Part shown: positions 1-64,000 of the stretch, piece by piece
Position numbering within the stretch: position 1 is the first letter of the stretch
How the letters are laid out: each line of letters begins with the position of its first letter
Assembly (NCBI RefSeq): GCF_037042905.1
Contig: NC_087251.1
Coordinates: forward strand, 28,212,001 to 28,276,000
Source of the DNA: Lytechinus pictus
Taxonomy: Eukaryota
DNA: 64,000 nt
Direction: 5' to 3'
Program-made: the position numbers and the translations under genes
The notes under the pieces: generated by a model
Told to the model about the DNA's origin: nothing
Database searches by the model: none
Seen by the model: the letters and a program-made list of their open reading frames with translations, nothing else

Positions 1-1150
1 TAATAGATGTTGATGTTGCTGGCCGTCCATAGTTGCGATTGATCGGATCAATCATAACTCTTTGTAAGACGGGGCCCAGGACTATAACATCATTGGCCGA
101 TAAATTCAAGCAAGGAACTTGAGAAATCCTACTCGGTAGTATTATTTCCATAGCTCTACTTGGTTGATTCCAGATTTGAAATATATTATAATGGGAAAAT
201 TTTGATATATGAGGAAATTTAGATCTGAAAGTGGTTGAAAGTCTTTTGGTGACACTGAATTTTTTGTATTTCATTATTTTGTTCAACATCCTGGGCCATC
301 ACCCGTCAAAAAAAAAATGTAATGACTCGGCCCAAGTACGCCTTGATTTGGGAACTTTGCTGATCTTCACCTGCCCAAAATGCTGCACTGAAAGAGAACC
401 ATACCATCCAGAATTCATATGGAAGCAAGACTCACAACTCATCCATCTCATGATGTCCAGTTCTCTTCAGACCATAGTTATGAACAGCCTCGGAAGACAA
501 CCAAAGTAGGTTATAGGCTAACTTCAGTGCAAACTCTGTATAAATGGGTCATTTAGACCATCAAAATTTGTTGCATTATGTTAATGAGAAAATAAGAAAA
601 ATCATAACAATACACATACGGAATTTAGACCCATTCAGACAAGATTTGTTGCATTATGTTTATCAGAAAATCAATACTTAAAAAATTAAGGAATTCATCA
701 GAAGCAGAGTTTACCTTACAAATCCGTTTGTAAAGTTATGTATAACTTTACAAATGGCTGTAATTGTAGATTTTAAATATGGAGCTAACATTCATAATTG
801 ATTATTTCTATGGGCAAAGATTTTTTTTTTGCACAATTGAGTCAAATTCTTGGGCATGTGATCATCCTTTAGTAGTGATAAAAAGAAATTCCAGGTGTTT
901 GTAAAATTGTCGCTAACCCATCTCAATATACACAAGTGGGAATTTTTACAATCAGTATACTTTCGAAAAATGGCCTTCTGTATAAAAAAAATCATAGAGA
1001 AATGAGTATACTCGAATCTATGATGGCAAGCTTATGGGTACTGTTAAAGTAACTTGCAAGAGGTAAAAATAAAATATTGAAATACATGTTTAGTTGTCAA
1101 AATTGATCATATCTGGAATTTTAGGGCCAACATACTGTCTCCTTTTGTTT

Positions 1151-1682
1151 TTGTCTCGCCTGCATAGCATAGCGAGGCTCTAGGCGCCGCTTTTGCGGTG
1201 GCGGCGGCGTCGTCAATGAAATCTTAACCAAGGTTAAGCTTTTGAAATGTCATCATAACTTATAAAGTATATGAACCTAGTTCATGAAACTTGGACATAA
1301 GGATGATAGTGTATCACTGAACATCCTGTGTGAGTTTCAGGTCACATGACCAAAATCAAAGGTCATTTAGGGTAAAAGAACTTTGGCCATTTTTGGGGTA
1401 ATTGTTGAATTGGCATCATAACTTTGAAAGTTTGTGGATCTGGTTCATGAAACATAGACATAAGGGTAATCAACTATTAATGATTGTTTTGCACCTGTCT
1501 TAGGTCACATGATCATGGTCAAAGGTCATGTTGGGTCAATCGACATAGTATTTTATTATCTTATTATCATATTAGTGTTTTCTTTTGTGAATAATTATTT
1601 AATAGCTGCGTTAAAAGTTAGCACTGCTGCTATATCGAATCGCGTAATGCAGGCGAGACTGCCAGAGGCATTCCACTTGTTT
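1151..1682. mobile_element. Helentron-associated (HINE/DINE-1-like) non-autonomous element
   Basis: Subterminal inverted repeats GTCTCGCCTGCAT (~1153) and ATGCAGGCGAGAC (~1648), a small terminal hairpin TGCCAGAGGCA, a CTTGTT end in a T run, and internal GGTCACATGA/AAGGTCA repeat units. Same family as 48562-50178. Confidence 0.65.
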
Positions 1683-3548
1683 TCCAAATTGTGCCTTAGC
1701 ATCTTTATCACAAGCAGTCATCTCGCATTGTGTTACCAATCAGAATTGATTATTGAAATGAAATTGTTTAAAAACTGAAAACCCCAAAAAGCTACAGATA
1801 ATTTGGGTTTTTGTGACCTTTGACCCAAATGGGGTGCCGATTCTGTTAAAATCTCTGACTTCAGTGTTTTTACTCATAGTTAGTGTTGTTTTATTGATGT
1901 AGTGTATATGTCTTCAAGAACACTTGTATAACCTAGAATGTTCACTTTGCCCACTCATGACATATTAAATTTGTAGTTCATATATTTTATTTCCATGTGA
2001 TAAAGAAATTTCATCATTTTTTAAAAGTATATTTTTTCACTCTTATTACCATAACTTCAAATTCATTTTTTACCAGGTTTCTCTGTCAGGAGATCATCAG
2101 TGCCCGTACACCCAGGTGTGACCTCTACATTATGCTTCCTTTGTACAATCTTAGTGACTTTACCAACCAACCAACCAGCTGCATCCTTATCCCTTGCCCT
2201 TGCAGCAGACGGTTGGCCATCGATCTCCAGATCAGCTAAAGATTGATAAAGTTCAGGTGGTAAGTAAAAACCCACATCCTATTTCAGAGGAGTGTTTCAT
2301 GAAAATATTTGAAAGTGATATTCACTGACTTAAATTTTCACTTAGCCAATCAAATGCAAGGTTATAGGCTTAAGGCCCCTGTTGCATTTGTATCAAACAC
2401 GGAGGCGGCTTTACGTAGACCTGTATTACACCCCCCTTTTTCTAAAAAGCTGGACTGACGCCGGCTTGATTTGAGTCAACCTCTGGATGTGGTTCAGCCT
2501 CAGTTCCGCAAAAGTTATACCCCCAGGTGGACTCAAGCCAGCTTTACCCTAAAGAGGGGGCGGATTCCATCCCCCTCCCCCACCTCAACATTTTTCATGA
2601 TAAATCTACCGCGCAACATTTTTCAACCACGCTGCTCAATAACTTATTACTTTCAAGTCTCATGCAACTTTAAACATATTTTTCAAAAACGTGAATTCAT
2701 GTACATATCAAATGCATATTGTGTTTTTTTAGTCAAAATTCATAAATGTATCATTGTTTCTACTTTTACTGAGTAAAATCAATTGATTTTGCCTTGTTTA
2801 TGATCAAAATTAAGTTGGCAAGTCGGAGATATTCCCCAACCCCTATGGTCTTATATCATCTTACTCCACATAGATAATTCTACAGTGGGTGCCTATCTCA
2901 ATTATGTGGCGGTACCAAATCCATTTACTGCAATATATAGCAGCCCAAGAAATACAGGACTAGTTCAGTTGGCACAATATTTTATTTATCGCATCCCACC
3001 TACTTGGAAAAAAAAATGAAAAAGCAGATAGATTTTCCCGGAACCTCAATAATTGAGCATTGTGGATACTAGACACTTTAATGATCGAGCATTGTGGATG
3101 TTAGACACAACAGTGTTTACCAGTGTTGTCAGTAGTTTCTGTTTACCACGTATTGACCTATTTGCCACCAGATTTAACTTTACAGGTATATGTCACGGTC
3201 AGTAGACCTGGGAGCCAAGATTACGGATGCCTTAACTCTGTGAATTGGGGCCAATTTTGTTTCTAGATCCTCCCCCCCCCCCAACTTTGCCTCATTAGAA
3301 ATTGTATACAGAAAATGTGGAAGGACAAAGCTATGCTGCTAGTTCTTGTCACTGACAGGCCCTGTCAACCATGGTTCCAGCTAAGGTTCTGATCAACCTG
3401 ACACTTGGGAAACCTATGTTCATACCTTAATCATGCTCACATTTGGTTAATTCAGTTACACATGAACTATGTCCACTGATCATCGCTTTGATCTTGTATG
3501 TTGCAGGCTTTGCCAGATGCATGGTAAAGGATAGGACGAAGCGACAGA

Positions 3549-3740
3549 ACCACTTCCAGGTGGATTAAGCAAACTGTGGCTGCAGCTGGAACCAACACAG
3601 ACGTGTACAAGGTCCACTCCACAATTACAAGGACTACAGCTTTGTCAGCCGCTAGCAGTGATAATATACCAGTGAAACTGATTCTTGACCAAGCTGGATG
3701 ATCAAGTGCAAAGGCTTTCCAAAAGTACTCTAAGAAACCA
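3549..3740 (+). pseudogene. DIRS-type retrotransposon tyrosine recombinase C-terminal relic
   Basis: Translates TTSRWIKQTVAAAGTNTDVYKVHSTITRTTALSAASSDNIPVKLILDQAG*SSAKAFQKYSKKP. This matches the DIRS YR pattern SRWI..AG.D....HSTR...S.A......IL..AGWSS...F.KFY.KP, with W changed to a stop and a small insertion in HxxR. Confidence 0.8.
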
Positions 3741-4504
3741 AGGGAAGCTCTAGGACAAAGTACATCAACTAGGGTTTGTGTCAGCAGCGGTTGGACACCA
3801 ATGGAGACAGAGGATGAAGCAGATGGGTAGTTTAGATATTTTCCATGAAAAAAACTCTGTTGCTTACACACTTCTGGTCAGATCATCATACCTGGCTCAT
3901 TGTGATGTAATTTCTAAAAGTCATTACTTCATAATATAGTAAGATTAAAGACGAACAAAGTGTAATCATTAATTTATAAGTAATGTAAGGGAATATACTT
4001 TGTCCCCTGCCTCTCACCCTAAGTGGTTTTCAAAACAGGCAAAGTTCTTGGTAATCTTCCTTTTTGTAGTGGCAGATGTCACAATCTAAATTATTCTTCT
4101 GAGATTGAAGACAAGATCTTTTATACCCACTAACTGGCTGTCATTGTGATGTATCTGCTCCCCTTACGTTATTTATGAAGTATTGACTAACCTTGAAACA
4201 GGTAAGTTCTTGCTCAATCTCACCATTTTGTTTTATGATTCTATGTATCATCAACAATTTTGACAAAATTGAAGTCATTTAAAAGCTGGTAGATATTGAG
4301 GTTTGCCATACACGGCACGAGAACACCTATCATCAGGCAGACCGTATTGGTTGCCCAGTGCAAGATGATTTCATTTCTATTTTTAATCCTGGAGAAATTT
4401 ACAGCCGTTACTACCCAATGTTTTTGTTTAGGGCTGTGACGCAAATGTTAAGTAATCAATTGCTAATTGCAGTGGCTAATCACGATCATTATAGCATGCA
4501 CCAG

Positions 4505-4827
4505 CAGGGTTCCCAGCCCATCAGGGAAAATTATTTTACTTTTTTCTAGTCAGGGAAAAATCAGGGAATTTTGATCAGCCCACAAGTTGAAAGCACAGTA
4601 ATCATTCAGACTCAGTTTTATTTTGTTGCATATCAAAACAACATCCATTGAATGACTGGCTATGGTAGTACTGATTAGTTTTACATTATTGTTTTTCACT
4701 GAAAATACATGTAATTCACTGCAACAACTTAGAAAACATGCGAAACTGTGAATGGGTTTAAATAATTATCAGGGAATTTTTAAACTTCTTCAGGGAATTT
4801 TGTTTTCTTGAAAAGCTGGGAACCCTG
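4505..4827. mobile_element. MITE with CAGGGTTCCCAGC TIRs and 5-bp TSD (hAT5-like)
   Basis: ACCAG|CAGGGTTCCCAGC ... GCTGGGAACCCTG|ACCAG; repeated internal TCAGGGAA motifs. Confidence 0.7.
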
Positions 4828-5044
4828 ACCAGGAACTGATCAATAGTTGTTTCATATTTGCAATCCATCGTAAAGCCTTGTGTTAAAAGGCCCAAGTATC
4901 TAGAGGAGCAAACACCATTTTCTGGAAGTCAAATTTAGGTTTTCTCTTTAATACAGGAGGTTTCTGTGATGCAAATCAAAGTGAATGAACCAAACGTCAT
5001 TTTAAGCTGCATGTCAATTTTCAGAAACCGTGGCAGTATCAAAT

Positions 5045-5491
5045 TGTGACCCACTACCTCAAAACCAATGATAAGTCGTGAGGGAACGTTCTCTGTATAT
5101 AGGCAAAATGGTAATTTGGTATTTGAAAAGTAAAGCCTAGAAAATTAGCCTATTGGAAAGAGAAATTTTTCTTCCATACTTTCAAATTTAGAAGTTGTAA
5201 AGTTACCAAATAATATGAGTTTTTTTACAGGAGATGTTTTACAGAGATAACAAAGTGAGCACATCTCATGCTTGAGTGAACCACAAGCGTCGGACCTTTT
5301 CTACTAATTAATTGAAACTTTCACTGAATTTCTTCTACATTCATTCAAGTACTTAATTTGCTTACTGACTATTAAATCGATTTTGGCAAGTTCTGTATTA
5401 TTTTAACTTTGAGGTTGTGCTTTTTCAAACTCAATAAAATTCTTGATATTCATTTTGTCAACATATTGTTGGTTTTGGGGTGGTAGGTCAC
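5045..5491. mobile_element. TIR MITE (TGTGACC...GGTCACA); second copy at ~56601-57068
   Basis: TIRs TGTGACCCACTACCTCAAAACCAA / TTGGTTTTGGGGTGGTAGGTCACA. The internal CACATCTCATGCTTGAGTGAACC is shared with ~56842. Confidence 0.65.
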
Positions 5492-8400
5492 AATTATGAG
5501 ACTTTAATATGCATTCAATTCTCATGAAATCACTTTTGTTATGTATTATATGATGACTTTGTGTAGCTCTAAGGAGCAGGTCCAAGCTATTTTCTCTTTA
5601 CTTACAGTTCGAAATATCTGAATTATCTGTTTCTGTAAGGCATGCTTACTAGTAGTCAAAATATTAATTTGTGCACTGGGATGGAAGTGACTTGCAAGTA
5701 TTGTGAGGCTAAAGCCCTTTTCACACTGTGCAATCCACTGCGAAATCATTTTTCAACAAATCGCATTTTGCATTAAATATGAAAGTTCCAAGAAATAAAA
5801 TTATTTCATTTAAAGTTTGGCACAATGTTAGAAATACTAGAATCATATTTTTACTTTGCAGCAAGCCCTGTGGTCCGAGTAAAGTCCAAAACGGCTTCAA
5901 GTCGCAGCCAAAGAGGACGTCATTACAATTTGGAATTGAATTTGTTTTTATTCATTTAGGGAGGCTCAAACTGGATTGAATTTCAATTTCAGTAGTCCTA
6001 CCACTATTCTTAACTCTGATCTGTAAGATTGTATTTGTTGGAATGTCCATATCAAATGTTATCACAATTTCTTTGAAATTTGGATCGCAATGAATCGCAT
6101 AGTGTGAGCTGGGCTTTAGGCTTCATGAAAATGAAGATGGTGTGGTGATAACACCCTGTACCTTTTGTAATTTTGTAATAGGGTTTTGTTTTGTTTTGAC
6201 TATTCTGCAAAAGTGGATCCAAAGGTTTTCCAGAGTTTTTGCCTTTAGTGTTTTATCTCTGGTTTTTTACCCTGGATCTACTTGTCGTAGAATCGTTAAA
6301 ACAAGCATACCCCTTGTATTTTGCCCATAACTACCTATATACATATCTATTTTTCCATTAATATTATTGATAGTTCCGTCAAATTTCTTTAATTATACAC
6401 CAAGAAAGTTTATATTGTGAACATTTTTAATTTGAATATTATCTATTTCAATTTCTTAATGAGAGAACAGATATTTAAATACACAGAATATTGCATCTTC
6501 GGTAATATAAATTTAAAAAAGGTCCAAATATACTTTGTTGTTGGACACTGTATGTTACGGGCAAAATATCAGATTTAACATTAACATAACTGTATCTGAT
6601 CAAAGAGCTTATTTTCAAACTATTTATATGCAACACTACTGATGCCATACATGTCAACAAAAATAGCCATAAGAATTTCTTAGCTATTCATCAGTTAAAA
6701 ACATCCTAAAATTATAATTTTAATCTCTAGAAGCCAAGTAGAATTTTTGTGCAAAATAAGTTGACTGGACCCCAAACCTGGATGAATGAATTTGGATGAA
6801 TGCCAATGATATCAAATCAGCCTGTCTTTGTTCATCTCATTGATATCAGGATTATGAAGTCAATTCTTGTACATTGACTGACAATACATAATGCTTTGAT
6901 GTATACATGACCATATTTTAGACATGTTTTTAGGGGATTTATTGTTTCTTGGATTTTCTTTTTCAAATTTTCCAAAGACCCAGTTATGATATATTATGCC
7001 AGTCATATATTTTTTTTCTTAATTCAGAAAAAAAAAGTATATAGTGTGGAAAAATTGATTTTATATTATTGGATCAGTTTAGATCCATGAAAAGTTTATG
7101 ATTGTTGCAAAGCAATTCAGGGGGAGTGTTTCACAAACAATTAAATAAACAGATGATAGTTAATGTTAAGTTTCATTGATTATTATGCAGTGGAGCATTT
7201 CCCATGAGTGTGACCCAACCTGTTTGGTGGTCTGCTATTTTTAAAACAAACTTGGAATTTATCAATGATTTTTAGTAACACATAAAACTTTGCGAAACAC
7301 CCCTTTGGTTTGTTTTACATATATTCTCATATAGCTTGGACCTGCCCTAGAGTGTTTGTTTGATTGTCTGTACTATATACCGGTACTTGCTTTGTATCCA
7401 TGATGTTATTTTTCTTTCTTGAAAACAATGTAAGACCAGCAGCCCAGAAGATTTATCCAAGTTGGAAGGCCATAGCGGTTGACCTCTTTGATTGATGGAA
7501 TAGGCCCTAGAACTCACAAACATGGCTTCCTGTCTGGTTTGAGCTGGAGTCTTCCTGCCAGAATCACTCAATTAGTGACATCATTACCAAGAGATTTTTC
7601 AGTGTGCAGAATGGGGCACTGGACTCAGTTGGGCATGGTATACAGCTTCCATAATGTAAGTGCTTTATTTCTGATTTCAATGATATTTTGTATGGCCTAG
7701 AGTATGCAAGACAATGCGATAGGTTTTCCAGCAATTATTACTCTTAGGGTTAATATTTTGTTAAAGTGGTATCATGCAAATTGGGCTAATTATCCACGTT
7801 CTGAAACAAATGTATTTCTGAATAATGATATTTTTTATCTTTTGAATGAAATTCTTTTCATGAAAATCTATCAGAACATTAGTCCTGAGGGCAATTTTGT
7901 AAAATATGATGGGACAAAATCCTCATTGCTCTTTAATGTAATACTTCTCCCCATATCCTTTTTTTGGCTATGTGTCTCAATTTGTTGATCTTTATTGCAG
8001 TCTTTCTATTCTTCCATGTACTAGCCATTCCCTTTCTTATTCCCTAATCCTCTTTCTTCCTCATTACTCCACCCTCCTCCCCTCATATTTCACTTTTCCC
8101 TCTCCTTTCACCTTGACAATACTTGTATTATCTGTTGATCCATTGATTGTGTCCTTTCTTTATATACATCCATGTACTATCTGTTCAAGCTGTTTCTCTG
8201 AATTATCTTCATTTCACACCGTTGCAACATGATATTTACCATGACTGATATAATAATGTGCTAAAAACACAACTCTCTTTTACAATGAAATTTTGATACA
8301 AACTTTGAGCAGTATGAATTATTTTGTGAAAAATATATTCCCTATTTCTGTACATGTTAATATTTTGGACAGACTAATTTGGGTTATTTTTTCAAATTTT

Positions 8401-8899
8401 ATCCTGGTCCTTTCACCTCGAATCTCATGTTTGTAAATGCTGAATGTGTATCCATCATGAAATTACAGAATGTGTAGAGGTTCAATGGCTCCGTTGGAAA
8501 GGTACCGTGATGAAGGTAGCTTCTCAATATTGGTTCGTCTGCAAATTAAAAAAAAAATTACCCAATGTCGGATATAACGTTTCAACCCATTAAAATGAGC
8601 ACTGTGTGCTTCAATGGTTGTTCCATAATGTGTAAAATAAAGTGCTCCTTAAATCAGAGCAATACATGTTAGTCTGAATTCTAGATTCAGAAGTGCAATG
8701 TCAAATTTTGATTTCCACCTTGCCTGCAATTGTTGTTTACTGTTCAAGCCATTATGCAGGAGCCTTGCCTTTGTAATGTTTCTAGTCAAGTCTTACCAGT
8801 ATTTGTAATGGAATGTTTGCATGTTTGTCAAATTTCATCGATGGAGCAGTTCACCCAAAACGGTTTGGGGCTCGGCATTGATTAAGATCCATCGAGAAT

Positions 8900-10450
8900 G
8901 GGTTCGCTCTCCAAATTGATCCAGGATACTATTTGTATCTGCACAAAGAAAAGAACAGAAGAACTGTCAACCTGGTTGAAGACAGTGCTGCTGACTTCTG
9001 GAATTTGTTCCTATTGCATGTGACATCTTTGGGTTTTGATGTTTGGAAATCTGGCAAAGTTTTGATAATCCTCATGTATGCCACACTGCGAGCTATGCAA
9101 GCGCATCCACACGAATCACTGCAAAGAATCTGTTTTCAGCCTGAAAGCATTGTTGACGTTTTCCTTACAAAAGGGGTGTTTTTCATCTTCATTCGACTTG
9201 AGGGTATCATATCAAATCAAGTCCTTTATGTTGGGGTATAAAAATAAAATGAAAATATATTAGGGTCCATTTTTTAAATCAAAATGTTGTATGCCTTTGA
9301 GGTATGATTGGACTTAATGGAATTGTATGACATACACCATTAGGGATATAGATTTCACCAAGTGGTATCACATGAAATATGCCTTTAAAATTAATTTTAA
9401 ATGTGCTATGCCATTTGGGGTAAAAATTTAGGCTTTGTGGAATCATGTGGGAATGGCATCGAAGTTCATTTTTTAAAGTGTGTGGACATGCTTGGGTAGA
9501 GCGTGGTGTGGTTATTGACCCAGCTCCCCCCCCCCCCTGGTGCCTGACCAAGAGGAATGGTTTTCTTTTCAGCATATGTGTGCTATCTGGAACACTTGCA
9601 TTTATTGTGCAAGTCAGTGTACTGTGTATTGATTTGAATTCTTGTAAGACAGATTCTTGAAGTCTTTGTCAACACTCCTTTTCTTTGTCTAGAAGCAACA
9701 CTTTTTCCTAGGAAAGGATTTGATCATGTTTCCTGTGTATAGAAAATTTCATCTAGTTAAGGCATTCAGAAACATCCCTAAAAGTGAGGGGAATCATTGG
9801 TTTAATGTGCTCAAGGTACTCCTGCTTACCCTCATCAGTTATATTGGACCTATGGCTTCCATTCAGTTATTCAGGGTGGTTGAATCTTCCAAGTATCTTT
9901 GATGCCAAACTACAGGGTGATTGATTGTTCATTGACCTCCCCTGGAAACGATCCAGAATAACAACAGCTGCATCCCTTGATCTTGTACCATCTAGAAATC
10001 TTTCATGGGATATTGCATGTTTTTTGTAATGACATACAAAGCATATTTGGAGACCTTCATAGAATCAGTTCCTTCATTTTCTTTTTGGTCCCTCTGATCA
10101 TGTCTCAGTGAAGTTGAAGTTTCTTATTGGTCCTGACATAACTATACGGTACTGGGCTCTTCATCCACCTTCTAGTCTGTGAGTGGGGCAGTGATCCACC
10201 AGATTGTCAATATTTTCTCCAGTTTCCATTTCTTCATGTTGAATTAATTGTTGCATCATCCAAGGGTTTTTTTTCTGTTGGAAACACTTAAAGTCATATC
10301 CCATGTGAATGAGAATCGCATTTGTTTGCTTGGCTGGATTTATACGAGAGAGGCTGCTATATTGGGCAAGCATTGATGGATGGAACTGATTTTGTTGATC
10401 CAGTTGTCTTCCACTTGATTGGTTGATTGTTCCAGCTAAAACTCGCACAG
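8900..10450 (-). mobile_element. Heavily decayed Ty3/Gypsy-like gag-pro-RT remnant
   Basis: Frameshifted peptide remnants in the expected order on -: NWINK, NPAKQTNAILIHMG and ETGENIDNLV (gag-like), a Cys/His knuckle-like stretch near 9600, TFKINFKGIFHVIP (protease-like) and YP...GL (pre-RT). Recognised by eye only. Confidence 0.45.
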
Positions 10451-13400
10451 GATGTTAATGACACTTTGGCTTAAGATGTGGTTTCCTTCATCCAATCTGG
10501 AACGAATGTTAGAAATTTTATTGGGTGCAGTCTAAGAATTTGCTTCTGAACAACTCTTTGGCTAAAGAAATGGATTCCTAATTCCAGTTTTGAATGAGTT
10601 TTAGAAATTGTATTGGTTGCCGAATGTGAAATTTGACATTGCACTTCATGACTAGGGTAGATGCATTGTACTGTAATGATTAATGGGGGTTATAAACCGT
10701 TATGGGATATAAAGCGCACTTACTCAGGATGAGCCTATGTTGAGGGTCTAACCTATTAGATCTAGATTCACATACCTTGCCAATGCCATCTCTATTCGCC
10801 TTATCTCTCAGAGTTGTGTGGTGGAATGATGGATACTATACAGGGGCCTAAGAACTGGGGTGGGGGGCTTCCGCTTGGGGACTGGAGCCCCCATTTTTTC
10901 AAACGTGTACAAAAACATAAAAATGACCATCTGATTGACCTTTTGCATGGTCTGTCCCCCACTTTCAAACTGTGGCCCTTGTAGTATGCAAACAAACAAT
11001 TGGTTCCTTTGTGATGGTGAAATAAAATTACCTTGACAGGGAAACAGTGAAAAACAAAAGAAATACTTTTTCCTGCTAAATATTTTAACCAAAATGCAAT
11101 GTTCATAGAAACACTATAGCATCATGTACAGAAAAGGGTGTATTTATTTCACAAATTTAAAATTCATTTACTCATTTTAAAAAAAATGTTCCCCTTCCCC
11201 CCCAAAAAAAATCACTGAACAAAAATATGTGAAATCATTCAAATACATTATTGAATAAATATGCAGAATATATTTTTTGTTTATATTTAAAAAAGTATTA
11301 TAAAAATAAACAAGAAAATTTTTAAAGATTAAAAACAAAAACATTGTAATATCAGTCATGGATAATAAATGTTGAAAGGACGTGAAATGATGGAAGATTG
11401 ACAGATATAGGAAGCACTTCATGAAGAGGTTTTTTTTTCAGTGATTATCACAGACTAATTTGCTCGTAGCCAGTCACATGCAAGAAAATCACTGAAAAAA
11501 ATCTTCATGAAATGCTTTCTTGGATGGATAGTACAGGGAGGTATTGAGAGAGAGCACAATTAGTAGATTAACTGCTAAACTTGTAAAAAGGAGGAGAAAA
11601 GTGGAAAGAGAGGGGAGGGGAAGATGGTAGTGAGGAAGGGAGCAGATTAAAGGAAATAGGGTGGTGGCTTTGTTCAAGGATGAATAAAAAGACTACAAAG
11701 GGGATTAACATAATGATTCATAGTATTGAAAAGAGAATGGGGAGGGTATGGGGGAAGATAAGGGGGAGGTGATGGGGGGCCTAAATTCTCCCCAAGTGAT
11801 ATTGTTACCCCCAGTATAAATGTGATGCAAAACCAATGCTATTGTCTTGCGTACTTTAAGCTATACACAAAGTAACATTGAACTTGAAAATAAAGCACCT
11901 GCATTAAAGATGCGGTATACCATGCATGACGGTGTCCAGTGTTTCACTCTGTACACTTGAAAATAGGACTATTGGTAATGGTGTCACACTTGAGTGATTT
12001 TGGTAAGAAGGCCCAGCTCAGACAGGAGGTCATTTTGTGAGGGTTGGGGTTATGTTCCATTAAATCAAGGGGTCAGTTGCTATGGTGATACAACTTGGAT
12101 GAATCTTCTGGGCTGCTGGTCACTTTTTTTTTGTATTAAATATTACCAAGTTTAAAAGGAAGATATCCAATAAATCACTTTGAAAATGAAGAAAAATTAT
12201 TTCATTGTCTTAGTGTAATGCTTGTTTGTACACATTGTACCTGTATGCTGTCTGTCAAATATTGCCCTGTACCCCAGTTTAAGCCCGCCATCTCCCCAAC
12301 CCCCCCCTTTATTTTTGCAAGCCAAAACGGACGTTCCTGAAATTTCTTGCTCTTGCATTTATCACCAGTGGCTGATCCAAGCAGGAGCATGCACCCCCTC
12401 CCTTTATATTTTCAGAATCACCCTGAGCATAAGCCTACAGCTTAAGGCTAGGAAAATTTTTATCTGCACCCCTGGATCCGCCACTGGTACTGTACAGAGT
12501 GAAGAAGGTAATCAAAATTTTGAAAGCTGATGTGCATCATACAATTTCCTTCTTTTTTTTCATGTTAGACCAAGATAAAACTTCCACTAATGGCTTGATA
12601 TTTTATTTTTCTAATATCAACTTTCATTATTTCAATTACCTTTTTGCGCACTGTACAAGTACTTAAAAGCATCAGGAAATTATCGAGGTAGAAATTGGCA
12701 AAATTCAAAACCTCTATTTCAAGAACGTCATATTTTGGCATGCAGCACTTGAGCCTGCCGCACTCTACACAATCTGATACAACACAATTTTTTTCTAACA
12801 TATCAGTTTTTCCATTTAAATGTGAAGAAGTGAAAGAATTTTAAATGAAGTTTGGCATAATGCTAGGATTGAGATGCTCGGCATAAAGTCATAGCCGATG
12901 ACATTATTTTGGGTTGCATTTGCTTTTATTCCTTCAGGGAGCTTAAAAATAGACTAGAATTACGATGTCAGTATTTAAATCAATATCTTTAAGATCTTTA
13001 TATGTTGGAATTACAATTGCTTTAAAAAATCAGATTGCAACGGATCTTTTAGTGTGCGGCAGGCTTAAGATTCAAACTCCCCCCCCCCTGTCCCAACCAG
13101 ATTCTACATTTTGATAACTGTTGCAAAATGGATTGAAATTTATGGCAAACTTTTCTTTTCAATAAATTACAATTAATAACATGGCATTCAATACTGCATT
13201 ATCCTGTTATTTTTAGATGAAGTATTTCTTTATCTGCCCAAATGGAAAAAAAGACTTGATCAATTCCAAAGTTTTTCAATAATATAAGAAAATCATTGAG
13301 TAAAATATTGTCATTAGTAAATACCTCAATAACAATGCACTTTGCAACATACCAAGTATAAATAATAAATAAAAAAATTAAGGGACGTTGCATAGTATTT

Positions 13401-15984
13401 ATTGTACAAGAGTGAACTTCACAAAATGATTTTTTCAATTCATTTGTATTTTGATATTTAAGATTTCGTATGTTTTCTGACAATGTGCTGTATATTTTCC
13501 CCACACTGCATCCTTGAATAATAATCATTGCATTGTGACGCAAGATAGAGGGGATTTACAAAGAGTAATAGGTATAGTTTTTAGGTAATGTTTCTTACAA
13601 TCTTATCAAAAAGAGTTTTTCATCCGAGGATAATTTGAAGTTTGTTCATTTATTTTGCTGAAGTGATTATTGGACCTGGTTTATTAATGTTGACATACGT
13701 TTCATGAAGTTCACTCTTTCCCCCCCAAGAGCTTTGTGAGAATGGAGTAGAAAAGATACACATAAAGGGGCTTCCAAAATTGGTTGCTTGACCGTTTGTG
13801 AGCATTGCTATCATGTAAACAATATAACATATATATAAATATAACCAAATGATCGCACAACCAAGTATGAAAGTCCCTTTAGAGGGTGATTAGAATTCTT
13901 TTTTGCACATGTGCAAAGAATAACCACAGAGAGAGAGAGGGGGTGGAGAGGTGGAAGAAGGAGATGGAGGGGAGAGGGGGTTTGGAACCCCCCTCCCCCT
14001 AAAAAATAATAAATATAAACAAATAAATCAATAAATAGATTATAAAGCAATTTTTTAATAATGAGATGTAAGAGAAGATATTAGAGAGAGGAGTGAGGAA
14101 GAGATGAGAGAACAAGGAGTGAGAAAAGGAAATAGAAAAGATGAGATGAGATTGTTTGATGGAGAAGAATGACGGTCATGGGTTATTAAATTGGATATGA
14201 TCGAGGTAGAGTTAAAGCCCAACATCGATCAGGTGAGAACCGTTAATAATGAAAGAGAAGAAATGATGAATGAAAATACGAAAAATTTGAAGGGAGAGGA
14301 GGGGGAGATCAATTTGAATGAAACAAGAATAAATACAAGTAGCCAAAAGGAGGTGTAACACTATTATTTAATGGTCAATCTTTTGATATTGCTACATGCA
14401 ATAAAGTCTTCTTTATCAGATGATACAAAATGTTCAATTTTTTAACAATGCTTGACTGGACACTGACCCTTGTTGCTCAGGGTGTCAAAAAATGACTTTC
14501 GCCAAAATGAAGCAAATGTGCACAGTTGAAGCAGCAGTGTGAATGAAGTAGGTTCCTCCGCCCAATCAGATGACTTGCCCATTTGCATTCATTTGTGATT
14601 ATGTTGGAATTATGAGTCAAATTATTATGATTGTAATATTCTATATATGTTGTGCTTAGTTGAATACTGATGGATAATTATCTTTAAGATCTTCCAAGGA
14701 ATACATGAAAATGAATACAAATAGTTATCAGCGTTTTTAATGAGATGGTTTCATTCATTTTGACTATGAAAAAAGCAGAAAGGAATTATATAAAAATCAC
14801 TTTATAAGAAGATATTGCATATTGAGCAATAGAAAATAATCAATCAGTTGTAATGATTAAATCACCGATATTGATTTGTCTAACTTCTCCTTATTTTGTG
14901 TACTTCGAGTAAGAAGTTTGGTCACGCTCTTGCTTAAAGTGAAAATGTTATTACACATAACTTATCCCCAATCATGCATAAATTGAATGGGTACAACAAA
15001 TACATCCACATAACCATAATGTATGCAAGGACCAATTATTTGATTGAGTATTCAATCCAGACTACTGCTTAATTTATGTCTTTCATCTTGGCGCAAGCCG
15101 TTTTTTTTTTACCTCTTGGACAAAAAGGTCATCTGATAGAGAAGACTTTAAAACAGTTATCAATATAAAAAAATCTCCTTCATATTCAGATTATTAATTT
15201 TGTCAGGCTTTTTCCAGAAATGTGGCATTTGTTTTACCAAAGTGATAAAAATACTATTAAAATGCATGGAAAGTATTCAGGGATGTTTTAGGATCAGGAT
15301 ATACATACCTGTTTCATTTGACTAAAAACAATATCTGTTGATTGCTTCATTTTTCGGAGAGGATACTTTTAGACAGAAATTGATTTTACAACGTTTGAAT
15401 GTTAACTGTCTTAAAATGTAGGCGGATTTTGGGCAAATTGAACATTCTAAATTTCTTGCATATATACATACACACACGCACACAAGTTTTCTCATAGACA
15501 AAAAAAATAGTAATCAAGTAATGTCAAAATGCATACAAATGCCGAATTTTGAAAGGACAATAATTTTTTGGACCAAAATTGACACTCCATTTTTTGGTTG
15601 ATAGTCACAACAAAAATCAAATTACCTGAAGCTTTGGAGGTTTTCATTTTTTGAATAATCAAATTTCATTAATCAAAACTGAATGGTTGGTAAAATGATT
15701 GGTCAAACAATCCCGAATGATTTTATAATATTCAACGGGGACTCAAAATTAGAAGAAAAAATGGGAGGGGGGACGAAAGTAAATTTTGCCATAAAATGAC
15801 ATATATCGTAAATTTTGAGAGATAAACGTATATTTCATTTTTTTTCTCTTGCAGGTTGCTCTGACAGTGCCATCTTTGATTTGAGATAATATTACATATA
15901 TTTTTATAATGTACAGAATACCCTTTTAAACATACCCTGAATGTAAAACAACCCTTCATAAAAACTTAATAAGCACACACTTAT

Positions 15985-16083
15985 ATAATAATAATAATAA
16001 TATATGTGATTTGTAATGCGCCAAATCCACTCGGCAGAGTGCCCAAGGCGCAGTGAAAGAAGAAAGAAAGAACGAAAGAGAAA
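15985..16083 (-). mobile_element. 5'-truncated 3' tail of an L2-like LINE
   Basis: Near-identical reverse complement of 37130-37223 (CACTGCGCCTTGGGCACTCTGCCGAGTGGATTTGGCGCATTACAAATCAC-(ATT)n). Confidence 0.8.
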
Positions 16084-17811
16084 CCATTATTAAAATCATA
16101 ATTGCTTTCGGATAATTAGGAATGATGTAATTTGTCATTGTGAGTGGCTAGAATTATCAGAGGCTCATAAATCGGGTCATTAAGACTGATGTCTCACATG
16201 ACTCTACATTAGAAAGTATTCAAACCTGACCCATCCTAACATAATTACCATGAAAATTATCACAATCCTAAATTTGCAACTCATACAGTGCGAACAAAAA
16301 AATCATATTTGTAAAAACTCCTTCATACTTTTAAACAGAATTTTGACAGTTTTTTCCCCAAAATGTAATGGTTTGATTGACACACACTGTACATATGTAG
16401 TTTTCATGGGCCTATAGACGTGATCAAGGTGGCCAAAATAACAAAAGTGTTTTTAAAGTATACTATTAATAAAAACTTCTGCACAAATTTTAGGTTTCAT
16501 AACACATCCATACCGATTAAGGTTAAGATTTGAAGTTTTTTTCGAATAAAACGAAATGTTATCGATCATGACAATTTAAATTTTCACTTATTTTTCACAA
16601 AACAATTATATGCACAACTCAGTGATATGCAAATGAGAGTCGATGATGTCTCTCTCTATTTTTTTTTATTTTTCATCGTTTGAATTACACAATATTGCAA
16701 TTTTAATGGATTTGAAAATAATAAGCAACTTGACTGAACAAAAAAATGTTAAAACAATGGTAATTCCACGTGTTCAGGGAGAAATAAATCTTTGTTTCAC
16801 GTGACAATGATTAAATTAAAATAGTTCATATTAAATGTAATGAAATGTAGAAGAAACAGTAAGTGGGTGACATCATCAGTTCCCTCATTTGCATACCGAC
16901 CAGGATGTGCATAACTACTTTGTGAAATTAAGCGAAAACATAAATGTCATAACTTTCTTATTTTACACCGGATTTTGATGAAATTTTCAAGGATTTTTCT
17001 CCTTTTCTTAAAATCAACATTTTGTTGGGGTGGAGTTGTCTTTTAAGAATAACAGTGAGTAAATCCCGCTTAAGTATTTCATTTTGAGTTTTTTTGTGAT
17101 GTTTACCCCCCCCCCTTTTTTTTTTTTGACCAGGCAATTTGTCAGTTAGGCCTGACCATATGATAATGGGCCAAAACTGTTGAAATTAATGAGGAATAGG
17201 AACCACCGCATACTTCTTTCACATCAAAACCGTAAATACGATTAATTACTTCATCATATTTTGGAAAATAGAATTATTAAACTGTAATCTACGGTAAACT
17301 TATGGCTTAAATGACCATTGCAGTCATGATTCTGCCTGTGAAACTACTCTGTAAAAAATCTGGGTTTATTTCTACAACGGATAATATTTTGAATTTCGCT
17401 GGTGTTATAAAAGCATTTTTTGAAATTACTTTATCCTAACTGTGGTCAAATAGGTGATTTTAGGTACAAAATTAACCGGAATTGCAAGAGTGACTTGATA
17501 GTAGTTAATGAAACTGATATTTTTGGAATCAGGTTGTCAATCCTTAACCAGCAAAAATTCTGATAAGGCACCCTATTTCCTCAACTATATTGATTGCTGT
17601 TTATAATTTTAGATAGTAAATCATATTGTTACCATAAAAAACGGATGTGTTTTTTAATCTTTCCATCTGAATTTTCGTTAGAAAATATATTTCTTGAATA
17701 AATCATTATATATGAAAAATGCACAGAGGCCATTTACCTTTTCCTCAAAATATGGAATTGACTTTTTTGTTTCCATGTAATTTAAATCTGCATAATTGAT
17801 CATCACACTTT

Positions 17812-18450
17812 GATCACACTGTGCTGAACAAATGCCACATAGTGGAAACCTTCTTCACAGTGTGGTTCCTCAGTGGAACCATATGAACACACTGTGCTGA
17901 ACGAATGACACACTATGACTATCTTCCTCACAGTGTGGTCACTGTAACTATATGAACACACTGTACTGAACAAATAAACTACAGTAACTATCTTCCTCAC
18001 AGTGTGGTCAGTGTGTGTAACTATATGAACACATTGTGCTGAACGAATGATACACTGTGGCTATCTTCCTCACAATGTGGTCACTGTGTGGAATTATATG
18101 AACACGATGTACTCAATGAATGACACGCTGTGGCTATCTTCATAAAAGACACAGAATGGTTTTTACCTTCACTGCGTGGGCATGCATTGTGTGAACACAC
18201 TGACAAATGAATTTGACAGAGTTGAAAATTTTTTTTTTTAATAGGTTGACTCTGTGCGGAACACAGTGTAAGTCGTCACAGCGAAGTTAACTGTGTGGCA
18301 ACTATTTCTCATCAGTTTTTTTACACACGCATTTTTGTCACAGTGTGGACACACAAGTGTTCATACATTTGACTTTGTGATTACACACTGTGTTCATCAT
18401 ACAGTTGACAATGTGTATGCTATATGAACAAACTGTGTTCACACGATTGA
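17812..18450. repeat. Minisatellite of ~60-bp units, about 5 clear copies plus degenerate ones
   Basis: Recurrent CACACTGTGCTGAACGAATG...TATCTTCCTCACAGTGTGGTCA...TATATGAA. Related degenerate sequence at ~57630-57790. Confidence 0.85.
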
Positions 18451-21400
18451 CTATGAGACTTCATCGACCAAAGTCCATCGCCCAGACATGCCCTAGCCCC
18501 TAGCTACTCCTTCTCATTGTAAAATTGGCCGCTTTCTTGTTGGAAATTGAATTGGCTAGTCAAGACATCAGACCTCATTCTCGTCGTAACATACCCACAC
18601 TCGGATGCCTTCAAAACAACATTCCAATATCCAACTGATTCATCATCACCTCTTGATGAAAACCTGCGCCATTCCTCGATGACCACGCCGCATAGGTCCA
18701 TGGTGAAGTGTACTCGAGTTAAGACCTATTCCACTTCCAATTTTGGCTCTAGATGGATTAGCTGGAATTCGATCGTATTCACTGTAGTAGACGTCTTGAT
18801 CGATACCAGGTTAATTCTTGATCTGATGTAAAAACAAAACAAATAAGAAAAGAAGTGAAACAGTCTTATACATATCTTCCGTTTCTTGTTTATGTCATGC
18901 AACAAAATAACAGACCAAGGACCAATAGAGTTTCATAGAGTTACAACTAGCCAACGGTATTTTTTTTAATTATGGGAACTACAACTACCATGCTAACAAA
19001 ACTCAGCAGCCAATCACATAAAGGTTTCCAAGGTGTAGTAACAAGATAACATAGTTCTTAACATTTGATAATTTTTTTTAATCTGGTGTGACCCCTGAAA
19101 ATTTTGATTCCTATATAATTATACAGAGCTTAATACAACCCATACCCACGCTAATTATAAACGAAGTTTGAAGGGGAGGAGGAATCGTGGTAATAAGGTC
19201 AGGCGATTGGGCGGACGGTCCGTTGCAAATATTGCCGAGCGATCGAAGTGCTTCATCAGTTTTTAAACAATTCTCATAAAATTTGGCACAAACTTTGGTC
19301 TTGAGACAAAGATATATATGTTTCGCATGTGTCAGAAATTGCAATGCTATGGTAACAGCATATTATGGAACATGTCATTAGATACAAATCTTGCGGATCG
19401 AACCATCTCCTCCGCTCATGGTTTTGACCAATGCTCCTGTAATCTGGCACAAACATCGGTCTTTGGGTAAAGACATACAATACATATTTTTCAAATGTGT
19501 TGGAAGTTTTGTTGACATGGTAATATATGATTTTTTCATAAATTTCTAGTCAAAATTTAAAAATCTGTGTAAAAAAATGGTAAAGCTCATGTAGCTCTAG
19601 AAGTTTTTTGTGAATTTGTAAAACAGCTAGTGCATAAAATAATAAGTTTACTTATAATATGAGTTTCAAACTTCTCTGTAGAAGTTTTAGATCCCTAGTG
19701 TTATCATTAAAGAAAATTGGAATTGATCACCAAATTAATATAGTTGGTCTAGTAATCAGATAGCCCGATTATAAATGGGTTAAACCCTATTTGGTCTATT
19801 TGTTGTTTGGTCTACCTTGTACCCTTTGTCTACTTATTGCGTTTTACTTTGTCAAATAAATATTTGGTTCATGAACAGTTCATCTAACCATAAACGCCTA
19901 AATGTTGTTAGACTAAGCGGATCTTATGGGTATAGCCTTACTGTAAATAAGACAAAGTGATAAATGGGCTTAATGGCAATTAGACCAAATGGTTAGTAGA
20001 CGATCAGGTTGTTAGACGAATTATGTTTAAATGAAGGATGGAAATACAAAATAGACGAAATGGTTGTACTCCAATTGGCGATTACCGAAGTACAATATTC
20101 ACCTGAGAGATTTTGATGAGCGTCACTCCAAATTGTACCACGTGATCATACCTGATGCAGCAGTGATGAGCCATATTCCCACTAGGATAATTCGACTCAT
20201 GAAAGACTCTTTCCGGCCTCCTCTCTGTTTGAACATTTTAAACAATATAGAAAAGGGAGTTCAGTTCAAGTTTATTTATTTCCTTGCCATAAAAAGTGAG
20301 TTACATTATGTACAATAATCAAAGCAACACATTAGAGCAAAGAATAAACGTTAGAATGTTTGGAAACACGATCGGATTTAGTATAGTCCCGCGTCACAGG
20401 CCCCTTAGGCCGATGGGGGGGGGGGGAGAAAATGGGAAGTAATTGTGTCCACATTCATACAATTTATTGGGGGAAAGAGAGCTTATTTATTTTTTGCTCA
20501 TTTTCGTCATCTTTCTCCTATTCTCCCCATATCTGTCATACAGATTTTTTTTCTGTACAATTCAACTAATGAAAACGAAATGGATTCATCACAGATATTC
20601 TCAAATACTTTTGAGAAATCTGAATAAGTTTAGTACAAGCTCACCTATATTGATTATATCAGTATATGCCCACATTGAAGACACCATCGTATCCCAGAAA
20701 ATCAAAGGTAAGACCAGTCGCACTGAGAAAAAAATAAGTTGAAAATCAATGAAAATGATCTGCCAACCACATACTGTATAGGTATTACAATTACTTTGTT
20801 CATTTCTATATTACTAGTATCATGCTTGAAATCACCACTATAATTAATATAATTTTCATTATTATCATTATTATTAGTATTGTGTTATTCATTATGATTA
20901 CTATTATTTTTTTTATCATTATAACTGTTATTGATATTTATTTTTAAGTATCACCTTTATTCAAAACAAAACAAAGGGAAGTTACATACAATGAAAACAA
21001 GTCCAGTTTATTTGTTTTTTAGGACGAAGTAATGGACTAATAAAAGAATTACAGATACATGCACAATATATGACATATAACAATAAAATTTACATAAAGC
21101 AATTATACATTGGTGATTGCAGAAAAGAAAAATTGAAATGGTAAATCATGCGCACACCCTTACAACTAAACTAGAGAGAGCAAGAAATGTTATTGATTAA
21201 TATTGTTCAAATTTTAGCCATGAATCATTTTGGAACTTGATTATTCACAACGGTTTCAGGTAATAAATTCCAATCTATTTATAAGTGTTCGAGGAAGGTA
21301 AGATATTTAAAACTGTTTTCTTTTGAAATGATTCGATGTATATAATTTGATAATGGTGAGATATTCTGGTTCGACTGGTGACAGCTAGAGTAGATTCTAG

Positions 21401-24299
21401 TGGTGTAAAGAGCCAAAAAAATTGAGGGGTGCCAGATACGGCGTAGCGGGGTCAAAATTATAAAAAGTTGGGAGCAAGCGAAGTAAGCGAGCAAAAATTT
21501 AGACATTTTTATTAGGAAAATCCAGTTTTATGATAGACTTTGATATAGTATTCAGAAAATGATGTATATTACCCTTCTCTCTTTCATTTTCTTTCTCTTT
21601 TCTTTCCTTGGTCGTGATTTTTATTTTTTATTTGGGGGCAGACGCCCCCAAGCCCCCCATCTGTACGCCACTCGTATATACAGAAGGTCCCGGACTGGAA
21701 TGGAAAGATAGCCTTCATCTGCTTTAGAGAAGGTTGTCAGTTTTCTCATGTCGACAAAATTTGTATTAAAAAAAATGAAAACAAAATCATAAAACAAAAT
21801 CTTAACTAGCACATCAATGATGTGGTGCTCGTCCGCCACATGACAAAGAAATGAACGCACTTTTAATCTCAACTAGGTTGACACTGTAGTGAATGAAAAA
21901 AAAAAAGTTTTTCATATAGGTTAAATATACTGTGGAAGCGCCTGATAGAATATGATAGAATGTTGTTTTGACATCTGCATAACTTGGTATATTAAATTAA
22001 TTTCAAAATTATGTTAAGTTTTGTATAGTGGTTTCATATGAAGCAAATATAATCGAAGTCGATCAAAAAATGGAAAAGCAGAGTTTAAAAAAAAAAAATT
22101 CGCATAAATTAGTATATCTAATGAGTTTTTTAAAAGAAATCTGTGTAGAAGAATTTCCCACCTAGTGTTATCAAATGGAGCAATGAACCTAAAACTGATA
22201 TGAAATGAAGATGATTTTTTTTTTAAATGCACATAAATAACCATACTAAATGCCTCTGAAAATTATGTGTCGAAGTTGTGTATCCCCTACTTAGTATTTT
22301 ATTGCTATCATATAATACAAACGAAATTGAAAGTGATCATCATAATTACGAAAGAGAAGATGCATTACTTTAAACGATTTTTTTTTTGCATTAACATGGA
22401 TTATTTTCTATTCAAAATTTCAAAATAAAAGTTTGGTGATCGACAAAATAATAAATGAGCAGAAGCATTTTAGGGGATATTTTAATAGATTTCGCATAAA
22501 ATATTGCGTAAATAATTTTCTAGTCAGAATCTAAGAATTCTGTGTAGAAGGCTGAATGGACTGAAAAAGGGACGTAAATGAAGAAAATTACTTTACAAAT
22601 TTCACAAACATTTAGCAGGCTAAGCTATATTTTATTTCATTTATTTCATTGTATTTACCACAATCAAATAAAATACATTTATATGTTCAAGGTTCACGGT
22701 TCAAGGTTTATTCACATCAACATCTCACATTTTCAGAAAAAAATTCAACAACTCAATACAAACAATAATATTATACAATAAAAATTTTCGTAGTTAGATA
22801 AGCATAAATAAATATCGTAAAATATGAAATGTATACATAATACAACAATAGAAAAAAAGTACTAAAATGTATTCTTGTAACTGGTTCTAAAATAATGACA
22901 AAGAAAGAAAATGAGAGGTGTGAATATATGAGGGAGCCAAAAGTAAAAGCAAAGCTTGTTGGTTTAAGGCTGTACAATCAAGATAAAAATAATCAAAATT
23001 CAAATATCAAAGTACGGCAAAATAAAGATAAAATGTAGAAAGTAAAGGATGTGGATGGGGTGGGATGCACAGCATATGTGATATACAAATGGGATAACCG
23101 ATGGTGGCATGCTCTTACTCTTTCTGTTTTTATTTGTTTTATGATAGAGTATTGTCATTTTGCAGTTTTGACAATAAGCATGATAAGTATACCGAGGGTG
23201 TCATACCCAAACGTTTTCGTTAGCGTATGCCGACGTGTGTAGACGATAAGTGGTATTCTGATAATTAAACCCAGCTTTAACCCATTAATCTCTATGGTTT
23301 AACCCTAGTCTAAACCACTTGCTCACTGCATGGTCCATGCTCACTGCAACCATCCTGCCTGTGGGGAATCTACAGTAAGGACTATGGTATGCCAATGCTG
23401 TACACAGCACACACTTTAAAAAATCATTAAGATATCACTTTTGTGCTCAAAAATAGTAATTTTTGTACAGTTGCAATTTATTTTTCATTAGTAACTTGGT
23501 AATAATTTTTTGCATTCACCAGAACGCTAAAAAACTTGAATTTGGGGCATATTTTTGTGTACGCCCTTTATTGATGGAAAGTAATATGGCAAGAAAATTT
23601 TCATTTTTCAATCTCTATTTTTAAGAAAAAATAATTCAAAGAATCAAATTTACTTAAGAGCCAAGTTATATGATGATTATCTGTAATGGAAACTGATAGT
23701 GTAAAAAAAATCAAGCATTCGTCCAAAAGAAAAAGAGAAAATAAGCCAAACATTTCCAACCTTATTTTGCCACACATGGAGATGTAACAGAGAATAAGGT
23801 TATATCATAACCTTGTTCATTGAATGAGTGGTCTAAACCAGAATTGTAAAACCTCACCTCTATGGAGTGCTAAGCTTCACAATATTTCTTCCATATCCGC
23901 GACAATTATAATGTGTCAAGTAATTTATTAAAATTCACAATAATTTTTACTTTCTTATTCTTTCCATTTCACAACTCAATTAATTCTTTGTCAATTTTTT
24001 GCAGCAGGATAAGAATCATTTTAAATTGGTGAATGAGTTAACAAATGGCACTCCATAAAATTTTGGTCTAAGTTAAACCATGACCATCAGAATACAATGA
24101 GTCTTTGTTTAAATAACATTTCTTGATATCAGAATTTTTGCTTTTTATTAAAAACTATGATTTCTCCATAATAAAGAATCATATTTTTTCATATTCTATC
24201 GTGTAAGTAAAATGCCGTTCTTGCTTTCAAGAATGGAATGCTTGATTACAAAAAAAAAAGAATTAAGGGAGAAAATGACTGTCTACACGTGCAGTGATT

Positions 24300-24490
24300 C
24301 GGCATGTAAAAACGTTGTTTAAATCTTTGAGCATGTTGTTTGAGCTCGTCACTCTAACAACTATTGTTTAATCGTCTAAACAATTGTTCATGACAATTAG
24401 TTTAAAAGTTTACAACTTGGTAAGCAACAGTTGTTAGAGTGATGGGCTTAAACAACGTGCTTAAAATTTAAACAACATTTTTATATGCTG
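24300..24490. mobile_element. Small palindromic MITE-like inverted repeat
   Basis: GCATGTAAAAACGTTGTTTAAAT...TCACTCTAACAACTATTG pairs with CAACAGTTGTTAGAGTGA...ATTTAAACAACATTTTTATATGC. Confidence 0.65.
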
Positions 24491-26341
24491 GCTAAAATTA
24501 ACGTCCAGATGTGACCTTTCCAAAAGCTCTTCATAGAACATGTTGAATGATTTCATACTTTATGGCAGTTCCATATGTTCAGGGAAATCGAACCATTTCA
24601 TTTAAAGGGGGATTCATATTTCATAAAGTAAAAAAAAATAGTGAATGGGTAACGTTATTCGTTCCTTCAGTTTATACTGACCAGGAAGTGCATAACTATT
24701 ATGTGTAATCAAACGCAACTTTAAAAAAAATAGTTTGTTATACTCCACATCTGATTTAAAGAAATTTTCAGTATCATGTTTTCGTTCTCTCTTTTTATTA
24801 AAATAGACTTTTTGATGGCGTGGATTGAGCCGAAATAAGTACTTTCCAGAATTTTTCTTAATCCTTTTGATCTGGGCTCGTTCCATAAAGACTTAAAATT
24901 ATGTTAGCTTTGTCATTATGACAGGCAACTACCATGACAACAGCTCGGGCAGCCAGCTAACCAAAATCAAAGTTTTCCACAATACCTACATAATTATGAA
25001 ACAGGCCCCTGAACAATTGTATTTTTATTAATGAATGCACATTTTATCTATACAAAGAAACCAATTTTCACTACCGAAAAAATCCTTCATATACTTTATC
25101 ATATCTATATAAAAACATATCTTCTGACATGAGCAAGTCTTCTCTTGTCTCTTGACAACGAGACTGTGCCATAACATCATGCAGTGTAAATCTATAATCT
25201 TGTGAAATTTTCCCCGAATTTGCAAAAATTTGTACTTTTAAATAATCTCAGCAAACCTCATTTTTTGTAATGGTGTGACTTCATTTTGTATAACAGGCTT
25301 TGGCAAACACCGATTTCTTGCACTCATTCAATGAACAAGGTTATGATATATGGAACCGTTTTGAGAAGATTCCAAAAGTTGTTAACATTGTTTTAATTAA
25401 GATAGTTACTTCACTTACCTTGTCTTGTCTTGTCTTTCCTTTAATGCCCACAATCACTATATTGATTATTATGGCATATGAATGTCAAGATTGACTTGTC
25501 GGAATTGTCTAATACCAAACCGATGTTTGAAATCATTTCCTGATGTTTCTATCTTTTCCCCTCATATGCAGTTATATTATCAGGATAAGACATTCTGTCA
25601 GATGTGCAGTTATATGAACACCGGTATCCGCGATCGTTGTGGCGCCTCGGTCGGACATTATTCCTTCTCTCGGCGTTAGAGACAAACCACATGTATTTCT
25701 TAATCCCTGCATAGTAATTAAACCACTGCCCCCAATCCATTGGACTGATCCTCGAAAGCAACACAGAGGGGAAAACAAGATACAACAAGACTTGCATTCC
25801 TTTCGGCAAAATACATTCAGGATCGTCTGTCCATCAGCTATTCAAAATTTCCCGCCATTGTCATCGTGTGCTAGTTTCCACCCCAGTGCATATTGCCATT
25901 GATCTACTGTGAGTTGACATTCGTCCTTTTGTTAATGAATTCATGTATGCTGATTCCATCCGTTCATGTCGTTAAAAAAACATGAGCTGCACGTTTCTTC
26001 AGATTTTTGCAGGCAGAAGACAATAAATTAGTGAAATCATGTGGAGAGCATGCGCAATTTCGCGGATGTCACGGGACGGTTTTGAAAATGGGGGGGGGGG
26101 GGGGGGGGGGGGCTGACCACGCAATGAAAAATCGGTTGTAATTTTCCAACACTTTGTCGGCCTCCATGTTTATTGAAAATCAGGGAGCGGAAGCCTGGTT
26201 ACTCGGCCCCGAGTTAGCTTTGGATATTGGAAGGAGTGAGGGCCGGCTCTCGTTTTTCCCCCAGTTTTTCTTTTAAGATGTATATCAGATATACATATCA
26301 GATTTTGGGGGAACGACTACTTCCTTCCATGGTTCCTTCTT

Positions 26342-26358
26342 AGTGGGAAGTTCCCACT
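26342..26358. promoter_or_regulatory. Palindromic NF-kB-like site
   Basis: AGTGGGAA-G-TTCCCACT, with core GGGAAGTTCCC matching GGGRNNYYCC. Confidence 0.4.
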
Positions 26359-27898
26359 GGCGTAAATCCGGTCCGAGCATTGGGGGATGATAGCAATATA
26401 TTGACCTGAAAATTCAATTTTTTGGTAACATCAACACCCTACATAAAGGGCTATTAATACGGGGGTATATAACCATGTACATATTACTACAATTTTTCAG
26501 TTAAATACATATAACGATTTTTCAATGGCTGTAAAGTAATGAATTACAGTTAATATCAATATGCGAGCGAGCGAAGCGAGCAAATTTTCAGTAGTTTGGA
26601 GACAAAATGGTGTCCAAACACCTCTTTCAAAACAATTATCAGATCACAATGTGTACATTAAAATACCATCTTCCAGTTAAAGGCCTATCATATTTTTTAT
26701 GGCTATATTGGATTTGTTGAGATTTAAATTAACGAATTACAGTAAGTATCAATATGCGAGCAAATTTCAACAGTGGGAAGACAGAATAATGACAAAAGAT
26801 AAAAAGGGGTGTGTAATTATGGGAGGAATGCAGCAAGTGAGCGTGTTGGGCGAGCCTTGAAAAGGTTGCTTCAGTCGTTTAAAAGGATGTGCATATATTA
26901 CAGAGGATGGTAAAGGTAAATTATCAATAATTACAACTTTATAATAAATAGCAAATAAGTATTAATTAAGTCCGTATTTTGTTCAACGGAAGCTCATTTG
27001 CTCACTGATTAAAGATGAGATGAGAATGAAAAAAGGGATCATGATGATCGGTGCTTTATGATATGATTATATGCCATCACAGGCCATAATTTAAACTTCC
27101 AAAAAGGTGGAAATAACACAATGATGCAAATTAAAAGAAAAATATAGCAGAAAGGAAAGATTTTCAATAATCTTTAAGATTATATTGGGAGATGATGTAA
27201 CTGTCAAAATCTCGAACAAAATGCATATTTTAAATATTTTTATATTATGGAATTAATGTGATTTAAAGTATCCTATAAACGGAAATTGTAAAGTGTGTGG
27301 GGAATATTGCTGGTCTAACTTGCTTCTGTGTTCTGTTAACGGCATATTTTAGTCAATTAAACTCATCGTACACTTAACTTGGAGTGTAGAGTATGCCTAT
27401 TTTTTGTACAAAATTATCACCGCTTCCACAAAGACGCTAGGATAGTATAACCCCCCTCCCCCACATTCACGCTATAACGTATTCGAATCATGTTTTGATT
27501 GGTTTATGATCAAAGTTTTAACCATATTTGTTTCATACAATTCATAAATGGACGTATCAACCACATTCTCATGATGCAGAGAATATATTTTTTACAATAT
27601 GCTAAACGCAGGGATTTGTCACGGCCGAAATCTTGTCAGATTAGACTGAACGCGGGAGAGGAGGCGAGTGAGCGAGAAATTTGCATTTTTTAAATATAAA
27701 ATTACATAGAATGCAAAAAATTGCGAATTTAAGCACTTTCACTGCATTTAAAGATAATTGTACGTATTATTAGTAGTATTAATCATTTGATGATTTAAAA
27801 AAAATCGTTTCTGTCTTCAAAGTGCATGGGGGAATGATTGAATATGCCATCCCCCTCTCCGAAAAGTAGGGGGATACACGCCCGGATTTACGCCCGTG
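26355..27898. mobile_element. Non-autonomous TIR element upstream of the TLR
   Basis: Ends CACTGGCGTAAATCCGG...GGGGGATG and CATCCCCC...CCGGATTTACGCCCGTG are inverted. No clear TSD. Confidence 0.5.
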
Positions 27899-27905
27899 GG
27901 TAACT

Positions 27906-27915
27906 GGGAAACCCC
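27906..27915 (+). promoter_or_regulatory. NF-kB-like site ~1.5 kb upstream of the TLR ATG
   Basis: GGGAAACCCC, with GGGAATTTTA and AATATTTCCC within 50 bp. Confidence 0.4.
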
Positions 27916-29389
27916 TTTGGTGATCAGGGAATTTTACATTAATCAACCTAATATTTCCCATGTTATGTCCCCAAATTCTGTATCCGCCAATGGTGGGGGG
28001 GGGGGGGGGTAAATACAGTACAGACATGTACTTTGATTTGCACAAGCAACGCAGCATACAGGAAGGAAATATGAAAAACAGGAAGGAAAGACCGAGTCCA
28101 ACAAATGCATATGATATTGATAATCCAGATGATCATGATACCAAAGTGAAAGCTGAAAGCTGATTAAATAGAGTTAGACATAGAACAAGTAGCACAGTCA
28201 TGACAGTGGTGTACCGTGGGTCACTGCATTAGTTGGGGGGGGGGGGGGTGGAGGCTGGCCGCCGCGAAAAAAAATGTGATTCACTTATTGAGCGCACGTG
28301 CTTGATCATTAACATAGCTAAAGGGTGATTTTCCCTTCCCATCCTTTAGTTTAAAAAGAGCAGAAAGGGAAGTGATAAATAGAGGTAAAGGTTTGAGGAA
28401 AATATATAAAAGATTCAAAAAGTTATTAGAAGTTTAAGTTTTTATATTTATGACCTCATATGCAGCAGCCTTCCATGTATCGTGAATGAAAAAAAATCAA
28501 TGAAATTAAATTTTTCATAAGATTCTGAATGATTTCTATTTTACCTTCTTCAGTCTATCAACAGACAAATCATTTCACACCCGCTCCTGAGAGAAGAAAA
28601 ATATTTTACTCATCATGAACCATTAATATTGAAATTCATGCATTTTATGTTACATAACATATAGGACAGCTACTTGTATATGACGCCACAAACAAAAAGC
28701 TTAACGGTCTAATAACATTCTTAATCTTTGATAGATTTTTCTGAAACCTTCACCAGGATCTTTTTTTCTGGTATTCTACAACAAACGTTTCGTCCGGGTG
28801 ATCTTCCCCTCGAAGGGTGATTTGAAGCATTTTTATTGTATTAAAGCGTGCACATGATATACCTCACTATTAAAAGAAAGGTGTCATGAATGAGACACTG
28901 TACCTCAACTTGGTAACTTGCAAAATCCGCGGCGCCATTATCATTTTATTTTGGAAATCATACGTAGGGCCTACTGGAATTAGAGAAGGCGGGATGGTCA
29001 TGATAAATGCATCAATACGTCAATTCTAGATTTGGATTCTTGCTGAAATAATTGCGCTGTTGGCTTTCCGTAGCTGAGATCGACTTGAATCAAAACGTAT
29101 TACTTATATTTTTAACCACATCATAACAGGAAAGAGCCTTTAAAATTTCGTGGAAGCAATAATCATATTGATTACACTTTTAAAGTACTTTCGATATCAC
29201 GAGTGGATGTGCAGCCAATCTTTTCACGCTGATTTTTTTTGGTATATATACACATTCTATCTAACAGGAATGGGTAAGTTTTGTTAAGATTTCAGCCAGC
29301 ATAAAAGCGAGTATTTATTACCAGAGACATCGCTTGAACTTTTGTTTTATATTTTCATCATCGGGACATGAACATTATTGAGGATAACC

Positions 29390-31189
29390 ATGGACATCAC
29401 CTTTTGTCTCTGGTTCTGTTTTCTGCTTTATTTTGGAAGTTGCAATTCTATAAACTTCTGTGAATACTGCGAATGTGATTCATCCGAAATATTTTGCGTT
29501 GAAGTAAACTTTAATGAAGCCTTAAACCATTCTGTTCCAAGTGCAGTCTCCAGTAGCGCGAAATACCTTAATATCGGCCCATCGGACGACACGGTGATAT
29601 TGGCGAATGATACACTGAACGTCTTTCCTGCCTTACACTCTCTTAGGATTCATACATGTCCAGTCGCCTTCGTCGGTCAGTTTGTATTTGAAAAACTTTA
29701 CCATTTATCAGATATTTCTTTGGAAACGAATGGTCTTCATGAAATACCAGGAAGAGCTCTTTCCAAGTTAAGAACCTCACTGCATGAGCTCCAACTTGTA
29801 AATCAACATTTTCGGACCATTCCTTCAGATGCATTTGGAGAATTAAGTAACCTCCGATCATTGACCATTACCTATAACACAAACCACCTGTATATATCAC
29901 CGGGTGCATTCACTGGCCTTGTAAACTTAACAGGCCTTTACTTATCTGCTTGTTATATTGGACAGATCCATAACACAACGTTTTGGGGGTTGACCAAACT
30001 GCAAGAATTGGATCTTAGTTACAATCTTTTAGTAGAAATACCGCCCGCAACACTCACACTAAATTCTCTCTTAAAGTTGGACCTCTCATACAATACTCTC
30101 TTAGTCAATCTGATGGATCTAATAATCTTGAAAAATGCGACCAGACTGCAGGTACTCCAAATGGGATACTGTGCCATCTCTGAAATATCACCAACTGCTG
30201 TTGCTAAACTTAAAGGTTCACCAAGTCTTACTGTCGCGAATTTTGATGGGAACCCGTTTAACTGTACCCTAGATCTTTGTTCCTTTGCAAGTTGGTATGT
30301 AAGTCTTCCAGGGCCCGCTATAACTACAAGAAGTCCTAATTTTATCCCCTTTATCACATTAAGTCCTCCTCCGGGAAAGGGTCCATATCAGTGTGAAAGC
30401 AATGGGCAGTCTCTACAGGAGTTCTTCGGTGAATCATGTTTACCCGATCCCGGGCCGTCCACTCTTCCTCCTAACGAAATGCAGTTGCATCTCGTGATAC
30501 TTTCCGTTGCTATTATTATAGTCTTGTTCGTCGTCATCCTTGTGTCATTTGTTGTATGGAAATTCAGGTTGATAAACATTTATCATCGCCGCCTAGGAAA
30601 TGCCTTTCAGCGCCAGGCCAATTACGGAGCAGTTGAAGATGTTGACCGTGAATATGTCTTTGATGCCTACGTCAGCCACCACGAAGATGATAAACCATTC
30701 GTCGAAGATGAAATGCTCCCTCGCCTCGAAGACGAAAGCGGCTTTGATCTCTGTGTCTCCTTCCGAAATTTCCGTTTGGGTTCCCATCTCCTGGATAACG
30801 TGTCTTCAGCCCAAGATGCCAGTCGGGCCATCATATTCATCATCAACGAACGCTTCATGCGGAATGGGCAATGCAAGCTGGAGTTGGAGATGGCTTCCAC
30901 GAGGATGCTGGAAGACGAAGTGGGTCCTGGAGGGCAGCGTATCATCCTTATCATGATGGAAGTCATTGCCCCCGAATTAGTGAATAACACTTTGCGGATG
31001 CTTCTGAACCATGTTGCGTACCTTGAGTGGGATCATGTGGCCGAGGACAGGTGCTGGGGACAGCTCATTGCGACCCTTCATGCCTTAGTGCCGGATAGAA
31101 ACGAGGAGAATGGTGAGGGTGTCGACCAAGGCCGTGATGACGAAATTGAAATGGTCGAAAACGAACATGATGAAAATCGAATTGTGTGA
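29390..31189 (+). CDS. TLR: Short-ectodomain Toll-like receptor (LRR-TM-TIR), single coding exon, 599 aa
   Basis: The 603-aa ORF begins at TTG 29378; its first in-frame ATG (29390, context ACCATGG) starts a signal peptide MDITFCLWFCFLLYFGSCNS. Then LRRNT (CEYCEC...C), about 9-10 LxxLxLxxN/C repeats (e.g. LQELDLSYNLL, LLKLDLSYNT), LRRCT (NPFNC...C...C), TM (LVILSVAIIIVLFVVILVSFVVW), TIR box 1 (YVFDAYVSH), ASRAIIFII..F...C.LE and YLEW...CW. Confidence 0.96.
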   Translation: MDITFCLWFCFLLYFGSCNSINFCEYCECDSSEIFCVEVNFNEALNHSVPSAVSSSAKYLNIGPSDDTVILANDTLNVFPALHSLRIHTCPVAFVGQFVFEKLYHLSDISLETNGLHEIPGRALSKLRTSLHELQLVNQHFRTIPSDAFGELSNLRSLTITYNTNHLYISPGAFTGLVNLTGLYLSACYIGQIHNTTFWGLTKLQELDLSYNLLVEIPPATLTLNSLLKLDLSYNTLLVNLMDLIILKNATRLQVLQMGYCAISEISPTAVAKLKGSPSLTVANFDGNPFNCTLDLCSFASWYVSLPGPAITTRSPNFIPFITLSPPPGKGPYQCESNGQSLQEFFGESCLPDPGPSTLPPNEMQLHLVILSVAIIIVLFVVILVSFVVWKFRLINIYHRRLGNAFQRQANYGAVEDVDREYVFDAYVSHHEDDKPFVEDEMLPRLEDESGFDLCVSFRNFRLGSHLLDNVSSAQDASRAIIFIINERFMRNGQCKLELEMASTRMLEDEVGPGGQRIILIMMEVIAPELVNNTLRMLLNHVAYLEWDHVAEDRCWGQLIATLHALVPDRNEENGEGVDQGRDDEIEMVENEHDENRIV

Positions 31190-31791
31190 TAATGCACGGA
31201 CCTACTACATAGGTCCATGATGACAAGAATTCAATACCCTAGTGACAAAACATTTATAAATGAATACAGGAGACCTTTGTGTACATTTTGTTGGCTCGAG
31301 TTCGGTTTGATTTGGTGGGTAAATACGAACATACACAATGCGTTCTTTCACTCTGTGAAAACTCCCTTTCAAAATTTTAAGCACGTTCTTTAAGCCCGTC
31401 ACTGTAACAACTATTGTGTAAAGTTATAAGCAAGTAGGTTAAAAAGTTTAAACAATTTTTTTCCTTCAGAATAATCAACTACTTATTAGAATGAAGGATC
31501 TAAATCGTGCTATTCTTTATTGTGTATTCTCTAGGGCACTTCCCTGATTCTCTCAATACAGTGTTGTTTCAATGTAAATAGTTTTGTTACATTATTACAT
31601 CCCTGAAGATGGAGATAGTTAAATATAATCTCAATTATATTCTCCTTTTTTGCTTTACTTTGTGTTAAACCAGCTTTTAAACTCCTTTTAATGCTATTAA
31701 GTTGTAATAATATTTCGTATTCAATGACAATCCTTATTTTTTCAGAATTTAATTACAACCACTGTTTAAGGACACCAATATACTTTGAATG

Positions 31792-34369
31792 CATGGGTGT
31801 CGATCACGGGGGGGGTGGGGGGGATATATCCCCCCCAATATTTCAAGTGGGGGGGATGGCCTGTATTATCATCCCCCCCCCAATAATTCAGGGTAGAAAA
31901 ATTGTAATAATGATGATGAAAAAATGAAAAGTTTGATAATGATGATTATATAGTGATGATTATAGTATGCCATCAATCAGTTTGTTTCCCCCGCAATTTG
32001 TGTATATTGTTATTAAATAAAAAAACATTCTTTTCCAGGGCTTTTAAACAGATGGGTGGAGGTTCAAGATGAAAAAGAATGAAATTATGAATGAAAGTTT
32101 ATGTACCGGTATATGATATTTTTTTAAACACATGACATAAAAGGACCCCGCCGAAAAAAAACTTTTGTTGATAGGGTGTTCCATCCCACCAGTGGTGAAT
32201 AAATTAATTTTAAGAAATCAATTGATTAAAAAGGGTGGAAAAATAAAAGGGTGGCAAGATAAACAGGGAAACCTCCATGGACGTAAATCCTAGAGGGGTA
32301 GATCTTGAAAAAGTACAACAAAAACAACTTTTCTCAGATTTACCCCTCCCCACATGCAAGTGCATGATGTTTGTCCCATTTAATCTACAACCCTTTTGAA
32401 TATTAAACATTTTATCATGTGACCCCATCAGATACCTCTCATGAAAATATTGAGGTTCAGTGAGCTCAATATAATATGATCATATTTTTACATTTTTTTA
32501 ATAAGTGAAATCAATTAATGGTTTCAGAAAGAATAATCATTCATTTCTCTCTAAAGCGTATCTTCGGATATGAACATCGGAGGGTTTTTTTCCCCATGTT
32601 ATTCTTGTAATTGTTATGGACTTGAATAACTAAACTTGGTTGATTTTTTCTTATTTTGGCAAAAAAAAAATCTTTTTTGAGTTTGGAAAGGGATGACAGT
32701 TTTGCATTCTATATGAGCACACTCATGCGGTATGTTAATTTCATTTTAACACATATATTAGCTGATATTACACACTGATGATTCAAGAAGATGTTGGAGA
32801 AATATCATAACATGACAGTTGAGTTTTGATTGTTTTTATGTTTGTTTTGTTTCATGCACTTATAAAATATTTAAAACGTGTTAAAATCCAGGGTAAAAAT
32901 CGTCTGACGGTAAGCCCGATGGCGCACGAGAAGCCACACAGTTTGTAATTTGTGCTAGTCTTAATTTGTCCGAATCTGCATTTTATCATCACGCATTAAG
33001 AAGAAAAAAAATATTGCCAGTCGGGTTAGATTTAAGAGAGAAGTTGTTTACATCATGCTCAATAAACAGATCACTTTGTACATGGTCCAGACAATTTTTG
33101 TCATTTTTTCTTTCGTATGAGTTTAGAATAGGCTCACTCAGTGGGGTAACTACGGGGGGGGGGGGCATGAGGGGCACATGCCCATCCAAAAATGAGGAAA
33201 AGGAGAAAAAGAGGGAGAGAGGAAAGGAATGTAATGGGAAAGAAGAAATTATTGTTCATTATGATGTTAGATTATACTATAATTCTGTTATACTACATAA
33301 GACGCATTTTTCATAACTTTATGAATCATAATTTGATTAGGGCCCATGTCTTCATTGTTCCTGGTGCTCACATTGTCTGTTTAACTTTAACGAGATATAT
33401 AATCCTGTGGGACTAAAAGCTTCTGTTTTCAATATACTTCCTCGCACTTCGAATTACTATTTTATGTGCAATAGTATGCTTCTTTTAATGACTACTTAAA
33501 GTGATTGCCACAGTTTAAGGTCTTAATATAAAACATTTCTTGTCCGTGCTTATGTTCGCATTAGTGAGATATGTCTGCTCTCCATGAATTCCTAGAATCA
33601 GTCCTTAAAATGTCCCTTTTTCTGATCTCAATATCAAAACTTTTCAGATCGCGCTTCGCGCTCGCATCATTTGGTTAATGAAATACGTATGGTCTTAGTG
33701 AATTCCTACAAACAAGCTTTAGAATGCCCCTTTTCAGGTCTGAATTTCTAAATTTTCAGCTCGCGCTTCGCGCTCGCAATATTTGATTATTGAGATGCGT
33801 ATGTTAATAATCATGATTACAATGACTTCAAGTGCTTCATGTGTAATTCTAACAAAATCAGCAAGCGCTTAGCACTCGCAATAGATGACTGTGGTGAGAT
33901 ATGTAGTGGATTCCTTAAATATAGTCCTTAAAATCTCCCTTTTTGGGGTCAATATATACAAAAATTTCAGCTCGCGCTTCGCGCTCGCATTGTTAAGCGA
34001 GACAGGTAAGTATCATGATTACAAAAAGTTGATTAATGTCCCTTTTTACGTCCGAATATCACAAATTTTAAGCTCGCGCTTCGTGCTCACATTATTTCAT
34101 CAGTGAGATACATATCTGTTTAATATATGGCACTGTCCTTAAAGTGTGTCTATTAGGTCAGTATACCTGGCAACTGACCTAATAAACTAATTGACTCAAA
34201 AATTTTGCTGGTGCCCCCCTATGCCATGACCCACGGTACGCCACTGGGCTTACTTGTAACACAAATTGAATTTTGTGATTTTAGTGGGGGTTATATTGAA
34301 AGATCCCCATCCACAAGAATATTTGTGTCAATCATCCCCCCCAACCAAGAATACCGATCGACACCCATG
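31792..34369. mobile_element. hAT-like non-autonomous element with a perfect 8-bp TSD, containing a nested element
   Basis: TTTGAATG|CATGGGTGTCGATC ... GATCGACACCCATG|TTTGAATG. Confidence 0.85.
33139..34246. mobile_element. Nested hAT-like non-autonomous element
   Basis: GGCTCACT|CAGTGGGGTA ... TACGCCACTG|GGCTTACT (8-bp TSD, 1 mismatch); internal repeated GCTCGCGCTTCGCGCTCGCA motifs. Confidence 0.8.
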
Positions 34370-34669
34370 TTTGAATGTGTCAATTTATTGTTCTGTTTCA
34401 AAGCATTATAATGTTACTGGGCGAGTTAGAAGGTACACCAGAAAATAACCATCTAATTTGAATTACTGTAAAAGAAAATGTTTTTAAGTTTGGGCTCTTT
34501 TTCTTTATCGAGGTTTTGATTGTTGCGTGTGAGGGTAATTTTGTTGCTATAACCCATTGAAACTTTCCTGCTCTTAAGTCAGGGAAAGAAATCAAATAAA
34601 ATGTAGATGGGAAATCATAATGGTGATAATTTCCTTCATTGTTACTGTAAACTGAAAGTGATAAGTACT

Positions 34670-37223
34670 TAGTTGTCTAAACTCCAAAAGCTCCAGAACG
34701 CTGCAGCACGTTTGGTCACCCTATCTAAAAAGTATGTTCACATCACACCCATTCTAAAAAATATCTTCATTGGTTAAAGGTCAACGATCGCATCATCTTC
34801 AAAATCCTTCTCCTTGTTTTCCACGCAATTAATGGCTCTGCTCCACAGTACAATATTAATCTAATCAGCAAATACAGCCCGGTCACACGTTCATCCAACT
34901 CTGGTTCCCTAGTTATTCCTAAATCCGTTAAAGTAGAACTATATTGAAAATCGTAAAAATGGGGAATCATATATCAAATTAAAGGAGAAAATAAGGAGAA
35001 CACGATGGTGTAAATCATTTATCATGGAGACCGATGGAACTCAGTTAATTGATAGTTTAAAGTTCTCTCTCTGAATGCTTCAAACACGCAGAATTACGTC
35101 CGCGAAATTGGGGATTTTTTATGACGTCACTTTCTGTACGAGAGGCGTGATTGGCTCTCCAACGTGAAGCTCCACTTGCATGCAAAACCTGTTGCGAGGG
35201 TACGTTTTCTCCACATTGTCACTGAATACTTTGAGCCCGAAATGAAAGAAAACCCAGAATTTTATCTAGATTTGGATTTTCAAATTGATGATTATGAATT
35301 AAGATGAAGAGAATGATGATGAAGTTTCTAGCTCTAGAAAAACAAAGTGACGTGGATAGAGGTATACATTAGGGGAATTACGCCGGTGATTATGAGTCGG
35401 ACAATTCAACTTGCATATGCCGATTCGCTACCAACACATGCAGCTGATAGCTGCTCCGCGGGTCAAATCCATGAAAATGAATTCCATCACGACCACATCC
35501 AGACAGAGTCTCTTTCTTCTATCAACAACATAATGAGAATGAAAATAATGATATAACTGTACTTACAAACAAGTGAATATATCCGAACCTAGGCTGAAGG
35601 TAAATCAACTCAAGGAATAACAGCAGACGATATGCACCGACGATGAATTTCACGTGGCTGGGAGATTGTCACTCGTTCTGTTAGATAAAATTTCTATCTA
35701 ATTATTTTGACTAAATTACGAAACTCGGAGAATTAGTATTCTACATAAAAATTAAGTAACACCTGGTACTATTTTTTGAATTACGATAAAACCTTTTTGA
35801 AGCAAAGAAAATGAGGTAAATTAAAATTAGATATAAAAGATCATCCGCCTAGCTCGCATTCGATTGTAAACAATCAGCAAGGCGAGCACATAGAGTTGGA
35901 TAAAGCTACGCTCCAACTCTATGGGCGAGCAAGCCACTGAACTGAAAATACGTATTTTCAGTTCAGTGGAGCAAGCTGGCCATGTGCTTTTGATTGTTTG
36001 TTTACAATCGCATGCGGCTAAGTGGATGATCCTTTATATCTTATTTTAATTTACCTCAATTTCTTTGCTTCAAAAATATTTTATCGTAATTCAAAAAATA
36101 GTACCAGGTGTTACTTAATTTTTATGTAGAATACTAATTCTCCGAATTTCGTAATTTAGTCAAAATAATGAGATATAAATTTTATCTAACAGAACGAGTG
36201 AACATCTATTCCAGCCACGTGAAATTCATCGTCGGTGCATATCGTCTGCTTCTATTCCTTGAGTTGATTTACCTTCAGCCTAGGTTCGGATATATTCACT
36301 TATTTGTAAGTACAGTTATTTTATTATTTTCCTTCTCATTATGTTGTTGATAGAGGAAAGAGACTCTGTCTGGATGTGGTCATGCTGCATGGAATTCATT
36401 TTCATGGATTTGACCCGCGGTCCCGCGGTGCAGCTAGCATGCAGCTGCATACGTACGTTGGTAGCGAATCGGCTTGCAAGTTGAATTGTCTTACTCATCA
36501 TCACCGGCGTAATTCCCTTAATTTACCACCATCCACGTCACTTTGTTTTTCTAGAATTAGAAACTTTATCATCATTCTCTTCATCTTCATAATCATCAAT
36601 TTGAAAATCCAAATCTAGATAAATTTCTGGGTTTTCTTTCATTTCATGATCGAAGTATTGGGAGTATTCAGTGTCAGTGTGGAGAAAACGTACCCTCGCA
36701 ACAGGTTTTGCATGCAAGTGGAGCTTGACGTGGGAGAGCCAATCACGCCTCTCGTACAGACAGTGACGTCATCAAATTCGAGTCAATTCAGAGACCGATG
36801 CGAGGCATATTTCGGAGAGGCATTTTAGCGCTTTTTAATCGGCGATTTCCACCTTATGTATTATTTTCGTTATTTTTTAATGACCTAATGGTAATCCACA
36901 CATCATTACCTTTCCACTGATATATAATAAGGCCATATTCATAATCAATATATTTCTCCTTTAAGACATGAGGGGTTCGGGCTTTTGCTCACGCTGGCCC
37001 TATTCTCTGGAATGATCTTCCCCTGACAATCCGTGAATGCACGTCCATTGACACATACCTTAAGACTCGTCTATTCAATGCCTCTTACTCTTAATTGTTC
37101 CTGAATCTATTACCATTGTATTTGTACTTTTTCTCTTTCGTTCTTTCTCTCTTCTTTCACTGCGCCTTGGGCACTCTGCCGAGTGGATTTGGCGCATTAC
37201 AAATCACATATATTATTATTATT
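34670..37223 (+). mobile_element. L2/CR1-group LINE 3' fragment, split by a DNA transposon
   Basis: LQNAAARLVTLSKKYVHITPIL..LHWLKVNDRIIFKILLLVF before the insertion and KT*GVRAFAHAGPILWNDLP after it; ends in a stem-loop and an (ATT)n tail. Confidence 0.85.
34932..36960. mobile_element. TTAA-targeting, AG-terminal (Kolobok-like) non-autonomous foldback element
   Basis: TTAA|AGTAGAACTATATTGA ... TCAATATATTTCTCCT|TTAA (TIR 14/16). It interrupts the LINE cleanly. Internal arms ~35120-35880 and ~35990-36772 are inverted copies. Confidence 0.85.
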
Positions 37224-38027
37224 AGAAATCTGATGTTTATTCTTCCCCTAATGATCTTAGATAGACTACACAAATAAATTAGCAATGGAAATTGATAACT
37301 TTGCCGAGTCTCGGTTTTCATAAAATTTTGAATCTGTATTATTTGCAGAATGATCTGATGATTGTAGCGTTAAGACTCTACTATAATTTAATGATGATAA
37401 TCAGGGATATGTGAAGGGAGATAATTTATGACAAAACTAATGACGTGATGCTCTCTATGTTTATTCTTAATACTCTCAGAAATTGTTTTAATCAACCCAA
37501 AAGTTGGTTAAAGTATCAAACGATCAACTGTTTTTTTCAATAATTCCAATTCATTATGGGATGCGATTTTGTTTTAACCAACCGTTGGTAGGTTCAATGA
37601 GAGGTTGGACAAAACATTTCTGACTGTACTTTTAAATTTGTCCCTCTCCCTCCCTCCCCTCAGTCACTCTCACTCTCTCCCTCCCTTCACATACACACAC
37701 ACCCACACGCATTCTTTCTCCTCTCTCTTCTTCTCGCCCTCTCCCTCCACACACACACACACACTTTCTGTATCCCCTCTCCCTCTCCCTATCCAGGTCC
37801 TGCTCTCTCTCTCTCTCATTTCACTTGCTATCTCACTCACACATCCCACACACCCACATAACACTCACTTTCAATATTTTCTCAAGTCCTTTTTTTTATC
37901 TGTCCTTTCCCCCTTTCCTGTATGAATAAAAGTGGAAACAGGAAAATCGAGCTAAGTAAATTCCACAGCGGAAATAGGGATAGTTGTATTGTAAAGGAAA
38001 ATGTGGTATTCTGATAGCCAAGGTTAA

Positions 38028-38602
38028 AGGTCAAGTCCACTTCAGAAAATTGCTGATATGAATAAATAGAGAAAAATCCAACGAGCATAACCCTGAAAAT
38101 TCCATCAAAATCGGATGTAAAATAAGAAAGTTATGACATTTAGAACTGTCACAAAACAAGGATATGCACTACTCAGTGACATGCAAATGAGACAGACAAT
38201 GATGCCCCTCATTCACAATTTATTTTGTCTTTTATTGTTTGAATTCAACATATTTAAATTTTTACAGATTTGACAATAAGGACCAACTTTACTGAACCGT
38301 AAAATGGTAATTCCACGTGTTCAGGGAGGAATAAAACTTTGTTTCACAGGACAAAGAGGAGAAAATTAAAATGCTTATTTCATATAATAAACTACAAAAG
38401 AAATAGGGAGTGAATTATGTCATCAGTCCCCTCATTTGCATACCGACCAGGATGTGCATATAACTGTTTTGTGAAACTAGGTGACACTTTAAAATGTCGT
38501 AAATTTCTTATTTTATATCCAATTTCGATGAAATTTTCAGTGTCACACTTGTTGGATATTTCTGTTTACTCAAATTAACTTTTGGTGGGGTGGACTTTTC
38601 CT
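38028..38602. mobile_element. Kolobok-like MITE (AGGTCAAGTCCAC...GTGGACTT); copies at ~63382-63937 and, partially, ~16570-17043
   Basis: TTAA|AGGTCAAGTCCAC ... GGGGTGGACTTTTCCT. The internal CCATCAAAATCGGATGTAAAATAAG and CTCATTTGCATACCGACCAGGATGTGC are shared with the other copies. Confidence 0.75.
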
Positions 38603-41404
38603 ACAACTTAGACTACACATTATGAATTGCCAGTTGTCAACTCATTCGCCAAGTCATTCTGATTCTGCGTCAAGAAGTGTCGTGAAATGAGAAGCAAAGG
38701 AAAATATAATTAGTTTCAATGTACTTCTACTTGGTACATTACATTAACCATGAATATAGAAGAATTATTATAACACCAAGCTTTCCATAGAAGCGTGGTT
38801 TATTATATTCTAGCTTAGATTATCACCCTTTCTGTTTAATCGAGAGCAATCATGATAATACAGCTGTTTTGAAAGATGTTAAAGTCTGATATTCCACTCA
38901 TACAACGAATGATTGGTGCGATGACAGTAAAAAAAATACCTTAAAGACTCACATTAAACATTTTATTGCCTCCAGATACGAAAATAAACATAGCAAATAG
39001 TACAAAGTAATAGAAAAATCTACATAATCATACAACTTCACCTTAAAATAGTTATTTACTTTGCAATATATATAGTACGCTAGTATGACAACTGAAATCT
39101 AACCTTTATTAAAGCAATAAGAAAATATTCTGCTAGAGAAAGTAGAAATATTCTGCTAGAGAAGTAGAGTGCAACTTTTCTTTAAAAAATTCCCATGCAG
39201 AAAGAGAGTATCAAATATACTACTTATACATTTATTACATGACTAATTTATAGAAAATAGTTTAAATACATTTTGTTCTCTATTCAAGAAGAGCAAGACT
39301 ATGAAAAATACAAAAAAATAACAAACATCTGCACAAATACACACCCACATACACCGACACACACACTCAAATATACAAAGTACACTTTTTTTATATCACT
39401 TAGTGAAATCATACAGATAAAAATTAGTAAAGAACATAGAGTAATATATCACACAGCATCACACACACACACACACACTCTCTCTCAATACCCTCACACA
39501 CACCCCACACGCATAAAGTACAAATTATGGCTTAATAAAAGTAAACTGATGACCTTGGTCGTCTTACGATTATTATCGAAATGTGATTTTAAGCCCTATT
39601 ATATGTACATATTTTGTGCATTCATGTTTTAAACCTTCATTCATGTTATTTACTTTGTGCACAGTGACATTTGGCATGAGTTTTAATAATATTGCGTTTC
39701 AATCCAACTCTGGAATACCAAACAATAATAATAAGTGCGTATAAAACTGTGTTTAAGGTTTAGGAGTTGCGTTAAAAATGCGAATTTTTGTAAAAAAGAC
39801 CAGTTTCTTCAGTGTGATTAAACAACTGTACTGAATTATACTGATTGCGTGTGAGCATGTATTCCATTATAGTATATGTTTTCGACTATATTTCATGATA
39901 TCAAAGTTATCAATAAAAATTGTCGCATTAATAAAACTGCTATCACAACAATGGAAATGTCTCCTAATAAGGATGGCAAGATGTGCAAAACGATTCAATA
40001 TCATAATCAGTGCTGAGTGAGCCGATGTTCTGAAATTTCAATTCTAACAAAATATTTTCGTATATATTTGACGAATATAAAGGATTGACTTCGAAAAATC
40101 AAAAATAAATCACCTGCATTTGACTCTAATAACGCATGGTATGGTATGTAATGGCAACCCTGTAAAAAGCACTGTGTGTCCATTTAACATGAGCCCGGAA
40201 TCTGTCAACACATAAGTGTTGGAAAAATATCCGTTTAAAATCAATCTGGTGTCGTTTGAATGAAAGCTTGCTGGTGTTGTTTAAAGAAAGACGTTATTAG
40301 CCTATATGGAGTTAGCCCCAGACCAATATGGTGTTGTTTAGAGACCTTTATGGTGCTAATAGATATAGACTCCGGGTTGGTGTTGGACTGACTTTAGTTA
40401 TTGCAATGAAAGGTCTGCTAGGACTGAAGCTGAAACAAAACAATGGCTTAAGAGGATTAAAAAATATTACGCTCTGAAACTGTCTCAGCAGAATAATTTG
40501 TTTACATTTTTGTGATTTATGGATAATAAAAAGGACATATATAGCCATATTCGTCACGTTAAGGCACATGACAACGAAAGAGATAAAAAAAAAAAAGTGT
40601 ATTAAATCTTTGTGCATTCTGCATAAAACGATCTAGCTTACATGTACATGTAGGCCTATACCATTTTCACTACAAGTCTAGGGTATATAACAAATGAGTA
40701 ACCAAACTCGAGAAGGAAAATGTTTTTAAATTTAAATATACATGTATATATAAGTTGTCTCTATTGCAGGTAAGACACCTGTATAGTTTTTCAATGTGGT
40801 CATTTTGACTAGTGTATATACAGAGCCTACTTTTAAAGTAACACATGTGTTAACGATATTGCAGCTAATAAAGAGCTCGAATCCACTTTGTGGAATCCTT
40901 GATGAGCTTTGCACACATTCGGAAACACATTTCAGCATGTGGAAATAGCATTCAGATAGTTCTTAAGTATCAAACTTTAAGATTGACACTTTTCAAACAG
41001 TTCTTGCCGAGTAAAACACATTTAACATTCAGACACATATACAATGCACTTTACAAAGTTTTATCACTATTCAATAATATGGTAAAAAAAAACAAATCAG
41101 TGTGTGTGTAACTGAACATCAAATGTGTCTGATACACCCGGCTAGAACTGTTTGAATACTTTAAAAATCAACCGAATCTTACTAAGTTTATCAAACACAT
41201 TTGGTCACAACCATAATTTTTTTCTTCAAAGTTTTATTACCGCTGAATATATTTTATAAAACTAAGAACACTTTAAATATGATAACTTATGAATTATGAT
41301 CATTCGAAACTGTGTCTTAAGTCATGTCCATTACGTGGACTTGTCTGTAAAGTGTACTCACCACTTTAAAAGGAATATTCATGTAATTGCATTCGTTAAA
41401 CTTT

Positions 41405-41518
41405 TTACAAGATTAGGTAAAGGAGGAAGAGGACAGCAATGTTGAATAAAGACAAGGAGACGGTGGTGGCGCTGTCTGTTATGTGAATTTTCCAACCCAA
41501 GAAACGATGAGTGTAGCA
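41405..41518 (-). CDS. Skeletor-like last coding exon with hydrophobic C-terminal tail
   Basis: TTGCAG acceptor; CYTHRFLGWKIHITDSATTVSLSLFNIAVLFLLYLIL*. Confidence 0.92.
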   Translation of the reverse strand, partial: CYTHRFLGWKIHITDSATTVSLSLFNIAVLFLLYLIL

Positions 41519-44500
41519 CTGCAAATATAGGAAGAAATTTTGTAAAATGAAATCATTTAAATCTGGATCTTTATTGATTGAAAATGTTATTTTTCTAAAA
41601 ATGATATCTAAAGATAAAGGGTTTATTTTGCTTTTCCATTATAAGTCTAAATATCAAAGGCTCGAAGGGGCTCACAAATCACATATATCCGGTTCAGTAG
41701 CAAAGCAGGAAAAATAACAGCTCAATACTTAAACAAGATTTGGAGGAAGCGTTACAGACAATAATTGGACTATCAAATTTTACTCACAATTCAAAGTGAA
41801 TAAAATAAAAAACGTTAGAGTTCTACTGACAGATCGTTTAATTGAAGGTTGGCGATTGATTGATAAATTGACCGACTTATGTAAATTGTATAACTGATTT
41901 TTCTTTTCATCGACTGGTCGATTGACAAATTGATTCACGTAATGATTGATTAAGTGATTATCTGATCATTTTATTGAATGTTTGATAGAATTATTGATTA
42001 AATGACATGACAGTCTGATTGGTAAATGTATTGAGAAAATGATTGACCGATAAATTGATTAATTAATGATTTTGATTGAGTGATCAATTGATGGATTTAA
42101 TTATAGATTAAATACATATATCAATTCCTGATTGATTAATTGACTGATCGGAATAGTGATTCACTGACCCATTCATGCCCTAACTGATTGATATATATAA
42201 TAGATAAACAGATTGATTCGAGATTAATTTTCAAATCGAATTACTGATTTATTGATCCATCCATTCACTAATTGATTGATTGATTGACCGACTGACAGAT
42301 TCGCTGATCGGTTCAATCATTGACTGATTGTTGATTCAAAGACAAACTATCTTTCTTTATTATGTATTCATCGTGTTCTGTTAATGATATATTGATCGAT
42401 AAATTGACCGACAAATTATGAAATGAATCGATCGATCGACCAACTGGAATTTTTTTTAAAATCAAGTCCTTATTCAATATTTCCTAGAAGCCATATATAA
42501 CATGTAAAATGATACATAAATTGCCATAATACATACAAAAATGTAAAATTCAAGGAAGTTGGACGTTTGGAGAAAAATTCAAATAAAACTTGGCTTACAT
42601 GATAGTACAGGAGATCGGGAGCATCAATAGGAACAGTCCACTCGAGTACACCAGGATCACCAGACAAACAATTTTTTTCTAAGGTTGCCTTAAACTCGTC
42701 AAACGTGTTATACGAATCAGGGTTCGTATCGCTCATGTACTGACAAAGAGGACCCTCTGTCAAAGAAAGATAAAAAGAAAGAAAGAAAGTGGATTTACAG
42801 ATACATCATGGTGATACATAGGAGTGACTCTTCCAAATATCGATAATCACTGCCTTAAACTATACAATGCGTCCCAGAAAAAAAAGAAAACCGGGATTCC
42901 CATATCTTTCTCCTTCAAACGCAAATGAATTATGATATTTTATTTTCATCATCATAATATTCAGTTATTCCTCTATAGTCTGATACCTAATATGAGGCAA
43001 GCACAGCACACATTATTAAGAAAGACGAATTTTAAATTCAAATGTCAAAATCAGGTTACGCAAAAAAATTGGACGAGATTGGTTAATGATACGACGATCG
43101 TGCTTATTCGCTGATTTGCATTTATTTTTTATTTTTTGTAAGTTTCTCTCACTGATCTCTGAAATGAGAGTGGATTCGGATTCATTTGTGAGTACCTGCA
43201 CAAATCGTTTCTGATTTGCCTCAGTATTCATTTTTTTTTTAAATCTACCACGCGTGATAGGTTTGCTAAGCCTTTGGTTTCAAATGAAAGGCGAGAGTCC
43301 ACTCTTACCATAAGTGTCAAATTTGTAGTAAAAACATATTCAATAATTGTGAAATATACAGTTGTATCTCTGAAACGGGTTTCCTTTTTTGTGGGACGCA
43401 TTGTAGAAAAAAAAATGCAATTGGTGGACATTCATCCAGTGGAGTTTCATTTGGCCCTTATACATTTTGATAATCTGATGTTCTTCTAACAACTTCCTCT
43501 TACTGCTCTGTCCTTTTTTATGAAAATGGACTGCTTACAAAATAATAAAGGCTGATTTTCGAATCTATCTTTATTGTTCATGAAGCGGTTTTAAGGGGGA
43601 GTGTTTTAAGCAAGTTGGCTCAGATCAGGTATACTCCATCGAGAGGCATATTAGGATTTATATTCTTGTAAAATGATTAGGTTGGTATTATAAAAACCAT
43701 TTAACTTTTATATCGAGAGTCAAGTAAATTACGTGATAGATCCCCTCGGTGTGTATAAAGTTAGTTTGAACTGTTTAAATATATTTCATGATTCTTTCAT
43801 GTTTTTAGCGTGTCTGTCTATCGTTGCCAAATAAAAAAAAGCATCACTCAAATACACATATGACATAGGTGATTGTAGAATATTCTGTCTTTGAATTTTA
43901 GTTCTACTTTTTAGGCAAACACTAAACAACATTCAAACGGAAGAAATTATTGAACTCACCAACGGGGCCTGCATAGATCTTGATACCCTGGAAGGATGAG
44001 GATCAAAAAAATGATTAGCACTTTGATAAAACATTGACAACTACTAAAAAACATCTTTCATTTTTAACAGGCAGATGAGATAAATGATGTTTAGGTGGAA
44101 TATTTGAACCCTTTTTTTGCATTCAAATCGAAAAAAGGGGCAGATTGCATATGTTTTGCTGGGACCGTCTTACTTGTCGCTAATCTATCATGATGCGCCA
44201 AATGAGACAGCTGTTTAACAAATTACAAACCAATTTTGTTCATCCATTGAAATGAACGAAAACCGTCATTATGAATAAAATTTTATGTCATTATCATTTA
44301 GAAGTGAGCCTAATACTCTTGATATTTGATAATTATAAACATTTACAATAATGTATCACATTAAATCGACGACACGAGAGATGTTTCTTTTAAAGACCCT
44401 TTCATGCAATTGGTCCCAGGTATTAGATAGTCATATATTATGGTCATTATGTCTGGAGCATCTACCAGGTGCGGGCGACAAATAAGCAATACCACCATCC

Positions 44501-44634
44501 CTCTCCCACTGGAGGGAGTTAGAAGTAAAGAGAGCAAAAACCTTTTAAACCTCTGTTCCTGACGTTATATAACATTTGGGTATGCTACTGACTGGCAGAT
44601 TTCTCTCGTCTCAAATAGGAAAGTGCTCATATTT

Positions 44635-44683
<49 letters not shown>

Positions 44684-47600
44684 CATATATATGTGTGTGG
44701 GGGTGTAGGTAGAGCGTGTAGAAAATATAACGGACCTTGCAATTTCCGCTACCTCAGGTTTCACGCTTAGTTGTGATCGTCAGGCGGTCTGATGTCCAAG
44801 GTACGTTTCATGTAAATTCATTTATATATAAATATACCCATATATACTTCTTATCTATTCTAATATTCCTGAATCAAGAATATTGTCTTACCTCTCTGTC
44901 TGCTTCAGAGAGTTGTCCGTAACCACCGTTGATGTCATCAGTAATATAGAAAGGATGATAATTGCCGCTGAAATTCGCATTATCTCCACCGAATACACGG
45001 AATGTGTAGGTGACGTTGCGTTTGAGGGTTAACTCGGGGATAAGAATACCATTGATAAACCATGCGATTCCCCATCCAACACGACCTTGTCATAAAGAAA
45101 CGCGGGTATGATTATACTTCTGAAAATAGTTCAGTAAAATCTTTTCCAAATTATTCCAGACTAATTCTGAACTAGCCATGTCTGGTCTAATATCCAAAGC
45201 TTCAAAGATTCTTTTGAGTTGTCTATTACCGTTTATATTACGTCTTTCTATTTTTAGAAGAGATGGAAGTATGGCCAGCGCAATGTACGCGCTAATTGCA
45301 AAACAAATAATATGACGAATCTATCAAGAGGAAATATTTTATGTACATAAACAAATAAAACTACATTCTCAAGAATTGTTGTTATTTTTTAATTCTGTAC
45401 TACTCCCCCCCCCCCCCCCCCCCCCCGCCGCCCGCCCTGCACCAAAAGGAATTTTACGTCATGATTCCAACAGTGTAGTTGGTACATCGTTGCCTCAACG
45501 TCAGTCGTGATTAGATCATCGAATTCTTACTTGGAATCCGATGATCCAGTGACGCCATTCGCAATGTTATTTCATTTGCAATAAAAAGTTTGACAAATCC
45601 AAGTCCTTTTGAAGCGCATAGGGACGTTATGACATACTAGTAATGTGATATGCGCTATACAAGAACCGCGTTTATTATCATTATTAAATTTGTCACATGC
45701 CACACCTTGGGCGAGTGACGTCAAATTTCAGAGGATCTACGAAGACAAAATTAAAATGATATGAAAAGAGAATTGGGGAAAAGGGGGTTTGACAATGCAT
45801 GAATTTCTTTTGGAAGGTTAGATGGATATGTGTCAATCTATCTGAGAGATTCTCACCAACCTGTCGTTGCCTCCAGTGACTTTTATTTTAAGTGATCAAA
45901 ATAAAATGATTGAAAAAGAATATGAGCTTCATGCCGGAAGATAAGTGAGGGTTGGACCATATAAGACACCAATTATTTCATTTACAATGCAAATGAATCC
46001 GCCCCTATGTTACGTCCCCTATCAAAAATCCTGGATCCACCCTGGGATCTACCCTTGCTTACCAGTGATGGCCTGGTACCCTTTGCGTCCACCAGAGAGT
46101 CCCATTTCCACGGTAAAGGTTGCTTCCTCAAGGCGTGTGATACCAGGTATTTCCCAGCCATCTGCTACGGGTGGTGCAATACCCCCTTGTCCTAGGGGTG
46201 AGCAAGCGCTGCTATTGCGTCCAAAATCAATCTGCAAATTGGAATTACCTACACAAAACAGTGAATAAATCGTTCATAATTAAGAATGCTTTGTAAATTT
46301 AAATCTGGGAAAATAAAATTTCGCTATGTGATTGCTATTTTCTGCAATCAATAATTCTTTATAGAATAACTTCATGTTTAATAGGCCTATAATTAAATGA
46401 GTTGCAAGTTTTATTGGAAAATCATATTTCAGCACCCATCACAGAATATCAAGTATATTTGGATAACAAATACGCAATAGGCCTACTTGTTTCGAATTTA
46501 AAACAAACGATAATTGATGTAAATTGCTATTGGATCCACAGTCACTTTGTCTACATACTGCCCGTTTGGTCTAACTCTGATTCATGGACATCATTTTGTT
46601 CTAATTATATGGCTTTAAAAATTAGGCTCATTTCCCCTTTGTCTGTCTCGATATCAAATTATTTCGATCTGATAATATATCATGAGCATATCGCAGCCAT
46701 ACGGTAAGCTGTTTTACATTTTAATATCACAAATTTGAAATAGCGTGATATCAAGAAATGAATAGGTGAACGGCCTGCTACACGTACGGCAATACCATCC
46801 TATACGGTTGTGATTATGTTAATGCATTTAAGTGTCATCGATCTCGCTAAGTATTCTGAGTACAATAATCATTATGATCATTTTAAATTGGAATTTGAAT
46901 TATCAATACATTTTGTGACACGTTAGAGGGCTTCTTTAATATCACCACTTGAAAAATGAAATGAATTCGATGCCATACGTTTATATATGAAAGAAAATGG
47001 TGAACCGGCTAAGTGGTAATGAAACTAATTGGTAATTAGACGAACTAGATATAGTTATTACGTCTCAGTCAGTCGGCAAGCCCTGAAAAAGGAGTTTCTT
47101 TTATCCAAGTGATATTCATGACTAGAGGGTTTTTGCATTGTTAATGAGCTTGATGCGGACCAAAAACACCTCTTTTTATTCGGCCATTGCTGCTTTAAAT
47201 ATTGACCGAATTTCATGTTTTTGGTATCTTTGTAAAGAAGAATCATTCTTTCAGGTCATGTGTTTGGATTTTTAAAAGGATTTTGTAATATAGGAGGAAC
47301 TTCTGATCTAAAACATGAAACAAAATAATTTTTTTCATGCAACAAAACTTGTTGTTTTCACACTTAATTTCTGTTTGAGCACAAATGATTTTTAGACTAT
47401 GATAAAGCTGAAGATCTAAGCTTCAATATGATATAATTTTTATAAGAAGATGTATTTTAGATGGGTCAGCAGCCAGCTTTTCATAGGCCAAGTACATTAA
47501 GCAGCTCAAAAACAAGAATACTGCGCTCTGATTGGTCATAGAGACCACACACCCACGCAAATTCCAATGTTCCCCACACTGGGCCCGTGCAAGGTCACAC

Positions 47601-50600
47601 TCACCATGTGGTAATCTCTTCACATTACCCGCGCCTGTTGTTTTGAAAACATTATTCAGCCAATCAGAACTCTGGATTTTATGTTACTCAGAAATTTCAG
47701 AAATCTTGTCTTGCATCTTGATGGAAAAAGCTGGCTGCTGACCCATCTAACAGATGCCACATATCAAGAGTGAAATTGTAAGAAAGTATAGAGTTTGAGC
47801 TTTCTGATGATATAAATAATGTTTGTGCCTAAAACACAAAATGTTGCACAATTCGCAAGTAAAAATAGAAGAAGAAAATTCTGTTTGATGCATCTTTTCA
47901 GGTAAAAAATTCACTTATTTATCAAAATAATTTATTCAAAAGAAATAACCAATATAAAAGAGTAACATTTACTCTTTTCCATGGTATAAAAATAATCAAT
48001 ATTACTCAAGGAAAAAGTGGTTAAATTCTTTGAGAAAGAAAGTCTCACAATTCACAAGATTTTGCAGGGACATGAATTCAGCCATGAGAGGACTTGGATA
48101 AATCTTGCTCATTTGCTCATTAACACAGTGGCTTGCAGACTGACTGGTCTCATCAAACTATAGGAGAAATTCTTTACTATCTCTTGCATTGTTCAGACCC
48201 TCACCCCCATGTAGATTCAGTCCCTCTAAATGTCACCAACCATAACTGTTACGGAAAAAACCCATTGTTCCCCCTTACGCCGATTCCCCCTATGACACCT
48301 TTTTATTTTAGGCAGAAAGTCATAATGGACGAGGTTTAATATCGATTCCCTTACAAACTTACTTTTTGACCATCCTATGTTGTGGAAAGCAACACGACCA
48401 TCAGCGTTAATAGGTCCTCGCGCCCAGATGACGTAGACAGGGCCATTGGTAGTGTAAGCCTGGTCATAAGTAGCATCTTAAGCAGGGAAAATAATTCAAG
48501 GATATGAATAAACAATCATAATGATAAAAAGAGTTTTAAAAAAAAGCGAAATGTTTTCATTAACAAGTGGAGCGCCTCTGCGCTTCTGGCAGTCTCACCT
48601 GCATCGCGCAATTAAATATAGCGGCAGTGCTGACTTTGAAAACTACTATAAAATAATTATTCACAAAAAACACCATTCATATAATAATACAATACTACAT
48701 TCATTGACAATAAATGACATTTGACCTTGATCATGCGACCTAAGACTTGCCAGTGATACTTGATTACCCCTATATCCACATTTCATAACTGTATCTATAA
48801 ACTTTGAAAGTTATGACATCAATCTAATAATTACCTCCAAAATGGCCAAAGTTCAATGACCTTAAATGACCTTTGACTTCGGTCATGTGACCTGAAACTC
48901 GCACATAATATTCAGTGATACTTGATTACTCTTGTGTTAAAAGTTTCATTAATCAGCTCTATAAATTTTCAAAGTTATGGTGGTAATTCAACAGATACCC
49001 CCCAACATGGCCAAAGTTCATTGAACTTTGACCTTGGTCATGTGACCTGAATTTCGCACAGGATGTTCAGTGATTCTTGAATACTCTTATGTCCATCGGT
49101 TTTCTATCGGTTTTTTGTAGGTTACGCCTACGTACATGGAAAATTTGAAATGATTAGTTATTGTCTTGCTAAAATGTATTATACTAATTGTTCTTATGTT
49201 GAATCTATTTATATATATAATTCATTTTGTATCTCATATAGGATATTCATATCTTTATGTAGTGTCAATCATAATTGACAGTATTTTGACTTTTATGTTC
49301 TCCGTGTCACTCTCCTCTTCTTCACCACTTTGTTTTTCTCTCTACCTCACTCAATTTTCTCTTTCTATTTAGAGGACATACCCCCTCTCTCCCTCTCTTT
49401 CTTTCCTATACTCTCATTTCTCTCTCCCTCTCTTCTTCTTCTCTCTCCCTCTTCCCCTTTGCTTATTTCTCTCTTTCTCAAACTTCTATTTATGAGATAC
49501 ATCTTTTAATTGGATCTAAGTTTTGATATAGAATACTGTCTTTACGTTTTTATTCATTTGCTTTGTTATATCTGTATATTGTACTTTATGAATTTTTGTA
49601 AATTGGCCCTTTCAGCTTGTGCTGCTGGTCAATTTTTATGAGCATATATACCAATAAATAAACAAAAAAATAACAAGTTTCATGAATCAGATCCATAAGC
49701 TTTCAAAGTAATGATGGTAATTCAACAGATACCCCCAACTTGGCTAAAGTTCATTGACCCTAAATGACCTTTGACCTTGCCTTTGACCTTGGTCATGTGA
49801 CTTGAAACTCAGATAAGATGTTCAGTAATACTTGATTAACCTTATGTCTAAGTTTCATGAACTAGGTTCATATATTTTCTAAGTTATGATGACATTTCAA
49901 AAACTTAACCTTATAGGTTCAGATTTTTATGTTGATTCCCCCAACATGGTCTAAGTTCATTGACCCTAAATGACCTTTGACCTTGGACATGTGACCTGAA
50001 TCTCAGGCAGGATGTTTAGTAATACTTGATCAACTATATGGCCAAGTTTCATGAACTAGGTCCATATGCTGTCATTTCCAAAACTTAATCTTCGGTTAAG
50101 ATTTGGTGTTGACGCCGCCGCCGCCGTCGGAAAAGCGGCGCCTATATAGTCTCACACTGCTTCGCAGGTAAGAGAAAGATGCATGGTATTAAAACTCAGC
50201 CCCAATAATTCACATGAATCCCGTTTAGTAAAGCCGTTGTAAAGTTTCGAAAGACTACGTACGATTTGATCGTTCGTGGGTGTTCAATCAGATTCTTTAT
50301 GTATAATACGATCTTGTCAAATTAAGAAAATTATTTATGACAAGCAATTCAATGCAAACTATGATAGTTGTATATATGATATTCTGTCCTACTTTGAAAT
50401 TTCTTATTCTAATCAAAACCACGTTCGAGATGTCCGCAAATTCGGGGATCTCGTAGACATGATTATGTTAGTTACACTATCCCAATTAATTGACTGCAAT
50501 CAACAATTTTTTTTCTTATTGGCTGCTTGTATCTAGGACAGTTTCGTATTCCGACATCCTCACCTGTTGCAGCCAGAGGCCGACGGTAGGTAATATGTGT

Positions 50601-53600
50601 AACGCCGTTCTCTACATACGATTCCACTACTACAGAGTCGTTGCTTCCTTGTTCTGATGATATTGTATCTGGACAGGCTCCGTCACCATTTTGAGGGGTA
50701 CACTGTAAAAAAAAGTGAAAATTCGTTTTCGTCAATCACCCTATCTGGTGGGTGTTTCAAAACGTTGTTTGTAAGTTACGAACAACTTTACGAACGACTG
50801 GTGACCCTTTATTGGGAACTAAATCAAGACCAACCCAAGACAAAATTCCAAATGAATAATGAAAATCTGGTGTGTATCATATACCGTAACAGAAGGATAC
50901 TAGTCGTTCGGAAGTTATGAAAAGCTTTATGAAATACTCACCTGCAAGGAATTATGAATGTCACTCCATGGGCCTGTTGCTCTTGCCATTTTTTTCGCCA
51001 GAGGTTTTACCGTGTTATATTGTCAATGGTATAATTTTGTTCCCCTAGGTTTTTGTTTATTTGTCAGAGTTCTTTTTATGGCAAAAGTTTTTATGCAACA
51101 GGCCCCATGACAAAATGAAAACCAATACATAATATGGCGGATATAACACATTTCAGCTCCATTTACATTGTGTTGCTGTTTTTCTATTCTGGGTCATCAA
51201 TGAATTTTAAAATGGACTTATCATCAATTATTATTATTACATTATAATACATGGATGTAGGCCTACATTATAAACCAATAACATTGTGCAAACCCTTCAA
51301 TCTTAGAAAGTCGTCTGAATATTATGCAGCCTGGACTCACTGCCAATAACTTTTGTGAAGAATTTGCCTCTCATTTATAAATGAAACTGCAAATTGCAGT
51401 GCATGTGCTAGTCTTGTGTGAAGACCACCTTGTTGATAGTTTCAATCACGGACACGGACTGTGTCTGCTGACTAAACATAGCGCGAGCTTCTCATGTGAA
51501 TTACGATCGATTTTTCAAATTGTTAAATATCGCAAATAATATTGTCGAGAATGTTGTACCTGGGCCTGGCTTTTCAGATAGTAGTCGACGGCCCGTGGAG
51601 TCTGGTTATCCATGAAAGTCACGACAACATCACCGCCGATCATTTGCGTTCCCGTTGTCGATCCACTGAGACCGAATGCGGCGTAGTCGGTACCATTGAG
51701 ACTGCTCAGTCTGATGATGATATCGCTCCCGTCGATTTTCCAACTCACTTGAAACTTTTCATCGACCAGCGTTTCGCAGTTCGGAAATGTCTGAGATGAA
51801 ACGAGAAATTATGACACCCTGGTAAACACATGGGCCCGTATTCTGAAGTCGAGTTTAAGTTAAACTCAGGTTTAAAGTTGTGGTTTAAGTATGGATGGCC
51901 AATTGTTACATAAATCACTAACAGTAGAGATATCATATTTCAGCTCATTTGGCTCTTAAATCATTCATAATTATCTAGGAAGTATAAAGAGATGATTGTT
52001 TTCACCATCGATGAATCAGGAAAGAGCAGAGTAAACATAGGAAACGTTCAACTTGATAAAAATTTTGATACTTTTGGCTTCCCATACTTAAACCACAATT
52101 TTAAACCTGAGTTTAAGTTAAACCCGACTTCAGAATACGGGCCATCAAATCCCCATGATGAGAGTATGTGGGTGCGCATCTGTGTGTGTGTGTGTGTGTG
52201 TTTGTGCATGGGTGTGTGCGTGTATCTGTGTACTCATCATTATCATTATAGAGACGTCAGTTTATCAAAGTGATACACGCTATTATAAACAGTGTTGTAT
52301 TAAATGTATTATTATTTTCATTGCCACTATTCTCATCATCCAAATCATCATCATCATCATCAACCTAACCACCACCATTAACACCATTGTCATAGTTACC
52401 AGTCTCCTTGGTCCGCTGGTCCCACTGTGAAAAGGTAGTGGAGGCAGGTCATGGTTGTTCGGTATGCTGATATCAACGTGTCCGAAATCTTGGGAGAAAG
52501 CTATGCACCACAAACCAAAATGCCCAATATCGGACACCGTTAACTCATCAGGGAGAGTTAGAACGATCGTTTCCCCACTGTATCTCCTAATAACACCGGT
52601 TCTGTGAATATTTCAAGAATGTTTATAATATCAACAGCATATCCCATCACCAGCCTTAATAAATGAATGTGTACAATTTATGTGTCAATTTGATGCAATG
52701 AGACATTGTATTTCCGAGCATGAATATCAACAGTTTATTTGATTTAATTATTGAAAATAAAGCAACAATATGCAATGCTGACATGAAAATACTACTATGT
52801 TCTAAAAACAATCATTCAAGATAAAGAAATTGGGCCAGAATAGAGGGATTTACGGAATAAAATCGGATTAAAGTGATTTTGATTTTAACTCTCAAAATAT
52901 AGAACACTTTAAACAAAATATTATCATTGTGCATGCGAAATTGTTTTGATTATGCTATTTGGGGTCCAAGAGAAGCGTTTCATTAACGACAAATTTCTTA
53001 CGTTAACTATCTGATAAAAAATATTGTCGGATAAAATGTCTGACAAGTTCTTTCATGAAAAGCTTCCCAGAATAAAGAGTTACTCAAATACAATCAAAAT
53101 GCGGTTAACTCAGCTAATGAACATTAACGTTGGCTCGTATGTGAACAAACCCAGGGCTTTATTATAAAAGTTGTTTAGGGTTATTGTGCATCTCCAAATT
53201 AAAATAAATTCAATTCTTAAACAGCACAATGTACACCATGGCAGAGACCCGGGGCAGAGATAGCCTTGTTTCCTAAATAGAAAAATCTAAGACCGCGTTT
53301 TCACCAGCAAAACTAGCTCTAACTCGTAAAAAAAAATGGAATCAACTAACCCTCCGTTTTCGTCTGGTATTGAACGGTCATTGGCTCCATTGGAAGGAGT
53401 CCCTCCGGGTCCTACCCAAAAATAAGCCCCTAAGTGCGGTAATAAAGAACGAAAATACATAAAATGTATGAAAAATCAAAACGGAGTTAGCAATTTGTGG
53501 AAGTTGAAAATTAAATATGTAGAGCTTAATATCCAGAGATGAGATTTTGAATTCTTACGTGCTGTGCGTACGCCACTGGAACATCTTAATCCATATGCTC

Positions 53601-56600
53601 GTATCCAATATGAAGGGGGTGCATTAGCTCAACTGAGTGGATTGGATTTATCTGGGAGATGGAGTTCGACATCTTTTTTTTTCGCTTTAACCAATTTAAA
53701 GTAATTTGAAACTCTGCTTAGTGTTTTTATCGTGTCACTATGGTGAGTTTTCACTATAATTATTGTTGTTAAAAATTAAGGCGGAGTATATACCGTGAAG
53801 GAAAGAAGAAGATTATGTTCATCATATCGTTAATCCCTGATAGTGTATTTTTATTGAGTTGAAGAGAGTATTCAAATCATTTAACTTGTATTAAGTAGAA
53901 AAAATGGTTGAACTGCAGATCGGTTCGAGGGATTATGAGAAAAGTCGAAACACGAGCCTCTAGTAAGTAACTATACACCGTAAAAAAGTGTCACATGATT
54001 TTTTTTTCATAACGGGATGTAGTTGGTGCACAGGTAGGCTTTAGACAGCCGTCAGCCATCTATTTCGAGGCGTTTTTTAACATTTTGTTTAAATTTCTCC
54101 TCGTAATTGGTGAGTGGAGCCAACGGAGTTCAGCGGAACAACCAATATAATAGAGACCGAAGCTTTTGGTCTACAAATGGCCGGTGTTATTGAATGTTAA
54201 TTCTGGAAACACAAATCTTCACAATTACAAAAGCCAAATTATTCTAGCAAAATCATTGTCTCTACAATACATCAAAAGAATAAGGAGCGTTTTTATGAAT
54301 TCAGTGGGGGCTGCGATTATGAAATATCGCCGTTTTCGACTTGCAGTAACTCGGGAGATTGCGTAATGGTTGAGAGAGATACACAAATAAAATTCGTCCA
54401 GAAATTGAACGATTAAACCCCTTGCCACAGAAAATAGCTTCTCAAAAACTTACGAGGTCCTAGGCCATCATAAAACAAATTCGTAACTCGGATCTGCTTT
54501 GAATTTAAGATGGTCACGTCTGATGCTTCGGTTTTATGAACAAGGGGTGAAAAACCTAGTGGACCAAGGCTTAAAGGAGAGGGGGCTACGAAGTTTCCCG
54601 GAATAATCACTTGTCCAAAATTTGCCTGTAGAAGAGAACACGTCATAAAATTAGGCATCCAATTAGAAATACTCACGGCGCACAAAAATATATATTTATA
54701 AGGAAAATCAATACAAGTGTAATAATGCAAAAACTTTTTTTCTTTCATAGAAAGATTTTATTCACTTTACAGAAAAATCATGAAGCGAACATGTTTACAA
54801 CAACTGTATACATGCGTACTATTATCTAATGATAAAACAAAATTATGATGTTTTTGACTGAGATCTTTCTGAAATTAAATTGGCATGAGAATCAGTACTA
54901 AAAATGTTCAATAATTTTTCTAATATGAGATTGAGGGCTTGGGGTATCTTTTCTCCTTGAAAATCACTTCGATTGATCAAGTTCGTCAAATCGGTGGTCG
55001 ATTTAACGGCCATGAAACTATGTGACTCAAGGTAGATACAAGCAACTGATTGGGTAAGGATAATGCTGATTATCAATTTACTAACAGAGGAAAAAGCGAC
55101 GTCTCTCATGTCTCGTAGTATTAACCACTCCCTTATAGAAATCAATCCAGAGAATAGTATAGACTTTCCATATTATTAGCTCGCCAATTGGGGGCAGTGG
55201 GTCTCATAAACCCAAACATCATTTGGGTCACAGGGATATTTTCCGGTTATCATTTCCTTTCTCATCTACCTATTCGATGTTTCCTGTAGTTGATTAAAAG
55301 GGAAATTGTGCCTAACGTTTGCTGAAATTCTAGCAAAGAATGACAGAAAATCGATTTTCTTTTTATTTAATGATATCACTTACGAGCACTGTGGTATAAA
55401 TTGCACAAAACAACTTTTTCTCAGAAAAAAATATCATTGATTTTATTTCTCCTTACAATATAATCAACCACACTATTATACATTCTAATAATAAAAATAT
55501 TTCAAATTCAGTCATCATGAATGAGTAGGAAACTTGGAATCCTCTAAGATTACATTACATGCAGGAGCTGCTATTAACGAGGCGTCACAAAATTAGACTT
55601 TAAAATTATTATCATCAATTTTCCATGGATTTTTTAGAGCTTCATTAACACTTTTTTCTCATTTTTAACTACGATCATCTTTGATGTCAGGGTGGACTAC
55701 CCCATTTAAAGGCGTAAGAATAAATAAGTCTTGATACCGTGAAACTTCGGCACCAAACCGATATCCAAGCAAGTGAAGATACAGTTCTTCCAGCAGGAAG
55801 GCTGACTGAAATATCAACGTTATCATACTGTTCAAGCTTTAAAAGGCTGTATATGAGAGGGAGGGGGAAAGAGCGGGGATAGAAGAGAGAGAGGGAGAAA
55901 ATGAAAGGTGAAAATGAGGGAGGGGTGAAAGAAAATGATTACATGATTAGATGGATTATAATCTAATCATTTCATCATTCATGAATGGAGTTAATCATTA
56001 AATCTACCAAGTTATTTCAAAGGCTTATGTATAAGTAATGTTTGAAATAATTATGTCAACGGTTTTAAGTTATTTCCAGAACTAAAACGGGACTGACGCA
56101 TTCCAGGAAAGCACAATACAATTTAGTTACTATTATAATGAAAATAATATGCTAATTTCATTGGTTCAAAGTGCATCATTGTGATATAATACATTCCCTA
56201 TAAATTGCTAATGGGAGTTCACGTCTGTACAAGGAAAAGCTCCTTGGTCTGACTTAACGAGAAGGGAATTGCACGTCGGAACCATAAAGATGGTTGGAAC
56301 CGGGAGATCAGAACCACGTGTCGTAATACTTGATGCGATAATTTCTCTTGCAGCTCCAAAAAGCTAATCTGGAATGAACTTTGCAATATGTCGTGAAAGA
56401 TTGGTGTCATGGTGATGAGCCAAAAATTTGAGGGGCCAGATAATGGATCGTGCTCTGAAAAAATGAGTAAGCGGAGCAAGTGAGCAATTTATTCACCTTT
56501 TTAATACAAGAAAAAATATGTGGGATAAATTTTGACACAATATTAAGAAAATAATGTAATATATCACTCTTTCTCTCTCCTTTTCTTTCTTATTATAAAG

Positions 56601-58234
56601 TGTGACCTACATGTACCACCCCCAAACCACCAATAAATCGCCAGGTAAGGTTCTCCGTAAATAGCCAAAATAGTAATTTAGTATATAAAAAAAATAGCTC
56701 ATCTGAAAGAACAATTCTTCTTCTTCTTCTTCATACTATGAACATTTGAAGTCGTGAAGTTGAATAAAAGAAAAACTACAATAGTTTCTTGGACACTAAT
56801 TTTTCGGACTGAATGGGAGTTTCACTGAGATTACAAATATGCACATCTCATGCTTGAGTGAACCCCAACTTCAAACCTTGTTTACTCCTTATTTTTGAAG
56901 GTCTTGCTGAATTTCCTCTGCATCCAATCAAGTACTAGAGTAATGGTTATTGTTGGTCAATTTTAACATATTATATATCATTTTAAAGCTTAGGAAGTGA
57001 ATTTTAAGCTCAATGAAAATCTCACTATTCATTTTGGTCGACGTTGGTTTTGGGATGGCAGGTTACATATTTATTCTTTCCTTCCTTGGTCGTATTTTTG
57101 GCGGGGTGGGACATGGCCCCTAAGCCCCCATATTTATGCTAGTGCCTGGAACCTATGGTTGGAAGCTGATTTACTTACGAAAACAGTTTTTAACACATCA
57201 ACCATGAATACTATTGCAGAGAAACATAATCGTTTGTGCGCATTTGCTTTCTTTTTCTTTCCGGGGAACGACGTGATCAATATCATGATTGCAAAAACAT
57301 GACTTAATGACGAACAACAATGGCCTACATGATAGGAAGTTCAATATTTTCAGTGCATATTTATTTAAATGCATTTATTATATATGCATGCCATGTATCT
57401 ATACTTGGAGGAAAATATGTGAAAGTCATATATTCAAAATCTGTAAAGATTACCTTCCTGTTTCGTCCGGTATGATAAAACCATCAGAAGACGGTGTCCC
57501 AGATACTCCAGCCCAAAGGAAAGCATCTGGAACAGGAGAGAAAACTAGTGAGTTGACGAGAATTTGTTTAAGAAAATAATTATCGTTCGTAACGTCATTT
57601 TATCCTCCCCCGAAAAAAATTATTCCAGTTACTACACAGTGAAATACAGTGTGATAACAATATTTTTTAAACTGTGTTCACATCGTTGTCATTCCATTAT
57701 GACAAACTGGAACATGTTTTCACACTGTGGTACCGTGTGTGTGTGTGTCATCACACTGTGCTGAACAAGATCACATACAGTATAGTGTGTATTGTTGGGT
57801 ATTAATTTTTAATATATTAATAAGGTCCCCTCTTGGCCATTTAAAAAAGCCTCATATTCCAAAGCTTCAAGGGGCTCCGCGGCTCCGCCCATTCGAGCCC
57901 ACCAGGGGCCCCTCAGCAATATTTCGCTCGTTAGCGCTAGTGGAGCAGTACAGATTCTCAACAAGAAATGTGGAGCTTCAACAAAAGTAATAGGGTATAG
58001 AATTTAAACACAGTCATTAGATGAGTGTGTGGAATTTAGAGCGAATTGTCGCCAGGGCAAATGTCATGGAACCGAACTGATTCGTACCTGGAGCAGTGCC
58101 ATCATAATTAAAGCCGATGATCCTGATTTGAGTCGAAGTTTCAGCGTAGACTGTCCCGGCAATGCGATGGGATGAGAGATCACTGAGTGATCCAATGAGC
58201 TTGCCATGGTACTGGGCCTGACATAGCGACACGA
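41405..58234 (-). CDS. Skeletor: Skeletor/Knickkopf-like protein (DM13-DM13-DOMON-cupredoxin-like, GPI-type tail); 14 coding exons found, about 648 aa, 5'-most exon not located
   Basis: Hand-spliced GT-AG exons 58234-58088, 57526-57454, 55846-55738, 54625-54454, 53429-53351, 52601-52400, 51790-51560, 50702-50564, 48476-48363, 46248-46063, 45085-44892, 43987-43960, 42756-42599 and 41518-41405 join with matching intron phases into one open frame. Family motifs: FNYDGTAPDAFLWAG, WISVWC, MIGGDVVV, GYQAITG..GWGIAWFING.LIPEL, YHPFYITDD..GG, PDLLYYHCYTHRFLGWKI. Confidence 0.92.
41835..42442. repeat. Degenerate (GATT/ATTG)n simple repeat in the last intron
   Basis: Dense ATTGATTGA/GACCGA/ATCGATCG tetramer-derived motifs. 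Confidence 0.75.
42599..42756 (-). CDS. Skeletor-like exon
   Basis: TGACAG acceptor, AT|GTAAGC donor; EGPLCQY...GDPGVLEWTVPIDAPDLLYYH. Confidence 0.92.
43960..43987 (-). CDS. Skeletor-like 28-nt micro-exon
   Basis: TTCCAG acceptor, G|GTGAGT donor; GIKIYAGPV. Needed to bridge the phase-0 and phase-1 neighbouring exons. Confidence 0.85.
44892..45085 (-). CDS. Skeletor-like exon (C-terminal domain)
   Basis: GACAAG acceptor, AG|GTAAGA donor; GRVGWGIAWFINGILIPELTLKRNVTYTFRVFGGDN...YHPFYITDDINGGY. Confidence 0.92.
46063..46248 (-). CDS. Skeletor-like exon
   Basis: GTGTAG acceptor, G|GTAAGC donor; LQIDFGRNSSACSPL...FTVEMGLSGGRKGYQAIT. Confidence 0.9.
47061..48151. mobile_element. Foldback/MITE element in an intron
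   Basis: Outer IR CAGTCAGTCGGCAAGCC / GGCTTGCAGACTGACTG; inner perfect IR TTAGATGGGTCAGCAGCCAGCTTTT / AAAAGCTGGCTGCTGACCCATCTAA. Confidence 0.7.
48363..48476 (-). CDS. Skeletor-like exon (DOMON C-part)
   Basis: CTTAAG acceptor, A|GTAAGT donor; DATYDQAYTTNGPVYVIWARGPINADGRVAFHNIGWSK. Confidence 0.9.
48562..50178. mobile_element. Longer, inverted copy of the same Helentron-like element, with internal tandem units and a nested insertion
   Basis: Its ends are reverse complements of 1151-1682 (AACAAGTGGA...CTGGCAGTCTCACCTGCAT; GACGCCGCCGCC...AAAAGCGGCGCCTA). Repeated TGACCTTTGACC/GGTCATGTGACCTGAA units. Interrupted at ~49096-49674. Confidence 0.7.
50564..50702 (-). CDS. Skeletor-like exon (DOMON)
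   Basis: TTACAG acceptor, G|GTGAG donor; CTPQNGDGACPD...ENGVTHITYRRPLAAT. Confidence 0.92.
51560..51790 (-). CDS. Skeletor-like exon (DOMON N-part)
   Basis: TCTCAG acceptor, AG|GTAC donor; TFPNCETLVDEKFQVSW...YAAFGLSG...MIGGDVVVTF...AVDYYL. Confidence 0.92.
51833..52143. mobile_element. MITE with ~60-bp TIRs (PIF/Harbinger-like GGC termini)
   Basis: GGCCCGTATTCTGAAGTCGAGTTTAA...GTGGTTTAAGTATGG pairs with CCATACTTAAACCAC...CGACTTCAGAATACGGGCC. Confidence 0.8.
52400..52601 (-). CDS. Skeletor-like exon (end of DM13 #2)
   Basis: TCACAG acceptor, TG|GTAAC donor; TGVIRRYSGETIVLTLPDELTVSDIGHFGLWCIAFSQDFGHV... Confidence 0.9.
53351..53429 (-). CDS. Skeletor-like exon (DM13 #2)
   Basis: ACTTAG acceptor, GG|GTTAGT donor; RAYFWVGPGGTPSNGANDRSIPDENG. 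Confidence 0.9.
54454..54625 (-). CDS. Skeletor-like exon (end of DM13 #1, start of DM13 #2)
   Basis: CTACAG acceptor, C|GTAAGT donor; ANFGQVIIPGNFVAPSPLSLGPL...VTNLFYDGLGP. Confidence 0.92.
55738..55846 (-). CDS. Skeletor-like exon (DM13 #1)
   Basis: ATACAG acceptor, CG|GTATC donor; SLLKLEQYDNVDISVSLPAGRTVSSLAWISVWCRSFT. Confidence 0.9.
57454..57526 (-). CDS. Skeletor-like exon (DM13 #1)
   Basis: TTCCAG acceptor, AG|GTAAT donor; DAFLWAGVSGTPSSDGFIIPDETG. Confidence 0.92.
58088..58234 (-). CDS. Skeletor-like exon: end of signal peptide and start of DM13 #1
   Basis: TACTAG acceptor, G|GTACG donor; VSLCQAQYHGKLIGSLSDLSSHRIAGTVYAETSTQIRIIGFNYDGTAP. Confidence 0.9.
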
Positions 58235-58679
58235 CTAGTATCGAGGAGATAACAAAACAAGGAATATGATATATACAAATTCAGTGATAAAAGATATTTA
58301 GATCAGGGAAGTAATAGAACAGATTTTTAGAAAAGAAATAAGGTCACGTAAACAAACCTAGCGCGTTAAAGCTAGGGTTACACCGGAACGAAATCAGCTG
58401 CGACTTTATCTCAATACACATCATTCTGGTGATTTCGGCTACTGGCGGATCCGGGGGGGGGGGGGCACAGCTGGCCCGTACCCCCCCCCCCCCCCCCTTT
58501 GAGAGGCACAATCAACATCTTTTTTTCTTTTTTTGCTTGCCAAATTTTTTCTTGGACGAAATTCTCCTTAATTTTTGGTTGAAACCCCTTTTTTTGCTTC
58601 TCGAATTTTCCTCCGGGAAAATGTGCCCCCTTTCCAAAAATCCTGTATTCTGTCCTCCCTCCGCGAATTCGATAAAACT

Positions 58680-59180
58680 CAGGAGATGCGGGAAGATTCG
58701 CAAAGGAATTTGGCTCGTTTTGGAATTTTCAAAACCAGCCGAAGACCCCCCAAAATACTCTCGAATGTGACCACAACAAATTTCACTCGGGCCACATTTT
58801 GGATGTATTCGGATGATATTCGGTTGGATTAGGTGAGGCATTTGGAGTATTCTGACCATATTTCGGGTCAATATTCGGGATGTCAGTCGGCTGTAATCGG
58901 AGCAATCGGATCACATTCGGCTCGATGGTACCTTAATATGGCTCGATTCTCGCCACTATTCGGATGGCATTCGGCTTTATTCGGGATGGCAAAAACTGAT
59001 TCTATTCAATTAGTCAATTCTTGTCTGAATCGGGACCTATTCTGGACCAATTCGTCTCTATTCGATCGGGTAGCTCCCCGAATCAGAGACGAATAGGTTC
59101 CGAAACCATCGAATCCATCTGCATCAGGTCATATTCGGGCAGAATCGGTCCGAATTTATTGGGGAGAATTCGGTTTTCTT
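58680..59180. repeat. CpG-rich ATTCGG/CCGAAT degenerate repeat block, likely transposon-derived
   Basis: Many ATTCGG/TCGGA/CCGAA motifs, sharply different from the flanking AT-rich intron. Confidence 0.5.
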
Positions 59181-60039
59181 GTAACCCGAGCTTTAGCGAA
59201 AGCCGGCAAAGAAATTCATGCGTAGTTTGATATCAATTACACATATATTCGAATGAACAAATGACTTGTATCTACATTTGACGAGGAAATTTGTTTTAGG
59301 AAGTGCCAAGTACAAATCAGGCAAAGTAATATACTGCAATGATATATTGTCATGTATATGAATAAGTTTTCTCATCTAGACGTCATGCAACTCTAACATA
59401 AGCAACCAAATACAATTATATATATAACGAGACGCCGTCCATTAACTATTAGCATTTATTGACCCAAACAGAATAGTCATTCAAGGTTATATGCACCACT
59501 GTTGCGTAGTAACAGATATGGTTGCTAAGCAACCTACACGGTTCTGCCCTATGATTCAGCTTAGTCGAAAATTATGTATCCACTCTCAATTTAATTGATT
59601 GAACACAAAATCTACCGCGACTGTCAGCAACGACAGTCGATACCATTATTAGTGATCACTCACATAATTATATCGTGATGTTGTACACGCTATATAAGCT
59701 TAGAAACAATAAATGCTAAAATATAATTATACCATCGAAATATGAATGATTAAGTAAAAATATGGTGGCATAATTGTGTTCATAAGAACAGAGATAAAAA
59801 CATATACGTTTTGTGGACGCTTTGTTGTGGTTTGCCATTGATAATTTTGAAGAAAAAAAACCTATATGTATACTGGATTCATTGCAAATAATAATAATAA
59901 TCCCACGTATGTCTTAAGCTGAATAAATATATTGTGGGACATCTGGGCCCGGTGGGCTGCATGTCTGGGCCCCAAATTGGTATTGGAATTTTTGTGACCC
60001 CCAAAGTATGCAGATTCCATTGCAAAAAGAATGATCCAA

Positions 60040-61320
60040 ATTATGCGGAAACATCCGAATAAACCCATTTATTGGCCCTTTGTTGTGAGTAATATCAATA
60101 CTCCATCGAAAAGGGATTTGCAAATATATGTATAATAACTCATGTAGGCTTATGACATAATTGGCAATGTTCTTATTCAAGGAATTGAAGAGGGTGGTCT
60201 CAAAATGGTAGACAATGGTAGACAAAATCGGCAATTTCTGGATTTTAAGAATGAAAAGTGGAAGCAACCAAGCTTGGTTTAATATTTTTTAATTTCATAC
60301 ACGAAAAGCTTGCGGTAGATTTCTCCTGAACTGTAATTTTGAAACCAATGCATTCACCAGCTACATTCTTTTTATACTTTTGTATTGGAAGATTGGCAAT
60401 TCATCCGTTCCTCAACAGAAGATGAATATCTCATTAATCAGATTATTTGGAACAAATTCTGAGATTCAACTCAATAAAAGAATGATTTTTTCTCAACACC
60501 TATTTGATAAGGGATTATAACCAGGCATATCACATCATGTTATCATGCAATGGCTCACTAAAATGTTATGACTTGCTTAAAGACCAATTTGAAATAAACG
60601 GAAATGATTTTTTTTTTAATTATAAAACGGAATGTACTTTGCTATATGATACAAGAAAAGGAATCAAAATGTTATTCATTTTCATGCAGATGAAATTAAT
60701 TTTCTAAAAGATGATAGTAATGCACAATACTTTCAGAGAAGTCAGGTCTGTACATAGCAAACATTTATATGATTATTTGGTAAAAAGAAGAGAGAACAAT
60801 CTCTTAGTTCTTTTCGATTAAAGGGTAAACACAGTTTAAGCGAATCTGAATGATATAAAGTTAGAAAAATAATGATAAATACATCCATCGATACAAAAAC
60901 TTGAGAATTTCCGTTTAAAGTCATAAATAACATTTTGTTTTTCAATTATGTAAGTGTTTATAATGAAAATAAAAGATTTACCAGAATGCTCTTTGGGATG
61001 TAAAGATTATGAAACGTTAGAACATGCACTATGGTATTGTAGCTACGTACAAACATTTTGGAATGAATATAAAGTTTATTTTTAAATGTTTGATATTTCT
61101 ACTCTGAACAAACAGACTGTAATTGTAGGATTTTTAGAAAAACAACAAGATATAAAAATAAAGAATCATATCTTACTTATTGCAAAAAGATGTATTAACA
61201 CGAGTGTAGATAGTAATAATCATCTAAGCATGGACTGTTTTAATAAAAGAACGTTATTTTCTTCGTATACAGAAGAAGTGCACATTGCTAAAAGGAAAGG
61301 AAAATTGTATCTCCACTAAA
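60040..61320 (+). mobile_element. Decayed L1/Tx1-like LINE ORF2 3' region
   Basis: Remnant peptides GGLKMVD, FLLNCNF, QIIWN and the zinc-finger-like CSLGCKDYETLEHALWYCSYVQTFW, with stops and frameshifts. Confidence 0.75.
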
Positions 61321-62394
61321 GAAAATTTACTTCTAGTCATTGCAAAAAACGATTGGATTTAGTTATGTCTATACTCTAATTTTCTAAACCTATCTTTTCT
61401 TTTATATCATACAACATTTCTGAACTTATTTTGTTTTATATTTTACTATGAACAAACACAACATTTAGGAATGTATCCGGATCGATTTATATTTGATTGT
61501 CTATCGAAAGTATCAATAAAATAGGATTGAAGCATATGATTTCATTCATTGCAGTCATACCTTACTTTGGTGCACATCAAAAGTTACATTATTGTAAAAA
61601 AATATACCTACTCATTTTCCAAGCGTGAAGACATACCACATAATTATAGTACCAAATCATACTCTTTCCAGATATATGATTATGCGTTCATGGCGTATTT
61701 TCTCCTAAAATTGGGGATTATTCATTTTTTTACTCACATGGTAGACTTCCGGGTAGACTGCAGCTTTGTGTATTTGTAATCCGTCAAAACTCACAACAAT
61801 AATTCCCAGGACAAGTAACATGATAAATAAAAAATCGTGTACTCAATTTGGGGATTGCAGATGTGATACATATATATATATGTTGTCAATTTATTCAAAT
61901 GTAAAGTTATCATGATAATTTTTAAACTAAAATGAAATACGTACCCTTATAAAACAAAGACAAAATGACGAAGAATCTACGAGACGTTATTATGGCCACC
62001 ATTTTATTCTCTCCTCTTGCTCTGTTGATGATAACGTAACTGCAATACTGTTATACGTACGTCTAGCGCTTTCGATCAATTGAAAAGGAAACAGTGAGGT
62101 CATTTCTTTGATCTGAATATACCGAGTAAACTGCGTCCGAGCGTGCTAACAAGTTCGGATCGGTATATAGATCAGGATGTTTCAGCATTTCGTGTATGCA
62201 GATTTGTGAAGCTATTGTTCGCGCGCGTGTCTATATACCATCCACTTGAGAGCCCCCCCCCCCCCGGTCCCCCGATCCGATGAAACAAAAGAAAGACGTA
62301 AGTTTTTTGGGGCAGGTAATTTGATCACATAACCATCAACTACATGGATCAGATCGAACAATGGAAATAAGATTAGTCACGTTTATTGGCTATC

Positions 62395-62693
62395 CAGGGG
62401 CGGATCCAGGATTTTCAAAAAGGGGGACACATTTTCCCGAGGGAAAATTTGACAAGCAAAACAACAACAAAAAAAACAAAAAAAAGAAAGGGGGGGAAAA
62501 GGGGTTTTAACCAAAATTAAAGACGTTTCGTCCACGATGAAGTTTGACAAGCAAAAAAAAAAAAAGGTCTTCACTTTTAATAGGGGGGCACACTTCTGTT
62601 TTGAAGACATTATTACATTACAAATTTTAATTGTGCCTCTCAAAGGGGGAGGGGCACGGGCCGGCTTGCCCCCCCCCCCCGCCTCCGCCAGTG
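62395..62693. mobile_element. hAT-like MITE with 8-bp TSD
   Basis: TGGCTATC|CAGGGGCGGATCC ... CTCCGCCAGTG|AGGCTATC; relatives at ~58440-58650 and ~12260-12486. Confidence 0.75.
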
Positions 62694-63381
62694 AGGCTAT
62701 CCATTACTAATGAGTCGATTACTGTAGTGTATATCAATATTGCGTAATAGAAGATCGGCGATCCGAGCGAGACGCCATGCACGATCAACTATCAACATAC
62801 GTGGCGGATTCTTTGAATAGCCTTTGACATCATGTTTCAGGCATTTACATTTTATTAGTTCTTTGATTGCTTAACTGGGAATGGCTGGAGAATGTCACTC
62901 GTGTTGCTACATATTCAATCACGAACCACACCGATCCAGACCGATCAAAGCTTTTACGTTGTTCCGAATGGCATATCATCGATTGGTTTGGAGGCGGTTT
63001 CGTTGGTGTGACTGGCATGAGACAAACTAATGACACAACGTCTTAAACGGAACAAAAACGGAAAAGGCAAGGAATGAGGATAAAGAGGAGAAAGAAAGTC
63101 ATTTGGGCTTGTCACATAACCATATAGAAACGGTAAAATAAACAAGACAGAATAAAAAAAAGTATGAAAACGACGAACGATACACAATATAAAGGCCTAA
63201 AGTTCGTCTGAGAAAAATATGACATGATGCATATTAATTACACAAAAAATAAGATAGAGTATCAAAAAGTAATTTTGCGGGCGGTCTCCAAATAAGTAGG
63301 AATCAAATTACAACCAAAGTCCGTTCTGTTGATGATCAGTGAAGCACAGACGTAGGGAAATTTTGTGAGCATGCAGTATAA

Positions 63382-63937
63382 AGGACAAGTCCATCTCAAC
63401 ATAAAGTTGATTTGAATAAAAAGAGAAAAATCCAACAAGCATAACATTAAAAATTTCATCAAAATCGGATGTAAAATAAGGAAGTTATGAGATTTTTAAT
63501 TTTCGCTTAATTTCACAAAACAGTTATATGCACACTCTGTCAGTATGCAAATGAAGAGACTATAATGATGTCATCCACTCACTATATCTTTTGTATTTTA
63601 TTCTATGAAATATTCTAACTTTCTCTTTAATGTCAAATGAAACAACGATTTTCCTCCATGAACATGTGGAATTAGCATTGTATAATACTATATGGTTCCG
63701 TCAAGTTCGCCCTAATTGTCAAATCTGAAAAAAATGAAATAATGTATAATTCAAACAATAAAAAACAAAATAAATAGTGAGTGCTGGATATTATCGACTG
63801 TCTCATTTGGATGTCACTGAGTTGTGAAAAATAAGCGAAACTTTAAAATAACTTTCTTATTTTACATATGATATTGATGAAATTTTCAGTGTTATGCTAG
63901 TTCGATTATCACCATTTTCTGGGGTGGACTTAATTCT
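63382..63937. mobile_element. Kolobok-like MITE, same family as 38028-38602
   Basis: AGGACAAGTCCA ... GGGGTGGACTT; shared internal motifs. Confidence 0.7.
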
Positions 63938-64000
63938 CACAGGAATTAGGAAATTCACTTTTTTTAAATATTTCAAAAGTTATATTAGAATTTGAGCCAT

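Follow-up and report, generated by a model that had tools for sequence, protein, structure and literature searches.

Two adjacent short inserts in a Kolobok-like palindromic element are probable excision scars of P-superfamily transposons

Introduction

The P transposase of Drosophila cuts 17 bp within the inverted repeat of its element, and P insertions are flanked by 8-bp duplications of the target site (TSDs) (PMC7776569). With such a staggered cut, 17 nt of the element stay behind as a tail on each side of the donor site. In Table 1 of PMC2895639, the broken donor appears as an 8-bp TSD plus 17 nt on one side and 17 nt plus an 8-bp TSD on the other, and gives repaired junctions from Rad51-mutant flies, with 66 isolates listed. 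By our hand count of that table, 28 of the 66 have intact TSDs with 30 to 37 bp left between them, 19 form a perfect palindrome (30 or 32 bp) on a 2-bp tip, and five are 35 bp long; a 34-bp blunt join of 17+17 nt occurs in none of the 66.

Across the P superfamily, TSDs of 7 to 9 bp are described (PMC3698922, PMC4168063), and the ends of both P and zebrafish Pdre2 begin with CAT (PMC10983969, PMC2895639). Taken alone, CA..TG ends and 8-bp TSDs do not separate P from other superfamilies. hAT elements also make 8-bp TSDs. The signature of Kolobok is a TTAA duplication with RR..YY termini (PMC9587614), and palindromic non-autonomous Kolobok elements are already known (PMC12676858). A partial literature search, with Repbase outside its scope, found no published account of natural P-type footprints in echinoderms. 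Here we describe two inserts of 34 and 35 bp that lie side by side in a palindromic element of Lytechinus pictus and compare them with these systems.

Results

All positions refer to the window, by which we mean the whole 64-kb stretch of DNA that was analysed. A single-exon Toll-like receptor frame of ~600 aa at 29390-31189, with leucine-rich repeats (LRR), a transmembrane stretch and a TIR domain, indicates that the window is animal DNA. Among its other repeats are two inverted copies of a 95-bp sequence (15989-16083 and 37130-37224), whose 99% identity points to a young family, and a small palindromic element at 51833-52143, with 81-bp arms and TTAA-rich borders, that is perhaps another Kolobok-type MITE. 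The word TACATGTA is found five times in the window and one to four times in 10 simulations, a weak excess.

Both inserts lie in a long palindromic host element, and the coordinates of host and inserts are collected in Table 1. In 765 aligned columns, the two arms of the host share 93% identity; its outer ~180 bp are asymmetric except for a 16-bp terminal repeat, and a search inside it for open reading frames of at least 120 aa found none. At both ends the host shows the TTAA duplication and the RR..YY termini of Kolobok, here AG..CT. By its sequence features, we class it as a Kolobok-like, non-autonomous palindromic element. It resembles the non-autonomous Kolobok elements described in PMC9587614 and PMC12676858 in its TTAA, its RR..YY ends, its lack of coding sequence and its palindromic interior, but differs in size, 2 kb against the 496 bp of Kolobok-N2_XT, and has no autonomous partner tied to it.

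Table 1. Positions of the host element, the two inserts and their target duplications
Feature	Positions	Sequence	Description
Left target duplication of host	34928-34931	TTAA	Contigs exit here with varied flanks (X1 and X2 with loose ends at 34928, X12 at 34930)
Host element	34932-36960		2,029 bp; non-coding palindromic DNA transposon; AG..CT ends; Kolobok-like
Central loop of host	35877-35991		Includes both inserts
TSD1, left copy	35881-35888	GGCGAGCA	Exact 8 bp
Insert 1 (putative scar 1)	35889-35923		35 bp; exact 12-bp terminal inverted repeat, 11-nt spacer
TSD1, right copy	35924-35931	GGCGAGCA	5-bp overlap with left copy of TSD2
TSD2, left copy	35927-35934	GAGCAAGC	Exact 8 bp
Insert 2 (putative scar 2)	35935-35968		34-bp perfect palindrome
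TSD2, right copy	35969-35976	GAGCAAGC	Exact 8 bp
Right target duplication of host	36961-36964	TTAA	

The letters and coordinates originally predicted for the two inserts proved exact on re-checking. Each insert is bounded by an intact, exact 8-bp target duplication, and both have CA..TG outer termini in inverted orientation. Insert 1 can be read as 17+1+17 nt or as 18+18 nt with a 1-bp overlap, and its left and right ends are unlike inward of the 12-bp terminal inverted repeat (TIR). Insert 2 can be read as 17+17 nt joined bluntly or as 18+18 nt on a CG tip (2-bp overlap), and depths of 19 to 21 nt fit too; since a blunt join of equal tails always resembles microhomology, it gives no fixed cut depth. 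The fold z-scores of the two inserts are -7.5 and -9.3. Either order of the two insertion events leads to the identical final sequence.

To place these structures against background, we scanned the window for exact 8-bp TSDs enclosing inserts of 20 to 60 bp with exact TIRs of at least 10 bp. The only two matches are the two inserts, and each of 20 Markov simulations gave none. A relaxed scan for CA..TG ends gave five matches in the window, namely the two inserts, two matches in an AT microsatellite and one poly-A/T tract, with 0 to 1 in each of 20 shuffles. The inserts are unrelated to their flanks, no template for either was found in the rest of the window, and a search of the window with the insert termini, allowing up to three mismatches, found no 17-mer match outside the inserts.

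We favour, with good though incomplete confidence, the reading that two different P-superfamily elements, cut 17 to 18 nt inside their ends, left the inserts as scars of end joining. Two unrelated transposons of this superfamily (P/THAP9/Galileo-type) would have landed 3 bp apart in the GC-rich loop of the host, each insertion duplicating 8 bp, and each element would later have been cut out. A P-type transposase would cut one strand at the tip of the element and the second strand ~17 nt inside, so that a long 3' tail derived from the element would remain on both donor flanks; repair of these tails by end joining would leave duplication, left tip, right tip and duplication in that order. On this model, the perfect 34-bp palindrome of insert 2 would derive from a parent with a TIR of at least 17 bp, the looped 35-bp hairpin of insert 1 would derive from a parent whose TIR was 12 bp long and whose subterminal bases were unequal, and both products would be inert. 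A cut depth of 17 to 18 nt would be the simplest for both, with insert 2 compatible with 17 to 21 nt. That two unlike sequences have nearly the same length suggests a common cutting rule.

Three features of P footprints visible in sequence are found at both inserts: the TSDs, ~17 nt per end and CA..TG ends. The likeness to Drosophila P footprints extends to the products themselves, which are palindromic or 35 bp long and have an 8-bp TSD on both sides. Given the lack of 34-bp blunt joins among the 66 fly isolates of Table 1 in PMC2895639, insert 2 would require either a blunt join or tails of at least 18 nt. The locus differs from the fly footprints in that it is natural and fixed in an assembly, has two unrelated end sequences and is known from the putative scars alone. 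Among deuterostomes, Pdre2 of zebrafish is described with a CAT start, a 13-bp TIR and 8-bp TSDs (PMC10983969), close to the 12-bp TIR of insert 1, and short-TIR deuterostome P elements of this kind fit the loop of insert 1. The Pdre2/THAP9 elements covered in PMC10983969 are full or internally deleted elements, in contrast to the presumed scars here. Insert 2 starts with CAC. We take this start to resemble Galileo.

The TSDs would also suit another origin, in which hAT or other elements with 8-bp TSDs were reduced to ~35 bp by internal deletion, through aborted gap repair or hairpin-driven deletion. TSDs of 8 bp are common to hAT MITEs and Ac/Ds footprints, and a nearby element at 31792-34369 has CAT..ATG ends, a 14-bp TIR and an exact 8-bp TSD. 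However, hAT cleavage leaves the flank with the hairpin and sets the element ends free (PMC5499845), and the Ds footprints published in PMC1978519 retain no element sequence; as far as these two sources describe them, hAT footprints are flank-derived and carry no element ends. That two unrelated families should end at 34 and 35 bp, one with a perfect centre, would also be unexpected from random deletion. We regard deletion derivatives as improbable, and the original assignment of the inserts to hAT finds no support, as element ends are kept, both TSDs are whole and the inserts are unrelated to their flanks.

GC content is 75% and 62.5% in the two targets and 37% in the host. Only 4.4% of host 8-mers reach the GC content of the first target, and the loop is one of few GC-rich patches. 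GC-rich targets were first described for P (PMC2577343), whose insertions have nucleotide-level hotspots (PMC2577343) and hop locally (PMC7776569). The targets match the 14-bp fly motif of PMC2577343 at 5 and 4 of 14 positions, the motif being a weak and species-specific preference. The idea that the terminal ATG of the first element restored a good target (PMC2577343) for the second was rejected, as the second target is displaced by 3 bp and has only the 4/14 match.

Without the two inserts and with each duplication counted a single time, the central loop measures 30 bp, and the two targets occupy positions 5 to 15 of it. The inserts had been described as stacked at the palindrome axis; both do lie in the central loop, but near the axis and not exactly on it. 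If two hits on a 1,944-bp element are assumed to be independent and uniform, both fall in its 30-bp loop with p ~0.0002; the case was, however, chosen afterwards, and the two events need not have been independent.

Other marks were seen in the right arm. A GC-rich patch ~450 bp off the axis (36414-36456) holds a bare 8-bp tandem duplication (36414-36429) and several 2- to 4-bp palindromic additions, all missing from the left arm, that look like footprints of other transposons; the duplication suggests that GC-rich spots, and not the apex only, gather transposon marks. At 36660-36668 there is a 9-bp near-duplication, also missing from the left arm, which may be what remains of a 9-bp TSD.

To see how other copies of the host family are built, we turned to contigs of public sequencing runs. 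Twenty-one runs matched, none with half of the words; X7 to X11 and X13 to X21, with small word shares, were left out, and contigs of four runs from four studies (X1, X2, X6 and X12) were compared with 34800-36040 at 85% likeness. The comparison is one of contigs, and the following observations hold among the contig rows listed. Across the left end of the host, summed contig depth in X1 rises from ~4,600 to ~79,000-153,000; together with the varied flanks, this jump at the left TTAA indicates that the host family is very abundant. In X1, X6 and X12, contigs pass from 34931 directly to sequence like that from 36965 onward, with one TTAA and no host. Because the right flank is itself repetitive, these host-free sites may be paralogous. 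The host thus occupies a TTAA within another repeated sequence (34870-34931 and 36965-37000), whose uninterrupted form is present in contigs of three of the four runs.

The centre of the palindrome varies. Depth drops ~100-fold in X1 and ~65-fold in X6 at 35850, and loose ends lie at 35846, which implies that the centre differs in most family copies. In one X12 contig, 35886 is joined to 35983 by 11 other letters, exactly the length predicted for an insertion-free centre and identical at 6 of 11 positions. Some family copy with neither insert therefore exists, although it is probably a paralogue and not this locus. The insertion-free centre that the original prediction had proposed to look for is thus present, and the view of the inserts as collapsed, transposon-derived insertions in an older palindromic host is also supported. 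The same prediction had the apex hit repeatedly, so as to form an insertion array; this was seen in one copy only, and no other TSD-flanked insert at the family centre was found among the contig rows listed for the four runs.

The contigs also bear on whether the inserts could be local hairpins, made by fold-back synthesis or by repair of a break at the host cruciform, or an artefact of assembly at the palindrome centre. In favour of this, the inserts sit in the loop of a 2-kb palindrome, and the whole stretch is spanned by none of the contigs listed. Yet in both X1 and X2, which come from different studies and carry different organism labels, a single contig enters insert 2 from the right arm; that of X2 covers 39 of 42 positions of the insert 2 bin. 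A further contig of X12, with a depth of 2.6, runs through both inserts from 35818 to 35963; it has one other letter and nine gap letters, and is ~8 letters shorter within 35892-35933, as gauged from bin depth alone. These contigs speak against the assembly artefact that had been raised as a concern, with the caveat that one of the compared runs could be the assembly's own source. Local synthesis is further opposed by the exact 8-bp duplications on both inserts and by the lack of a template elsewhere in the window. Hairpin and artefact origins are largely refuted, and we give them very little credence.

Insert 2-like sequence is not confined to this locus. Its bin is ~22 times (X1) and ~15 times (X6) as deep as the single contig at the right end of the stretch, and two X6 contigs connect it to different flanks, which together indicate that such sequence is present elsewhere. 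The insert 1 bin stands at 0 in X1 and X2, 37.6 in X6 and 2.1 in X12. Recurrence of insert 2 is predicted alike by repeated excision of one family and by a tiny mobile family. In the latter case, the 34- and 35-mers would be ultra-minimal, TIR-only transposons mobilised in trans with 8-bp duplications, possibly remobilised scars, and their intact ends and exact TSDs agree with this, as does the recurrence. However, the internal 10-bp sites to which P transposase binds lie beyond the terminal repeat (PMC7776569), and 34 to 35 bp leave no room for them; two 17-nt cuts would use up the entire element; and the length equals the sum of two P donor tails. No listed contig of X1 or X2 covers 35892-35933, a gap to which we give no weight. 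The need for internal binding sites makes a tiny mobile family less likely, and the ultra-minimal transposons that the original prediction offered as one option are unlikely with no subterminal sites left in them.

If the inserts are instead excision scars, their parents should share the ends. In the 64-kb window, we found no parent element with the ends of either insert. The nearby element at 31792-34369, already mentioned, is a 2,578-bp non-coding element with unequal subterminal sequence and could be P or hAT. Its anatomy is that expected of a parent of insert 1, but its ends differ; it appears to contain a nested element that ends near 34230 and has repeated subterminal motifs at 33600-34124. 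Scanning metagenome contigs for the insert 1 ends separated by a 2- to 30-nt gap gave two loci, of 35 bp (L002:1501-1535) and 41 bp (L001:262-302). Both have the same 12-bp inverted pair but lie in unrelated context and have no TSD, and they were rejected as relatives of insert 1, being probably chance or protein-binding palindromes. The 17-mer of insert 2 had no match in viral contigs.

Discussion

The class of excision scar to which we provisionally assign these inserts is known from Drosophila P; here it would occur in natural animal DNA. A bolder reading goes further, with the central loops of this very abundant palindromic family as a preferred, structure-directed landing site for P-like transposases that stacks their scars, and with the recurrent 34-bp scar now itself mobile, among the shortest transposing units. 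We hold this to be unlikely, and stacking at a palindrome loop would matter only if further copies show it too.

The long staggered cut has been described as an unusual trait of the Drosophila P transposase. If the two inserts are scars, then the cuts of P-like transposases in a distant animal reach a similar depth. There is also a warning here for annotation, in that 34-mers of this kind should not be named new mini-transposons. As scars, each would instead preserve the ends and the cut depth of a departed element, from which past excisions may be counted and the parents found.
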